A model generated the notes under the pieces. The model saw only the letters and a program-made list of their open reading frames with translations, had not been told where the DNA came from and ran no database searches. A stretch of 64,000 nucleotides of DNA from Sphingomonas taxi (GTDB taxonomy: Bacteria; Pseudomonadota; Alphaproteobacteria; Sphingomonadales; Sphingomonadaceae): assembly GCA_003240625.1 (NCBI GenBank), contig QFMX01000007.1, positions 84,623-148,622 of the forward strand. The letters run 5' to 3'. This document shows, piece by piece, positions 1 to 64,000 of this stretch (positions are counted from its first letter, which is position 1; each line of letters starts with the position of its first letter). The position numbers were made by a program, and so were the translations under genes.

Positions 1-804
1 CTCGACGGCGCGGAGACCAGCGACCGCGGCCTGTCCTGGAACGCGATGGGCGAGATGGCCGAACTGGTCGATCTGTCCGGCCTGTCGGACGATCTGGTCG
101 CGGACTTTCGCGCCCAACGCCGCCCCAATCTGACCGGCCTGTCGCACGGCGCGGGCGGGGTCGGCTGGGCGCTGCTCGAACTTGCCGCGGTGACCGAGGA
201 CGATCGATTTGCCGCCGCAGGACGCGCCGCGTTCGCCTATGAAGACAGCTGGTTCGACGCCGCGAGCGACCAATGGCCGGATCTGCGCAGCCACGATGGA
301 GGCAAGCCGTTGGGCGCCGCACCCGCCGCCTGGTGCCACGGCGCGGTCGGCATCGGTCTGGCACGCATTCGGGCCTTCGACCTCACCGGCGACGCGACGA
401 TGCGCCCGGCGATCGAGTCCGCCTTGCGGATCACCGCCCGATCGGTGATCGGCCAGCTCGCGCGCAGCAGCTGCAACTACTCGCTGTGCCACGGCGCGGC
501 CGGCGATGCGGAACTGTTCCTGAGCTGGGCCACAGCAAGCGGCGATGCAGAGGCGCGAACGATCGTCGACGAAATCGCCCGACACGGGATCGACACCTAT
601 GGCGCAACCGGCCGCCCCTGGCCGTCGGGCACGCCCGGCGCCGGCGAGTCCCCCAGCCTCATGCTGGGCCTTGCGGGCACCGGCCACTTCTACCTTCGGG
701 CGTTCGATCCCGCGGCGACACCTTCCGTCCTGCTGCTCGCCCCGTCTTCGGCAAGTCCCATCGTCAAGCGATCGCCTACCCGATCGCCGGAGTTCGCCGA
801 CTAG
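1..804 (+). CDS. Lanthionine synthetase C-like (LanC/LanM cyclase domain) protein, 5'-truncated by window edge
   Basis: Frame is open from base 1. LanC motifs GLSHGAGG, WCHGAVG, LCHGAAG and SLMLGLAG are present. Confidence 0.85.
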   Translation, partial: LDGAETSDRGLSWNAMGEMAELVDLSGLSDDLVADFRAQRRPNLTGLSHGAGGVGWALLELAAVTEDDRFAAAGRAAFAYEDSWFDAASDQWPDLRSHDGGKPLGAAPAAWCHGAVGIGLARIRAFDLTGDATMRPAIESALRITARSVIGQLARSSCNYSLCHGAAGDAELFLSWATASGDAEARTIVDEIARHGIDTYGATGRPWPSGTPGAGESPSLMLGLAGTGHFYLRAFDPAATPSVLLLAPSSASPIVKRSPTRSPEFAD

Positions 805-820
805 AGCACCTCACGACTTT

Positions 821-839
821 TTGCTAACAATTCTCAATA
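821..839 (+). promoter_or_regulatory. Putative Fur-type iron box
   Basis: AT-rich imperfect palindrome TTGCTAACAATTCTCAATA in GC-rich DNA, just upstream of the PepSY/DUF2271/ApbE operon. Confidence 0.6.
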
Positions 840-871
840 GCCTTGATTCCCGTTCGGCGACGCGATAGGCG

Positions 872-1561
872 GTGGCGGTGAACACGCCACAGCCTCTGCC
901 CCAGTCTCTCATCTCCCGGGGGTCCGCCCCACCGCCCCTCGCCAGCAAGCGAAAGCGCAAATGGCGGGGCTGGTGGCTCAAGCAACTGCACACTTGGCAC
1001 TGGATCAGCGCAGCGTTGTCCCTGGTCGGCATGCTGCTGTTCGCGATTACCGGCATCACGCTCAACCATGCCGCGACGATCGGCGCCAAGCCGGTCGTGG
1101 TCGAGAAAACGGGGATGCTGCCGGCGCCGCTGCTCCGCATGCTGACCGCGCCGCACGCCGCCGATGCGCCACTCCCGACGCCGGTCGCGAAGGGCATAGT
1201 CGCCGCGATCAGTCTCGATCCCGCAGGCAAGCCGGTCGAATGGTCCGACACCGACGCCTATGTCGCGCTGCCCCGTCCCGGCGGCGATGCCTGGGTCAGC
1301 ATCGCGCGCGCGACCGGTCGGATCACCGCCGAGACGACCGATCGCGGCTGGATCTCGTACCTCAACGATCTCCACAAGGGGCGCAATGCCGGCGCAGCGT
1401 GGAGCTGGTTCATCGATATCTTCGCAGGCGCGTGCATCCTGTTCACGCTGACCGGGCTGCTTCTGTTGCAGCTTCACGCACGCCATCGGCCGGCGACCTG
1501 GCCGATCGTCGCCGCCGGGCTCGCCATTCCCGTCCTGCTCGCCATCCTGTTTATCCATTGA
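872..1561 (+). CDS. PepSY-associated TM helix domain protein
   Basis: LHTWHWIS, ITGITLNH and LNDLHKGR motifs, several TM helices, typical operon context. Confidence 0.85.
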   Translation: MAVNTPQPLPQSLISRGSAPPPLASKRKRKWRGWWLKQLHTWHWISAALSLVGMLLFAITGITLNHAATIGAKPVVVEKTGMLPAPLLRMLTAPHAADAPLPTPVAKGIVAAISLDPAGKPVEWSDTDAYVALPRPGGDAWVSIARATGRITAETTDRGWISYLNDLHKGRNAGAAWSWFIDIFAGACILFTLTGLLLLQLHARHRPATWPIVAAGLAIPVLLAILFIH

Positions 1562-1572
1562 GGGGTCCTGCC

Positions 1573-2067
1573 ATGCGTCCAACCGCGTTCCTGTTGCTTG
1601 GCGGAGCGATCACCGCGCCCGCGCTGGTACCGCCCGCGAGCGCCGCGCCTGCGGGGACCGTCACGATCACCGTCCCACGGCTGAACGTCGCCGAATATCA
1701 CAAGCCCTATGTCGCCATCTGGCTCGAGCCGGTCGGCGGCGGCGCCCCGCGCACGCTGGCGGTCTGGTACGATCTCAAGAAGCGCGGCAACGACCCCGGC
1801 ACCAAATGGCTCGCGGACCTGCGCGCTTGGTGGCGAAAGGGCGGCCGCAGCATGGCGATGCCCGCAAACGGCGTGAGCGGCGCGACCCGTGCGCCGGGCC
1901 AATACACCATCCCCCTCCCTGCCGACGTCAAGCCCGGCCACTACGTCCTGAACGTCGAAGCGGCCCGCGAGACCGGCGGTCGCGAACTCGTCTCCGTACC
2001 GCTTACCGCCGGAGCCCGCACCACGGGCAAGACCGAGCTCGGCGCCATCGCCATTTCCGCCCGCTAA
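1573..2067 (+). CDS. DUF2271 domain protein (putative flavinylation substrate)
   Basis: ATG at 1573 after AGGGG. Signal peptide, EYHKPYVAIW, KWLADLRAWWR, VSGATR and EAARETGG motifs. Confidence 0.85.
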   Translation: MRPTAFLLLGGAITAPALVPPASAAPAGTVTITVPRLNVAEYHKPYVAIWLEPVGGGAPRTLAVWYDLKKRGNDPGTKWLADLRAWWRKGGRSMAMPANGVSGATRAPGQYTIPLPADVKPGHYVLNVEAARETGGRELVSVPLTAGARTTGKTELGAIAISAR

Positions 2068-2077
2068 GGATCACATC

Positions 2078-2929
2078 ATGAAGCCTCTCGCCATGAAGCC
2101 TTTCACGGCACGCCTGCTGGCCGCCGCTGCGCTGTTGTCGATCCCCGCCGCGCTGTCCGCGCACCGCATGTGGCTGCTGCCATCCGCCACCGTGTTCTCG
2201 GGCACAGACGGCTGGGTGACGGTCGACGCCGCCGTGTCGAACGACCTGTTCTTCTTCGACCACCAGCCGCTCCGGCTCGACGGCATGAAGGTCTGGCAGC
2301 CCGACGGCAGCGAAGGCACGCTCCAGAACGGCGCGACCGGCCGCTATCGCTCGGTCTTCGACGTGAAGCTCGACAAGCCCGGCACATGGAAGATCGGCAC
2401 CCAGATGTCCGCCGTCATGGGCAGCTTCAAGGTCGACGGCGTCGAGAAGCGCCTCGGTCGTCGCGGTCCACCGCAGCCGAACGCGCCTGCCCCGCTGACC
2501 GTCGCCGACATTCCGGCCAACGCGACCGACGTGAAGGTCACCGAGGTTACCGGCCGCAACGAGATTTTCGTGACCGCCGGCGCACCGACCACCGCCGTCT
2601 TCAAGACCACCGGCAAGGGCCTGGAGTTCGCGCCGGTCACGCATCCCGACGAACTGGTCGCTGGCGAGACCGCCAAGTTCCGTTTCCTGGTCGACGGCAA
2701 GCCCGCCGCCGGCATCAAGGTCACCGTGATCCCCGGCGGCAAGCGCTATCGCAACGACGAAGGCGCACGCGAACTGACCACCGGTGCGGACGGCATGCTC
2801 AGCGTCGATTGGCCGACCGCGGGCATGTATTGGCTCAGCGCGACGCTGACCGACGCCAAGGCGACGAGCCCGCGGGCGACCGAACGCCGGATGAGCTACG
2901 TCACGACGCTCGAAGTGCTGACGCCGTAA
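2078..2929 (+). CDS. DUF4198 domain periplasmic protein
   Basis: Signal peptide followed by AHRMWLLPS. Operon context. Confidence 0.85.
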   Translation: MKPLAMKPFTARLLAAAALLSIPAALSAHRMWLLPSATVFSGTDGWVTVDAAVSNDLFFFDHQPLRLDGMKVWQPDGSEGTLQNGATGRYRSVFDVKLDKPGTWKIGTQMSAVMGSFKVDGVEKRLGRRGPPQPNAPAPLTVADIPANATDVKVTEVTGRNEIFVTAGAPTTAVFKTTGKGLEFAPVTHPDELVAGETAKFRFLVDGKPAAGIKVTVIPGGKRYRNDEGARELTTGADGMLSVDWPTAGMYWLSATLTDAKATSPRATERRMSYVTTLEVLTP

Positions 2930-2938
2930 CCATCCCGG

Positions 2939-3955
2939 GTGAGCACGCCCCTCCCCACCACGCGGATCGCATTGTCGGCGACGATCGCGCCGGCAATGCC
3001 CGATCCCGCCGATATCGTGATCGCACTGCGCGGCGAGACGATGGGCACGACCTGGCACGCGCAATTCGCCGCCCCGCGGGACTGTGATCCGGCTGCGATC
3101 CAGCGGGCGATCCACCGGGCGATCGTCTCGCGGCTCGCCGGAATCGTTGCGGCAATGAGTCACTGGGCGCCGACGTCGCTGCTGTCCCGCTTCAATCGCG
3201 CGGCAGCGGGGACATGGACGGCGCTCCCGACCGACTTCGCACGGGTCATGGTCCGCGCGCTCGCCATCGCCGAGACGACCGGGGGCGCGTTCGATCCGGC
3301 GATCGGCCGGCTCGTCGATGCCTGGGGGTTCGGTCCGATCCCTGTCGAGGGTCTACCCAGCGAGCCGCAGATCGAGGCGGCGATGACCAGATCGGGCTGG
3401 CGCCACCTCGCCCTGTCCACAACGGCTTCCCAGTCCGCGACGGGGACGCATCTCCTCCAGCCGGGCGGCATCGCGCTCGACCTTTCGGGAATCGCCAAGG
3501 GATATGCCGTCGATGCGGTCGCCGCGCTGCTGGAGGCCGCGGGGTTCGTCCATCACCTCGTCGAGATCGGCGGCGAACTCGTCGGCGCGGGAATGCGGCC
3601 CGACGGCGATCCGTGGTGGGTCGATCTCGAAACCCCGATCGGTACGATTCTGCCGCCGTTACGCGTGGCCCTGCACGGTATGGCGGTCGCGACCTCGGGC
3701 GATTACCGGCGCGGCGCGCATACGCTCGATCCGCGCACGGGCCGCGCGATCGACACCGGAATCGTATCGGCCAGCGTGATCCACCGGACCGCGATGGACG
3801 CCGACGCCTGGGCCACCGCGCTCACCGTGCTCGGTCCGGTCGCAGGCCTCGAACTGGCCCGCGAACACGGCCTGGCCGCACGATTGGTCACGCTCGTCGA
3901 TGGCGACACATGCGAGTATCTGAGCCCCCGCTTGGCCGCGATGCTGTTCGACTGA
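2939..3955 (+). CDS. apbE: FAD:protein FMN transferase
   Basis: TMGTTW, GAFDPAIG, DLSGIAKGYAVD, ATSGDYR and ADAWATAL motifs. Confidence 0.92.
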   Translation: MSTPLPTTRIALSATIAPAMPDPADIVIALRGETMGTTWHAQFAAPRDCDPAAIQRAIHRAIVSRLAGIVAAMSHWAPTSLLSRFNRAAAGTWTALPTDFARVMVRALAIAETTGGAFDPAIGRLVDAWGFGPIPVEGLPSEPQIEAAMTRSGWRHLALSTTASQSATGTHLLQPGGIALDLSGIAKGYAVDAVAALLEAAGFVHHLVEIGGELVGAGMRPDGDPWWVDLETPIGTILPPLRVALHGMAVATSGDYRRGAHTLDPRTGRAIDTGIVSASVIHRTAMDADAWATALTVLGPVAGLELAREHGLAARLVTLVDGDTCEYLSPRLAAMLFD

Positions 3956-4021
3956 CGGGAGCCGCCGCCCAAGGTCGACGCGCCGCTACCCGATCCGACA
4001 TTCGCGCGTTATCGCTCGGCT

Positions 4022-4801
4022 ATGACCGCAACGCTTTCCCCCGCCTTGCCCGCCTCTCCCGCCTTGCCCGCCGCGACCCTGGTGGTGTTTCGCGAGTCCG
4101 GCGAGGGCGCACCGACGCTGCTCATGGTCGAGCGGGCGAAGGCGATGGTGTTCGCCGGCGGCGCACTGGTGTTTCCAGGCGGACGAGTCGATCCCGGCGA
4201 CCATGCGCTGGCCGCGTTGTCGGGCCAGGCCGATGACGACACCGCCGCACGCATCGCCGCGATCCGCGAGACGATCGAGGAGGCGGGGCTTCCCGTCGGA
4301 TTGTCGCCGATGCCGTCGCCGACCCTGTTCGAGCGATTGCGCGCCTCGCTGCACGCCGGCACCGCATTCGGCGAGGCGTTGGCGGAAGCCGGCGCCAGTC
4401 TCGACCTCGACGCACTCACCTATTTCGCGCGATGGCGGCCGGCGCATGCGCATGCCCGGATCTTCGATACGCGCTTCTACCTGGCGCGGCTCCCTGCGGA
4501 TGCGCCCGAGGCCCGGGTCGATGCGACGGAGAATGTCCGACTGTTCTGGGCGACCGCGGCCGACGTGCTGGCCGACGCCGATGCGGGCCGCGCGACGATC
4601 ATCTTTCCGACCCGCCGCAATCTCGAACGGCTCGCGCAGTTCGCCGACTTCGAGGCGGCTGTCACGGACGCGCGCGCGCATTCCGTGCGGACCGTGACGC
4701 CTTGGACCGAGATACGGGACGGCGTCGAGCATCTCTGCATCCCCGACGATCTCGGCTATCCTGTGACGTCGGAGCCGATGTCGGACGCGGTGCGCGGCTG
4801 A
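4022..4801 (+). CDS. NUDIX hydrolase
   Basis: VFPGGRVD...AAIRETIEEAG Nudix box and FDTRFY. Confidence 0.88.
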   Translation: MTATLSPALPASPALPAATLVVFRESGEGAPTLLMVERAKAMVFAGGALVFPGGRVDPGDHALAALSGQADDDTAARIAAIRETIEEAGLPVGLSPMPSPTLFERLRASLHAGTAFGEALAEAGASLDLDALTYFARWRPAHAHARIFDTRFYLARLPADAPEARVDATENVRLFWATAADVLADADAGRATIIFPTRRNLERLAQFADFEAAVTDARAHSVRTVTPWTEIRDGVEHLCIPDDLGYPVTSEPMSDAVRG

Positions 4802-4802
4802 C

Positions 4803-5531
4803 GTGCGGGCGGTGCGGCTCACCATTGGCTGGCTCGTGGGGCTGGCGATCGCCGCGATGCTCGCGCTGATACTCTGGTCGATGGCGCGCGGCCGCCCGCA
4901 GGATCTGCCCTGGGCACCGCTCGATCTCGGCCAGCCGATCGGCCTGTTCACCGGTCGCAAGTTGACCGCGCTGACCGAGGATTTCCCGCAATGCCGCGCG
5001 CTGCTCGATCGTGCAGGGGTGCGCTACACCGTCCTGCCACCGCGCAAGGGCGAAGGGCAATGCGGCTATTCGGATGGCGTCAGGCTGACCGGCGGCGCGC
5101 GGAAGATCGGGTTCGTGCCCGCCGGGCTCGGCATCGCCTGCCCCGTCGCCGCAGCCCTGTCGATGTGGGAATGGGACGTCGTCCAGCCCGCAGCCGAGCG
5201 CCACTTCGGCGCGCGCGTGGCCAGCATCGATCATTTCGGCAGCTATAGTTGCCGGCGGATCTACGGGCGCGATGCTGGCAACTGGAGCGAACATTCCACC
5301 GCGGACGCAGTCGACATCGCCGGCTTCCGCCTGACCGACGGCACCCGCATCACCGTCGCGCGCGACTGGAAGGGCGACGATGCGAAGTCGGCCTTCCTTC
5401 GCGAGGTGCGAGACGGGGCGTGCTCGCTGTTCGCGACGACGCTCTCACCCGACTACAACGCCGCGCATGCCGATCACCTACATCTGGATCAAGCGAACCG
5501 CGGATCGATGGGCTGGCGGGCGTGTCGGTGA
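4803..5531 (+). CDS. Extensin-like family protein
   Basis: GSYSCRRIY, SEHSTADAVDIAGF and LSPDYNAAHADHLHLD motifs. Confidence 0.88.
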   Translation: MRAVRLTIGWLVGLAIAAMLALILWSMARGRPQDLPWAPLDLGQPIGLFTGRKLTALTEDFPQCRALLDRAGVRYTVLPPRKGEGQCGYSDGVRLTGGARKIGFVPAGLGIACPVAAALSMWEWDVVQPAAERHFGARVASIDHFGSYSCRRIYGRDAGNWSEHSTADAVDIAGFRLTDGTRITVARDWKGDDAKSAFLREVRDGACSLFATTLSPDYNAAHADHLHLDQANRGSMGWRACR

Positions 5532-5611
5532 TCGGGGTGACGGGAGTGACCGGGTAGCTCGGACATGGAGCGCGTAACCACGCCTTCCACAACTATCCCG
5601 GCGCACCCCTG

Positions 5612-5726
5612 TCCCTACCACCCCGGCGAAGGCCGGGGCCCAATTGGGGGACGCCAATGGCAAGCGTAGCGCATCGTTACGACAACCTCACCAATTGGAC
5701 CCCGGCCTCCGCCGGGGTGGTAGGGA
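5612..5726. repeat. REP-like palindromic doublet (family C)
   Basis: CCCCGGCGAAGGCCGGGGCCCAATTGG...CCAATTGGACCCCGGCCTCCGCCGGGG. Homologous to 28248 and 43432. Confidence 0.85.
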
Positions 5727-5769
5727 GATCTGATCCGAAGTCTGTTGCAGCTCACGTGGGAACAGCTTC

Positions 5770-5883
5770 AATCCTCCCCCGCCAGGGGGAGGTGGCTGGC
5801 CCTTGCCAGACGGAGGGGGAGGACACGGAACCGACGGTATCGCCGCCGCCTCCGGCGCCACCTCCCCCTTGCGGGGGAGGATT
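5770..5883. repeat. Palindromic miniature element (family B)
   Basis: ATCCTCCCCCGCCAGGGGGAGGTGGC...GCCACCTCCCCCTTGCGGGGGAGGAT. Homologous to 10397 and 39756. Confidence 0.85.
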
Positions 5884-5898
5884 AATCACAGCCGAGTC

Positions 5899-6453
5899 TC
5901 AACTCGCCAGCGTCGTCCCCGAATCCACCTTCTCCACCCAATACGGAAAGAAAGCCGGCTGCCGATTCGACCAGCCCGACGCGGTCGCCGCAGCCTCGCT
6001 GATCGACTGGAGTAGTTTCCGCCGCAATTCCGGATGCAGATGCGGGAGCGCCGCCGCCGCACAGAATGCCGACGGCAACCAAGGCCGAACCTCCGCCCCG
6101 ATCAACCGCTCGTACAGGAATCGCAGCGCCGAAAAGCTCGTCAGCCGCCCCTGCCCCAGATCGAATGCAACGAGGGTCATCAGCGGCGCAAGGAATGGCT
6201 CGATCGCATCCAGCCCGCTATCGTCGGGCACCATCGCGCGCAGATCAGGCAGATTGTTGTAGAGACGCGCCTGCGCCCGGATGCTCGCCGCCTCGACCAC
6301 GTCGCGCGACCAGCGCAGCATCGCGTCCTCGCGGTCGAGCCCCACGTCGAGCGAACGGCGGATGTACCGCTGCGTCGAACTCGGGAAGCTCGCAAATTCC
6401 TTCATCTCGGCCAGCGTCATCGAGCCCTGTGCCGGTTTCATTCTGGAAGCCAT
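5899..6453 (-). CDS. Conserved hypothetical protein
   Basis: 184-aa ORF with genome-like codon usage and normal composition. No family recognised. Confidence 0.75.
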   Translation of the reverse strand: MASRMKPAQGSMTLAEMKEFASFPSSTQRYIRRSLDVGLDREDAMLRWSRDVVEAASIRAQARLYNNLPDLRAMVPDDSGLDAIEPFLAPLMTLVAFDLGQGRLTSFSALRFLYERLIGAEVRPWLPSAFCAAAALPHLHPELRRKLLQSISEAAATASGWSNRQPAFFPYWVEKVDSGTTLAS

Positions 6454-6559
6454 GTCGTCACCCCGCTCTCGTCAAGGAACCGGCAGACTATGCGCCTGGA
6501 TGGTTAACAACGACCCTATCGCGCGTCATCTTTCCGTAACACCAAGCCACCATGAAAGC

Positions 6560-6574
6560 TGTTGCGCTGCAACA
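6560..6574. promoter_or_regulatory. Putative PhaR-type operator
   Basis: Perfect palindrome TGTTGC-GCT-GCAACA containing TGC-N3-GCA. Confidence 0.4.
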
Positions 6575-6635
6575 AGGCTGCGACGAACCGAACGAAACTA
6601 AGCGATTTGATCGTCTTGCGCGGCGTTTGGGCAAC

Positions 6636-6666
6636 AAAAAAGCGCCGGTCGTTGCCGACCGACGCT
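6636..6666 (-). terminator. Intrinsic terminator
   Basis: GC stem AGCGCCGGTCG/CGACCGACGCT followed by a T-run on the minus strand. Confidence 0.7.
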
Positions 6667-6689
6667 CGTTCGTTGTGCAGACGAGAGCG

Positions 6690-6989
6690 TTACGCCTGCT
6701 TTTCGCGCAGCGCCCGCTCAGCGTCCTCGTCGTAGCCCGACGACTTTGCCGCCTCGCGATTGGAGCCCGGCTGCGTCGCGGACAACGGGTCGCTGCCGTC
6801 CATCGATTCGTCGAGCCCATTGTCGAGACGGGCGTCGGCGCTGTCCGGGTTCTTCTGCAGACGCTTGCCGATCGACTTGTCCTGCCCCGCTTCCTGGCGC
6901 GGATCGCGACCCGAGCTCTTGCCCTCGGAATCCTTGTCGTCGGGCGCTACGGACAGGCTGTCCAGCGCGCTCTTGTCTATGTCGGTCAT
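6690..6989 (-). CDS. Small acidic hydrophilic hypothetical (likely stress) protein
   Basis: MTDIDKS start after AGAGGGA. DARLDNGLDESMDGSDP motif. EcfG promoter upstream. Confidence 0.75.
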   Translation of the reverse strand: MTDIDKSALDSLSVAPDDKDSEGKSSGRDPRQEAGQDKSIGKRLQKNPDSADARLDNGLDESMDGSDPLSATQPGSNREAAKSSGYDEDAERALREKQA

Positions 6990-7021
6990 TGCGACGTCCC
7001 TCTTTAATCTTGGCGATGACC

Positions 7022-7046
7022 AACGGTCGAAGTGGCAGACCGTTCC
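7022..7046 (-). promoter_or_regulatory. EcfG/SigT general stress promoter
   Basis: Exact GGAAC-N16-CGTT on the minus strand, about 30 nt before the ATG at 6989. Confidence 0.8.
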
Positions 7047-7101
7047 TGTCCCGCCAACAGGCCGTGCCACTTCGACACCACCACCGTCCGCCCTTTTCCT
7101 T

Positions 7102-7212
7102 CCCCCCTCCCTGAAAGGGAGGGGTCGGGGGTGGGTAGGCTGGCCTGAGCCCCAACGGTCCGAGCATGCGGAACCCGACCCACCCCCAGCCCCTCCCTTC
7201 CAGGGAGGGGGG
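7102..7212. repeat. Palindromic miniature element (family A)
   Basis: CCCCTCCCTGAAAGGGAGGGGTCGGGGGTGGG...CCCACCCCCAGCCCCTCCCTTCCAGGGAGGGG. Confidence 0.88.
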
Positions 7213-7280
7213 CAAAGAAGGCAGAACGGAGAGCAGACCGTTCCCCCTGCTGCCTTTCCTTCCAGTGACAGAGCGGCCCC

Positions 7281-8072
7281 TCAATCCAGCGGCGTGACCT
7301 TCACCGTCTGCTCCCAGAGATACGCCTGCCCAAACACCGTCATGAACGCGATATCCGTCGCGTCGCGGCCCACACACACCCGCGCGATGTCGCTGCACGT
7401 CGCCATCTTGGTCGCATCGATCAGCCGCCAATCCCCCGCCAGCCACAACTCGGCAACCGCATGGAAGTCCGGCGGGTCGACCCCCGGCGCGTAAGCCGAC
7501 ACGCACCGCGCCGGGATCCCACCCGCGCGCGCCAGCGACACCAGCAGATGCGAATAATCGCGACACACGCCCGACCTCGAAGCAAACGTATCGAGCGCAG
7601 TCGTCTCCCCGCTGCTCGACCCGCAGCGATAATCGAGCGACTGGTACACCCACTCGGTCAACGCGGCAGCGAGCGGACCGCCTTCCAGCCCCCCGAACTC
7701 GCGCGCGACGAACCCCTCGAAGCGGTCCGACGGACAATAGCGGCTCGGCATCAGATACGGCGTCAGCTCGCCATCGAGCATCCGCGGCGGCGTCGCGGGA
7801 TACAGTTCGAGCTGCACCCGCTCACGCTTCACGGCAACCACCGCCTTATATTCGGCGGTAAAGCGGCCATGCCCGCGCGACCAGCAGCGCTGGCCGATCC
7901 CGTCCTCGCCGCGGACGGCCCGGATCGGGCTGTCAGACCACAGGGTCAGGGACTCGGACTCGATCGTCTGGTCGGCCATCGCCGCCGCTTCGATCTGGAG
8001 GAGCACGTCGGCGTCCCCGGTGATTCCGTAATCCAGACGCACGTCGATCGAGAGCCGCATCGTGCGTCCCAT
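7281..8072 (-). CDS. Transglutaminase-like family protein
   Basis: GVCRDYSH, DFHAVAE and LIDAT give a Cys-His-Asp triad. Start is 8072 or 8060. Confidence 0.88.
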   Translation of the reverse strand: MGRTMRLSIDVRLDYGITGDADVLLQIEAAAMADQTIESESLTLWSDSPIRAVRGEDGIGQRCWSRGHGRFTAEYKAVVAVKRERVQLELYPATPPRMLDGELTPYLMPSRYCPSDRFEGFVAREFGGLEGGPLAAALTEWVYQSLDYRCGSSSGETTALDTFASRSGVCRDYSHLLVSLARAGGIPARCVSAYAPGVDPPDFHAVAELWLAGDWRLIDATKMATCSDIARVCVGRDATDIAFMTVFGQAYLWEQTVKVTPLD

Positions 8073-8092
8073 TCCTGTCTCAAGGCCATAAG

Positions 8093-8124
8093 AAAAAGGG
8101 CCCGGCGGTGTCCCGCCGAGCCCT
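8093..8124 (-). terminator. Intrinsic terminator after Bax inhibitor gene
   Basis: AGGGCCCGGCGG/CCGCCGAGCCCT stem with T-run on the minus strand. Confidence 0.75.
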
Positions 8125-8149
8125 GCGTTCGTCACACCCTTAGCGGGCG

Positions 8150-8899
8150 TTAGTTACGGCTGCTACCAAACAGACGCAGCACGAACATGAACATGTTGAT
8201 AAAGTCGAGGTAGAGGCTCAGCGCCGCCATGATCACGACCTTGCCGATCATGTCGGTGCCGGCAACCTGTGCATACAGCGCCTTGGTGCGCTGCGTGTCG
8301 TAGGCGGTGAGGCCCGCGAACAGCAGCACGCCGACCGCGCTGATGACCAGCTGCATTACGCTCGACTGCAGGAAGATGTTGATCAGGCTCGCGACCAGCA
8401 GGCCGACGACGCCGATGATCAGGAACGTCCCGAACGCCGACAGGTCACGCTTGGTGGTGTAGCCGTACAGGCTGAGACCAGCGAAACCGGCTGCGGTTGC
8501 GAAGAACGCACCAGCGATCGACGTGCCGCTATAGACCAGGAAGATGGTCGACATCGACAGGCCCATCAGGACGGCAAAGCCCCAGAAGAGCAACTGCATC
8601 GTGCCCGTGGACATCTTGTTCTGGCCATAGCTCATGCCGAAAACGATCGCGAGCGGCGAGAACATGATGACGTATTTCAGGATGCCACCGCTCATGAACA
8701 CCTGGGCGGCAGGCGATTGTGCGCCGCCCCATGCGAACAGCATCGCGACGATGCCCGTCAGCAGGACAGCCGAGCCCATGTAGTTATACACGGACAGCAT
8801 GTACGACCGGAGACCAGCGTCATAGGCCTCGGTACGCTGGCCCGTGGCCGTCGTTCCGAACGGCGCGGCGCGGGGCCGGGGGTCAGACCAATTAGCCAT
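8150..8899 (-). CDS. Bax inhibitor-1/YccA family membrane protein
   Basis: DAGLRSYMLSVYNYM, YGYTTKRDLS and ALSLYLDFINMF motifs. About 7 TM helices. Confidence 0.92.
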   Translation of the reverse strand: MANWSDPRPRAAPFGTTATGQRTEAYDAGLRSYMLSVYNYMGSAVLLTGIVAMLFAWGGAQSPAAQVFMSGGILKYVIMFSPLAIVFGMSYGQNKMSTGTMQLLFWGFAVLMGLSMSTIFLVYSGTSIAGAFFATAAGFAGLSLYGYTTKRDLSAFGTFLIIGVVGLLVASLINIFLQSSVMQLVISAVGVLLFAGLTAYDTQRTKALYAQVAGTDMIGKVVIMAALSLYLDFINMFMFVLRLFGSSRN

Positions 8900-9021
8900 T
8901 GTGAAATCAGCTCCTTTGTCCGGCATAATGCCGGTTACGGTGAATATCGTCTTTTACAGGACGCTTTTCAAGCTGAGTGGTTGCATCGGCGCCATGGTTC
9001 GCGGTTAACCTGCCGCACGAC

Positions 9022-9579
9022 ATGATCCGCCTGTTCGTCGCCCTTCGCCCACCGTCGGCTATCCGTCAGAGCTTGCTCGACATAATGGAGGGCGTCCCCG
9101 CCGCGCGCTGGCAGGACGACGAGCAGTTGCACATCACGCTGCGCTTCATCGGCGCGGTCGAGCGGCCCGTCGCCGAGGATATCGCGGTCGCGCTGAGCCA
9201 GGTCGTCGCGCCGGCGCCGCGCGTGTCGCTGACCGGAGTCGGTCGCTTCGAGAAGCGCGGCCGGACCGATACGCTCTGGGTCGGCGTGACCCCGCACGAC
9301 GCCCTTGCCGCGATCCACCGCAAGGTCGACCAAGCCTGCGTCCGCGCGGGGCTGGAACCCGAACGCCGCGCCTATCTGCCGCACGTCACGGTCGGACGAC
9401 TGGCGCGATCGGCGGGCGTCGGCTTTGCGATCGACGCGTGGCTGGCAACGCACGCCGCCCTGTCGAGCGCGCCCTTCACGCTACCCCATCTCGTGCTGTA
9501 CCAAAGCCATCTCGGCCGCGACGGCGCGACCTACGAACCGGTCGCGCGCTGGGCGCTCGATACCAGGGACGGAACCTGA
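9022..9579 (+). CDS. thpR: RNA 2',3'-cyclic phosphodiesterase
   Basis: RLFVAL start and two HxT motifs (LHITLRF, PHVTVGR). Confidence 0.9.
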   Translation: MIRLFVALRPPSAIRQSLLDIMEGVPAARWQDDEQLHITLRFIGAVERPVAEDIAVALSQVVAPAPRVSLTGVGRFEKRGRTDTLWVGVTPHDALAAIHRKVDQACVRAGLEPERRAYLPHVTVGRLARSAGVGFAIDAWLATHAALSSAPFTLPHLVLYQSHLGRDGATYEPVARWALDTRDGT

Positions 9580-9595
9580 GCGACGGCGAAGGGTT
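9571..9595 (+). promoter_or_regulatory. EcfG-type promoter for sodC
   Basis: GGAAC-N16-GGTT, 30 nt upstream of the sodC ATG. Confidence 0.7.
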
Positions 9596-9624
9596 CGCAA
9601 AAGAGATCAACAGGGAGAAACAAC

Positions 9625-10161
9625 ATGCGGATTGCGACACTGGCATTGCTCGGCGCGGCGACGATGGGCCTCAGCGCCTGCGACAAGAGCGGCATGGACA
9701 CGGGCACGCCAATGGCGGGCGGCCAGCGCGCCACCGCGATGCTCCAGACCGCGACCGGCACCGACGTCGGCCGCGCCATCGCCACCGAAGTCGCGGGCGG
9801 TATCCGCTTCACGCTCGACGCCAAGGCGATGCCCCCCGGCACGCACGGCGCGCACATCCACATGGTCGGCCGCTGCGACGCCCCGGACTTCACGACCGCG
9901 GGCGGCCACTGGAACCCGACCGGCATGAAGCACGGCAGCATGAACCCGCAGGGCCCGCATGAGGGCGACCTCCCCAACCTGATCATCGGCACCGACGGTC
10001 GCGGCACGCTCGGCATCACGATCCCCGGCGCGACGATGGCCGGCCTGATGGACGCGGACGGCTCGGCCTTCGTGGTGCATGCGGGCCCGGACGACCTGAT
10101 GACCGACCCGGCCGGTAACAGCGGCGGAAGGATCGCCTGCGGCGTGTTCCAGGCGGGGTGA
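9625..10161 (+). CDS. sodC: Cu/Zn superoxide dismutase, lipoprotein
   Basis: Lipobox LSAC. HGAHIH, GGHWNP, HEGDLPNL, VVHAGPDD and GGRIACG motifs. Confidence 0.92.
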   Translation: MRIATLALLGAATMGLSACDKSGMDTGTPMAGGQRATAMLQTATGTDVGRAIATEVAGGIRFTLDAKAMPPGTHGAHIHMVGRCDAPDFTTAGGHWNPTGMKHGSMNPQGPHEGDLPNLIIGTDGRGTLGITIPGATMAGLMDADGSAFVVHAGPDDLMTDPAGNSGGRIACGVFQAG

Positions 10162-10207
10162 TGCTAACCAGGGTTGGCGTGATCCCCCGATGTTAAGGTA
10201 ATTTCCC

Positions 10208-10361
10208 TTCCGTTCGTGCTGAGTAGAGACCGAGTAGCTTCGCAGAAGCGCATCGAGGGCTCGTATCGAAGCATGGGTTCCGCGCGCCAACCTGCCCTTC
10301 GATACGCCGTCTCGATACGCTGCTACCGCAGCTACTCGACGGCTACTCAGGACGAACGGAA
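10208..10361. repeat. Palindromic miniature element (family D)
   Basis: Terminal IR TTCCGTTCGTGCTGAGTAG...CTACTCAGGACGAACGGAA and internal CGTATCGAAG/CTTCGATACG. Confidence 0.75.
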
Positions 10362-10396
10362 AATGGGTGAGCGTCCCGCGGACCTCCAAACCGTTC

Positions 10397-10522
10397 GATC
10401 CTCCCCCGCCAGGGGGAGGTGGCTGGCCCTTGCCAGACGGAGGGGGAGGAGAGGAATACCCGCGGTTCCGTGTCCGCCCCCTCCGTCACCTACGGCGACA
10501 CCCCCCCTTGCGGGGAAGGATC
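10397..10522. repeat. Palindromic miniature element (family B)
   Basis: First about 50 nt are essentially identical to the 5770 copy. Confidence 0.85.
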
Positions 10523-10532
10523 GCAAAAACCC

Positions 10533-12101
10533 TCAAACCACCTCTCCCGCCGCCCTTGCCCGCACCTCCCGCGTAGCCTCCGCCCGCGGCGCCAGCCGGT
10601 ACGCCGCCACCGCACACGCCAGCGTGATCGGCGTCACCACCAGCAACGACAACATCCCGATCGACAGGCTCCCGGTCAGCGTCGACACCCGCCCCGCCAT
10701 ATACGGACCGAGCGCCAGCCCGATCAGCGTCGTCCCGATGAAGAACGTTGCCGTCGCCGTCCCGCGCATCCGCGGCAACACCATGTCCTGCGTGGTCGCC
10801 GCCGCCGCGCCCAAGGCGCAGGACGCGGTCAACTGCGCGAGAAAAATCCCCGTGTAGAACGCGGTCGACGACGACGCGGTGAAGGCCAGGATCAGGAACG
10901 GCACCGGCACCACCGCACCGAAGATCACCACCCACAGCCGCCCCGCCGGATTGCCGCGCCGCAACCGATCCGACACCACCCCGCCGATCGTCAGCCCGAG
11001 GAACCCCGCCGTCGCGCCGAGGCTGCCGATCATGAACCCCGCCGACGCCGGCGTCGCGCCAAGCTCGCGCAACGCATACGGCGCCGCCCAGAAACTCGCC
11101 GCATAGCTCAGGAACGCGTTCAGCCCATACGCCACCACCGTGCACAGGAACGCCGGCGTCCCGACGATCAGCGCAAAAGTCGGCGGATCGCGCCGCTTCA
11201 ACGCCGACGCCCACGAGAACACCGCATACACGCCGATCCCGATCGCCACCCATTGCGGCCAGGGCTCGCCTGCCGCGACCAGCCCCGACACCGCCGCCGT
11301 CACCACCGCGAGCGCCAGGATGTTATACCCGAGCGCCCGCGCACCGCCCATCGCCGCACCGATCAACGTCAGCGGCGGCACGATCGTCACCAGCTCGGCA
11401 CCGAACGCGCGGAACGGCGCGGGATGCTTCTCCGGCTCGGGCAGTCCTTCGACCAGCCCGCGAATCGGCTCCCTCAACGTCGCGATCCAGATCGCGAGCA
11501 GCAGCCCGGGCAGGCCGACCGCCATGAACGCCGCCTGCCAGCCGACCAGCCCAAGCGGCCCGCCCCCCGGATAGGCGCGGTTCCAGCCCTGCACGATCAG
11601 CCCGCCGATAAACAACGAACAGCCGCCACCGACGTACAGCCCGGCCGAATAAATCGACAGCGCGGTCGCCCGCAGCCGCTTCGGGAAATAGTCGGAGATG
11701 ATCGAGTAGGCGGATGGGCTGGCGGTAGCTTCGCCGATCCCGACCCCGATCCGCGCCGCCGCCAGATGCCCACCGGTTCGCGAAAAACCCGACAACGCGG
11801 TCATAACGGACCACAAGGACAACCCGATCGTCATCAACCGCACGCGGTGCCAATTATCGGCGAGCCGCCCGAGCGGGATCCCGAACAGCGAATAGAACAC
11901 GCCGAACGCGGTGCCGTACAGGAAGCCGAGATCCTGGTCCTTCAATCCCAGGTCGCGCTTGATGTCCTCCGCCAGGATCGAGATGATCTGCCGGTCGACG
12001 AAGTTCAGGACATAGACGAGGAACAGGACCGACAGCACGTACCAGGCATAGCGCGACGCGCCCGCCTCCCGCTCGCCCACGATGGTTTCGGCACCCGCCA
12101 T
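10533..12101 (-). CDS. MFS transporter (spinster-like)
   Basis: NFVDRQII, GRLADNWHR and GIGEA motifs. Many TM helices. Confidence 0.9.
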   Translation of the reverse strand: MAGAETIVGEREAGASRYAWYVLSVLFLVYVLNFVDRQIISILAEDIKRDLGLKDQDLGFLYGTAFGVFYSLFGIPLGRLADNWHRVRLMTIGLSLWSVMTALSGFSRTGGHLAAARIGVGIGEATASPSAYSIISDYFPKRLRATALSIYSAGLYVGGGCSLFIGGLIVQGWNRAYPGGGPLGLVGWQAAFMAVGLPGLLLAIWIATLREPIRGLVEGLPEPEKHPAPFRAFGAELVTIVPPLTLIGAAMGGARALGYNILALAVVTAAVSGLVAAGEPWPQWVAIGIGVYAVFSWASALKRRDPPTFALIVGTPAFLCTVVAYGLNAFLSYAASFWAAPYALRELGATPASAGFMIGSLGATAGFLGLTIGGVVSDRLRRGNPAGRLWVVIFGAVVPVPFLILAFTASSSTAFYTGIFLAQLTASCALGAAAATTQDMVLPRMRGTATATFFIGTTLIGLALGPYMAGRVSTLTGSLSIGMLSLLVVTPITLACAVAAYRLAPRAEATREVRARAAGEVV

Positions 12102-12202
12102 GACCCCTCCTCGTTATGTTTTCGAGCTATGGGTATCAGAGGGAAGAAAAGAGAAACAGCGCTTTCGAGGCGATCGGGTACGCCAAAGCAAGCCCGATCC
12201 TT

Positions 12203-12313
12203 CCCCCCTCCCTGAAAGGGAGGGGTTGGGGGTGGGTCGGCTTCCCCAAGTTCGCCCGGCAGTGACAAAAGCCGACCTACCCACCCCCAGCCCCTCCCTT
12301 TCAGGGAGGGGAG
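12203..12313. repeat. Palindromic miniature element (family A)
   Basis: Double-hairpin element. Its spacer resembles that of the 62965 copy. Confidence 0.88.
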
Positions 12314-12353
12314 CAGTTCGGCGCAGCCTCCGTTGGATCAATGCGCGTCCGCC

Positions 12354-13211
12354 TCAATGCGTACCGATACGCCCCCGCCGCAGCGCACCCTGTTCGAGCC
12401 GCCGCAACAGCGCCTCGATCGTCGGCGGCGAGGTCGGCTCGCCCGTCGTACGCGCAGGGCGGGCGATCGGCGTCGGCGCATTGATTTCGGGCGCCCCGCG
12501 TTCCCCCGCCCCGCCTTCCGCCACCCCGTCCTCAGCCGAACCGGCTTCCGCAACCCCGTCCTCCGCGACCTCCACCGGCCGCTCGACCGGTTCCACCAGC
12601 GGCGCAGTCACGAACGTGTCGGGCTCCGCCGTCGACGACGACTCCACCACCGGCGCGACCATCGCCTGCGCCAACGGAGAAACCGGCCGCACCGGCTCCA
12701 TCGGCACCGGCCGGATCGCGTGCGGATCGAATGCGGCGAGCGGCTGATCGAGATCGGCCGGGATCGTCCGCTCGTCGCGCCCAGGATTCAGCCCTGCACC
12801 AAGACCAGCCCCGACGCCCACTTCCATCATCGGCGTACCAAGATCCGCCGCCGACATCGGCTTGCGCGGCGGTGCGTCGGGATGTGCGTCGGCGCGGCGG
12901 ATCACCGGCACGCCGTCCTCGCGCGGCGATGCCTTGGCAAACACCCCGCCCGGCCCGAACAGCAGGAACAGCGACGACCACAGCAACGCCGCGACCAGCG
13001 CCCCACTCCCCAGCGCCAACAGCGCGCGCGCGGTCGTCCCGAGCGGCGGCGCGGCGGCGGGCACCAGCGCAGCCACGCCCGTCGTCCACACCGCGGACTC
13101 CAGCGTTTCGGTCGACGCCAGCAGCACGGCCGTTGCAGCGATCAGGCCGCCAACCACCGCGCCGTACACCGGCAGCGAGCGGATCAAGGTCTGGCGGGTC
13201 AGCGCAATCAT
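12354..13211 (-). CDS. Hypothetical membrane protein with Pro-rich tail
   Basis: Two N-terminal TM segments and RRADAHPDAPPRKP motif. Overlaps the upstream glycosyltransferase stop (ATGA). Confidence 0.75.
   Translation of the reverse strand: MIALTRQTLIRSLPVYGAVVGGLIAATAVLLASTETLESAVWTTGVAALVPAAAPPLGTTARALLALGSGALVAALLWSSLFLLFGPGGVFAKASPREDGVPVIRRADAHPDAPPRKPMSAADLGTPMMEVGVGAGLGAGLNPGRDERTIPADLDQPLAAFDPHAIRPVPMEPVRPVSPLAQAMVAPVVESSSTAEPDTFVTAPLVEPVERPVEVAEDGVAEAGSAEDGVAEGGAGERGAPEINAPTPIARPARTTGEPTSPPTIEALLRRLEQGALRRGRIGTH
12511..12570. repeat. 30-nt tandem duplication (AEDGVAE x2) within CDS
   Basis: ccgccttccgccaccccgtcctcagccgaa / ccggcttccgcaaccccgtcctccgcgacc. Confidence 0.7.
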
Positions 13212-14419
13212 CGATTTTCCCGTGCAGCGGCCATCATCAGCCGCCGATACACAGGATCGTAGCGGCGAATGTTTGACGACCAGTTACGCTCTTCGCGAAC
13301 AAATGCACGTCCCCGCGCCCGCCGCTCGTCCCAGCCCGATCGATCCGCGAACATCGCTGCCAACGCCGTCGCGATCGCGGGCGGATCGTCCGGCGGAAAC
13401 AGCGTCCCCGTCTCCCCGTCCCGGATCAGTTCGCGGTGTCCGCCGACATCCGACGCCGCAACCAGCCGCCCCTGCGCCATCGCCTCGAGCGGCTTCAGCG
13501 GCGTGACCAGATCGGTCAGCCGCATCCGTTTGCGCGGGTAAGCGAGGATATCGACCAGCCCGTAATAGCGCTCGACCTCCTGGTGCGGCACGCGCCCGAC
13601 GAAGCGGATCGCGTCGGCCACCGGCGACGCCTCCGCCTGCGCGCGCAAGGCCGCCTCCATCGGCCCGCCGCCGACCATCAGCAACCGCGCCTTGGGACGC
13701 AGCGCCACCAGCGCCGGCATCGCCGCGATCAGGTCGTCGAGCCCTTCGTAATCGTAGAAACTGCCGATGAACCCGACGACGTCCGCGCCATCGAGCCCGA
13801 GTTCCGCCCCCAGCGCATCGTCGCGCGGCGGCGCATTCCCGAACAGGTCGAGATCGACGCCGTTGGGCGACACGATGATCTTGTCCGCCGCGATGCCTCG
13901 CTCGACTAGGTCGCCGCGCAGCCCTTCGCAGATCACCGCCACCGCGTCCGCGCGCCGCACCGCCCACGTCTCCAGCGTCCGCGTCGCCCGGTAGCGTAAC
14001 GACGTCGCGGTCCCCGTGCCATTGCCGACCGCCGCATCCTCCCAGAACGCGCGGATCTCGTACACCAGCGGCAGTTTCCGTTTGCGCGCCACGATCAGGG
14101 CGGCGAGCGCGTCGATCACCGGCGAATGCGCGTGGAGGATGTCGGGCTTGAAGGCATCGACCGCCGCCTCGATCCGCTTGGCGAACGCCGCGATCCCGAC
14201 GACCTCGCCGACCGGACCCGGCTTCAGACCGGCTGCCGTCCGGTAGAAGGTCAGCCCATCGACCGACTCCACCGAAGCCGGCGCAACGCCGTGACGCGGG
14301 CCGGTGACCGCCGCGACGGTCCACCCCAGCCCCTCCTGCGCCTTGAGGATCGCCCGGGTGCGGAACGTGTAGCCACTTTGCAGCGGCAGGCCGTGATCGA
14401 GGATATGAAGGATACGCAT
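13208..14419 (-). CDS. GT4 glycosyltransferase, exosortase A/PEP-CTERM system associated
   Basis: MRILHILDHGLPLQSGYTFRT, YEIRAFWEDAAVGNG and LVTPLKPLEAMA motifs. Confidence 0.88.
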   Translation of the reverse strand: MRILHILDHGLPLQSGYTFRTRAILKAQEGLGWTVAAVTGPRHGVAPASVESVDGLTFYRTAAGLKPGPVGEVVGIAAFAKRIEAAVDAFKPDILHAHSPVIDALAALIVARKRKLPLVYEIRAFWEDAAVGNGTGTATSLRYRATRTLETWAVRRADAVAVICEGLRGDLVERGIAADKIIVSPNGVDLDLFGNAPPRDDALGAELGLDGADVVGFIGSFYDYEGLDDLIAAMPALVALRPKARLLMVGGGPMEAALRAQAEASPVADAIRFVGRVPHQEVERYYGLVDILAYPRKRMRLTDLVTPLKPLEAMAQGRLVAASDVGGHRELIRDGETGTLFPPDDPPAIATALAAMFADRSGWDERRARGRAFVREERNWSSNIRRYDPVYRRLMMAAARENR

Positions 14420-14445
14420 CGTGGACGCCGTCTGCCACAGATCGC

Positions 14446-14462
14446 TTAACGGCGCGTCAACC
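14446..14462. promoter_or_regulatory. Putative CtrA binding site
   Basis: TTAA-N7-TCAACC, one mismatch to TTAA-N7-TTAAC, in a divergent intergenic region. Confidence 0.5.
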
Positions 14463-14516
14463 GACTATGGCTACGCACGAATCTCGAAAAGCCCTCACAG
14501 GAAAGGAGGCCGTCCC

Positions 14517-14672
14517 ATGATCGACAATCTCGCGCTCGGCCTCAGCCATGGGCTGATGATGCTCGCCGCGTTCCTGCTGCTCAAGCGCCCCGACCTCGAC
14601 CGCGAGCCGAGCCCGCACGACGCACCCGACAAGAAGCAGGCCCTTACCGAGAAACCCCGCCGCGATGCGTGA
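14517..14672 (+). CDS. Small membrane hypothetical protein (51 aa)
   Basis: Strong SD AAAGGAGG. MIDNLALGLSHGLMMLAAFLLLKRPDLD. Overlaps the next gene. Confidence 0.8.
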   Translation: MIDNLALGLSHGLMMLAAFLLLKRPDLDREPSPHDAPDKKQALTEKPRRDA

Positions 14673-16005
14673 CCTCGCGTTCATCGCCTTCCTGCTCGCG
14701 TTCTTCGCGATGGGCTTCAAGCGGCCGTTCCTGCTCGTGCTCGTCTATGTCTATATCGACATCGTCTCGCCGCAGCGGCTAACCTACCTCCTGCTCAACA
14801 GCGTGCCGATCTCGCTGATCGCGGTCGCGCTGGCGGTCGGCGGGTGGATCCTTGCGGACGACAAGCGCGATACCCGTGTCGGCGGGCGGCAGGTGCTGAT
14901 CGTGCTGCTCATGCTCTATTGCTGGGTGACGACGATCGGCGCGGATTTTCCGGTCGAGGCGAAGGAGAAATGGGACTGGGTCTGGAAGACGCTGATCTTT
15001 GCCGCCTTCCTGCCGCTGACGCTGCGCACGCGACTGCGGATCGAGGCGCTGCTGCTGTTCATGATCCTCTCCGCCTCGTCGATCATCATCGTCGGCGGGA
15101 TCAAGACGATCGCCAGCGGCGGTGGCGGCTACGGCCAGTTGAACCTCATGGTCGACAATAATTCGGGGCTGTACGAGGGCAGCACGATCAGCGCGGTGGC
15201 GATCGCGATCATCCCGCTGATCTTCTGGTTCATGGTCCACGGTACGATCTTCAAGCCCGACTGGCGCGTGAAGGGCTTCTGCCTTGCGCTGGTGTTCGCG
15301 TGCCTGCTGATCCCGGTCGGCACCTCGACGCGTACCGGGCTCGTGTGCATCGGGCTGCTCGCGGTGCTGTCGGTGCGCGCGGTGAAGCGCAAGGCGCTAT
15401 ACCTCGCGGCGGTGGCGGCGCTCGGGCTGGCGGCGATCCCGTTCCTGCCCTCCGCGTTCACCGACCGGATGAACACCATCAAGACCTATGACGCGGACGA
15501 ATCCGCCTCGACGCGGCTGGCGGTGTGGAAATGGACGATCGAGTACGCGAAGACCCATCCGTTCGGCGGCGGCTTCGAGGCCTATCGCGGCAACCGCATC
15601 CGCTACGACCTGAAGAGCACCGGCGACGCCGCCGCACCCGGCCCGCGGGTCGAGACCGACAAGGCGCGCGCGTTTCACAGTGCTTATTTCGAAATGCTGG
15701 GCGAACAGGGCTATCTCGGGCTCGCGCTATGGCTCGCGATCAACTTCATCGGCGTGTTCAGGATGGAAATCCTCCGCCGCCGCTACGCCGACCCCGCCAG
15801 CGAATTTGCCTGGGCGGGGCCGCTCGCAGCCGCGCTTCAGAGCGGGCAGATCATCTATCTGTTCGGCGCGGCGTTCGTCGGCATCGCGTTCCAGCCGTTC
15901 GTCTACATGCTGATCGGCGCGCAGATCGGTCTCGACACCTATCTCACGCGCAAGCGCAGCGAACAGACCTTCCGCCCGATGCGCCGGGCACTCCCCTCCC
16001 GCTAG
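14665..16005 (+). CDS. Putative O-glycosylation ligase, exosortase A associated (O-antigen ligase family)
   Basis: Multi-TM protein with STRTG, STRLAVWKW, PFGGGF and AFHSAYFEMLGEQGYLG motifs. Confidence 0.85.
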   Translation: MRDLAFIAFLLAFFAMGFKRPFLLVLVYVYIDIVSPQRLTYLLLNSVPISLIAVALAVGGWILADDKRDTRVGGRQVLIVLLMLYCWVTTIGADFPVEAKEKWDWVWKTLIFAAFLPLTLRTRLRIEALLLFMILSASSIIIVGGIKTIASGGGGYGQLNLMVDNNSGLYEGSTISAVAIAIIPLIFWFMVHGTIFKPDWRVKGFCLALVFACLLIPVGTSTRTGLVCIGLLAVLSVRAVKRKALYLAAVAALGLAAIPFLPSAFTDRMNTIKTYDADESASTRLAVWKWTIEYAKTHPFGGGFEAYRGNRIRYDLKSTGDAAAPGPRVETDKARAFHSAYFEMLGEQGYLGLALWLAINFIGVFRMEILRRRYADPASEFAWAGPLAAALQSGQIIYLFGAAFVGIAFQPFVYMLIGAQIGLDTYLTRKRSEQTFRPMRRALPSR

Positions 16006-16016
16006 CAGGAGGGGAG
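15991..16016. repeat. Single-hairpin family A remnant containing the ligase stop codon
   Basis: CTCCCCTCCCGCTAGCAGGAGGGGAG. Confidence 0.7.
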
Positions 16017-16025
16017 CAGATAGCG

Positions 16026-16589
16026 TCAGTCGACCGGCTCGTCGGCCAGCTCTTCCTCCAGCGCCGCGATGATCGCCTTGTTGAATGCGGGGATGTCGTC
16101 CGGCTTGCGGCTGGTGATCAAATTGCCGTCCACGACGACCTCCTCGTCCACCACATCCGCGCCCGCATTCTCCAGGTCCGTCCGGATCGACGGGAAGCTC
16201 GTCACGCGACGTCCATCGATCACGTCGGCCTCGGCCAGCAGCCACGGCGCATGGCAGATCGCGGCGATGATCTTGCCGTCTTCCATGAACTCGGTGATGA
16301 TCTCGATCGCGCGCTCCTGCTGGCGCATCGTATCGGGATTAGCGACGCCGCCCGGCAGGACCAGCGCATCGTAATCGTCGGTATCGACCTCGTCGAGCGT
16401 CAGGTCGGGCGTCGCCGTCTCGGCCTTGTTGATGTCGCCCTTCATGCCCTGAATGGGGTCCATCTTGATCGAGGCGAGCTGCACCTTCGCACCCGCCGCC
16501 TCCAGCGCCTTCCTCGGTTCGAACAGTTCGACGGTCTCGAAACCATCGGCAGCGAGCATCAATACGCGAGCTTGGGAAAGATCGGTCAT
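16026..16589 (-). CDS. PfpI/DJ-1 family type 1 glutamine amidotransferase-like protein
   Basis: DGFETVE, LPGGVANPD, AICHAPW and ITSRKPDD motifs. Confidence 0.92.
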   Translation of the reverse strand: MTDLSQARVLMLAADGFETVELFEPRKALEAAGAKVQLASIKMDPIQGMKGDINKAETATPDLTLDEVDTDDYDALVLPGGVANPDTMRQQERAIEIITEFMEDGKIIAAICHAPWLLAEADVIDGRRVTSFPSIRTDLENAGADVVDEEVVVDGNLITSRKPDDIPAFNKAIIAALEEELADEPVD

Positions 16590-16621
16590 GTCATGTCTCC
16601 AGTGAAATCCCGTGCCCCCTC

Positions 16622-16646
16622 AACCCCGCGTCGCGCGGGTCGTTCC
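16622..16646 (-). promoter_or_regulatory. EcfG-type promoter for PfpI gene
   Basis: GGAAC-N16-GGTT on the minus strand. Confidence 0.72.
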
Positions 16647-16671
16647 GGAACGATGCGTCCCCCCGAACATT
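16647..16671 (+). promoter_or_regulatory. EcfG-type promoter for topoisomerase IB
   Basis: GGAAC-N16-CATT on the plus strand, abutting the opposite promoter. Confidence 0.6.
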
Positions 16672-16694
16672 TCGAGACCGGAAGGACCACCGCA

Positions 16695-17720
16695 TTGCCC
16701 ACCAAGATCGTGTATTCCGACGACTCCAAGCCCGGCATCACCCGCAAGAAGATGCGGAACGGCTGGGGCTATTGGGATGCCAGGGGCGAGCGCATCACCG
16801 ACCGCGACGAGATCGACCGACTGAACGCGATCGGCCTGCCCCCAGCTTACGGCGACGCGTGGTTCTGCCCCAAGCCCAACGGCCATATCCAGGCGGTCGG
16901 CTGGGACGAGAAGGGCCGCAAGCAATACCGGTATCACCTCGGCTTCCGCGAAGCGCAGGAGGCCGCCAAATACGAACGCTGCGCCGATTTCGGCCACGCG
17001 CTCCCGAAGATCCGCAAAGCGGTCGAAGCCGATCTCCGCAAACGCTCGCTGACCCGCGAACGCGCGGTCGCGGCGGTCATCCGCCTGCTCGACGGCGGCC
17101 ATATCCGCATCGGCAACGAGGCCTATGCCGAAGCGAACGAGAGCTTCGGCGCGACCACGCTGCGCAAGCGCCACGGCGAGGTGAAGGGCGCGACGCTCAA
17201 GCTCCAATACAAGGGCAAGTCCGGCAAGATGCGGACGCTCAGGATCACCGACCGCTCGCTCAGCAGCTTCGTCAAGAAATGCCAGGACCTCGACGAACAG
17301 CATCTGTTCGCATGGCTCGACGACGCGGGCGTCGCGCATCCGGTCACCTCGACCGACGTGAACTGCTACATCCGGGACGTCACCGGCAGCGATTTCACCG
17401 CCAAGAACTTCCGCACCTGGGCCGCCAGCGTCGCCGCGTTCGAGGCGCTCGCATCCGCCGAACGCGACCTCAGCCTCAAGGCGATGCTCGAACCCGTCGT
17501 CGCTAGGCTCGGCAATACCCACGCGATCGCGCGCAAGAGCTATGTCCACCCGTCGCTGATCGCCCTCGTGAAGACCGGCCAGTCGACCTTCCGCAAGGCC
17601 CTCCGCCTCCCCCGCGCCAAGCGCTACATGAGCCGCGAGGAATGTGGCCTGATCACCTTCCTCGAAGCCGGCACGCCCGCCACCGCGACCATCGCACCCC
17701 CGCGCGCAAAAGCGGCCTGA
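16695..17720 (+). CDS. DNA topoisomerase IB
   Basis: GRKQYRYH, IRIGNEAY, FGATTL, YKGKSGK, FTAKNFRTW and LGNTHAIARKSYVHP motifs. Probable TTG start after GAAGGA; alternative ATG at 16653. Confidence 0.92.
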   Translation: MPTKIVYSDDSKPGITRKKMRNGWGYWDARGERITDRDEIDRLNAIGLPPAYGDAWFCPKPNGHIQAVGWDEKGRKQYRYHLGFREAQEAAKYERCADFGHALPKIRKAVEADLRKRSLTRERAVAAVIRLLDGGHIRIGNEAYAEANESFGATTLRKRHGEVKGATLKLQYKGKSGKMRTLRITDRSLSSFVKKCQDLDEQHLFAWLDDAGVAHPVTSTDVNCYIRDVTGSDFTAKNFRTWAASVAAFEALASAERDLSLKAMLEPVVARLGNTHAIARKSYVHPSLIALVKTGQSTFRKALRLPRAKRYMSREECGLITFLEAGTPATATIAPPRAKAA

Positions 17721-17731
17721 CGAGTATCTCC

Positions 17732-18907
17732 ATGACCAATACCACTGCCGCCGCCAAACAACCGATCTTCGACGCAAGCGACGTCGGCGATCACGCCCAG
17801 GGCTTCGTCACCGCCAGCATCGCCTGGGTCCAGGCGTACTGGCTCCAGATCCTGATCGCGTTCGGGATCGGCGCGGTCATCGTCCTCGTCCTCCACACCG
17901 CGCGCCGCTTCGGCAGCAAGCTCTGCGAACGTCCGCGCGCGCTGAACGGCTGGGGGCTGGTCGTCGGCAAGGCGATCGCACGCACCGGCAATTTCTTCAT
18001 CGTCATGCTCGCGGCGAAACTCGTCTCCGGCTATTCCGCCGCCCCCGGCGAGGTATCGAAGACGATCGACTTCCTCTTCACCGTCGCCGCCGTCATGCAG
18101 GCCGCCGTCTGGGTCCGCGAGATCATCCTCGGCGCGATCGAACACCGCACGCAGTCCGAACATTATTCGGGCGAGGCTTTGCTCTCGGCGATGGGCCTGA
18201 TCCGCCTGCTCGTCACGTTCGTGGTGTTCGCGGTCGCGCTGGTGGTGGTGCTCGACAATCTCGGCGTCAACGTCACCGGCCTGGTGGCAGGTCTCGGCGT
18301 CGGCGGCATCGCGATCGGCTTGGCGGCACAGGGCATCTTCGCCGACCTGTTCGCCGCGCTTGCGATCATCTTCGACCGCCCGTTCCGCCGTGGCGACTCG
18401 ATCAGCTACGATACGGCCTCGGGCAGCGTCGAGGCGATCGGCCTGAAATCCACGCGCATCCGCGGGATCGACGGCGAGGAGCGCGTGATCTCGAACAAGA
18501 ACCTCCTCAACAAGGAGATCCTCAACAACACGCAGCGCAACCACCGCCGCGCGAAATTCCTCATCGGCGTCACCTATTCGACGCCCCCGGAAGTCTGCTC
18601 GCGGATCCCCGCGATGTTGAAGGAGATCGTCGAAGCCAACGACAAGATCTTCACCCGCGCCGGCTTCACCGGCTTCGGCGCGTCGAGCCTCGACTTCGAG
18701 GTCCAGTTCGACAGCAAGGGGCCGGATTATGCCAGCTTCTACGATGGCCGCACAGCGGTCGGCATCGCGATCCTGAAGCGCTTCAACGACGAGAAGATCG
18801 AGATCGCCTTCCCCACCCAGGTCAACATGATGGCCGCGCCGGATGGGTCTATGGTGATGCCGTATCCGGAAGGGCGACGGTCGGACGCGGAAGTAACGCT
18901 CGCCTGA
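17732..18907 (+). CDS. Small-conductance mechanosensitive channel family protein
   Basis: LVAGLGVGGIAIGLAAQ, DRPFRRGD, IGLKSTRIR and IAFPTQ motifs. Confidence 0.9.
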   Translation: MTNTTAAAKQPIFDASDVGDHAQGFVTASIAWVQAYWLQILIAFGIGAVIVLVLHTARRFGSKLCERPRALNGWGLVVGKAIARTGNFFIVMLAAKLVSGYSAAPGEVSKTIDFLFTVAAVMQAAVWVREIILGAIEHRTQSEHYSGEALLSAMGLIRLLVTFVVFAVALVVVLDNLGVNVTGLVAGLGVGGIAIGLAAQGIFADLFAALAIIFDRPFRRGDSISYDTASGSVEAIGLKSTRIRGIDGEERVISNKNLLNKEILNNTQRNHRRAKFLIGVTYSTPPEVCSRIPAMLKEIVEANDKIFTRAGFTGFGASSLDFEVQFDSKGPDYASFYDGRTAVGIAILKRFNDEKIEIAFPTQVNMMAAPDGSMVMPYPEGRRSDAEVTLA

Positions 18908-18909
18908 TC

Positions 18910-18987
18910 GTTCCCCTGCGAAAGCAGGGGCCCAGGATCACAAACACAGTCCCTTTGAACTCTGGACTCACGCTTTCGCGGGAGAAC
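18910..18987. repeat. REP-like palindromic doublet (family C variant)
   Basis: GTTCCCCTGCGAAAGCAGGGGCCCAG...CTGGACTCACGCTTTCGCGGGAGAAC. Confidence 0.75.
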
Positions 18988-19020
18988 AGCGTGCAAGCCC
19001 TTCGATATATCCATTCCCGT

Positions 19021-19114
19021 CGTCATCCCCGCGGAGGCGGGGACCCATATACTCAAGGCGTCGCGATTAGCGTCGCGGCCAGCCAATATGGGTTCCCGCC
19101 TTCGCGGGAATGAC
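19021..19114. repeat. CGTC-tagged REP doublet
   Basis: CGTCATCCCCGCGGAGGCGGGGACCCATAT...ATATGGGTTCCCGCCTTCGCGGGAATGAC. Confidence 0.85.
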
Positions 19115-19146
19115 AGGAAAGGAAAGACGTGCTCGAGTAATGAACC

Positions 19147-22100
19147 CTAAATCCCACCCTCATCCAACGACAGCAACGTCGCATTCCCCCCGGCACTCGT
19201 CGTATCCACCGAAACCGCCCGCTCCGCACAGAACCGATACAGATACCGCGGCCCGCCGGCCTTCGGCCCGGTCCCCGACAACCCCTCGCCCCCGAACGGC
19301 TGAGACCCCACAACCGCCCCGATCATCGACCGGTTGATATACAGATTCCCCACCGCAGCCTCGGCCTCGATCACTTCGGCCGCGCGCGCGATGCGGCTGT
19401 GCAGCCCCATCGTCAGGCCATAACCCTTGGCGTTGACCCGGGCGATCGTCTCGCTCAGCTTCCCCGCCTCCCAGGTCGCGACATGCAGGATCGGCCCGAA
19501 CCATTCCTGGTTCAGATCCTCGATCGCACCGATCCGCACCAATGTCGGCGGCACGAACAGCCCATCCGTCGGCACGTCGAGCGTCTTCAGCCACTGCCCG
19601 CGCACGCTCTCGCGGTACGCCATCAGCTTGTCGTACGCCGCCTGGTCGATCACCGGCCCGACATCGGTCGCGGGATCGCCCGAACGCCCGATCCGCAACG
19701 TCTCCATCGCGCCCGACAGCATCTCGATCACGCCGTCGGCGATGTCCTCCTGCACCAGCAGCAGGCGCAGCGCCGAACAACGCTGCCCCGCAGACCGGAA
19801 CGACGAGGCGATCACGTCCGCCACCACCTGCTCGGGCAGCGCGGTGGAATCGACGATCATCGCGTTGATGCCGCCCGTCTCGGCAATCAGCGGCACGATC
19901 GGGCGGTTGTCGTCGTCGAGCAGCGCCCGCGCGATCTTGCGCGCGGTCGCGGTCGACCCGGTGAACGCGACCCCCTGGATCCTCACGTCCGCGGTCAGCG
20001 CGGCACCGACTTCTGTACCGCCCGTGACGAGGATCAGCACGTCGGCCGGCACCCCCGCCTCATGCGCCAGCGCAACCGCAAGCGCGGCGATCCGCGGCGT
20101 CTGCGGCGCAGGCTTGGCGACCACGCTGTTGCCCGTCACGAGCGCCGCCACCGTCTGGCCTAGGAAGATCGCCAGCGGGAAATTCCACGGCGCGATGGTC
20201 GCCCAGACACCGCGGCCCTCGATATGCAGCATGTTGCGCTCGCCGGTCGGCCCCGGCAGCTCGATCGCCTGAAGGTTCGTCCGCGCCTGCTGCGCATAAT
20301 AGCGACAGAAATCGGCCGCCTCGCGCACTTCGCCGATCGCATCCGCGATCGTCTTGAACGCCTCCTGCACGCAGATCGCCATCAGCTCGTCGCGGTGCTT
20401 CTCGAGCAGATCGGCGAGCCGTTCCAGACAGGCCGCCCGATCATCCACCGGCATCCGAGACCAAGCCGGAAACGCCGCATGCGCGCGACCAATGGCAGCC
20501 GCAACAGAACTCCCCTCCCGCTCGCGGGAGGGGTCGGGGGAGGGGATGACCAACCCGCGCTCGGAACCTGTGGAGGATAGGTCGGCCCCTCCCCCGACCC
20601 CTCCCGCAAACGGAAGGGGAGCAGAAACGGCCCGCACCGTCGCCTCCAACGTCCCCACATCACTCAAATCCAACCCGGCAGAATTCCGGTGCCCCCCGGC
20701 CCCGAACAGATCCACCGGCAACGGAATGCTAGGATGCCGCTTCCCCCCCACCGCAGCGATCTTCGCCACAGGATCCGCCAGAATCTCAGCCTCGGTCAGC
20801 CGTTCATCCGCCAACTGGTGCACGAAGCTGGAATTCGCCCCATTCTCCAGCAACCGCCGAACCAGATACGCCAGCAGGTCGCGATGCCCCCCGACCGGCG
20901 CATAAACCCGGCAATGATACCCGTTCTCCTGCACCAGCCGCTCGTACAGCCCGTCACCCATCCCATGCAGCCGCTGGAACTCAAAATCGCGCGAGTTGCC
21001 CGCCCACTCCATGATCGTCGCGACCGTCAGCGCATTGTGGCTCGCAAACGCCGGACGGATATTCTCCGCGGCAAGCATGTCCTTCGCGACCGCCAGATAC
21101 GACACGTCGGTCGCCGCCTTGCGCGTGAACAGCGGATAGTCCGCCAGCCCCTCGACCTGCGTGCGCTTGATCTCGCTATCCCAATACGCGCCCTTCACCA
21201 GCCGCACGTTCATCACGCGGTCCAGCCCGTTCGCCCATTCGATCACCGGCCGCGCGCGCTTGCCATACGCCTGCACCGCCATGCCGAACCCGTCCCAGCC
21301 CTTCAGCGACGGCAGCCCCGCAACCGCGCCGATGATGTCGAGACTCATCTCCAGCCGCTCGGATTCCTCTGCGTCGACGGTCAGCGCGATGCCCTTCGAC
21401 GCCGCCTGCACCGCCAGCGCCTCGAGCATCTCGGTCAGCGCGGGGACGCATTCGCTCCACCGCGCAACCTCGTACCGCGGGTGCAACGCCGACAGCTTGA
21501 CCGAGATCGAGTGCCCAGCCGCCGGATCGCGCCCGACCGCATCGACCGCACCGACATACGCCTGGAAGTATCGCTGCGCATCGGCATGCGTCCGCGCCGC
21601 CTCGCCCAGCATGTCGAAGCTCGCCGTGAAGCCCTTGTTCTCCGGCCGGCGCATCCGCTTCATCGCCTCGTCGATGGTGCGACCCATCACGAAGATCTCG
21701 CCCATCATCTTCATCGCCGCGCCGACCGCCTGCCGCACGAACGGCTCGCCCGCGCGGCTGATCAGGCGCCGCAGCGGTCCGGTCGATCCCTCGCCGACCA
21801 GCACGCGGCCGACCACCAGCCCCCAGGTCGCCGAATTGACGAGCTTAGAATTCGATTTCCCCGCGTGCGCCCGCCAATCGGCATCGCCCAGCTTGTCCGC
21901 AATCAGCAGATCCGCCGTCTCCGGATCGGGCACGCGCAGGAACGCTTCCGCCAGCGACAGCAGCGCGACGCCTTCCGACGAATTGAGCCGATATTCCTGG
22001 AGGAACTGGTTCACCCAGCCCTTGCTCTGTGCCGCCCGCAGGTCCGCGAGCAGTCCCAGCGCATGCCCCATCACCCGCTCACGCGAATCCGAATCGAGCG

Positions 22101-22197
22101 CGGCGCGGTCCAGCAACGGTTTTAGAACATCGGGTTCGCTCGCGCGGTACAGCTTCGCCATGATATCACGGGCATTGGACGTTACGGCAGTCGACAT
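19147..22197 (-). CDS. putA: Bifunctional proline dehydrogenase / P5C dehydrogenase
   Basis: SFDMLGEAA, RLVKGAYWDSE, FQRLHGMG, RRLLENGANSSF, AETGG, SAGQRCSALR and PFGGEGLSGTGPKAGG motifs. Confidence 0.95.
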   Translation of the reverse strand: MSTAVTSNARDIMAKLYRASEPDVLKPLLDRAALDSDSRERVMGHALGLLADLRAAQSKGWVNQFLQEYRLNSSEGVALLSLAEAFLRVPDPETADLLIADKLGDADWRAHAGKSNSKLVNSATWGLVVGRVLVGEGSTGPLRRLISRAGEPFVRQAVGAAMKMMGEIFVMGRTIDEAMKRMRRPENKGFTASFDMLGEAARTHADAQRYFQAYVGAVDAVGRDPAAGHSISVKLSALHPRYEVARWSECVPALTEMLEALAVQAASKGIALTVDAEESERLEMSLDIIGAVAGLPSLKGWDGFGMAVQAYGKRARPVIEWANGLDRVMNVRLVKGAYWDSEIKRTQVEGLADYPLFTRKAATDVSYLAVAKDMLAAENIRPAFASHNALTVATIMEWAGNSRDFEFQRLHGMGDGLYERLVQENGYHCRVYAPVGGHRDLLAYLVRRLLENGANSSFVHQLADERLTEAEILADPVAKIAAVGGKRHPSIPLPVDLFGAGGHRNSAGLDLSDVGTLEATVRAVSAPLPFAGGVGGGADLSSTGSERGLVIPSPDPSREREGSSVAAAIGRAHAAFPAWSRMPVDDRAACLERLADLLEKHRDELMAICVQEAFKTIADAIGEVREAADFCRYYAQQARTNLQAIELPGPTGERNMLHIEGRGVWATIAPWNFPLAIFLGQTVAALVTGNSVVAKPAPQTPRIAALAVALAHEAGVPADVLILVTGGTEVGAALTADVRIQGVAFTGSTATARKIARALLDDDNRPIVPLIAETGGINAMIVDSTALPEQVVADVIASSFRSAGQRCSALRLLLVQEDIADGVIEMLSGAMETLRIGRSGDPATDVGPVIDQAAYDKLMAYRESVRGQWLKTLDVPTDGLFVPPTLVRIGAIEDLNQEWFGPILHVATWEAGKLSETIARVNAKGYGLTMGLHSRIARAAEVIEAEAAVGNLYINRSMIGAVVGSQPFGGEGLSGTGPKAGGPRYLYRFCAERAVSVDTTSAGGNATLLSLDEGGI
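20510..20621. mobile_element. Family A palindromic element inserted in frame in putA
   Basis: Same double hairpin as the intergenic copies. Translated as PLPFAGGVGGG...PSPDPSREREGS. Confidence 0.85.
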
Positions 22198-22294
22198 TTT
22201 CCAGCTTCCGGTTGGGTGAGGCTTGCGATCCGCTTGCCTGTACGCCTAGAGACATTTCTGCGCTTAGCGCCAAATGAGCTTTGAGGGGAATGCC

Positions 22295-22753
22295 GTGGCG
22301 ACGATCACCACCGCGCAGATGCAGCAGCGCATCGGCACCGAGACGGTTTCCGACTGGGTCGAGGTCACGCAAGCCATGATCGACACGTTCGCCGATGCGA
22401 CCGGCGACCACCAGTTCATCCACATCGATCCGGTCCGCGCGGCGCAGACACCGTTCGGCGGCACGATCGCGCACGGCTTCCTGACGCTGTCGCTGATGCC
22501 GCTGCTTTCGTCGAAGGTGCCCGACGCCCCGCAGATCGAGGGTGCCAAGATGGGCGTCAACTACGGCGGCAACTCGGTCCGCTTCCTGACGCCGGTCCGC
22601 TCGGGTTCGAAGGTACGCGGTCGCTTCAAGCTGCTCTCGTTCGACGAAAAGCGCCCCGGCCAATGGCAGCAGACCAACGCGTTTTCCGTCGAGATCGAGG
22701 GCCAGGAAAAGCCCGCCCTGATCGCGGAATGGATCAGTCAGATTTTCGTTTGA
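22295..22753 (+). CDS. MaoC family dehydratase
   Basis: FADATGDHQFIHIDP and TIAHGFLTLSL motifs. GTG start after GAGGGG. Confidence 0.9.
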   Translation: MATITTAQMQQRIGTETVSDWVEVTQAMIDTFADATGDHQFIHIDPVRAAQTPFGGTIAHGFLTLSLMPLLSSKVPDAPQIEGAKMGVNYGGNSVRFLTPVRSGSKVRGRFKLLSFDEKRPGQWQQTNAFSVEIEGQEKPALIAEWISQIFV

Positions 22754-22760
22754 AACTAAT

Positions 22761-22867
22761 TCCCCTCCCGCTTGCGGGAGGGGTCAGGGGAGGGTCCGAG
22801 ATAGCCGCGATTGCGCCGGCTGCTTTGGCCACCCCCTCCCCCAACCCCTCCCGTAACCGGGAGGGGA
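22761..22867. repeat. Palindromic miniature element (family A)
   Basis: TCCCCTCCCGCTTGCGGGAGGGG...CCCCTCCCGTAACCGGGAGGGGA. Confidence 0.88.
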
Positions 22868-22886
22868 GCAGAAAAGAGGAACACCC

Positions 22887-24065
22887 ATGCGCTCAGCCGT
22901 CATCGTCTCCACCGCCCGCACCCCCATCGGCCGCGCCTATCGCGGCGGCTTCAACAACACCCCGGCGCCGACTTTGGCGTCGCATTCGATCAAGGCCGCG
23001 GTCGAGCGTGCCGGCATCGACGGCGCCGAAGTCGACGACGTCGTCTTCGGCTGCGCGCTCCAGCAGGGTCATCAGGCCGGCAACATCGCCCGCACGTCCT
23101 TGCTCCGCGCGGGCCTCCCCGTCACGGTCTCGGGCATGTCGGTCGACCGCCAGTGCGCGTCGGGCCTGATGGCCATCGCCACCGCTGCCAAGCAGATCAT
23201 CACCGACAACATGGACATCACGATCGGCGGCGGCGTCGAGAGCATCAGCCTCGTCCAGACCCCGCAGATGCGCGTCGCGCCCGATCCCCAGCTGATCGCG
23301 ATGCACAAGGACGTCTACATGCCGATGCTGCAGACCGCCGAGGTCGTCGCCAAGCGCTACGGCATCAGCCGCGACGCGATGGACGCCTACGCGCTCCAGT
23401 CGCAGCAGCGCACCGCCGCCGCGCAGGCCGCCGGCTATTTCGACGCCGAGATCATCTCGGTCGATGCCAACATGGCCATCGTCAACAAGGAGACGAAGGA
23501 GGTCACGTACAAGGACGTGACCATCACCAAAGACGAGGGCAATCGGGCCGACACCACGCTGGAAGGTCTCCAGTCGCTGAAACCCGTGATGGGCCCCGAC
23601 TTCACGATCACCGCCGGCAACGCCTCGCAGCTCTCCGACGGCTCGTCGTCATCGGTACTGATGGAGGAGAAGATCGCCTCGCAGCGCGGTCTCCAGCCGC
23701 TCGGTCGCTATGTCGGCATGGCGGTCGGCGGCACCGAGCCCGACGAGATGGGCATCGGGCCTGTGGTGGCGATCCCCAAGCTGCTCAAGCGCTTCGGCCT
23801 GAAGATGGACGATATCGGCCTATGGGAACTGAACGAGGCGTTCGCGGTGCAGGTCCTGTACTGCCGCGACAAGCTCGGCATTCCGGACGAGTTGCTCAAC
23901 GTCAGCGGCGGCGCGATCTCGATCGGCCATCCCTACGGCATGACCGGCGCCCGCGCGACCGGCCACGCGCTGATCGAAGGCAAGCGTCGCGGTGCCAAGT
24001 ATGTCGTGGTGACGATGTGCGTCGGCGGCGGTATGGGTGCGGCGGGGTTGTTCGAAGTACTGTGA
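22887..24065 (+). CDS. Acetyl-CoA C-acyltransferase (thiolase)
   Basis: [32 protein letters not shown] and MCVGGGMG motifs. Confidence 0.95.
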
Positions 24066-24067
24066 TC

Positions 24068-24096
24068 TTGAAAGATGTGCCGATTTAGCGCATATG
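24068..24096 (+). promoter_or_regulatory. Putative sigma70 promoter of antisense RNA
   Basis: TTGAAA-N17-CATATG, with no plus-strand CDS immediately downstream. Confidence 0.55.
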
Positions 24097-24100
24097 CTTT

Positions 24101-24165
24101 ATCGGCGTTGCATACACCGCCTTTCTTGTCTGGGCCCCGGTCGTGTCAGCGGCTGGGGCTCAATA
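24101..24165 (+). ncRNA. Putative antitoxin sRNA (type I TA-like)
   Basis: Carries a 28-nt copy (blocks of 6+12+10) complementary to the SD/start of the 24299 peptide mRNA, followed by a G-U-containing hairpin with loop TGTCAG. Confidence 0.55.
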
Positions 24166-24206
24166 CGTTTGGGACTTGGGTGTCAGCCCAAGCCCCTCCC
24201 GTGCAC

Positions 24207-24299
24207 CTAGCCTTTGCGTGACACTTCGATGATCTTCACGACCAGGGTCGCGAAGGCGAAGAGCATGCCGAGGATCAAGCACAGATCGGCAAGTTGCAT
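24207..24299 (-). CDS. 30-aa hydrophobic peptide, putative type I toxin (MQLADLCLILGMLFAFATLVVKIIEVSRKG)
   Basis: Hand-translated. SD AAGAAAGGTAAGGT. One TM helix plus basic C-terminus. Below the ORF-track size cutoff. Confidence 0.7.
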   Translation of the reverse strand: MQLADLCLILGMLFAFATLVVKIIEVSRKG

Positions 24300-24395
24300 A
24301 CACCTTACCTTTCTTGTTCGACAGCAGGACTGCTGCCGTCGCTATCATGGCGCCCTCCACACCCTTTCACCAAGCGGCATCGCGTAACGGTACGC

Positions 24396-24420
24396 GCAAC
24401 CAACCTCCGCCCCACCCGTT
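24396..24420 (+). promoter_or_regulatory. EcfG-type promoter
   Basis: GCAAC-N16-CGTT, 35 nt upstream of the general stress protein gene. Confidence 0.65.
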
Positions 24421-24454
24421 CTCACAGGCAATCCAAGCCACTAGGAGAATGACG

Positions 24455-24937
24455 ATGGCCGACAAGGATACCCCGCAGGAAGTCGCAGCGAAGTTCATCG
24501 ACAAGCTGAAGGCCAGCCCCTTCGTGATGATCGGCCTGCATGATGGCCAGCATTCGGAGCCGATGACCGCGCAGATCGACGACGATCAGCCCAACACGCT
24601 GTTCTTCTTTGCCGGTCGTGACAACCGCATCGCCAAGGGCGGCGCGGCGATGGCGCAGTTCGTCGGTAAGGGTCATGACTTCTTCGCGTGCATGGCCGGT
24701 GACGTCTCGACGTCGAACGACCGCACGCAGATCGACAAGCTCTGGAGCAACCAAGTCGAGGCATGGTTTCCAGGCGGCAAGGAAGATTCGAACCTGACGC
24801 TTCTACGCTTCGACATCGATAGCGCCGAGCTCTGGGAAACCGACATCTCGATCGGCGGCCGCCTCAAGATGCTGTTCGGCGGTACGATCCAGTCGGACGA
24901 GTCGAGCAGCCACGCGGTGGTGAACTCGATCGCCTGA
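24455..24937 (+). CDS. Pyridoxamine 5'-phosphate oxidase-like general stress protein
   Basis: HSEPMTAQ, IDKLWS and AWFPGGKED motifs. SD AGGAGA. Confidence 0.85.
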   Translation: MADKDTPQEVAAKFIDKLKASPFVMIGLHDGQHSEPMTAQIDDDQPNTLFFFAGRDNRIAKGGAAMAQFVGKGHDFFACMAGDVSTSNDRTQIDKLWSNQVEAWFPGGKEDSNLTLLRFDIDSAELWETDISIGGRLKMLFGGTIQSDESSSHAVVNSIA

Positions 24938-24944
24938 GCCAATC

Positions 24945-24974
24945 ATGGGCAGCCCGCACGAGGCTGCCCATTTT
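24945..24974 (+). terminator. Intrinsic terminator between convergent genes
   Basis: ATGGGCAGCC/GGCTGCCCAT stem followed by TTTT. Confidence 0.75.
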
Positions 24975-24975
24975 A

Positions 24976-26208
24976 TCACCCGTTCGCGGTGATGAACTCT
25001 TCGACCACCGGTGCGATCTTGTCGCGCCAGCGCGAGCCGTTGAAGATGCCATAGTGACCGGCACCTTCCGCCATCAGATAGCGCTTCTTCTCATCGGGTA
25101 GCGCGGTCGCCAGCGTCAGTGCCGCCTTGGTCTGCCCCAGCCCAGAGATATCGTCGCGCTCGCCCTCGACCGCGAGCAGACCGATGTCGGTGATCGCCGC
25201 CGGATCCACCAGCCGCCCGCGATGCGTCATGATCCCGCGCGGCAAGGCATGGCTCTGGAACACGACGTCGATCGTCTGAAGATAGAATTCCGCGGTCATG
25301 TCGCAGACCGAGCGGTATTCCTCGTAGAAATCCTGGCTCTGTAACGCGCTCGCGCCGTCGCCCTGGACGAGATGCTTATACATCTCCCAATGCGAGACCA
25401 TGTGATTGCCCAGGTTCATCGACATGAACCCGGCAAGCTGCAGGAAGCCCGGATAGACCTTCCGCCCCGCACCGGGGTAATTGCCCGGCACCGTCGCGAT
25501 CACGTTCTGCTCGAACCACGCGTGCGGCCGCTCGGTCGCCAGCGTGTTGACCGCGGTCGGCGCCTCGCGCGTATCCACCGGACCGCCCATCATCGTCAGC
25601 GTCTTCGGCCGGCACGGATTATTATCCGCACTCATAAGCGCAACGGCAGCATAGCACGGTACCGACGGCTGACAGACGGCGAGCATATGCGTGCCCCCCT
25701 GCCCCTCGTTCGAGCCGATCGTTTCGAGGAATTCGATCAGATAATCGATGTAATCGTCGAGATCGAACCGCCCGGCCGACACCGGCACGCTGCGCGCGTC
25801 GCGCCAGTCGGTGATGTAAACGTCGGCAAAAGGCAGCATCCGCTCAACTGTGCCGCGCAGCAACGTCGCATAATGCCCAGACATCGGCGCGACGATCAGC
25901 AGCTTCGGACCATCGTCGATGCCGTCACGCACGAAGCGCTTCAGCTGCCCGAAGTCCTTGCGCAACACGATCTCCTCGCGGACCGCGACCTCGCGGCCGT
26001 CGATCGTCGTCGTGTCGAGCCCAAAGGCAGGCTTTCCGCGAGTCGCATTCGCGTGTGCGAACACTTCCAGGGCCGACGCGACCACCGTGCCCCCGCCCAA
26101 ATAGGCGAACGGGTTTGCCGGATTGTTGAGCATATCCGCGCCAAAACTGGCCATCCTGCTGGCACCGGCCATCATCGAACGCTGGAATTCATAGGCATCG
26201 TAGAGCAT
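24976..26208 (-). CDS. phaZ: Intracellular polyhydroxyalkanoate depolymerase
   Basis: VAPMSGHYATLLR, AVCQP, EGERDDISG and GHYGIFNG motifs. Confidence 0.92.
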   Translation of the reverse strand: MLYDAYEFQRSMMAGASRMASFGADMLNNPANPFAYLGGGTVVASALEVFAHANATRGKPAFGLDTTTIDGREVAVREEIVLRKDFGQLKRFVRDGIDDGPKLLIVAPMSGHYATLLRGTVERMLPFADVYITDWRDARSVPVSAGRFDLDDYIDYLIEFLETIGSNEGQGGTHMLAVCQPSVPCYAAVALMSADNNPCRPKTLTMMGGPVDTREAPTAVNTLATERPHAWFEQNVIATVPGNYPGAGRKVYPGFLQLAGFMSMNLGNHMVSHWEMYKHLVQGDGASALQSQDFYEEYRSVCDMTAEFYLQTIDVVFQSHALPRGIMTHRGRLVDPAAITDIGLLAVEGERDDISGLGQTKAALTLATALPDEKKRYLMAEGAGHYGIFNGSRWRDKIAPVVEEFITANG

Positions 26209-26382
26209 GCGGTATCCTCTCGCCTCATCGGGCTTTGCGCGTTGGTAACGCAATTTTGCCGCAGTGCAACGCGCGATCGACCGGTGTTCCGTCCGGTGCG
26301 GTGGTCGAAGGTGACCGACTGCAGCCCTTCACGACGCCCGGTTCTCGTTGAGCGCCACCCTCGCCACTGCTAGGCACCGCGC

Positions 26383-28158
26383 ATGCCCAAGCCGACACCC
26401 GAAGAGAAGACGTCCCGCCGGATCGGCGATCTCGCGATGGTGTGGCGGCACGCCTCGCAATATCCCCGGCAGATCGCCTTCGCGGGCCTCGCGCTGATGA
26501 TGACCTCGGCGGCGACGATCGGCATTCCTTACGGGTTCAAGCGCGTGATCGACCGCGGCTTCGGCCCCGGCGCGAGCGGCTCGGTCGGCAACTCGTTCCA
26601 CTATCTGCTGATGATCGTCGTCGTGCTCGCGCTGGCGACCGCGGTGCGCTTCTATTACGTCTCGTGGCTCGGCGAGCGCGTCGTCGCGGACATCCGCACC
26701 ACCGTGCAACGCCACCTGCTCCGCCTGACGCCACGCTTCTTCGAAGAGAACCGCCCCTCCGAGATCGCGTCGCGCCTGACCTCGGACACGGCGCTGATCG
26801 AACAGGTCGTCGGCAGCACGGTGTCGATCGCGCTGCGCAACACCTTCACCGGGATCGGCGGGCTGATCTATCTGTTCGCGATCTCGCCCAAGCTCGCGGG
26901 CATGCTGATGATCGGCATCCCGCTGATCATCCTGCCGATCGCGCTGCTCGGCAAACGCGTGCGGAATTACTCGCGCACGTCGCAGGACCGCGTCGCCGAT
27001 GTCGGTTCGATCGCAACCGAGACGCTCGGCGCGATGAAGGTGGTCCAGGCATTCGGCCAGGAAGACCGCGAGGCGATCCGCTTCTCGGACGCGGTGGCCG
27101 CGACGTTTGCGGCGGCGCGTGCGCGGATCCTGTTGCGCGCGGTGATGACGGCGATCGTCATCGGCCTCGTGTTCGGGTCGATCACTCTAGTGCTGTGGGA
27201 AGGCGCGATCGATGTCGCCGCCGGGCGGATCAGTGGCGGTGCGATCGCCGCGTTCGTGCTCACGGGCGGGATCGTCGCAGGCGCGTTCGGCGCGCTGACC
27301 GAAGTGTATGGCGACCTGTTGCGCGGCGCCGGTGCGGCTGGCCGGTTATCCGAACTGCTGCGGGAGAAACCCGAGATCGCCGCGCCCGCCAACCCGGTCG
27401 CGCTGCCGCAGCCGCCGCGTGGCGCGCTCGCGTTCGAGGGGGTGCAGTTCCATTACCCGACGCGCCGCGACGTCGCCGCGCTTAACGGCTTCTCGCTCGA
27501 CGTGAAGCCCGGCGAGACAGTTGCCGTCGTCGGCCCCTCGGGCGCGGGCAAGACGACGTTGTTCCAGTTGGTCCAGCGCTTCTACGATCCCGACGCGGGC
27601 CGCGTGACGCTCGACGGAATCGATCTACGCGACGCCGATCCGGCAGAGGTCCGCGCGCGGATCGCCATGGTGCCGCAGGAGACGATCATCTTCGGCGCCT
27701 CGGCCCGCGACAATTTGCGTTACGGCGATTGGTCCGCGACCGACGACCAGCTCTGGGCCGCCGCCGAAGCCGCCAACGCCGCCGAGTTCCTGCGCAAGCT
27801 TCCCGAGGGCCTAGACACCTTCCTCGGCGAAGGCGGCGCACGGCTGTCCGGCGGCCAGCGTCAGCGCGTGACGATCGCCCGCGCCCTGCTCCGCGATGCG
27901 CCGATTCTGCTGCTCGACGAGGCGACCAGTGCGCTCGACGCGGAGAGCGAGCGACTGGTGCAGGAAGCCCTAGAACGGCTGATGGCGAACCGCACCACGC
28001 TGGTCATCGCCCACCGCCTCGCCACCGTCCGCGCGGCCGAGCGGATCATCGTTATGAGCGACGGCCAGATCGTCGAGGAAGGCTCGCACGGATCGCTGAT
28101 GACCAACAGCGGACTGTACGCGCGACTGGCGAGCCTGCAGTTCAACGAGGCGGCGTAG
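26383..28158 (+). CDS. ABC transporter fused permease/ATPase (MsbA-like)
   Basis: Six-TM domain, GPSGAGKT, LSGGQRQR and LLDEATSALD. Confidence 0.92.
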   Translation: MPKPTPEEKTSRRIGDLAMVWRHASQYPRQIAFAGLALMMTSAATIGIPYGFKRVIDRGFGPGASGSVGNSFHYLLMIVVVLALATAVRFYYVSWLGERVVADIRTTVQRHLLRLTPRFFEENRPSEIASRLTSDTALIEQVVGSTVSIALRNTFTGIGGLIYLFAISPKLAGMLMIGIPLIILPIALLGKRVRNYSRTSQDRVADVGSIATETLGAMKVVQAFGQEDREAIRFSDAVAATFAAARARILLRAVMTAIVIGLVFGSITLVLWEGAIDVAAGRISGGAIAAFVLTGGIVAGAFGALTEVYGDLLRGAGAAGRLSELLREKPEIAAPANPVALPQPPRGALAFEGVQFHYPTRRDVAALNGFSLDVKPGETVAVVGPSGAGKTTLFQLVQRFYDPDAGRVTLDGIDLRDADPAEVRARIAMVPQETIIFGASARDNLRYGDWSATDDQLWAAAEAANAAEFLRKLPEGLDTFLGEGGARLSGGQRQRVTIARALLRDAPILLLDEATSALDAESERLVQEALERLMANRTTLVIAHRLATVRAAERIIVMSDGQIVEEGSHGSLMTNSGLYARLASLQFNEAA

Positions 28159-28247
28159 GATCGAGCCCCGGCAGCCTTTTTGGATCGCGACAATTCCCAA
28201 GCGCTCCATCCCCCCGGACTGGTTAGGTAATCTTACCCGACCGACAA

Positions 28248-28356
28248 GCACCTCCCCGGCGGAGGCCGGGGTCCAGTTGGGAAACGCCGATGACGACGGC
28301 TGCGCCCCGTTACCACGACCTCACCAACTGGGTCCCGGCCTCCGCCGGGGGGGTGC
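28248..28356. repeat. REP-like palindromic doublet (family C)
   Basis: Homologous to 5612, including the spacer CGTTAC...ACCTCACCAA. Confidence 0.85.
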
Positions 28357-28507
28357 ACTGGTTCTAACGGAGTAAGCATCGAGGTGTTTCGGGGCGCGGT
28401 GCCTCAAACCTAAATCGATCGATCGTGCTGCATCTTGGATGCCCGAACAGGCCCGGCATGACTGGGCATGATTCGGTTCGTAGACTCAGCCTGAACCTTG
28501 AGGCGTC

Positions 28508-28846
28508 CTAGCCCTTCTTTGCCTTGGGCTTTTTCGGTTTCGGCAGCGGCAATTCCGCGGTCGAGATGCGGACGAGGTCGGCTAGCCAATCTGCGTCGTC
28601 CCAACGGTCGGCGTCGACCAGCAGGCACGGTTTCGCCCCTGGATAGGGTGACGCCTCTTCGATCGCGCCTGCGAATGCGCGGCCGCCCGGGGTCGGCTTG
28701 ACGAACAACTGGTCGTCGCAGATCATCGCGACCATCCGGCCATCGCAATAGAGTCCGTATTCGCCGAACATAGGCTTTGCCGAGACATCCCCCGCCGCGG
28801 CGAGTTGGTCGACGATGAACGCGACGGTTTTGCGATCGGATGCCAT
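28508..28846 (-). CDS. TfoX N-terminal domain protein
   Basis: KPMFGEYGLYCDG, ICDDQLFVKPT and PYPGAKP motifs. Confidence 0.88.
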   Translation of the reverse strand: MASDRKTVAFIVDQLAAAGDVSAKPMFGEYGLYCDGRMVAMICDDQLFVKPTPGGRAFAGAIEEASPYPGAKPCLLVDADRWDDADWLADLVRISTAELPLPKPKKPKAKKG

Positions 28847-28956
28847 CCGCCAATGCTGGCAGATCGGTGCGCGGATGGCGAGTCGCGGCCCATATTGGCG
28901 TTTCACTTGCGACGACGCGCGCACGCGCGCAAAACTCGATAAAACAGGAGGTGGAT

Positions 28957-30114
28957 ATGCGGGACTTCGATATCGTCATCTACGGTGCGACCGGCTTCAC
29001 CGGACGGTTGGTCGCCGAATATCTCGTCCAGACCTACCCGAGCGGCGTTCGCTGGGCGATGGCCGGGCGGTCGCTGACAAAGCTCCAGGAGGTCCGCGAT
29101 CTGATCGGTGCGCCCGCCGACACGCCGCTGATCACTGCCGACTCGGACACTCCCGCCAGCCTCCGCGCGATGGCGGAGCGGGCCACCGTCGTCATTTCCA
29201 CGGTCGGACCATACCAGCTTTACGGTTCCCACCTTGTCGCCGCCTGCGCTGCAACCGGAACCGGGTATGTCGACTTGTGCGGCGAGCCTGCCTGGATGCG
29301 CCACATGATCGACGCGCACGAAGGCGAGGCGACGCGGACCGGCGCGCGGATCGTGTTCTCGTGCGGCTTCGACAGCATCCCGTTCGATCTCGGCGTGCTG
29401 ACGTTACAGGACGCCGCGAAGGCCAAATACGGCATCCCTGCGCCGCGCGTGAAAGGCCGCGTGCGCAAAATGCAGGGCACGTTCTCGGGCGGCACTGCCG
29501 CCAGCCTCAAGGCGACGCTTGCCGCCGCCGCGCGTGATCCGGGCATCGTCAAGCTGCTGACCAGTCCGTTCGCGCTGACGCCGGGCTTCAGCGGCCCGCA
29601 CCAGCCGACCGGGCTGATCCCCGAATACGACACGACCATCTCCGCGTGGGTAGCACCGTTCGTGATGGCGCCGATCAACACCAAGAACGTCCACCGCACC
29701 AATTTCCTGCTCGGCGAGGCCTATGGCGCGGACTTCGTCTATGACGAGATGATGGTCGCCGGCCTCGGCGATCTCGGCAAGGTGGCGGCCGAGGCGATCG
29801 CGAAGTTCAACCCGTTCTCGGGCGACAAGGGCCCCAAGCCCGGCGAGGGACCATCGAAGGAAGAACGCGACGCAGGCCATTACGACCTGCTGTTCGTCGG
29901 CCTGATGCCCGACGGCGAGCGGATCGATGCGGTCGTCACGGGCGACCGCGATCCCGGCTATGGCTCGACCAGCAAAATGATCGCCGAGGCGGGGCTGTGC
30001 CTCGTGCAGGACGTCGAGGGCGACGGCGGGATCTGGACGCCGGGCGCGCTGATGGGCACGAAACTGCGCGATCGGTTGGTGGCAAAGGCGGGGCTGAGCT
30101 TTACGGTCGGGTAA
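28957..30114 (+). CDS. Saccharopine dehydrogenase-like oxidoreductase
   Basis: YGATGFTG, TVGPY, YVDLCGE, CGFDSIP and DPGYGST motifs. SD AGGAGG. Confidence 0.9.
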   Translation: MRDFDIVIYGATGFTGRLVAEYLVQTYPSGVRWAMAGRSLTKLQEVRDLIGAPADTPLITADSDTPASLRAMAERATVVISTVGPYQLYGSHLVAACAATGTGYVDLCGEPAWMRHMIDAHEGEATRTGARIVFSCGFDSIPFDLGVLTLQDAAKAKYGIPAPRVKGRVRKMQGTFSGGTAASLKATLAAAARDPGIVKLLTSPFALTPGFSGPHQPTGLIPEYDTTISAWVAPFVMAPINTKNVHRTNFLLGEAYGADFVYDEMMVAGLGDLGKVAAEAIAKFNPFSGDKGPKPGEGPSKEERDAGHYDLLFVGLMPDGERIDAVVTGDRDPGYGSTSKMIAEAGLCLVQDVEGDGGIWTPGALMGTKLRDRLVAKAGLSFTVG

Positions 30115-30153
30115 TGTGACGGGGTGTTGCGTCTACTGCTTACCGGCTCACTC

Positions 30154-30238
30154 CGTCACCCCGGACCTGTTCCGGGGGCCACCGATCGGCAAACTCGCCG
30201 GCCGTGGAGTACGCGGAACGGTGGATGCCGGAACCAGC
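30154..30238. repeat. Degenerate CGTC-tagged REP doublet
   Basis: CGTCACCCCGGACCTGTTCCGGGGGCCACCG...CGGTGGATGCCGGAAC. Confidence 0.65.
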
Positions 30239-30285
30239 TCTGTATAACCAATACCGGGCAATTCTGATCAGCGCCTCCGCCCCCG

Positions 30286-30582
30286 TCACTCCGCCAGCGC
30301 GAACACCGTCGCCGCGGCGGCTGCACTGGCGACCACGCCCGAAGTCGCCGCAATCGCCGCGGCCCGCCTGCGCACCGCACCGCGAAATGCACCGAGCCTG
30401 CCTGCGTCGAGATGATAACGCCCCGCGCCGTCGTCGACGATCGCGCCATAGCCGCACAGGCGTCGAAACGTACGCTGGTCAGCCGGTTCATATGCGATCG
30501 CGCGCGCAGCCGTCGTTGCCTTCGCCGCGACGAAATCATTGACGATCCGCCGCCGCGACCGGCCTAGACCTAATCTCCACAT
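30286..30582 (-). CDS. Hypothetical protein with C-terminal hydrophobic segment
   Basis: 98-aa ORF after SD GGGGAG, directly downstream of rnr. Confidence 0.55.
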   Translation of the reverse strand: MWRLGLGRSRRRIVNDFVAAKATTAARAIAYEPADQRTFRRLCGYGAIVDDGAGRYHLDAGRLGAFRGAVRRRAAAIAATSGVVASAAAAATVFALAE

Positions 30583-30633
30583 ACCCGTCTCCCCCGCTCC
30601 GATCTCGCATAACGCGGGGGGCTTGCGCAAATC

Positions 30634-32946
30634 CTAACGCCGTTTGCCCTGATGCCGGATGTTCGCCGGGCGCCCGCGCCGCTTGATCTCGCGTACCGGC
30701 TTGCGTCCCCCGCGCATCGGGGGCGCAGCGCCCTTCCCCTCGGGCATCTCGAACCGCAGCGCGCCCGAAACGGGGTTCGCCTCCGCCAGCCGCAGCTCCA
30801 GCGTCTGGCCTTGCGCGAAGACGTCGCCGCTATGCTCGCCGGTCAGCGTCCGCGCACCCTCGTCGAAGCGGAAATACTCGCCGCCCAGGTCGCGCACCGG
30901 CATCAGGCCATCGCCGCCGATCCCCTCGACCGTCGCAAAGAAGCCGAAATTGGTCACGCCCGTGATCCGCACGTCCATCACCTGCCCGACGCGCTCCGAC
31001 AGGAACGCCGCGACATAGCGGTCGGTGGTGTCGCGCTCCGCCTCCATCGCCCGGCGTTCGAGCCGGCTGATGATCTCGCCGACCGACTCCATGTTGGCCG
31101 CATCGTCTGCCGGCAGCCCGCCCTCGCCGAGCCCATAGGCGGACAACAGCGAGCGATGGACGAGCAGATCGGCATAACGCCGGATCGGCGACGTGAAGTG
31201 CGCGTAACTGCCGAGGCTCAGCCCGAAATGCCCATGATTGCCGGGCGCGTAATAGGCCTGGGTCTGCGTACGGAGGATCTGCTCCATCACCTGCGGCCGA
31301 AAATCGGCATCTCCGATCCGCTCGATGATATGGTTGAAGGTCGCCGGACGCACGACCTGCCCCAGCGCGAACGGCACGTCGAACGTCTCAAGATAGTCCT
31401 TCAGCGCCATCAACTTCTCGCGGCTGGGCGGCTCGTGGATGCGGTACATGACCGGCGCCTTCTTCGCCTCGAGCGCCTTGGCGGCGGCGACGTTGGCGGC
31501 GATCATATAGTCCTCGATCAGCCGGTGCGCATCGAGCCGCTCGCGCGGCGATACCGACATAATCCGACCCTTCTCGTCGAGCACGACACGACGTTCGGGC
31601 AGATCGAGATCGAGCGGCGCACGCGCATCACGCGCCTTGGCCAACGCATGCCAGCAGGCCCAGAGGGGCTGGAGCACCGCCAACATATCTCCCCTCCCGT
31701 CTACGGGAGGGGGCGGGGAAGGCGCTTCCTGACCCTCGGCTGCATCTAGCGGCGCACCGCCCTCTCCCGACCGCTCCCGCAAGACGGGAGGGGAGAAAGA
31801 GTCGATGATTGCCTGCGCCTCTTCATACGCCAGGTTCGCCGCGATGCGCACGACCGCCCGCGTAAACCGCCACGACTTCAGCGTCCCATCCTTGCCGATC
31901 CGCAAATGACACGCGAGCGCCGCGCGGTCCGCGCCCTCCTTCAGCGAGCACACCTCGGCCGACAGGATCTCGGGCAGCATCGGCACGACGCGATCGGGGA
32001 AATACACCGAGTTTCCGCGCCGCCGCGCCTCGCGGTCGACCTCCGACTTGGGCCGCACATAGAAACTCACATCGGCGATCGCGACAATCGCCTTCCACCC
32101 GCCAGCGTTGCAGGGATCGTCATCGGCCTCCGCCCACACCGCATCGTCATGATCCCGCGCATCCTCGGGATCGATCGCGACGATTGGCAGGTCGCGCAGA
32201 TCCTCGCGGCCCTCCCCAAGCGGCAATTTCGACACGCGCTCCGCCTCGTCGAGCGCCTCCTGCGAAAAGACATCCGGAATGCCGAGCTTGTGGATTGCGA
32301 TCAGCGAGAAACTCCGCGCCGCAAACGGGTCGCCCAGCTTCGACACGACGCGCGCGGCGATCTTCGGCGGCTTGCCCGCAAGTTCCGCCAGCACGAGATC
32401 GCCCGGCGCCGCACCGCCCGCATCCGCCACGGCGAACTCCCGGCGCTCGCGCTTGTCGACGCCGGTCAGCCACAGCCGCCCGCCGTCCTCGCGCAACACG
32501 CCAAGCACCTGCTCGGATGCGGGCGCGAGCACCTTCATCGGATGCGCGACCCAGCCGTTCCCAGCCTCCTCGGTCCGCGCAAGGATCCGCTCGCCGACTC
32601 CGAGCGCACCACGCTTGCGCTCGCGCACCCGCAGCCGAGGCGGCGGGATACCCTCCGCTTCCCAACGTTCGGGTACCGCCCACACGTTGCCGCCATCGTC
32701 GACATCGGCGATCCGCAGCACCGTCACCTTCGGGATACCGCCCATCTTGTGGAACGCGCGTCCGGGCGCGCTGTCGATCAGCCCCTCGTCGGCCATGTCC
32801 TTGAGCAGCGCCTTCAGCCCGATCTTGTCCTGCGCGCTGAGCCCGAAGCCCTTGGCGATCTCGCGCTTGCCCGCGGGCACGTCGGAAGTGGCGATGAAGT
32901 CGAGGATCTGCTCGCGCGTCGGAAGACCGGCTTTTGGTTTGTACAT
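30634..32946 (-). CDS. rnr: Ribonuclease R
   Basis: IDPEDARDHDDA, AIADVS, HFTSPIRRYADL and a C-terminal S1 domain. Confidence 0.95.
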   Translation of the reverse strand: MYKPKAGLPTREQILDFIATSDVPAGKREIAKGFGLSAQDKIGLKALLKDMADEGLIDSAPGRAFHKMGGIPKVTVLRIADVDDGGNVWAVPERWEAEGIPPPRLRVRERKRGALGVGERILARTEEAGNGWVAHPMKVLAPASEQVLGVLREDGGRLWLTGVDKRERREFAVADAGGAAPGDLVLAELAGKPPKIAARVVSKLGDPFAARSFSLIAIHKLGIPDVFSQEALDEAERVSKLPLGEGREDLRDLPIVAIDPEDARDHDDAVWAEADDDPCNAGGWKAIVAIADVSFYVRPKSEVDREARRRGNSVYFPDRVVPMLPEILSAEVCSLKEGADRAALACHLRIGKDGTLKSWRFTRAVVRIAANLAYEEAQAIIDSFSPPVLRERSGEGGAPLDAAEGQEAPSPPPPVDGRGDMLAVLQPLWACWHALAKARDARAPLDLDLPERRVVLDEKGRIMSVSPRERLDAHRLIEDYMIAANVAAAKALEAKKAPVMYRIHEPPSREKLMALKDYLETFDVPFALGQVVRPATFNHIIERIGDADFRPQVMEQILRTQTQAYYAPGNHGHFGLSLGSYAHFTSPIRRYADLLVHRSLLSAYGLGEGGLPADDAANMESVGEIISRLERRAMEAERDTTDRYVAAFLSERVGQVMDVRITGVTNFGFFATVEGIGGDGLMPVRDLGGEYFRFDEGARTLTGEHSGDVFAQGQTLELRLAEANPVSGALRFEMPEGKGAAPPMRGGRKPVREIKRRGRPANIRHQGKRR
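31688..31796. mobile_element. Family A palindromic element inserted in frame in rnr
   Basis: TCTCCCCTCCCGTCTACGGGAGGGG...CTCCCGCAAGACGGGAGGGGAGA. Translated as SPPVLRERSGEG...PPVDGRGD. Confidence 0.85.
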
Positions 32947-33200
32947 GGCACAGAGATAAGGACGCCGACCCGTTCCGTCACCCCGGAACCGCTCCGCCAT
33001 TCCGCCGTAGCGCGCCGACCGCTGGAACGACGCGCGATCGGGCGGGAGCGGCTGCGTATCATCGAACCGGTACGCCGAGCTCCCGAAGTGAACCAAACCG
33101 ATACGCCATATTTTCGAGTAATCGGTACGCAACCTTGCTTTAACGCTTGCAACACACCCAGATCGGCATAGTCTGTTGAAAACAGCATAGGAGAGAGATC

Positions 33201-33470
33201 ATGGCAATGTCCCTGAAACTCGAAGCGGACCCCGAGGACAAGAACCTCGTCATCCTGCAGAGCCTTATCTGCCTGCTGCGCGAGAAGAATATACTGTCGC
33301 GCGCGGATATCGAGGAACTGTGCGACAAGGTCCAGGCGCGGGTCGTCAATCATGACAGCGATCCGCTGCCCTGCCAGATGGAAGGCGCACGTGCCGCAGC
33401 AACCGAAGTCGCGCAGATCGGCGACTATATCGGGCGTAAATACGGCGGGAAGCACCGTCGTTCGCTGTAA
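33201..33470 (+). CDS. Hypothetical protein (89 aa)
   Basis: SD AGGAGAG and protein-like composition. Confidence 0.75.
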   Translation: MAMSLKLEADPEDKNLVILQSLICLLREKNILSRADIEELCDKVQARVVNHDSDPLPCQMEGARAAATEVAQIGDYIGRKYGGKHRRSL

Positions 33471-33489
33471 CGCAGCAGACCGATAACGA

Positions 33490-33812
33490 ATGACAGGGGA
33501 TAGCCACGCGGCGCCAACTGGCCGCCAGCGACCTCAGTTATCGCCGGTGCAGGTAAAGATCTCCCCATAAGGCCGAACGGACGGACACAGCGGGTCTTCG
33601 AATCGGCTATCTAGTGTCGATTGGTCGGCCGTCGCCAGTTACGCTGCGATCCCGTAGACCTACGGTTGATGACCAGTGATCTCTGCCGCCGTCCGTTGAA
33701 AGCTCGACCGCTCCCGCACCAACGCCACAGGGTCCAAACTCACTCGCTACGTAGCCCGGGCCTGGCCCCCGCCCCGCGGGAGACTTAGGTGGTCAATCAG
33801 CCAGCGACCTCA
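33490..33812 (-). mobile_element. Structured noncoding segment, possible IS110-family non-autonomous remnant
   Basis: No ORF. Nested inverted repeats. 13-bp direct repeat GCCAGCGACCTCA at 33524 and 33800. A minus-strand motif resembles IS110 left ends from memory only. Confidence 0.35.
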
Positions 33813-34532
33813 ACTCGCAACGAAGCACGTCTCGCCCGCCACGCGCAACCGGCCGCAGATGTCAGCGGCCTGGTTCGCGCTGCCCGCATTGACGCGCAGC
33901 CGATACAGCGTGCGCCCACCCGTCGCGACCGGCTGGACCGACTTACCCAGCGCCGCGATATAGGCGAACCGCTTCGAGAAATTCGTCCATGCCGCGTTCG
34001 CGACGGCCTCGCTCGGATAGGCGCCGAGCTGTACCAGCGAGCCACCGGTCGCCGCATTCGCGGTGCCCGAGCGTGACGGCGCCATCGGTGCGGCGGCGAC
34101 CAGACGGCCGCTCGAGGCCGGCACCTGTGCGACGGCGTTGCGACCTGCCACGTCGGAGGTCTTGGGCGCCACCGCACGCTTGCCGTCGACCGGGGCTTCC
34201 GGCACGCCGCGCAGGTCGATCGCGCCATTGCCCGACTTGCCCGCGCTCGTCGCGATGGCCGAGTCGCCCTCGCCCTTGACCTTCAGACCGCCGGCATCGT
34301 CGGGCTTGACCTTATAGTCGCCCTCTTGCGCGGCGATCAGCTGGCCGTCGCCCGTGGGTGTGCGCTGTTGCAGCTTGTAGATGCCGAAAATGATCGCTGC
34401 GAGCACCGCCAGCCCGAGTACGACCAGCGCGATCACGCGGCCGATGCCGACCGTGTCCTGCTCGTCCGGCTCGACGGTTTCGAGCCAGGGGAGCCGGTCT
34501 TCCTCGCGCAGATCCATGTCGTCGGCCATCAC
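33810..34532 (-). CDS. SPOR domain protein (FtsN-like)
   Basis: DRLPWLE, one TM, C-terminal VQLGAY...YRLRV...CFV SPOR domain. Directly after argS. Confidence 0.85.
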   Translation of the reverse strand: MMADDMDLREEDRLPWLETVEPDEQDTVGIGRVIALVVLGLAVLAAIIFGIYKLQQRTPTGDGQLIAAQEGDYKVKPDDAGGLKVKGEGDSAIATSAGKSGNGAIDLRGVPEAPVDGKRAVAPKTSDVAGRNAVAQVPASSGRLVAAAPMAPSRSGTANAATGGSLVQLGAYPSEAVANAAWTNFSKRFAYIAALGKSVQPVATGGRTLYRLRVNAGSANQAADICGRLRVAGETCFVAS

Positions 34533-36253
34533 TTCATCTCCGAAACCGCTTCGACACCCATGATGGCGAGGCCATTATGAATAATCTGCCCTATAGCGGA
34601 CGCCAAGAAAAGCCGTGCGGCCGTCGCCTGCGGATCCTCGATCACAAGGAAGCGGCGATCGGGACGGTCGTTGCCGACATTCCACAGCGCATGGAAGGCC
34701 GCCGCCAAGTCATAGAGATAGAACGCGATTCTATGCGGCTCGCGCGCCGTGGAGGCGATCTCGACGAGCCGTGGAAACTGCGCGGCGAGCTGGACCAGCG
34801 CCAGTTCGTCCGTATCAAGCCGGGACAAATCAGCGGAAATCGGCGTAATTCCCGCCTCTTCCGCGCGCCGATGGAGCGATGCGATGCGGGCATGCGCGTA
34901 CTGGACGTAGAAAACCGGGTTGTCCTTCGACGCCTCGACCACCTTGGCGAAGTCGAAATCCATCTGCGCATCGGAGCGCCGCGTCAGCATCGTGAAGCGT
35001 ACGACGTCCTTGCCGACCTCGCGCACGACGTCGGCCAGCGTGACGAAATTGCCCGAGCGCTTCGACATCTTGACCGGCTCGCCGTTGCGCAACAGCCGGA
35101 CCATCTGGACCAGCTTCACGTCGAACCGCGTCTTGCCGCCGGTCAGCGCCGCCACCGCCGCGACGATCCGCTTCACCGTGCCGCCATGATCCGCGCCCCA
35201 GATGTCGATCAGCTGATCGGCGCTCTGGCTCTTCTGGAAATGATAAGCGAGATCGGCACCGAAATAGGTCCACGACCCGTTCGACTTCTTGATCGGGCGG
35301 TCCTGGTCGTCACCGAACTGCGTCGAGCGGAACAGCGGCAGCTCGACCGGCTCCCAATCGTCCGGCGTCTCGCCCTTCGGCGCTTCGAGCACACCGTCAT
35401 AGACGAGATCGCGCGACCGCAGCTCCGCCTCGGCCGCTTCGGGCTTCTTTGCGGCTTGAAGCTCGGCTTCTGACGAGAACACCTCGTGCTCGATGCCGAG
35501 CAGCGCGAGATCGGCGCGGATCATCACCATCATGGCCGCGACCGCCTGCGTGCGGAAGACGGCGAGCCATTCGCTCTCGGGCGCGCCGACATACCGGTCG
35601 CCGAACTCCTTTGCGAGCGACTGGCCGACGGGGACGAGATAGTCGCCGGGATACAGACCCTCGGGGATCTCGACCGTCTCGCCGAGCGCCTCGCGGTAGC
35701 GCAGGTGGACCGAGCGGGCGAGGACGTCGACCTGACCGCCGGCGTCGTTGACGTAATATTCGCGGATTACCCGGTGGCCAGCGAATTCGAGCAGGCTGGC
35801 GAGCGCATCGCCGACCACCGCACCCCGGCAATGCCCCATGTGCATCGGTCCGGTCGGGTTGGCCGAGACATATTCGATATTGACGGTAATCCCTGCGCCT
35901 TGCGTCGACCGGCCATAATCGGCGCCTGCCGCGGGGATCGCCGCCAGTTCGGCGCGCCACGCGTCGTCGGTCAGCTTCATGTTGATGAAGCCGGGTCCCG
36001 CGACGCTCGCCGACGCGACGTCCTCGAGCTTCGCCAGCTCGACGACCAGCGCATCGGCCAGCACGCGCGGATTGGTCTTGGCGGGCTTGGCCAGCACCAT
36101 CGCGGCGTTGGTCGCGAGATCGCCGTGGCTCGTGTCGCGCGGCGGCTCGACCGTCACGTTCTTGCGGTCGAGGCCCGTCGGCAGCGTCCCCGCCGCGGTC
36201 AGCGTGTCGAGCGCCGCATCGATATGCGCGGCGAAACGGGCGTAGAGCGTCAT
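34529..36253 (-). CDS. argS: Arginine--tRNA ligase
   Basis: SANPTGPMHMGH, KMSKR and YVQYAHAR motifs. Confidence 0.96.
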   Translation of the reverse strand: MTLYARFAAHIDAALDTLTAAGTLPTGLDRKNVTVEPPRDTSHGDLATNAAMVLAKPAKTNPRVLADALVVELAKLEDVASASVAGPGFINMKLTDDAWRAELAAIPAAGADYGRSTQGAGITVNIEYVSANPTGPMHMGHCRGAVVGDALASLLEFAGHRVIREYYVNDAGGQVDVLARSVHLRYREALGETVEIPEGLYPGDYLVPVGQSLAKEFGDRYVGAPESEWLAVFRTQAVAAMMVMIRADLALLGIEHEVFSSEAELQAAKKPEAAEAELRSRDLVYDGVLEAPKGETPDDWEPVELPLFRSTQFGDDQDRPIKKSNGSWTYFGADLAYHFQKSQSADQLIDIWGADHGGTVKRIVAAVAALTGGKTRFDVKLVQMVRLLRNGEPVKMSKRSGNFVTLADVVREVGKDVVRFTMLTRRSDAQMDFDFAKVVEASKDNPVFYVQYAHARIASLHRRAEEAGITPISADLSRLDTDELALVQLAAQFPRLVEIASTAREPHRIAFYLYDLAAAFHALWNVGNDRPDRRFLVIEDPQATAARLFLASAIGQIIHNGLAIMGVEAVSEMK

Positions 36254-36371
36254 GGCAATTCCGGTATCACAAGGAAGCGCGCGCTCTAGACCATAGCGGC
36301 ACGGCGCTCAATTTTAATCCCGTCGCGCAGACGCGGTCAGTTCCCGTCCGCTACAATGAAACGCATTCACG

Positions 36372-36447
36372 GTTCCCCCGCGGACGCGGGGGCCCAGCTA
36401 AACCACGGGCCCCGCGAGATCCTGGGCCCCCGCGTTCGCGAGGGAAC
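36372..36447. repeat. REP-like palindromic doublet (family C variant)
   Basis: GTTCCCCCGCGGACGCGGGGGCCCAG...CTGGGCCCCCGCGTTCGCGAGGGAAC. Confidence 0.8.
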
Positions 36448-36481
36448 AGAAGTGTGGCGGGGTAAGATGGAAAGATCAGCG

Positions 36482-37636
36482 TCAAACCCGCACCAAACCC
36501 TCGACCGCGGCCGTCTTCGCGCTCGCCGGGAACAGCGCCGCCATCGCCCGCGCCGGCTCGATGCCGAAATGCGACGACACCGCCCCGCCGATGAACGCAT
36601 CCAGCTGCATCGTCGGCTTCAGATCGCGCGCCTCGTACAGCGCGGCGGGGGCCAGCCCCGGCCAGTCCGACACGACCCGCCCGCCCTTCACCGCGCCCCC
36701 GAACAGCATCGCCGCCGTACCCGTCCCGTGATCGGTGCCGCCGGTGCCGTTCACCGCCACCGTCCGCCCGAACTCGGTCGCGACGAGCACCATCGTGTCC
36801 GCCCATAACGGCCCCAGCCCCGCCTGCAGCGACGCGACCATCGCATCCAGGCCCTTCAACTGTGCCGCGAGCCGCCCGCGCTGGCCGGTATGCGTATCCC
36901 AGCCACCCGTCTCGATCATCGCGATCCGCGCGCCATTCTCGGGCTTGAGCAACCGTGCAGCCAGCGCGCCGGTCGCGGCGGCATTACGGCCACCGTCCTG
37001 GCCGAGATCGCTGGTCAGCTGGCGCGTCGCCATCGCCTCGCTCCACAGCGCATGCAATTGCCGGTCGCCGTCGTACAGCATCGCCACCCGCTGCAGCAGG
37101 TCGTCCGACGCATCCGGCAGGTTCGACGGCGCGTAGGATGCCACCTCACGCCGGCCGCGGAGCGCCATCGGCACGGTCGCCGCCACCGCGATCGCGCGCG
37201 CCTCGTCTGCGGGCAGCACGCCGAGCAGCCGGTTTAGCCACCCGTCGCGCACCTGGTACGCGCTCACGCCCCCGGTCTCGAGCACGTTCTGCCCGTCGAA
37301 ATGCGATCGATCGCGATAGGGCGAGGCGATCGCGTGCGCGAACAGCGCCTGCCCCTGTTTGTAGAGACTCGCGCTCGCCGTCATCGCCGGATGCAGCGCG
37401 AACATCCCGTCGAGCTTCGTCCCCGTGGCGAAGTCGGCTGCAAGCCCGCCGCGGACACCCGCGAATGCCGGATCGCCGACCGCACCGATCGTGCCGAGCC
37501 CATCCGCAGCCCCACGCTGGATGACGAACACGAACCGCTTGTTGGTCGCGGCCCGCGCGAAGGCGATACGCGGGGCGAAGGCGGACGCCAGTACGCCGAG
37601 CGTACCGGTCGAGAGGAAGGAACGACGATCGAGCAT
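36482..37636 (-). CDS. DUF1501 domain protein (Tat-exported)
   Basis: DRRSFL Tat signal. RGAADGL, RSHFDGQ, GGWDTH, TEFGRT and GTDHG motifs. Confidence 0.9.
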   Translation of the reverse strand: MLDRRSFLSTGTLGVLASAFAPRIAFARAATNKRFVFVIQRGAADGLGTIGAVGDPAFAGVRGGLAADFATGTKLDGMFALHPAMTASASLYKQGQALFAHAIASPYRDRSHFDGQNVLETGGVSAYQVRDGWLNRLLGVLPADEARAIAVAATVPMALRGRREVASYAPSNLPDASDDLLQRVAMLYDGDRQLHALWSEAMATRQLTSDLGQDGGRNAAATGALAARLLKPENGARIAMIETGGWDTHTGQRGRLAAQLKGLDAMVASLQAGLGPLWADTMVLVATEFGRTVAVNGTGGTDHGTGTAAMLFGGAVKGGRVVSDWPGLAPAALYEARDLKPTMQLDAFIGGAVSSHFGIEPARAMAALFPASAKTAAVEGLVRV

Positions 37637-37638
37637 GA

Positions 37639-39162
37639 CTATCTCCGCATCGATTCAGGGGCGACGAGCAGCAGAGCGAGCGCCTGCGCCGGACTTTCCG
37701 CACGCGCGAGCGCCTGCGTGGTGGCGGGACTGAGCGAGGCTGGGAACAGCGTCGGCGCCAGTGCACGAGCATCGACCGGCCCGGCCCGCGCGGCAAACCG
37801 CTCCGCCGCCTCCACGCGGCGCAGGATCGCGTCGGGCCCGGCCCAGGCGGCGGCGATATCGTCGTAGCCGACCGGTTGCCCCGGCTTCCACACCGGCTGG
37901 CCGAGCTGGTTCATCATGCCCACCGTCACGCCGGGCTGGACCATGGTCGTGCCAAGCGCGCGCTGCGTCGAGACATACCATTCCCACGGCGATTTGAATT
38001 TGACGGGCTGCGTCACCCACGCTTCGGGGGACGCCACCAACGCGCGATAGACAGTCGGCAGATCGCCGCCCGATCCGAGGAATGCGGCCTGGAGGCGCTT
38101 CACCATCGCCGGCGGCGGCGTGTCGCCCGCGAAATGCCGCGCGAGCTTGGTCGCGATATGGGTCGCGGTCGCCGGATGGACCGCAAGATCGGCCAGCACC
38201 GCCTGCGCCTGCGCCTCGCCTGCCGCGGGATAGCGCTTGCCCATCACGGTCCGGTCGCCCGGCTGATGTACCTCAGCGAGAAACAAGAACGCGCCAGGAC
38301 GCGCGTCATCCTGCATGCGCGCACCCGGCCCGCGACCGATCCCCGCGACCGTCCAGCCGGTCATTGCCCGCGCAAATTCGGTGACATCGCCCTGGGTGTA
38401 CCCGCTGCGGACGCCGAGAGTGTGCAGCTCCATGATTTCACGCGCGAGATTTTCGTTGAGGCCGGTGCGTCGCCGGGGTCGGCGCGCGGCGAACGGACTG
38501 TCGGGGCCGACCGAGACCGCCTGATCGAGATACAGCAGCATCGCCGGATGACGCTCGACCGCGTTCAGCATGTCGGCGAAATTGCCGAGGACGTGCGGGC
38601 GGATCGCCTCGAACTCCATCGGCCCGGCGAGCCCGGTGACTTCGAGCTTGTCGGTCGAAACCGCGAAATGGTTCGCCCAGAAATGCACGAGCCGCTCGAC
38701 GAACGGCGCACCGCTCGTCAGCGCGGCAATCGTTCGGGCCGCAACCGCGCCGCCGTAATCGTCGCGACTCTGCTTGCCGGCGAGTTGCCGCGCGGCGCGC
38801 CGGGCCGCTTCGCCGGGATTGTCTGCGGCTGGACCGGGCATGGCGGGCGGGGCCATCGTGGCTGGCATGGCGGGTGCCGCCATCGGCGTAGAGGTGCCCG
38901 GCGCGTTCATCGGCGCCGCGGCGCCCGGCGCCGGTTTCGGCCTACGAGGTCCGAACTCGGCCCTGATCATCCTCTGCTGCGCAAAATACGTCGCCAGGGT
39001 CGCCGAAACACTCGACGTCGACGGCGCGCTGGCAATTGCTGGAGGCCGCGCATCAAAGCGCTCGCACTGCGCGAGCACCCAATTCGCCGGGTCCCCGGAG
39101 ACGCCCTCACCGGGCCTCGCACCAAGGCCGAACCGATTGAGCGCGATACTGGAAGCAGACAC
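37639..39162 (-). CDS. DUF1800 domain protein
   Basis: LNRFGLG, ERLVHFWANHF, PAMLLYLD and NENLAREIMELHTLG motifs. Confidence 0.9.
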   Translation of the reverse strand: MSASSIALNRFGLGARPGEGVSGDPANWVLAQCERFDARPPAIASAPSTSSVSATLATYFAQQRMIRAEFGPRRPKPAPGAAAPMNAPGTSTPMAAPAMPATMAPPAMPGPAADNPGEAARRAARQLAGKQSRDDYGGAVAARTIAALTSGAPFVERLVHFWANHFAVSTDKLEVTGLAGPMEFEAIRPHVLGNFADMLNAVERHPAMLLYLDQAVSVGPDSPFAARRPRRRTGLNENLAREIMELHTLGVRSGYTQGDVTEFARAMTGWTVAGIGRGPGARMQDDARPGAFLFLAEVHQPGDRTVMGKRYPAAGEAQAQAVLADLAVHPATATHIATKLARHFAGDTPPPAMVKRLQAAFLGSGGDLPTVYRALVASPEAWVTQPVKFKSPWEWYVSTQRALGTTMVQPGVTVGMMNQLGQPVWKPGQPVGYDDIAAAWAGPDAILRRVEAAERFAARAGPVDARALAPTLFPASLSPATTQALARAESPAQALALLLVAPESMRR

Positions 39163-39379
39163 GATCCCTCTCCTTCGCGTCGGCTATGCGCCTGAGCTGT
39201 CGCGGAACTATGTCACCGCCGCAGTTCACCGCATCGTCAGGTCGCTACGTCGTTGCAGCGCACGCAAGCGTGATCGCCAGCTTTGCAATTGCGGCTTATG
39301 CTGCACCGCAATAATTATCCGTCTCGAGAGTTGGGAGAAGACCTGATCCGGCTCGACGCACAACGCGGGAGACACGATC

Positions 39380-39673
39380 ATGCGCAATAGTTTCAAGATC
39401 ATCGCAGCAGCAGCAGCCGCCCTCACCTCGACGATCGGCATGGCCGCAGAGTCCAAGCAGAGCTTCGTCCATGAGGGCAGCACCTATGTCTACACCTCGA
39501 CCCAGGACGGTAGCCGCCAGGTCATCGACGGCCGTCGCTACCCGTCGGGCCAGAAATTCCACCTGATCGTCCGCGGCGATCGCGTATCGGGTGTGTCGGG
39601 CGGCGTCCCGGTCGCGTTCAAGACCGCCGAAGCTAATGGCGCTGCCGGCGGCATCGCCTCGGTCACGCGCTAA
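39380..39673 (+). CDS. Small secreted hypothetical protein
   Basis: SD GGGAGA, signal peptide, beta-rich 97 aa. Followed by a terminator hairpin. Confidence 0.8.
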   Translation: MRNSFKIIAAAAAALTSTIGMAAESKQSFVHEGSTYVYTSTQDGSRQVIDGRRYPSGQKFHLIVRGDRVSGVSGGVPVAFKTAEANGAAGGIASVTR

Positions 39674-39698
39674 ACGTCGCTAACATCGACGACGACAT

Positions 39699-39733
39699 AA
39701 TCGGCGGTCGGACCAAGGTCCGGCCGCCGATTT
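39699..39733 (+). terminator. Intrinsic terminator
   Basis: AATCGGCGGTCGGAC/GTCCGGCCGCCGATT stem. Confidence 0.65.
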
Positions 39734-39755
39734 GCGTTGGAGCCGCGTCTGTTAC

Positions 39756-39882
39756 GATCCTCCCCCGCCAGGGGGAGGTGGCTGGCACTTGCCAGACGGA
39801 GGGGGAGGTAAGCGCCAACATCCGTTGCGCGTCCTCCCCCTCCGTCACCTTCGGCGCCACCTCCCCCTGGCGGGGGAGGATC
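39756..39882. repeat. Palindromic miniature element (family B)
   Basis: GATCCTCCCCCGCCAGGGGGAGGTGGC...GCCACCTCCCCCTGGCGGGGGAGGATC. Confidence 0.88.
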
Positions 39883-39888
39883 AGTCGC

Positions 39889-41055
39889 TCAGAATCCCTC
39901 GGGCAGATCGATCGGGCCGACCAGTTCGCGGTAGCGCGACACCGCATACCTATCCGTCATCCCCGCAATGAAATCCGCGATATGCCGGCTGCGGTCGGGA
40001 TCCTCCGACGGCAGCCGCTCGCGCCATTCCTCGGGTATCGTCGCGGGATCGTCGCGATAGACCGCGAACAGCCCGGACACGATGCCATGTGCTGCATCCG
40101 CCGCCGCCAACTGGCGCGGGTGATGATACAGATTGGCATACATGAAGCGCTTGAGGTCACGCTCAGCCTCCCGCATCTCGCCCGAGAACCCGACCAGGCA
40201 CTGCCCGGCGGCACGGACGTCGTCGACACTCGCAACGCCGCTCGCCGCGATCCGTTGACGGGTTTCGGCGATCAGATCGTTCACCATCGTGCCGATCTGC
40301 GTGCGGACGAGTTCGCCGACCAACCGTTTCGGCGCAACGTCCGGGAACCGCCGGCGGACGTCGTCCCAGCCGCTCGCGACCAGCGGCACCGCCAGCATCT
40401 GGTCGAGCGTCAACAGTCCGGCGCGCAAGCCATCGTCGATGTCGTGATTGTCGTACGCGATATCGTCCGCAATCGCCGCGACCTGTGCCTCCAGCGACGA
40501 AAAACTGGTCAGCGCGAGCGGAAACTCCGCATCCGCCGCGGCCAGCGCCCAACCCGGATGCCGCACCGGCCCGTTATGCTTGGCCAGCCCCTCCAGGGTC
40601 TCCCAGGTCAGGTTGAGCCCGTTCCACATCGGATACGGCCGCTCGATCGTCATCAGCGTGCGCAGCGTATGACCATTGTGGTCGAACCCACCCTGTCCGG
40701 TCAGTGCCGCCCTCAGGGCATCCTCGCCGGCATGGCCGAACGGCGGATGGCCGATGTCGTGCGCCAGACACAAGGCCTCCGTCAAATCCTCGTTCAGCGC
40801 CAGCGCCCGCGCGATCGTCCGTCCGATCTGCGCGACTTCCAGGCTATGCGTCAGGCGTACCCGGAAATGGTCGCCGTCCGGCGCCATGAACACCTGCGTC
40901 TTGTGTCGCAGGCGACGGAAGCTGATCGAGTGGATGATCCGGTCTCGGTCGCGCTGAAAGGCATCGCGAGGGCCCCGGACGGACCCGTTCTGTTCCTCTT
41001 GAAGCCGTCCTTTGCTGCGCGCCGGGTCCGAAGCCCAGGGCGCGCGGTAACTCAC
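39889..41055 (-). CDS. dgt: Deoxyguanosinetriphosphate triphosphohydrolase
   Basis: [29 protein letters not shown] and DFIAGMTD motifs. GTG overlaps the upstream stop. Confidence 0.93.
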
Positions 41056-43262
41056 TTCGCAGGGAGCTTCGTGATGACCTGGCCAGGTTCGCTGGTGAAG
41101 CTGAACGTCGAAACGCCTTCCTTGGCGAGCTGATTGACGAAGGTACGCGCCTCCGCGTCGGTCTTGAACGGCCCGGCCAGCACGCGATTCGTCGCCTTCC
41201 ACGGAGTCGTCCAGCCGCTGCGACTGCCGACCACGGCCGGCGCCTTGGCCTTCACACCCTTCCACGCCTTGGGCAGATCACCCTCGGTCGCGCCGGTCGA
41301 CACCTGCACCCAGATGCGTTCGGGATTGGCGCGCGCGATCCGCTTTTCCTCGGCCGCCGCCTTGTCGGCAGCAAGCTTCTCGGCGGCGGCCGCCTTCTTC
41401 TCGGCGAGCGCCTTCTTGTCGGCGATGGCTTTACGCGCCGCCGCCTTCTTGTCGAGCGTGGCCTTCTTGTCGGCAGCGATTTGCTCGGCCGCGATCTTCT
41501 TTGCCGCCGCATCGCGCTGGAGCTTGGCTTTCGCCTCGGCGAGCACGCGCTCGGCGTCGTCGGAGACCGGCACTGCGGCCTGAGTCACGACAGGCGCGGG
41601 ACGCATCGGCGCGACATCGAGCTCTGACGCCGGGATCGACAACCCGGCAACGATCCGCGCGAGGATCGAATCCTCACTCGCCGCCACTGCGCGCGGTGGC
41701 AACGCCGCGGCAACCTCGACCGGCGTCGTAGTCGTCGTCGCTCCATTTGCGGAGAAGCCGGGGGTCGGCAGCGGTGCTGCACTCGCCTGCTGAACCGGCG
41801 GTGGCTGGACCGAAGCCTGCTGCACCGGCGCCGGTGTCACGGGCTGCGACTGGACCGAGGCCTGTTGCACCGGGGCCGGTGTCACGGCGCTGGGCGCTAC
41901 CGGCTTGGCCGTCGTACCCGTCGACGCGACAGCCGCGGCCGCGATCGAATTGGCCACGCGCGTGTTGCTTTCGGACTGAATCCGCCCCGCGGGCACGGCC
42001 GCCATCTGCGTGACGGTGGTCGCGGGCAGCGCCCCTGTCGAAGTCGGCGTCGAGGTGGCCGCCGGCGTCGGTGTTGGCGCGACACGTGCCACTGCGACCG
42101 GTGCCTGTGTCTGCGGCGCGACGGTGGTGGTCTGCGCGACTTGCGGTGCACGATAGGTCGGCTGCGGTGTCGCGACACGCGCCGCTGTCGATTGCGCAGG
42201 CACCGCCTGCACCATCGGGACCGACGACGACGCGAGCTGAACCGGCGATGCGACCGCAGCGGGAATAGTCGGAGCGGGGGTGGTCGGGGTAGGCGTCGCG
42301 ACAACCGGGACCGGCGTTGTGACGCGCGTCGTCGCGGCCATCTCGGTCCGGCCCGGCTTGCTGCGACGGCCACGCTTGCTCTTGCCGGACGCGGCGACGA
42401 CGACCGGTTGCGGCACCGCAGCCATCATCACCGGCGCGCTCGGATCGGCGGCGAGGATGCCTAGCGGCGGCGCCATCCGCGCATCCGCCAGGCGCGCCGG
42501 CGTCGCATGGACCTCACCGAAATGCACCGCGAACGCACGGTCGCTCGCCGGCAGGGTCGGCAGTCGCTGGAAGAACGGTTGCAGACCCTGCGCGGTGCCG
42601 GCGGGCATCATCGTGGTCGCGATCTTCTCGGCACCCGCGACGTCGCCGTTCATCGCGATGATGAACGCGCGCGAGCGCCATGCACCGCGATCGCTCTTGA
42701 GCAGCAGAGGATTGAGCTGCTGGATCGCGAGTTCCGGCTTCCCCGAAATGCCCAGCGACAGCGCATAGCGTCTGATCGTCTCGTCATCCGGCGCATTGCG
42801 GAGCGCGACCCGGTAATCGCGCTGCGCACGATCCTGCTGGCCGATCAGATCGTAGGCGAGCCCGCGATCCGCCGCGAAATTCCGCGGGTCGAGACCGAGG
42901 CTTTCCGCCTGCGCATAATAGCGCAGCGCCTCGCCCGGCCGCTCCGAGCGGACCAGGATCGACCCCATCCCCGCCTTGATCCGACCGTCGCGCGGGTTCA
43001 CTTTCTCGGCGCGTGCGAACAACGCCGCGGCGCCGCTCAGATCGCCCAGCCCCATCGAAAGGTCGCCCGCCCGGATCAGCGCATCGACGTCGCGCGGATT
43101 GCTCGCGACCCGGCGCATCAGATCGCCCAGCTTGTCCGCATCGGTCGTCCCAGGGATCGCCTGCACGACTTCCTGCGCGACGACCGCGCACGGCACGGCG
43201 GCCAGCACGAGCGCCAGCGCGGCAGTGAGGAGATGATGCGAGGATCGGGTCATGAGGATCAT
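41052..43262 (-). CDS. TPR-like repeat and SPOR domain exported protein
   Basis: Signal peptide, TPR-like helices ([10 protein letters not shown]), long P/T/A/Q linker, AKK-rich coil, C-terminal WVQV...RVLAGPF. Start is 43262 or 43253. Confidence 0.8.
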
Positions 43263-43431
43263 CTGTCTAGACGCTAGCCGAACCGAACCGGCAATGTCTC
43301 CGACGCATGGGCGCGGCGAACTGGGGCGGGGTGGCGACGAGTGCAGCACCGAGGAGCAAGCAACGAGCGACGATTACGATCTGCGGATTCGACATATGCG
43401 ATCTTGGAAAGGCGCTCACTCTGAAATGCCG

Positions 43432-43534
43432 CCTCCCCGGCGAAGGCTGGGTCCAGTTGGGAGGCGGAAATACCGATCGAAAGCGTTCCGTTACATCAAC
43501 CTCGCCAACTGGGCCCCGGCCTCCGCCGGGGAGG
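43432..43534. repeat. REP-like palindromic doublet (family C)
   Basis: CCTCCCCGGCGAAGGCTGGGTCCAGTTGG...CCAACTGGGCCCCGGCCTCCGCCGGGGAGG. Confidence 0.85.
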
Positions 43535-43617
43535 TGCAGATGCTGGAGAACGATACCCCCGACCAATCCATCTCGCCCCGCCGTTCTCCCGCCAGACCGA
43601 GAGAACGGCGCGCAGGC

Positions 43618-45207
43618 TTACTGGTTGTTCTGGCGATGCAGGAAGCGCGGGATGTCGAGCGGATCCTGCGGGGTCGCTTCGCCGTCTTCCTTCGCCGCGC
43701 CGCGGGCCGCGTTGGACATGCGCTCGAACAGCGTACCACCCAGCTTCACGCGCGGTGCGGCCGGAACTGTCTCCGGAGCCGCTTCGGCACCCGGCGCGAG
43801 CCAGCGGCGCCGCGCGCCACCCTCGTCCGCAGCGGGCGTCGGTGCCGGGATGGCGGGTGCGATCGGCGCACGGGCCGGCGGCACGGCCGATGCCGAGGTC
43901 GGACGTGCGATCGGACCGCGACCATAGGGCTCGTCGCCATAGGTGCGCGGTGCAGGAGCCGGCTGCGGCGCCGGTGCGGCCGGCGCGGGCGCGGTCAAAG
44001 GTGCTGCCTGCGGAACGATCGTCTCGGCACCGAGCACCAGCTCGTCGTCCGATTTCGACGAAGACGGCTCGACTTCCGACGATGCGTTCAGGTCGAGCGG
44101 CTCTTCGTCAGCGGACGACGCGACGGGTGCAGCCGACGATGCGGCAGGCTCGCTCGGACGGAACGAGGTGTTTTCGTCGGTCTTGCGCGACCCGAAGCTG
44201 AACGAACGCGTCGGCTCGGGCGCAACCTCGGGCGGGCGCGCATCGGCGTCGATCCCGGTCGCGACCACCGAGACGCGGATCTTGCCCTCCAGCTCCTGGT
44301 TGAACGCCGAACCCCAGATGATGTTCGCATCGGGATCGACCAGGTCGCGGATGTGATTCGCGGCTTCGTCGACTTCGAGCAGGCGCATGTCGTCGCCGCC
44401 GGTGATCGAGATGATGACGCCCTTCGCGCCGCGCATGCTGACGCCTTCGAGCAGCGGGTTCGAGATCGCCTTCTGTGCAGCCTCGAGCGCACGGTTGTCG
44501 CCGCTCGCCTCGCCGGTGCCCATCATCGCCTTGCCCATCTCCTGCATCACCGAGCGGACGTCGGCGAAATCGAGGTTGATGAGGCCCGGCATCACCATCA
44601 GGTCGGTGATGCTGCGGACACCCTGCTGGAGCACCTCGTCCGCCATCGTGAACGCTTCCTTGAAGGTCGTGTTCGCGTTGGCGATGAGGAACAGATTCTG
44701 GTTCGGGATAACGATCAGCGTGTCGACATACTTCTGGAGCTCGTCGATACCGCCCTCGGCCGACTTCGCGCGACGGTTGCCCTCGAACGCGAACGGCTTG
44801 GTCACGACGCCGACCGTCAGGATGCCCATGTCGCGCGCCGCCTTGGCGATGACCGGTGCCGCGCCCGTGCCCGTGCCGCCGCCCATGCCGGCGGTGATGA
44901 AGCACATGTGTGCGCCTTCGAGCATCTTGGCGAGCTGGTCAATCGTCTCCTCGGCCGCCGCGCGACCGATCTCGGGACGCGAGCCCGCGCCCAACCCTTG
45001 CGTGATCTTGGTACCCAGCTGGATCCGCTGCGGTGCGGTCGACTGCTTCAACGCCTGCGCGTCGGTGTTCGCCACGAGGAAGTCGACGCCCTGGACGTCG
45101 GCCCGCATCATGTTGGCGATCGCGTTGCCGCCCGCGCCGCCGACGCCGATCACCGCGATGCGGGGGGCCAGATCGTCCACTTCGGGACTAAGGAATTCGA
45201 TGCTCAT
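43618..45207 (-). CDS. ftsZ: Cell division protein FtsZ
   Basis: [22 protein letters not shown] and C-terminal LDIPRFL. Confidence 0.97.
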
Positions 45208-45320
45208 CGCCGTTCTCCGCACAACCCGGTAGATACGCTACGGCCGGGCCCCTGATTAATCTGTGTGCACCAACGCCACGGCCTGTTCCAGCCGAAATAA
45301 CGCCAGCGCCCTCGAAACTC

Positions 45321-46583
45321 TTAATAATTCGCGCGTGCCGCCTGAATCAACTTGCGGACCATGCCCATTCCCTTTGGCCGGTGCACCGTCGTCCGCTGCG
45401 GCGCGAGCCCGCGAAGGTCGATCGGGTTGGTCGCCGCATAGAAGGCCAACCCCGCTAGCGTCGCGAACGCCGGTCCGCCATGCGCTTCCGGCAGCGCGGT
45501 CAGCCCGCGCGGTCGACCGATCCGCACCGACCGCCCGAGCGCCTGTTGCGCATAGTCGGCGATGCCCTTCAGCTCGGCACCACCGCCGGTCAGCACGACC
45601 TGACGCCCGACCGGCCCCTCGAACTTCAACTTGGTGAGCGCGTTGCGCACTTCGCCCATCTGGTGTTCGAGCCGCTGGCGGATCACGCCGATCAGTTGCG
45701 CCTTGGTGATCTGCGCGCCTTCGCCCGCGCCGTCCTCGGCGGAGATCGGCATGACCGGGATCATGTCGTGATTATCGCGGGGGCTGGCGTTGGCCGAGCC
45801 GTGGAAGCACTTCATCCGCTCGGCATTCTGCCGCCGCGTGCCGAACGCGCTGGCGATGTCGTCGGTGATGTCCTGCGCGCCGATCGGGATCGAGGTCAGG
45901 CCGACGAGCATGCCCCCTGCGAACAGCGACACGTTGGTGATCCCCGCCCCCATCTCGACCAGCGCGACGCCAAGCTCGCGCTCCTCGTCGCTGAGGCAGG
46001 CCAAGCCCGTCGCGACCGGCGAGGCGATGATCGACTTCACCTCCAGATGCGCCGACCGCACGCACAGATCGAGATTGCGCACCGGCGAACCGTCCGCCGC
46101 AACGACGTGGATATGCACGCCGAGCCGATCCGCATGCAGACCGAGCGGCGTCTTCACCCCCGTAAGCCCGTCGAGCGTATAGAGCGCCGGCTGGGCGTGC
46201 AGCACCATGCGGCCCTGCGGATCGATCGAGTTGCGCCCCGCGGCGAGCAACGCGTCGATATCCTGCTGCTCGACGCGGTGGCCGCCCAGTTCGAACTCGA
46301 CCTCGGCGACATCGGACACGAGACCGCCCGCCGAAAAGCCGACCCAGACATTCTCGATGTTGATCCCCGCGATCCGCTCGGCCTGCTCGACCGCCTCGCG
46401 GACCGCCGCCTCGGTCGTCGCCATGTCGGCGATATAGCCGCGCTTGACGCCGCGGCTTTCGCGCTGGCCGGTGCCAAGCACGATCAGCTCGCCGCCGTCC
46501 CCCTTCTGCGCGATCATCGCCGAAACCTTCGACGACCCGATATCGAGCGCCGTGATCAGCCCTTCCGGTGCCACCTTTGCCAT
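45321..46583 (-). CDS. ftsA: Cell division protein FtsA
   Basis: LDIGSSK and VLTGGGA motifs. dcw position. Confidence 0.96.
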   Translation of the reverse strand: MAKVAPEGLITALDIGSSKVSAMIAQKGDGGELIVLGTGQRESRGVKRGYIADMATTEAAVREAVEQAERIAGINIENVWVGFSAGGLVSDVAEVEFELGGHRVEQQDIDALLAAGRNSIDPQGRMVLHAQPALYTLDGLTGVKTPLGLHADRLGVHIHVVAADGSPVRNLDLCVRSAHLEVKSIIASPVATGLACLSDEERELGVALVEMGAGITNVSLFAGGMLVGLTSIPIGAQDITDDIASAFGTRRQNAERMKCFHGSANASPRDNHDMIPVMPISAEDGAGEGAQITKAQLIGVIRQRLEHQMGEVRNALTKLKFEGPVGRQVVLTGGGAELKGIADYAQQALGRSVRIGRPRGLTALPEAHGGPAFATLAGLAFYAATNPIDLRGLAPQRTTVHRPKGMGMVRKLIQAARANY

Positions 46584-46584
46584 G

Positions 46585-47559
46585 TCATCCCTCCCCGCCC
46601 GTTACGTTCGCGCCCGCCGTTTGCGACGGGGTATTCGTGGTCTCGCCCGTTTCCGGCACGCTGGCCCCCACACTGGCAGGGGCCGGCACGTCGACGCTGT
46701 GCGCCAGGCTCGCGCCCGGCTTGCGCGCGACCAGCTTGGTCGGATCACGCATGTCGAACCGGATCCAGCCGCGCCCGAGCAACGGCCGCGCGCCGTCCAG
46801 TTCGGCGAACTTCACAAGCGCTCGGGGCGCTCCGTCCTCGGGTAGCGCCAACGTCTCGCCGCTCTCGAACGTCAGGTCCCAGCGCCGGTTGCCCACCCAG
46901 GTCGCCGCCTTCACGCGCGGCTTCAGCGCGGGCGCGGCGGCGAGGAGCGTCTGGTACGACGCCTCCTGCCGATCCGCGCCCGGCCCGATGACCAGCGGGA
47001 GGTTCGGGATCGCATCCGGCTGCACCGGCTCCAGCAGCACGCCCGACGAATCGATCAGCGTCAGTTGGCCGTTGTCCTGCCACACCGCCGCGGGCGTCCG
47101 CTCGACGATATCGACGAGCAACGTGTTGGGCAGCCGCCGCGACACGTGTGCGTCCGCGATCCAGCCATAGCGCAACAGCTTTTGGCGCACCGCCTCCAGG
47201 TCGACCGACAGCATCGACGTCTGGTTCTGCTTGTCCTCCAACGCGACCGCGTAGACCGACATCCGGTCCATCCGCTTGAGGCCGGTCACCTCGATCTGCT
47301 CGACCTTGAAGCCCGCGCGCCCGGCCCCTTCGGCCAGCGCGGCGCCGATCATCCCGGGGATACCGACCCACGTCGCCGCCGCGATCGCCACCGCGCCCCC
47401 AGCGCCGAGAATCGACCAGGTCGCAATTTTCTTGAGCGTCTCCTCGCTGACCGGGAGCATCCCGACCAGCCGGTCCATCACCGACACCTTCTTGACCGCG
47501 ACTTTACGCCGCGGGGCGGGCCGCTTGGGGGGTGGACCGCGCTTTATCGTGCGGCTCAT
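46585..47559 (-). CDS. ftsQ: Cell division protein FtsQ
   Basis: TM plus POTRA (WIADAHVSRRLP), RRWDL and DMRDP. Confidence 0.93.
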   Translation of the reverse strand: MSRTIKRGPPPKRPAPRRKVAVKKVSVMDRLVGMLPVSEETLKKIATWSILGAGGAVAIAAATWVGIPGMIGAALAEGAGRAGFKVEQIEVTGLKRMDRMSVYAVALEDKQNQTSMLSVDLEAVRQKLLRYGWIADAHVSRRLPNTLLVDIVERTPAAVWQDNGQLTLIDSSGVLLEPVQPDAIPNLPLVIGPGADRQEASYQTLLAAAPALKPRVKAATWVGNRRWDLTFESGETLALPEDGAPRALVKFAELDGARPLLGRGWIRFDMRDPTKLVARKPGASLAHSVDVPAPASVGASVPETGETTNTPSQTAGANVTGGEG

Positions 47560-48509
47560 GGCGCCCCGCTTTGCGCAAGCGGATGATCCGCCAGCGCCTC
47601 GTCGACGATCGCCTGCACCAGTTCGGCATAGCTCATGCCGATATGCCGCGCCTGCTCCGGTACGAGGCTCAAAGGCGTCATCCCCGGCTGCGTGTTCACC
47701 TCCAGCAGGAACAGACCGTCGACACCACGCTCGTCATCCCAGCGGAAATCCGACCGCGACGCGCCCTTGCAGCCGAGCAACCGGTGCGCTTCGAGCGCAA
47801 GGCTCTTGCAGGCGTCGGTGATCTCGTCGGGGATTTCCGCGGGGCAGACGTGGACCGTCATGCCGTCGGTGTATTTCGCGTCGTAGTCATACCAGCCGCT
47901 CTTGGGCTTCAGCTCGGTCACGGCGAGCGCCTTGCCGCCGAGCACCGCGGTCGTCAGCTCGCGCCCACGGATATACGGCTCGGCGAGCAATTCCTCGAAC
48001 TCGCCCCACGGTCCGACGCTGTCGCGCGCGATCGGATTGCCGTAATTGCCGCTGTCGGTAACGATCGCCACCCCGACCGAGGATCCCTCGTTGACCGGCT
48101 TCAGCACATACGGCCGCGCCATCGGATCGCTCTCGAACAGGTCCGCCGACTTGACGATCCGCCCACCCGGCATGGGCACTCCCGCCGGGACGAGCAGCAG
48201 CTTGGTAAGCACCTTGTCGATCGCGATCACGGAAGTCGCAAGACCGGAGTGCGTGTAGCGCAGACCCATCAGGTCGAGCAGCCCTTGCACAGACCCATCC
48301 TCGCCAGGCGTCCCATGCAGTGCATTGAACACAAGGTCGGGATCCGCCTCGGCCAGCTTGGCAGCGACATCCCGCCCCATATCGATCCGCGTAACCCGGT
48401 GCCCGAGCGACTCCAGCGCGTCGGCACAGCCATTGCCCGACATCAGCGAAACCTCACGCTCCGCCGACCAGCCGCCCATGAGAACCGCGATGTGAAGAGG
48501 ACCGCTCAC
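47556..48509 (-). CDS. ddl: D-alanine--D-alanine ligase
   Basis: GGWSAEREVSLMSG, ALHGTPGEDG, GSSVG and EVNTQPGMT motifs. Confidence 0.96.
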   Translation of the reverse strand: MSGPLHIAVLMGGWSAEREVSLMSGNGCADALESLGHRVTRIDMGRDVAAKLAEADPDLVFNALHGTPGEDGSVQGLLDLMGLRYTHSGLATSVIAIDKVLTKLLLVPAGVPMPGGRIVKSADLFESDPMARPYVLKPVNEGSSVGVAIVTDSGNYGNPIARDSVGPWGEFEELLAEPYIRGRELTTAVLGGKALAVTELKPKSGWYDYDAKYTDGMTVHVCPAEIPDEITDACKSLALEAHRLLGCKGASRSDFRWDDERGVDGLFLLEVNTQPGMTPLSLVPEQARHIGMSYAELVQAIVDEALADHPLAQSGAP

Positions 48510-49546
48510 TGCTCCCCTCCCGCCTGCGGGAGGGGTCGGGGGAGGGGTTGATGCGAGATGCCGGTATCCAGACCGCCCTCCCCCGACCCCTCCCGCAAGC
48601 GGGAGGGGAGGTACTCACCAACCCGCTGGATTTCCCATTCCAACGTCACCCCCGAATGCGCTTTCACTCTGTCCCGTACCTCTTCACCCAGCGCCTCGAT
48701 CTCCGCGCTGGACGCGGACCCGAGGTTCAGCAGGAAATTGCAATGCTTCTCGCTGACCTGCGCGTCGCCGCGAGTCAGCCCGCGGCACCCCGCCGCGTCG
48801 ATCAAAGCCCAAGCCTTATGCCCCTCGGGGTTCTTGAACGTAGACCCACCGGTCCGCGACCGCAAAGGCTGCGAAGCCTCGCGCTCGGCTGCGATCCGGT
48901 CCATCTCTGCGCCGATCACGGCGGGCTCGCCGGGGGGGCCGGAAAACACCGCCTCGACCACCACCGCGCCAGCCGGCAAGTCCGAATGGCGATAGGTGAA
49001 ACCGAGCTTCGCGACGGGCCATATCTCGACCGAACCGTCCCGCGTAACCACGGTGGCCTCAACCAGAATGTCGCTAACGTCGCGGCCATAAGCACCCGCG
49101 TTCATCCGCACCGCGCCGCCAACAGTCCCCGGAATCCCGCGAAGAAACTCAAGCCCGGCAATTCCCGCATCGCGAGCAGCACTAGCAACGGTAATCCCCA
49201 TCGCCCCCGCCCCTGCGCGAACCCTGCCATCCTGCACCGAAACCTTCGCCATGGCCTTGGGCAGTCGCACCACGACCCCCGGCACACCACCGTCGCGCAC
49301 GATCAGGTTCGAGCCTACGCCGACCGGCAAAACGGGGGTTTCCGGATCGAGCGTCTTCAGCAGATCAGCGAGATCGTCAATATCGGCAGGTCGCACGAGC
49401 AATTCAGCAGGCCCACCGGTGCGAAACCAGATGAAATCGGCGAGCGAACCACCCGCCTCGACCTTACCTCTAATGTTCTCCCGCGAAGGCGGGAGCCCAG
49501 TCTGGGTCCCCGCCTTCGCGGGGAAACAAGCTGCCGCAGAACTCAC
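48506..49546 (-). CDS. murB: UDP-N-acetylmuramate dehydrogenase with repeat-derived N- and C-terminal segments
   Basis: [36 protein letters not shown] and LEWEI motifs. Confidence 0.95.
48512..48610. mobile_element. Family A element forming the murB C-terminal extension
   Basis: CTCCCCTCCCGCCTGCGGGAGGGG...CCCCTCCCGCAAGCGGGAGGGGAG. Confidence 0.85.
49474..49528. mobile_element. Family C REP doublet in frame in the murB N-terminus
   Basis: TGTTCTCCCGCGAAGGCGGGAGCCCAG-T-CTGGGTCCCCGCCTTCGCGGGGAAACA. Translated as [18 protein letters not shown]. Confidence 0.82.
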
Positions 49547-50973
49547 GCCAGCACCTTCGCGCGTTCGGCCGCGATCGCATCAGCGAGGCCGGCCGCCCAT
49601 TTCGTGATGTCGCCCGCACCGAGGCAAACAACCATGTCATCCGCCTCGATCGTAGCCGCCAGCTCCACCGCCAGCGCATCCGCATCCGCAACCACACCCG
49701 CAAACCGGTGCCCGCGCCGCTTCAACCCCTCGACCAGAGCCGCCGCGTCGACACCCTCCACCGGCGCCTCGCCCGCCGCATAGACCGGCGTCACCAGCAC
49801 CCGGTCCGCGTCATTGAAAGCAGTCTGGAAGTCCTCCATCAGATTGCCGAGCCTCGAATAGCGGTGCGGCTGCACCACCGCGATAACGCGGCCCTTCACA
49901 CCCTCACGCGCCGCCGCCAGCACCGCGCGGATCTCGACCGGGTGATGCCCGTAATCATCGATGATCGTGACGCTCCCACCTTCGACGGCAACTTCGCCGA
50001 CGTTGGTGAAGCGCCGCTTCACGCCGCCGAACTTGGCGAACCCCTGCTGGATCGTCGCATCCGCGATGCCGAGTTCCAGCGCCACGCCGATCGCCGCCAG
50101 CGCGTTCTGCACATTGTGCCGCCCCGGCATCGGCAGCTCAATTCCCGCGATCGTCCGCGTCGCGCCGTCGCGCTCGCGCACCACGCAATCGAACCGGTTG
50201 CCGCCCGGGATCGGCGTGACCTCCACCCCGCGCACATCCGCCTGCGCCGAGAAACCATAGGTTACCACCCTACGATCGCGCACCCGCGGCAGGATCCCCT
50301 GCACCTCTGGATGATCGAGGCACAGCAACGCCGCACCATAGAAGGGCACGTTCTCGACGAACTCGACGAACGCATCCTTCACTGCATCGAACGAGCCGTA
50401 ATGATCGAGATGTTCGGGATCGATGTTGGTAACCACCGCGATCGTCCCGTCGAGCCGCAGGAAGCTGCCATCACTCTCGTCCGCCTCGACGACCATCCAG
50501 TCGCTCGCGCCCAGCCGCGCGTTCGACCCGTAGGAGTTGATGATCCCGCCGTTGATGACCGTCGGATCGACGCCGCCGGCATCAAGCAACGCCGCGACCA
50601 TCGACGTCGTCGTGGTCTTCCCATGCGTGCCGGCGATCGCGACCGTCGACTTCAACCGCATCAGTTCGGCCAGCATCTCCGCCCGCCGCACCACCGGCAC
50701 GCGCGCGTTGAGCGCCGCCTCGACCTCCGGGTTCGAGCGCACGATCGCGGTCGACACGACCACCACGGCGGCGTCGCCGATGTTCGACGCGGCATGGCCG
50801 ATCGCGACAGGAATGCCCTTGTCGCGCAACCCCTGGACGACATAGCCCTCGGCCACGTCCGACCCCTGCACGCGGTAGCCGAGGTTCTTCATCACCTCGG
50901 CGATGCCCGACATGCCGATCCCGCCGATCCCGACGAAGTGGATCGTGCCGATATCCGTTGCGACGCCCTTCAT
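49543..50973 (-). CDS. murC: UDP-N-acetylmuramate--L-alanine ligase
   Basis: [27 protein letters not shown] and DDYGHHP motifs. Confidence 0.96.
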
Positions 50974-52112
50974 GCGAACTGCGCCTTGGGCTTGGAGGGC
51001 GCACCGACCGGAATCCGCGACAACGGCGCATCCAGACTCTCGACCAGATCGGCCAGATCGCTCGCCGCATTGGGCCGCCCGCAACTCCGCGCGCGGCCCG
51101 CCGCATTCTGCAACGCCGCCGGATCGAGCCCGAGTTTCTGCATCTGCTTGGCCAGCTCCACTGCGGTAAAGTCTCCCTGCGCGATCGTCCGCGCGCCGCC
51201 CGCCTTCGTGATCTCGCGCGCGTTCACCGTCTGGTGATCGTCGGTCGCGCCCGGCAGCGGCACCAGAATCGCCGGCCGCCCCGCCGCGGTCAGCTCCGAA
51301 ATCGTCGACGCCCCCGCGCGCGCAATCACCAGATGCGCCCAAGCCAGCTGCTCGGGCATATCGGGCAGATACGTCGCCAGTTCCGCCGGGATATGATGCT
51401 CGGCGTACTTCGCGCGCACTGCGTCGATATCCTCCATCCGCGCCTGGTGCGTCACCTGCAACCGCCGCCGGAATGTCACCGGCAGCATCGCGAGCCCATC
51501 GGGAACGACCTGCGAAAGAATGCTCGCCCCCTGGCTTCCGCCCGTCACGAGCACGCGAAAAATCCCGTCCTCCTCCAGCAGCGGATAAGGCCGGGCACGC
51601 AACGCCAGCACCGCCTCGCGCACTGGATTGCCGACCAGATGCGTCTTCCCCAGCAGCTTCGGCGCCAACCGCTCGGTCGGCTCGGACGACGTCGCGATCG
51701 CATCCACGCGTCCGGCGACGAAACGGTTCACCCGCCCCAGCACCGCATTCTGCTCATGCACCGCGGTCGGGATCTTGTCCGCGAACGCCGCCAGCAACGC
51801 CGGCAACGCAGGATACCCACCGAAGCCAATCACCGCCGCCGGCTTGAACGTCCGGTAAAGCTCGCGCGCCATCGCCCGCCCGCGCCACATCTCGCGCGTC
51901 GCCTTCGCCCAGCCCAGCGGCCCGCCACTGAACCGCCCAGCCGGCAGGACATGCGTCTGGATCTCCTCGAACAGCCCCGGAAACCGCACGCCGCGCGCGT
52001 CGCTCACCAGCGCAACGCGGTGGCCGCGCTTCGTCAGCTCGGCCGCGAGCGCCGCTGCCGGAACCATGTGTCCGCCCGTGCCACCGGCCGCTAAGACGTA
52101 ATGCTTACTCAT
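50970..52112 (-). CDS. murG: Undecaprenyl-PP-MurNAc-pentapeptide GlcNAc transferase
   Basis: GGTGGH, HEQNA, GGSQGA, RAGAST and DDHQTVNA motifs. Confidence 0.96.
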
Positions 52113-53359
52113 TCACCACTCCAGCGGACGACATAGGGGCTCCGCGTGAGAAACGGATTGCGCCGGGTAAACGCCAGCAGCAACCCCATGCCGATCGACA
52201 ACGCGATCATCGACGACCCGCCATAGCTGATGAACGGCAGCGTCATACCCTTCGACGGCGCAAGCCCCGTGTTCACCGCCATGCTCACCAGCGCCTGCGC
52301 GCCGAACTGCGTCGCGAGCCCGGCAGACGCCAGCAATTTGAATTCGTCCTGCTCGTCCAGCAGCTTGACGAACACGCGCACCACGATCGCGAGAAAGATC
52401 ACCGCGATCACCGAACACGCGATCAACCCGAACTCCTCGCCGATCACCGAGAAGATATAGTCGGTATGCGCCTCGGGCAGCCCGAATTTCGCCGCCCCCG
52501 CGCCAGGCCCAGTGCCGGTCCAGCCGCCCGCAGTCAGCGTGTTGTGCGCGGCATTCGTCTGGAAATGATCCGACGCACCCTCGCCCTCGACGCCTGGAAA
52601 CAGGAACGCATCGATCCGCGACCGCGCCACGCCGTAGAATATATAGGCGGCAACCAGCCCGGCGGGCGCCAGCGCGACGAGCCCGACGAGTATGCGGACA
52701 GGCGTCCCCGCGATCATCAGCAGCGCCAGCCAAACCGAGCAGAAGATGATCGTCTGACCAAAATCGGGTTGCAGCATCAGCAGCACCGCGACCCCCGCGG
52801 TCATTGCGCCGGTAATCAACACGGTCGGGAGTTCGGCATCCTTCGCACGCAACGACAACAGCCACGCGACGGTCACGATGAACAGCGGCTTCAGGAACTC
52901 GGACGGCTGGAACTGCGCAAAACCGACGCCGAGCCAGCGCCGCGCGCCGTTCGCCTCGACCCCGATGAACGGCGTCACCATCAACATCAGCACGAACAGC
53001 GCACACCCGCCGATCGCCATCCGCCGCGCCATCGAGACGGGCATCATCGACACGCCGAACAGCACGGGGAGCGACACCCCGACCCACATCAACTGCCGCC
53101 AGAAATAATAGAGCGGCGCGATCTTGTGATGCTCACCCGAATAGCGAACCGCGCTCGCCGGCGACGCCGCGGCGACCGCGATCAGCCCGATCGCGATCAG
53201 GAACAGCGTCAGCAACAGCAGCATCCGGTCGATATCCCAGAACCACGTGCCGAGCGGCGACTGGTCGCCCCGCCCGCCGCGCCGCTTCATCTTCGCGACG
53301 ATCCCGTTCTTCTGTCCGGACACACCCATATCCATGGTCCCAGCGCGCATATCGGTCAT
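52109..53359 (-). CDS. ftsW: SEDS peptidoglycan polymerase FtsW
   Basis: GARRW, QPSEFLK, QPDFG, LPEAHTDYIF and LPFISYGGSS motifs. Confidence 0.95.
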   Translation of the reverse strand: MTDMRAGTMDMGVSGQKNGIVAKMKRRGGRGDQSPLGTWFWDIDRMLLLLTLFLIAIGLIAVAAASPASAVRYSGEHHKIAPLYYFWRQLMWVGVSLPVLFGVSMMPVSMARRMAIGGCALFVLMLMVTPFIGVEANGARRWLGVGFAQFQPSEFLKPLFIVTVAWLLSLRAKDAELPTVLITGAMTAGVAVLLMLQPDFGQTIIFCSVWLALLMIAGTPVRILVGLVALAPAGLVAAYIFYGVARSRIDAFLFPGVEGEGASDHFQTNAAHNTLTAGGWTGTGPGAGAAKFGLPEAHTDYIFSVIGEEFGLIACSVIAVIFLAIVVRVFVKLLDEQDEFKLLASAGLATQFGAQALVSMAVNTGLAPSKGMTLPFISYGGSSMIALSIGMGLLLAFTRRNPFLTRSPYVVRWSGE

Positions 53360-54756
53360 GCCAGCGACTCCACCGCAGCGCGGAACGCCGCCCCGCGCGC
53401 TTCGTAATCGCGAAACTGGTCGAAGCTAGCGCAAGCGGGGGATAACAACACCGTGTCGCCGGGCTTCGCGTTGGCGGCGGCGCTGCGGACGGCGGCGTCG
53501 AGCGTACCGACATTCTCGACGGGCATGGAATCTTTCAGGATTTCGGCGAACCTCGGCCCTGCCTCGCCGATCGTGTAGGCGCAGACGACGTGACCGAAGG
53601 CTGGCTTGCAGGCGTCGAGGTCGTCACCCTTCGCGCGGCCACCGACGATCCAGTGGACGCGGTCGAACGCGGCCAGCGCTGGCGCGGTGCTTTCGGGATT
53701 AGTCGCCTTGCTGTCGTCCACATAGGCGACGCCGCCGTACGAGGCGATCTGCTGCATGCGGTGAGACAGGCCGGTGAAGCTGGTAAGGCCGCGATCGATA
53801 TCGACCTCGCTCACGCCCAGCGCCTTCACGACCGCTATCGCGGCGAGTGCGTTCTGCGCGTTGTGCGGACCCTGAAGCGCGGGCCAATTGCCCTGGAACA
53901 GGCACACGCCCGGCGCGATCTTCGTGAGATGCTCGCCCTTCGCCGACAGACTGCGCGCAATCTGCGCGGACGGCGCATCGCCGATCCCGATGACCGCGTC
54001 ATGCTTGACCGCTTGCATCGCGAACAGCCGCGCCTTGGACGCCGCATAGCCTTCGAAGCCGTCATACCGGTCGAGATGGTCCGGCGTGATGTTGAGCAGC
54101 ACCGCGACATCGCAATCGAGTGTCTGCGTCAGGTCGATCTGGTAGCTCGACAGTTCGAGCACGTAGACGCCGCCCTCGGGGAGCGGTTGCTGTTCGAGGA
54201 TCGGCAGGCCGATGTTGCCGCCCATCAGCGTGGGGATGCCGGCGGTCTTGAGGATGTGGTGGACGAGCGCGGTGGTGGTCGACTTGCCGTTGGTGCCGGT
54301 GATGCCGACGACCTTGTGCGGGGGGAGGTCGGCGCGGGCGTGGGCGAAGAGTTCGATGTCGCCGATGACAGGCACGCCGGCCGCACGCGCGGTTGCCGCG
54401 AGCGGATGCGTGTTCAGAGGCACTCCCGGCGACACGACGAGCGCGTCGAACCCCGATAGATCCTCCAACGGCGCGACGATCAAATCCTCCCCGGCACGGG
54501 GAGGGGGACCGCCGGCCGCAGGCTGGGGGTGGAGGGGGGTATCCCCAAGCGTAACGCCTGGAACAGCCCCCCCTCCACCAGCAGAGCTGGTCCCCCTCCC
54601 CGTACTGGGGAGGATTGCCCCACGCCGAGCCTCGTCCGAATCCCACGCGACCACGCTCGCGCCACCAGCAACCAACGCTCGCACAGTCGCAGCCCCCGAC
54701 CGCGCCAGCCCCAGCAGCGCATAGCGTTTCCCGCGCCAGGCGTTTGCGACGATCAC
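53356..54756 (-). CDS. murD: UDP-MurNAc-L-Ala--D-glutamate ligase
   Basis: [31 protein letters not shown] and [11 protein letters not shown] motifs. GTG overlaps the mraY stop. Confidence 0.95.
54483..54616. mobile_element. Family B-like palindromic element inserted in frame in murD
   Basis: AATCCTCCCCGGCACGGGGAGGGGGACC...GGTCCCCCTCCCCGTACTGGGGAGGATT. Confidence 0.85.
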
Positions 54757-55823
54757 CGCAACTTCAACGTCGAGAGGCCGACCAGCGCCAGCACAAGCGC
54801 GATGATCCAGAAGCGGATCACGACGGTCGCCTCGGCCCAGCCGAGCTGCTCGAAATGGTGATGGATCGGCGCCATCCGGAACACGCGCTTGCCGGTTCGC
54901 TTGTAAAAGAACACCTGGATGATCACCGACAGCGCCTCGATCACGAACAGCCCGCCGATGATCCCCAGCACGATCTCGTGATGCGCGACGACCGCGATCG
55001 TCCCCAGCGCGCCGCCGAGCGCCAGGCTCCCGGTATCGCCCATGAACACCGCGGCGGGCGGCGCGTTGAACCACAGGAACGCGAGCCCTGCCCCGACGAT
55101 CGCCCCGCAGAATATCGCCAGTTCACCTGCGCGGGGGACGTGCGGAATGCCGAGATAATCCGCGAACTTCACGTTCCCGACGAGATACACGATCACCATG
55201 AACGCGACGCTGGCGATGATCACCGGCATCGTCGCCAGCCCATCGAGCCCGTCGGTGAGGTTTACCGCGTTACCGAACGACACGATCGTGAAAGCGGCAA
55301 AGACCGGGAAGAACCAGCCCAGGTCCAGATACATGCGCGACGTGAACGGCAGGTACAGATGCGGGCCGTTCTGCGACATGATGATCGTCGCGGCGATCCC
55401 GGCGATCGCGAACTCGAGCAGCAGCCGCGTCCGCCCGCTGATCCCCGCGGTGCTCGCCTTGCGCACCTTGTCATAGTCGTCGAGGAACCCGATCGTCCCG
55501 AAACCAAGCGTTACGAACACGCACGCCCAGACATACGGGTTACTCAGGTCCATCCACAGGAAGATCGCGAGGCACATAGAGGTCAGGATCATCAGCCCGC
55601 CCATCGTCGGCGTGCCGCGCTTCGACAGGTGCGACTGCGGGCCGTCGGCGCGGATCGGCTGGCCCTTGCCCTGCCGCACGCGCAGCCAGCCGATGAACTT
55701 CGGCCCGATGATCAGGCCGATGATCAGCGCGGTCGCGACGGCACCGCCAGTCCGCACCGTCTGGTAACGGATGAGGTTCAGCAGGCCGGGAAACCCCAGA
55801 TGCTCGGCGAGCCAGTACAACAT
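54753..55823 (-). CDS. mraY: Phospho-MurNAc-pentapeptide translocase
   Basis: [25 protein letters not shown] and MAPIHHHFE motifs. Confidence 0.97.
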
Positions 55824-57215
55824 TCAGATAATCCCGCCTTTGAGGCCAGCTTGAAGACCAGCCACGACGCGGGCGAGGCCCACCCCGTTCGATCCCTTGA
55901 CGAGCACGACATCGCCCGGCGCCAGGATCGTCCGTAACGACGCGAGCGCGGCCGCAGCGTCGCCCACATGGACGGTTTCGACTTGTCCCTCAAGCACCTG
56001 CGCGAGCGGCGCCATCGCTTCACCGACCAGCAGCGCCATTTCGACGCGCGCGGCGAGGATCGGCCCGGCGAGGCCGGCATGATAGTCGGCCGAACCCTCG
56101 CCCAGCTCGCGCATCTCGCCGAGCACTACGATGTGCCGGCCCGGCTCGTGGCTCAGGACGCTCAGCGTCGCGCGCATCGAGGCTGGGTTGGCATTGTAGC
56201 TCTCGTCGATCACCAGCGTCTGACCTTCGCCAACGGTGACCAGCGACCGCGCGCCACGGCCTTGCAGCCCGCCGAATTCGGCCAGCGCGAGGCCGGCGAG
56301 TCCGAGATCGCTCCCGGCTGCCTGCACGCATGCCAGCACGCCGAGCGCGTTCGACACCCAGTGCGCGCCCGGCTGCGCGATCGTGAAGCTCAGCTCATGC
56401 TCGGCCCCCTGCCCCATCCGCGCAGTGACGAACGTCCCGCCGGTCGGCAGCCGCATCGCCTCGATCGCCCGGACGTCGGCGCCTTTTTCGCTGCCGAACG
56501 TGACGATCTGCGCGGCATGCGGCGCGGCATGTCCGAGCAGTCGATCGCGGTGCGGGCTATCATAAGGCACGATCGCCGTTCCGCCCGGCTCCAACCCGGC
56601 AAAAATCTCCCCCTTCGCATCCGCAATCGCGCTTTCGTCGGGGAAGAACGCGGTATGCGCAGGCGCGATCGCGGTGATCATCGCGATGTGCGGGCGGACC
56701 AGCTCGGTCAGCTCGGCGAGTTCGCCGGCGTGGTTCATCCCCATCTCGAACACGCCGAACTTCGCGTCGCGCGGCATCCGCGCGAGGCTCAGCGGTACGC
56801 CGGTGTGATTGTTGTAGCTCTTGACCGAGCGGTGCACCTCGCCGGGGGCCGCGCGGTCGAGACACGCGAAGAGCGCCTCCTTCGCGCTGGTCTTGCCGAC
56901 GGAGCCGGTGACGCCGATGATCTTGGCAGTGGAGCGTGCGCGGCTGGCGGCGCCAAGCGCGTTCAATGCGGCAAAACTATCCGCGACGAAGACGTGCGGG
57001 TGGTCGCAGGGTTCGGAGACGATCGCCCCCGCCGCACCTTGGGCGAAGGCCTGGTCGAGGAAGAGGTGGCCGTCGCTAGCCTCGCCCCTCATCGCCACGA
57101 ACAGGTCGCCAGGACCAACCTCCCGCGAATCGAACGCCACGCCGCTGACGGAAAAATCACCCGACGCCACGCCCCCAGTAGCGGCTGCGATCTCGGCGGA
57201 GGTCCAGAGACTCAC
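55824..57215 (-). CDS. murF: UDP-MurNAc-tripeptide--D-Ala-D-Ala ligase
   Basis: DSREV, TGSVGKT, EMGMNH, DESYNANP and VKGS motifs. GTG at 57215 (frame stays open to 57353). Confidence 0.94.
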   Translation of the reverse strand: MSLWTSAEIAAATGGVASGDFSVSGVAFDSREVGPGDLFVAMRGEASDGHLFLDQAFAQGAAGAIVSEPCDHPHVFVADSFAALNALGAASRARSTAKIIGVTGSVGKTSAKEALFACLDRAAPGEVHRSVKSYNNHTGVPLSLARMPRDAKFGVFEMGMNHAGELAELTELVRPHIAMITAIAPAHTAFFPDESAIADAKGEIFAGLEPGGTAIVPYDSPHRDRLLGHAAPHAAQIVTFGSEKGADVRAIEAMRLPTGGTFVTARMGQGAEHELSFTIAQPGAHWVSNALGVLACVQAAGSDLGLAGLALAEFGGLQGRGARSLVTVGEGQTLVIDESYNANPASMRATLSVLSHEPGRHIVVLGEMRELGEGSADYHAGLAGPILAARVEMALLVGEAMAPLAQVLEGQVETVHVGDAAAALASLRTILAPGDVVLVKGSNGVGLARVVAGLQAGLKGGII

Positions 57216-57325
57216 TTCCCCCCTCCCGCTTGCGGGAGGGGTCGGGGGAGGGGCTGACCAAACAGGCCGGACGCCAGTACGTACGTCGTGCCCTCCCCTA
57301 GCCCCTCCCGCAGGCGGGAGGGGAA
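57216..57325. mobile_element. Family A element between murE and murF
   Basis: TTCCCCCCTCCCGCTTGCGGGAGGGG...CCCCTCCCGCAGGCGGGAGGGGAA. Abuts the murF start codon. Confidence 0.87.
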
Positions 57326-57342
57326 TGAAGACGTCGCCCCCC

Positions 57343-58758
57343 TCACGCAGCACACTCCCGCGCGACGGTCACATCATCGAACGGCAAGACGAGGTCGCCG
57401 ACGATCTGTCCCTGCTCATGTCCCTTGCCGGCGATCAGCACGATATCCTCTGGCCCGGCCTCGCGCACCGCAGCCGAAATCGCCGCACGCCGGTCGCCGA
57501 TTTCCTCGGCCCCGCGGGCGCCCTTCAGGACATCGCAGCGGATCGCTCGCGCATCCTCAGTTCGGGGATTGTCGTCGGTGACGATCACCCGGTCGGCGTG
57601 CTGCACCGCGACCTGCCCCATAGTCTCGCGCTTGCCGGTATCGCGGTCTCCGCCCGCCCCGAACACCACGATCAGTTTGCCGCCTGCATGGGGTTTGAGC
57701 GCCGCGATCGCCGCCTCTAGCGCGTCAGGCGTATGCGCGTAATCGACGTAAACCGGCGCACCCGACTTCGCGATCACCGCACGCTCCAGCCGCCCGCGCA
57801 CCGGCTGCAACCGCGCAAGGTTTGCGATCGTCGCGGCCACGTCGCCGCCGGTGGCGATCACCAGTCCAGCCGAGACCAGAGCGTTCGCCGCTTGGTATGC
57901 GCCGATCAGCGGCAGCGTCACCTTGTACGGCCGGCCCTCGGCCTCGATCGTCAGCCCCTGCCCCAGCAGCGTCGGATCGCGTCCCACCAGCCGCAAAGTC
58001 TCGCCCTGCGTCCCGACCGTCACCAGCCGATTGCCACGCTCCCGCGCCAGATCGATCACCCGTGCCGACTGGGGATCGTCCGCCCAGACCACTGCAGTAC
58101 CGTCGGTCGACAGCACCTCGGAAAACAGTCGGATCTTGGCGGTGAAATACGCGGCCATGTCGCCGTGATAGTCGAGGTGGTCTCGGCTGAGGTTCGTGAA
58201 AGCCGCGGCGGTAACCTTCAGCCCCTCGGTCCGGTACTGCGTCAGCCCATGGCTCGACGCCTCGAACGCCAGATGCGTGACGCCCTCACGCGCGAGCCCC
58301 GCCACGTTCGACAGGAACGTCACCACGTCCGGCGTCGTCAGCCCGGTCGTCACCCGCTCGTCCGCCGTCGTAACCCCGAGCGTCCCGATCGAGGCGGCAT
58401 GGAAGCCCGCCATCCGCCACAACTGCCGGGTCATCTCGACGCACGACGTCTTCCCGTTCGTGCCGGTAATCGCCACCGACGTCTCGGGAAACGGCGCGAA
58501 GAACTTCGCCGCCAGTTGCGCAAACCGTTCGCGGGGGTTTTCGTCGGCGATGTAGGTAGCGCCCTCGACCGTCAGCCCCGGCCGCGCAACTACCGCGATC
58601 GCGCCCGAGCGGATCGCGTCCTGGATAAAATCCTCGCCATTCACGCGTGCGCCTTCGAACGCGCCGAACACGGTGCCCGGCGCGACCTTGCGGTGATCGA
58701 TCGCGAACCCCGTCACCTGCGCCTCTTCCGTCCCGTCGGTCAGCGCTGCGAGTTTCAT
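57343..58758 (-). CDS. murE: UDP-MurNAc-dipeptide--meso-DAP ligase
   Basis: TGTNGKTS, EASSHG, DYAHTPDAL, DDNPR and AGKGHE motifs. Confidence 0.96.
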   Translation of the reverse strand: MKLAALTDGTEEAQVTGFAIDHRKVAPGTVFGAFEGARVNGEDFIQDAIRSGAIAVVARPGLTVEGATYIADENPRERFAQLAAKFFAPFPETSVAITGTNGKTSCVEMTRQLWRMAGFHAASIGTLGVTTADERVTTGLTTPDVVTFLSNVAGLAREGVTHLAFEASSHGLTQYRTEGLKVTAAAFTNLSRDHLDYHGDMAAYFTAKIRLFSEVLSTDGTAVVWADDPQSARVIDLARERGNRLVTVGTQGETLRLVGRDPTLLGQGLTIEAEGRPYKVTLPLIGAYQAANALVSAGLVIATGGDVAATIANLARLQPVRGRLERAVIAKSGAPVYVDYAHTPDALEAAIAALKPHAGGKLIVVFGAGGDRDTGKRETMGQVAVQHADRVIVTDDNPRTEDARAIRCDVLKGARGAEEIGDRRAAISAAVREAGPEDIVLIAGKGHEQGQIVGDLVLPFDDVTVARECAA

Positions 58759-58768
58759 GCAATAGTCC

Positions 58769-60487
58769 TCATTGCCCGGTCGGCTGCGTACGCGACGGGT
58801 CCTGCCACAAAGTCGGCACGATGTCAGACACGTCGATATCGCGGTGCGCATCGGGCACCACGCCCAGGATCGCCCCGACCCGCGAGATCGTCCGCCCCAC
58901 GACGGGCGCGGTATTCCACGCCGCCGTCTTCCACCCGAAGGTCTCCTTGGTGCCGAGCGGCGAATCGAGCATCGCCAGCACGACATAGCGCGGCGCATCC
59001 ATCGGGAATGCCGCGGCAAACGTCGCCACGTTGCGCGAATGATCGTAGCCACCCGACACCGCGGCCTCGGCCGTCCCGGTCTTGCCGCCGACGCGGTAGC
59101 CCGGCGCATCGCCCTTGCGACCCGTGCCACGCTGCACGATCAGCCGCAGCATCTGCCGCATCCGCGCGCTGGTCTGCTCGCTGATGACGCGACGCCCGAC
59201 CGGCGCATGACCCGGCGCGACCTTCAGCAACGTCGCCGGCCGCCAGATTCCGCCATTGACCAGCGCCGCATACGCGCTCGCCAGATGCAGCGGAGTCACT
59301 GCGATGCCGTGGCCGTACGCCGTGGTCATCGTCGTCGTCCGCGCCCAGTATTTCGGCCACAACGGCCGGCCCTTCTCGCGCAGTTCGATGTCGGGCTTGG
59401 TATCGAAGCCCAGCTTCTTGAACATCGCCTGCATCTTCGCGGGACCGACCTCGTCGGCAACCCGCGCGGTGGCGATGTTCGACGAATAGATCAGCGTCTC
59501 GGCCATGTTCAGCCAGCGCTTCGGATCGCCGCGCTCGTCGTGAATCGTGAAACGCCCGACCTGGAGCGGATGCGTCGCATCGAAACGCCGGGCGAACGAC
59601 GTCACCACGCCGGTATCCATCGCCGTCGCCATCGTGATCGGCTTGAAGGTCGACCCCAACTCAAACACGCTCTGCGTCGTGATGTTGCGGAGCTCTTCGC
59701 TGCCCGACATGCCGACGCGATTGGGATTGAAGGTCGGCAACGAGACCATCGCGATCACCTCGCCGGTCGCCACGTCGAGGACGATGCCGCCCGCGCCGCG
59801 TGCCGAAAAATTCGTCATCGCGCGGCCGAGCTCGCTCTCCATCGCCGCCTGGACGCGGTTGTCGAGCGACAGCGCGACCGGCGTGCCGTTGAGCGCAGGG
59901 TTCGTCAGCCGCTCGTCGAGCACGCGCTCCATCCCGCTCATGCCGTGGCCCGCGGTCGACAGGAAGCCGAGCGCATGCGCCGCCATCGTCGATTGCGGAT
60001 ACAGGCGCTGCGTATCGCGGTCGAACACGATCGCAGGCTCGCCGATCGCATTGACCTGCTCGACCAGCGCCGGCGACGCACGCCGCTGGAGATAGATGAA
60101 GTTCTTTCGCGACGTCAGCAGCGCATAATAATGCGCCTGGTCGCCGGCCTCGGGCATCAGCGCCGCGAGCTTGCTGGCGATCTCGGTCGGATCGCCGATC
60201 AGCTTCTTCGGGTGAACCGCGATCGTCCACGCATCGATCGTCCGCGCCAGCGGCGAGCCGTTGCGATCGACGATATCGCCGCGCGCCGCGATCGCCACCG
60301 AACGCGCCTGCGGATCGGCAAGCGACGCCTGCACCGCCAGCATCCCAAGCCGTCCAACCACCACCAGCACCGCTGCGCCGAACAGGAACATCAGCATCAT
60401 CAGGCGCGTGTGCGCCGTCGCCACCAGGGCGTGACGCTGGTTGGCGCTACGCTGTTGCGAGACAGGCCGGGCGACCAAGGCGGTCAC
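58769..60487 (-). CDS. ftsI: Penicillin-binding protein 3 (division transpeptidase)
   Basis: RGDIVDRNG, GSTFK, SSN and KTGTA motifs. Confidence 0.95.
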   Translation of the reverse strand: MTALVARPVSQQRSANQRHALVATAHTRLMMLMFLFGAAVLVVVGRLGMLAVQASLADPQARSVAIAARGDIVDRNGSPLARTIDAWTIAVHPKKLIGDPTEIASKLAALMPEAGDQAHYYALLTSRKNFIYLQRRASPALVEQVNAIGEPAIVFDRDTQRLYPQSTMAAHALGFLSTAGHGMSGMERVLDERLTNPALNGTPVALSLDNRVQAAMESELGRAMTNFSARGAGGIVLDVATGEVIAMVSLPTFNPNRVGMSGSEELRNITTQSVFELGSTFKPITMATAMDTGVVTSFARRFDATHPLQVGRFTIHDERGDPKRWLNMAETLIYSSNIATARVADEVGPAKMQAMFKKLGFDTKPDIELREKGRPLWPKYWARTTTMTTAYGHGIAVTPLHLASAYAALVNGGIWRPATLLKVAPGHAPVGRRVISEQTSARMRQMLRLIVQRGTGRKGDAPGYRVGGKTGTAEAAVSGGYDHSRNVATFAAAFPMDAPRYVVLAMLDSPLGTKETFGWKTAAWNTAPVVGRTISRVGAILGVVPDAHRDIDVSDIVPTLWQDPSRTQPTGQ

Positions 60488-61182
60488 CGCCGCTTACGGC
60501 TCTCGGAGCGGGCCCCGCTCATGATGTCACCCAGCGTCGTATCGGACAGCAGCTTGCGGTCGAGCATCGCGACCGCCTGCGGACGGACCTTGGCGACGGC
60601 GGCGAGGCGCTCGGTCTTGGCGGCGCGGACGAGCGCGGCCTCGGCGGAGCGCGGCGTCGACACCGACGCGCGGATCACGACCGGCTTGAGCGCGGTCTTC
60701 GACGCCGCCTGGATCGCGACGTTCATCGCGCGCGGTGCGCTGACCTGTGCCATCTGAATTGGAGCAACGGGGGCAAGCTTCACGACTGGCGGAGCAGCGG
60801 TAACCGGGACGGTCGACGTGGAAACGACGGACCCCGCCCCCGACGGCACGAGCAGCGCGGCGGTCTGGACCCCGTCCGCGCGCAGGCTGTTGACGTCGAG
60901 CGCCGCGAGCGCGGCCTCGCTCACGACGAACTGGCCGGCGGTCGGCGCCGACAGCGCCAGCGTATCGCCGTTCCAGCGCTCGAGCTGCGCCAGATTGCCG
61001 CGCGTGTCGAACTCGGTCTCGAGCGCACGGATGTCGCGCTGGGCGACGCGGATCTGACCATTGACCGCCTCCAGCTTCTTGCGCTCGGCGGCGACCTGCA
61101 GCGACACGAGGTAGAAACCGAGCACGACGGCCACGCAGCCCCCGAACCAGCCCACACCCTTCATCCGATACGCCGCCGTCAT
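60484..61182 (-). CDS. ftsL: FtsL-like cell division protein with long C-terminal extension
   Basis: TM plus coiled coil ([18 protein letters not shown]), located between rsmH and ftsI. Confidence 0.75.
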
Positions 61183-62129
61183 GTCGTCACCTCTTCCGTC
61201 CAGGGTTGCGCGGAGGTCCGCCGCGCCGTCCGTAATGTCGCCGAGCGCGCACGCGGGTTGCGTGCGATCTCGGCCTCGCCGGCGCGAACACCGCGGCCGA
61301 CATGAGAAAAACTAGGTTCCGCAACGGCTTTCACCTGCGGAAGATGACGGGACCCTGAAGGCGACCCGCCGGAACGGGTGCGCAGGAAGCGCTTCACCAT
61401 CCGGTCCTCGAGGCTGTGGAAGGTCACGATCGCAAGGCGACCGCCCGGCTTCAGCACGCGCTCGGCTGCCAGCAACCCGTCCGCCAGTTCACCCAGCTCG
61501 CGGTTCACATGGATGCGGATCGCCTGGAACGCCCGCGTCGCGGGGTCCTTCTTGTCGTGCGCCTTGTAGCCAAGCGCGCGGCGGACGATGTGCGCCAGCT
61601 CGCCGGTCCGGGTCAGCGGGCGCGCCGCGACGATCGCGCGCGCGACGCGGCGCGACTTGGGTTCGTCGCCATATTGATAGAGCACGTCGGCGATCTCGTT
61701 CTCGTCCGCCTCGTTGACGAAGTCCGCCGCCGACATGCCGGCCTGCGCCATCCGCATGTCGAGCGGGCCATCCGACTGGAACGAGAAGCCACGCTCGGCC
61801 TGGTCGAGCTGCATCGACGACACGCCGATATCGAGCGTCACGCCGTCGACCGGCGCAAGGCCGCGCGCTTCGAGTTCGGACGCCATCGCCGAGAAGTCCG
61901 CGGCGATCAGCGTCAGGCCCTCTTCGGCCTCCTCGATCGAGCGGCCGGCGGCAATCGCATCGGGATCGCGGTCGAACGCAATCACGCGGGCGCCCGACTT
62001 GAGCAACGCCAGCGTATAGCCGCCCGCACCGAACGTGCCGTCGACCATCGTCTCGCCGGGCTCAGGGGAAAGCGCGGCCAGGACTTCGTCGAGCAATACC
62101 GGGATATGCGGAGCTTCGGGCGTGCTCAC
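61179..62129 (-). CDS. rsmH: 16S rRNA C1402 N4-methyltransferase
   Basis: [32 protein letters not shown] and NPRARSA motifs. Confidence 0.96.
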
Positions 62130-62626
62130 AGCGCAACCCCCTTCTCGGCCATGTAGAAGCGCGCCATCTCCTTGACGACGGGGGGCATGCCGTCGGTGGC
62201 GATCAGCGTCGCGGGGTCCCAGATCTCGATATAATCGAGCACGCCGTAAAAGAACGCATGGCCCTTGATCCCCGCATAGAAGCGCGGGAACGCCGGCATG
62301 ATGAAGCGCCCGGAGCCGTCGAACGGCACCGCTTCGCCCGACGCGGCGGCGCGCTTGATGTTGTAGTCGTATTCGCCGTTCTCGGACGTGTTCTCGGATT
62401 CGCGGCGATCGAGTCGATCGGCGAGGATGTCGACGTAACCGGGATCATACGCGACCAGGCAGCGATTCTTCTGATGCGCGCCGATGATGATGGTCCCGCC
62501 GTCCTTGCCGTTCGCCTTGGGCGCATTTGCGGAGAGGGTGGTGCGGAGTGCCGAAGGGATGGCTACCCGGCCCTTGTCGTCGACAAGGCCGATACCGTCT
62601 CCTTGATAGCGACCACGAACCGACAC
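62126..62626 (-). CDS. mraZ: Division/cell wall cluster repressor MraZ
   Basis: [17 protein letters not shown] and EIWDP motifs. First gene of the dcw cluster. Confidence 0.92.
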
Positions 62627-62753
62627 GCCAAAACCCTTCGAAATGGCGCACACGTTTCACCATCCCGGAAAGCGACCATCGTCGCGCTCCGGCCGCGCTT
62701 TAAAGCTAACGGTGAACGTGCCCCTATTAACCTCCATCTATCATAGCCATGCG

Positions 62754-62777
62754 GGGACGCAACGGGATTTTTGGGGA
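62754..62777. promoter_or_regulatory. Putative MraZ boxes (GGGA at 10-nt period)
   Basis: GGGA at 62754, 62764 and 62774, plus another phased pair near 62880/62890, upstream of mraZ. Confidence 0.5.
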
Positions 62778-63105
62778 TTGGACGGATTTCACGCCGATTT
62801 CGACGTTCAGTCCGGGGGCAGTCCGGGGGAATTTGCTCGCAGATTGGATGTTACCTGCTGCAGAGCGCGATCAGTCCTGGGGAAATTCGGGGATGGCCGA
62901 GAGGGCAGCGCCTGCCCCGCGGCCGGCGACCGCGAGGGCGCGCCACCCGTCATCAAAGGATGACGCTCGCCCCTCCCTGAAAGGGAGGGGTCGGGGGTGG
63001 GTCGGCTTCCGCATGATCGACCGCCAGTGACCAAAGCGGACCAACCCACCCCCAGCCCCTCCCTTTCAGGGAGGGGAGCGAGATACTGCGGCGCTACGCT
63101 GGCGA

Positions 63106-63204
63106 TTACTGTGCGGGAGCCTGCACGTTCGCGCTCGGTGCCACACCCATCTCCGCGAACGGCTCGCCCGAGCCGGCCACCGCGACGCTGTCAGAATCGA
63201 CCAT
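63106..63204 (-). CDS. 32-aa mini-ORF, copy of upstream gene tail
   Basis: MVDSDSVAVAGSGEPFAEMGVAPSANVQAPAQ. GAGGGA lies 9 nt before the ATG. May be non-coding. Confidence 0.3.
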   Translation of the reverse strand: MVDSDSVAVAGSGEPFAEMGVAPSANVQAPAQ

Positions 63205-63317
63205 GAGCGCTCGTCCCTCGGAGGGCGAAACGAGGGCGCCCCACACGTCATCAAAGGATGACGCTCTCCCCTCCCTGAAAGGGAGGGGAGCGAGATACTG
63301 CGGCACTATGCTGGCAA

Positions 63318-63416
63318 TTACTGTGCGACAGCCTGCACGTTTGCGCTCGGTGCCACGCCCATCTCCGCGAGCGGCTCGCCGGAGCCAGCCACCACGACGC
63401 TGTCAGAATCGACCAT
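63318..63416 (-). CDS. 32-aa mini-ORF, copy of upstream gene tail
   Basis: MVDSDSVVVAGSGEPLAEMGVAPSANVQAVAQ. GAGGGA lies 9 nt before the ATG. May be non-coding. Confidence 0.3.
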   Translation of the reverse strand: MVDSDSVVVAGSGEPLAEMGVAPSANVQAVAQ

Positions 63417-63614
63417 GAGCGCTTGTCCCTCGGAGGGCGAAACGAGGGCGCGCCTCTCGTCATCAAAATACGACGCTCTCCCCTCCCTGGAAGGGAGGGG
63501 TCGGGGGTGGGTCGGCCCGATCGAGCCGCAACGCCGGGCCATGCGGAAACCAACCCACCCCCAGCCCCTCCCTTCCAGGGAGGGGAGCGAGATACTGCGG
63601 CGCTACGCTGGTAA

Positions 63615-63884
63615 TTACTGTGCGGGAGCCTGAACGTTTGCGCTCGGTGCCACACCCATCTCCGCGAGCGGCTCGCCCGAGCCGGCCACCGCGACGCTGT
63701 TCGAAACGACCATGTTCGCTACTACGTCCGCCTGCGCGGTACCCGCGGTGGCGACCGGTCGTTCGCGATTCGTCGAACCGATGATCGCACTCGCCAGTCC
63801 GATCAGCAGCACGACCGCCGCCAGGCCGATCATCCCGACCTTGATGCGCTGCATGGTCTGCGAGGGTTCGTGAGGTACCTTCAT
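63615..63884 (-). CDS. Single-TM hypothetical protein
   Basis: QRIKVGMIGLAAVVLLIGLASAI TM segment and C-terminal EPLAEMGVAP. Confidence 0.75.
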   Translation of the reverse strand: MKVPHEPSQTMQRIKVGMIGLAAVVLLIGLASAIIGSTNRERPVATAGTAQADVVANMVVSNSVAVAGSGEPLAEMGVAPSANVQAPAQ

Positions 63885-63955
63885 CTTACCGCGTTCCGAT
63901 ACCCGACCACCGCCCGCCTGTCGATGCCGGGGCTGTTTTCCGCCGGGCTGGACGC

Positions 63956-64000
63956 TCAAGCGAGGCCCTTCGCCTCGCGCCACGCCGGATCATACAGCGT
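63956..64000 (-). CDS. 3' end of a gene extending beyond the window (TLYDPAWREAKGLA)
   Basis: Open frame to the window edge. Reminiscent of cysteine synthase C-termini but too short to assign. Confidence 0.35.
   Translation of the reverse strand, partial: TLYDPAWREAKGLA

Follow-up and report, generated by a model that had tools for sequence, protein, structure and literature searches.

A probable antisense-controlled membrane peptide and putative type I toxin-antitoxin module in Sphingomonas

Results

Elements between the thiolase and stress genes

The window, by which we mean the whole 64,000-nt stretch of Sphingomonas taxi DNA analysed, carries a compact group of elements between a thiolase gene and a Pyrid_ox_like gene of the general-stress type (Table 1). 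The first-pass annotation had described a minus-strand 30-aa ORF, a direct-repeat copy of its SD/start region downstream, a plus-strand TTGAAA-N17-CATATG promoter and two hairpins with the same TGTCAG loop. The ORF and the promoter hexamers with their 17-nt spacer were present as claimed, the two loops lie at 24144 and 24181, and all of the claimed elements were located within ≤2 bases of where they had been placed. The hairpins themselves were correctly located, but their extents had been drawn too short: hairpin B comprises 12 bp (24132–24161) and hairpin A 10 bp (24171–24196). The minus-strand leader hairpin was also recovered, with a predicted energy of −14.2 kcal/mol on the minus strand versus −10.7 kcal/mol on the plus strand.

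Table 1. Predicted features of the module and its flanking genes in the S. taxi window.
Feature	Position	Strand	Basis and remarks
Thiolase gene	22887–24065	+	Flank; stops 2 nt ahead of the antitoxin promoter; Pfam Thiolase_N/C
Predicted antitoxin promoter	24068–24096	+	−35 TTGAAA 24068–24073, 17-nt spacer, −10 CATATG 24091–24096
SD/start copy (sRNA anti-AUG and anti-SD arm)	24101–24129	+	CAU in small hairpin loop, stem 24104–24121
Predicted ~68-nt antitoxin sRNA	24103–24170	+	Ends inferred; fold energy, alignment
Hairpin B, sRNA 3' hairpin	24132–24161	+	Loop UGUCAG 24144–24149; probable terminator
Inter-hairpin spacer	24162–24170	.	8–10 nt in the family; plus strand ends CGTTT, probable sRNA 3' tail
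Hairpin A, mRNA 3' hairpin	24171–24196	−	Loop CUGACA (YUNR motif), complementary to sRNA hairpin B loop
30-aa single-helix membrane peptide, putative type I toxin	24207–24299	−	ORF, hydropathy, family comparison
SD and start region	24288–24317	−	Local hairpin 24288–24309: 3' part of SD paired with codons 3–4
5' leader hairpin of peptide mRNA	24319–24341	−	Compensatory changes
Possible peptide-mRNA promoter	24344–24373	−	−35 TTGGTG 24373–24368, 18-nt spacer, −10 CATGAT 24349–24344
Pyrid_ox_like (general-stress-type) gene	24455–24937	+	Flank, divergent from peptide gene; Pfam PF16242

No second copy of the peptide or of the twin hairpin was found in the S. taxi genome (3.34-Mb assembly, 79% complete), and there was no recombinase or transposase among the flanking ORFs. 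An Rfam scan gave no match near any gathering score at the module; three sub-threshold matches were put down to chance. A lone terminator-like site at 24075–24093 was discarded, being unconserved and at chance level (0.8 expected).

Distribution of the family

A first DNA search of 41 genomes yielded 10 matches including the window's own, and six of the others had the full module. With a profile built from seven peptides, matches were obtained in 130 of 301 Sphingomonas genomes, at 150 places in total. Of these places, 130 were fetched (ranks 31–50 omitted); a start codon was present in 127 and absent from three. The matches L008, L010 and L138, which fall within long genes, were rejected as false. 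Named records with an identical peptide were Sphingomonas, with strains of S. faeni and S. aurantiaca among the carriers of the locus. The peptide gene usually goes unannotated. According to a homologue search across Sphingomonadales, the family is common in Sphingomonas and occurs in few other Sphingomonadaceae: an order-wide draw gave matches in 10 of 301 genomes, comprising seven of the genus, the window's among them, and three from other genera of Sphingomonadaceae, and none in the 126 genomes of other families. A draw of 300 genomes from the class returned four weak matches, all inside frames of 99–558 aa, and one of 300 from the phylum returned two weak matches. Outside the genus, the RNA model found only single terminator-like hairpins without the peptide in the class and order draws.

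The family is also represented on mobile elements, including transfer or leading regions of plasmids. Three plasmid records match it: in a Sphingopyxis granuli MOBF plasmid the module lies in the transfer region, on a plasmid of Novosphingobium it has parB on one side and antirestriction/SSB genes on the other, and in an 853-kb Sphingomonas replicon it sits among chromosome-like neighbours. One viral contig carries the module, and annotated phages gave no match. Among 126 loci, the thiolase and stress genes both flank the module in 53, one of them in 25 and neither in 48. In L050, L054, L057, L059, L060, L066, L068, L113 and L237, the stress gene is upstream and the thiolase gene is replaced downstream (by putA in L237).

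The peptide and its relatives

The window peptide has 30 residues with a 17-residue hydropathy of 2.54; its length, SD and stop are conserved in the family. Searches of Pfam, NCBIfam and the PDB with the peptide or with alignments A1 and A2 gave nothing significant. The peptide matched PHROG 3488 weakly (E 0.064), and the ESM Atlas provided a lead at 0.89, in a cluster of which 29% is Hol_Tox. Six of 55 diverse members of subfamilies A and B matched Hol_Tox (PF16935) below its cut-off (best 17.2 versus 23.3 bits); the window peptide had no match at the 23.3-bit cut-off. None of the 55 members matched Fst/Ldr in Pfam or the PDB, and the family consensus contains no Trp or Pro and lacks the Fst/Ldr signature.

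A covariance model of the twin hairpin found matches in 74 of 150 genus genomes and uncovered a third subfamily, C, that the protein profile had missed. In subfamily C, three of 13 further paralogues scored above the Hol_Tox cut-off and had the same RNA layout; seven of 10 of these peptides matched PHROG 3488, six with E < 1e-4. One subfamily-C peptide had a sole PDB match, 7NS1 (E 1.4e-4), which a mixed profile also matched (E 1.5e-6). According to the excerpted text of PMC8309996, 7NS1 is SprG1-31 of S. aureus. The profile of the window's subfamily aligned with that of subfamily C over 21 columns (probability 88.6, E 2.7e-6). On this evidence the link of the window peptide to SprG/Hol-Tox appears to be transitive, via a short hydrophobic stretch and the shared RNA layout; the SprG1 similarity spans ~20 mostly hydrophobic C-terminal residues.

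A copy of the SD/start region follows its cognate gene

The direct repeat had been described from a few exact blocks, which we located at 24107–24118 (= 24293–24304) and 24120–24129 (= 24308–24317), with ATCGGC at both 24101 and 24285. Overall, the copy and the SD/start region match in 28 of 33 aligned columns; the differences are two gaps of 2 nt each and a single mismatch. The 12-mer block occurs just twice in the 3.34-Mb genome, and the copy scored 44, as compared with a best of 36 and a mean of 17.9 for 3548 long-ORF start regions of the same genome. The copy has consistent small deletions and a fixed distance behind the opposite-strand promoter.

For comparison between loci, a parser handled 106 of 127 loci, of which 105 were distinct, and skipped 21. 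In the window, the sRNA arm and the mRNA start region were predicted to form a duplex of −42.5 kcal/mol. Over the 105 loci, the mean predicted energy was −36.2 kcal/mol for cognate, −18.6 kcal/mol for non-cognate and −15.0 kcal/mol for shuffled pairs, and the cognate partner ranked first in 57 loci and in the top 10% in 102. Homologues that keep the ORF without the copy had been named as the case against the proposal; across the 105 loci the copy follows its cognate SD/start, and L116 is the sole exception among the fetched loci.

The predicted sRNA fold has an energy of −34.1 kcal/mol (z −3.99 on the plus strand versus z −1.30 on the minus strand), and its start is likely ~24103, as judged from the spacing to the −10 element. 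The CAU, said to be displayed in a small loop, indeed occupies the 4-nt loop of the predicted 5' hairpin of the sRNA. The hairpin predicted to sequester part of the SD is weak, averaging −6.3 kcal/mol versus −4.4 kcal/mol in synonymous recodings; it was more stable than these in 64/86 loci. A mini-ORF within the downstream copy was rejected as a candidate, its ATG being retained in just 49/105 loci. In subfamily B, the SD is near-perfect (GGAGGTG or similar) and an in-frame non-AUG codon (CTG, ACG, GTG, TTG, ATT, ATA or ATC) stands 6–7 nt after it in 19/19 loci examined (L114–L118, L121, L122, L124, L126–L133, L135–L137), and such a codon also follows the SD in L225, L229–L231, L257, L302, L303 and L307. 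It is possibly a second brake on translation.

Twin hairpins with a duplicated loop

The central hexamers of hairpins A and B were identical in 97/105 loci, across 14 loop types; in 10,000 shuffling trials, the number of identical loci averaged 15.0 and reached a maximum of 30. The eight non-identical loci comprised one parsing error and seven correctly parsed loci, four of the latter being close kin. Refolding of 19 of the 21 loci that the parser had skipped gave equal loops in 10, the remaining nine being broken, mismatched or unparsed; judged by eye, the loops differ in the skipped loci L080, L093 and L113.

The two hairpins carry opposite strand signatures. The G-U pairs of hairpin A numbered 102 on the mRNA strand versus five on the opposite strand, and those of hairpin B 104 on the strand opposite the mRNA versus two on the mRNA strand. 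Consistent with this, folding favoured the mRNA strand for A in 90 loci and the opposite strand for B in 99. The first-pass annotation had noted that G-U pairs of the 24134–24159 hairpin favour the plus strand, and hairpin B of the window was predicted at −24.6 kcal/mol on the plus strand versus −11.4 kcal/mol on the minus strand; for hairpin A the values were −18.0 kcal/mol on the minus strand versus −16.5 kcal/mol on the plus strand. An asymmetry of G-U and A-C pairs is the signature of an RNA strand. Compensatory changes were found at 12/12 pairs of hairpin B (58 sequences, 99.1% of cells paired), at 7/10 pairs of hairpin A (54 sequences, 98.7% paired) and at 6/7 pairs of the leader hairpin (57 sequences). 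Together, loop co-variation and strand-specific G-U pairs lend strong backing to the earlier suggestion that the two loops kiss. The YUNR motif occurs in the mRNA loop of 57/105 loci and is missing from that of 48; it occurs in the sRNA loop of five. The mRNA loop of the window has CUGA.

The spacer between the hairpins measures 8–10 nt in 91/105 loci. In two loci from another genus, L229 and L225, the hairpins are separate and the loops still equal; both have hairpin B with an oligo-U tail on the opposite strand, and hairpin A has a U-rich tail in L229. A second identical loop would be kept sensibly only if the mRNA stops before hairpin B, and the separated hairpins of L229 and L225 support an mRNA that ends ahead of it. 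In the window, hairpin A has no U-tract, so the 3' end of the mRNA is uncertain. Hairpin B is probably the terminator of the sRNA, possibly also serving thiolase read-through; a hairpin followed by CGTTT, as a terminator tail, was found in this genome at 98/2819 sites versus 159/6392 control sites. In a small clade (L126–L128 and L130), a short GTTCGC-type A loop is unlike loop B, and the ORF and anti-SD arm are intact. These loci could serve as natural tests of whether the loops have to kiss. Genome G558, of another genus, has four paralogues (L225, L229, L230 and L231) with four loop pairs and separated hairpins; the loops of L231 differ.

Promoters and hints of transcription

A motif-guided search, run without a shuffled control, found a promoter-like site on the antitoxin strand in 103/105 loci. 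It lies 25–48 nt beyond hairpin B, with TTGAA in 80 loci and a 17-nt spacer in 91. The family −10 consensus is TATRTA, with a T at the final position in just 10 loci; alphaproteobacterial promoters often lack this last T. The −10 element of the window is a rarer variant with C at the first position, as in 7/103 loci. On the toxin strand, a promoter-like site was found in 45/78 anchorable loci, which is weaker evidence than that for the antitoxin promoter. A generic sigma-70 scan called 0 sites at the module.

The expression look-up drew on contigs of four of 24 listed runs. Phyllosphere metatranscriptome contigs from three of the four, representing three studies, cover the module; run X6 has no cover over it. 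These contigs, unstranded and without a DNA control, stop at 24328, 24330 and 24331, within the predicted leader hairpin. Being unstranded, they provide a weak hint of expression. In two runs, contigs joining 24069 to 24443 represent relatives that lack the module. In three phyllosphere metatranscriptomes, homologues of the Pyrid_ox_like gene (24438–24900) were represented by contigs of very great depth; genes cannot be ranked by this measure.

Loop types, host descent and decay

On a thiolase tree of 61 leaves, loop type changed 36 times versus 37.2 times for shuffled labels, and the two loops agreed in 59/61 tree loci. Near-identical relatives with the same peptide have different loop pairs (L013, L016 and L019 versus L014 and L015); L013 and L014, with the alleles CUGACA and CUAGCA, do not differ in their start region. 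In L156, hairpin A is that of one group and the start region that of another. The simplest reading of this scatter is that the hairpin cassette is swapped horizontally. With such swapping, the loop changes on the tree are not independent co-mutations, since the loops, separated by ~37 nt, can travel together as a block; as far as sequence comparison goes, the 14 matched loop types would be the stronger point.

The peptide gene is broken or disrupted in its TM segment and the sRNA kept in seven loci (L067, L072, L098, L103, L112, L123 and L265), and an antitoxin is found without a peptide gene in five (L254, L301, L305, L306 and L312). The converse, in which the ORF is intact and the sRNA lost by deletion, was seen among the fetched loci in L116 only; L136, bounded by an insertion and a contig end, cannot be judged. 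This bias is what a toxin would predict, and the orphan sRNAs may persist merely as thiolase terminators. At L254 (genome G096), the thiolase site holds a full module and, behind it, an additional orphan sRNA that differs in type, and at L035 (G021) the thiolase 3' end is duplicated upstream of the module. Such tandem remains suggest repeated insertion or replacement at the thiolase site. In L305, L306 and L319, a GC-rich palindromic REP-like repeat replaces or abuts the peptide gene.

Discussion

Comparison between loci revealed a family of ORFs in which the two pairing sites co-vary, each hairpin can be assigned to a strand and a promoter is conserved. The membrane peptide is very probably under antisense control. 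The peptide is likely to be a toxin, and the locus is probably a type I toxin-antitoxin module that is carried on the chromosome and belongs to a family typical of Sphingomonas. The co-varying pairing sites and strand-specific hairpins thus favour the type I reading put forward in the first-pass annotation.

From this pattern we infer the transcripts and their ends, the order of pairing, toxicity and a physiological role. The minus strand would give a ~175-nt mRNA with the leader hairpin, a partly sequestered SD, a peptide of the SprG/Hol-Tox kind and hairpin A at its 3' end. The plus strand would give the ~68-nt sRNA, arranged tail-to-tail with the mRNA with little or no overlap (~9 nt predicted), such that recognition would operate through the duplicated sequence instead of through overlap. 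By analogy with par (PMC7472228, in the parts available), the hairpin-B loop of the sRNA would first kiss the YUNR-bearing hairpin-A loop of the mRNA; pairing would then spread from the CAU loop of the sRNA across the AUG and SD, blocking translation. The weak SD hairpin would delay ribosomes. On decay of the sRNA, the peptide would be made and the membrane damaged or depolarised, resulting in stasis or death.

The closest layout is that of par (RNA I/RNA II, Fst) of the Enterococcus faecalis plasmid pAD1 and other Fst-family loci, as given in excerpts of PMC7472228 and PMC4147584. As in par, there are convergent promoters (here the antitoxin site in 103/105 loci and the toxin-side site in 45/78), oppositely read direct repeats, an sRNA 5' part covering the toxin SD and start, and a membrane peptide of ~30 aa; the weak hairpin predicted at the SD may correspond to the SD-sequestering hairpin of par. 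In par the loops also make contact on the 3' side, where the toxin RNA frequently carries YUNR, and such a contact is predicted here from sequence; according to the same part of PMC7472228, YUNR is not universal among par homologues either. The placement of the antitoxin directly behind an upstream gene recalls the excerpted description of parEF0409. The Fst/par-type layout proposed earlier therefore stands for the repeats, convergent promoters and YUNR loop but not for the shared bidirectional terminator or the Fst/Ldr peptide signature. As far as those excerpts describe it, the par RNAs share one bidirectional terminator, and their loops are automatically complementary; the Sphingomonas module by contrast has two hairpins of opposite strand bias with a duplicated loop that must co-evolve. 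Unlike Fst/Ldr as characterized in that portion of PMC7472228, the family does not feature tryptophan and a P/D/S/T-XXX-G(C) context, and unlike par its host is an alphaproteobacterium.

The related peptides are instead those of SprG1/SprF1 and SprG2–4 of Staphylococcus aureus (excerpts of PMC8309996 and PMC6393307), Hol_Tox PF16935 and PHROG 3488, with which the family shares a length of 29–34 aa and a C-terminal part in which a hydrophobic helix leads into K-x-I-E and a basic tail. SprF works via overlapping 3' ends, according to part of PMC6393307, whereas the pairing sites here are duplicated and lie outside any overlap. SprA1/SprA1AS of S. aureus likewise has a 3'-located antitoxin and an interaction outside the overlap; its toxin is Fst-like, its RNAs partly overlap, and the accessible text of PMC8594479 mentions no duplicated loop pair. 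A search of what was available of the PMC8594479 supplement gave no match.

Several alternatives bear on this interpretation. It is unlikely that the RNAs overlap classically, both reading through the two hairpins in the manner of par or SprG/SprF, with the second loop a by-product. Read-through would leave no need for identical loops, yet 97/105 loci have them; the G-U biases of A and B are opposite, and in L229 the hairpins are physically separate. What speaks for overlap is that the mRNA strand carries no U-tract at hairpin A, that in the window this hairpin folds almost equally well on either strand, and that metatranscriptome contigs, though unstranded, span the whole module. We also consider it quite unlikely that the RNA control is real and acts on a small membrane peptide that is not toxic and regulates, for instance, a transporter or stress pathway. 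Such a role would suit a module that is mostly single-copy, sits at a stable thiolase/stress-gene site (both flanks in 53/126), encodes in the window a peptide lacking a significant toxin-family match and, in L116, tolerates loss of the sRNA. It is harder to reconcile with the patchy presence (130/301) and empty sites in relatives, the pseudogenes, orphan antitoxins and plasmid and viral copies, and the SprG1/Hol_Tox-like paralogues.

Extremely improbable, in our judgement, is that the ORF is a passenger and the repeats around it are features of the DNA (target-site duplication, att sites, or hairpins of the REP or IS-end type whose loop is bound by a protein). The G-U and A-C asymmetry argues against this, as do the copy's consistent deletions and its fixed distance behind an opposite-strand promoter, the occurrence of the twin hairpin once in the genome, unlike REP, and the lack of a recombinase or transposase in the flanking ORFs. 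In its favour, genomes either have the entire module between the thiolase and stress genes or lack it as a block (the 24069–24443 joint in two runs), the direct repeat bounds it, and identical loops could be DNA-binding sites.

The type I module may hold a further distinction, to which we give somewhat less than an even chance: two non-overlapping RNAs whose kissing complementarity is written twice, as at least 14 interchangeable loop codes whose swapping follows neither the host tree nor the SD/start code, with loop/start alleles acting as specificity groups and a Firmicute-type SprG/Hol-Tox toxin under par-like control. If so, resident or orphan antitoxins would neutralise only matching modules arriving on plasmids or phages. 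With both recognition sites duplicated, the family would supply natural matched and mismatched RNA pairs for testing the specificity of kissing loops, and possibly orthogonal RNA switches. A SprG-like toxin combined with par-like regulation would mean that toxin and control module mix.

Known type I systems are mostly from Firmicutes and Gamma- and Epsilonproteobacteria. In the portion of its text available, T1TAdb assigns 3'-located antitoxins to Gram-positive families only. A 2010 survey (PMC2887945) lists, in its rows for five alphaproteobacterial genomes (Sphingomonas, Sphingopyxis, Novosphingobium, Zymomonas and Caulobacter), zero type I loci; it also names four sphingomonad candidates, one of 36 aa (Swit_3117). 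The literature search, which covered subscription papers thinly, found no description of such a system in sphingomonads. The module is widespread and apparently undescribed; the family would place a type I system with a 3' antitoxin in ~40% of the sampled species of Sphingomonas, common plant and soil bacteria.

Two observations concern the surroundings of the module. Upstream of the Pyrid_ox_like gene, a plus-strand GCAAC-N16-CGTT sequence (24396–24420), which we take to resemble the EcfG general-stress promoter consensus, is kept in relatives and stands back-to-back with the peptide promoter. Short palindromic repeats, probably REP-like, occur in the window at ~20500–20660 (inside putA) and ~22750–22830 (after a MaoC-like gene), and surface as similar peptide stretches among the window ORFs.
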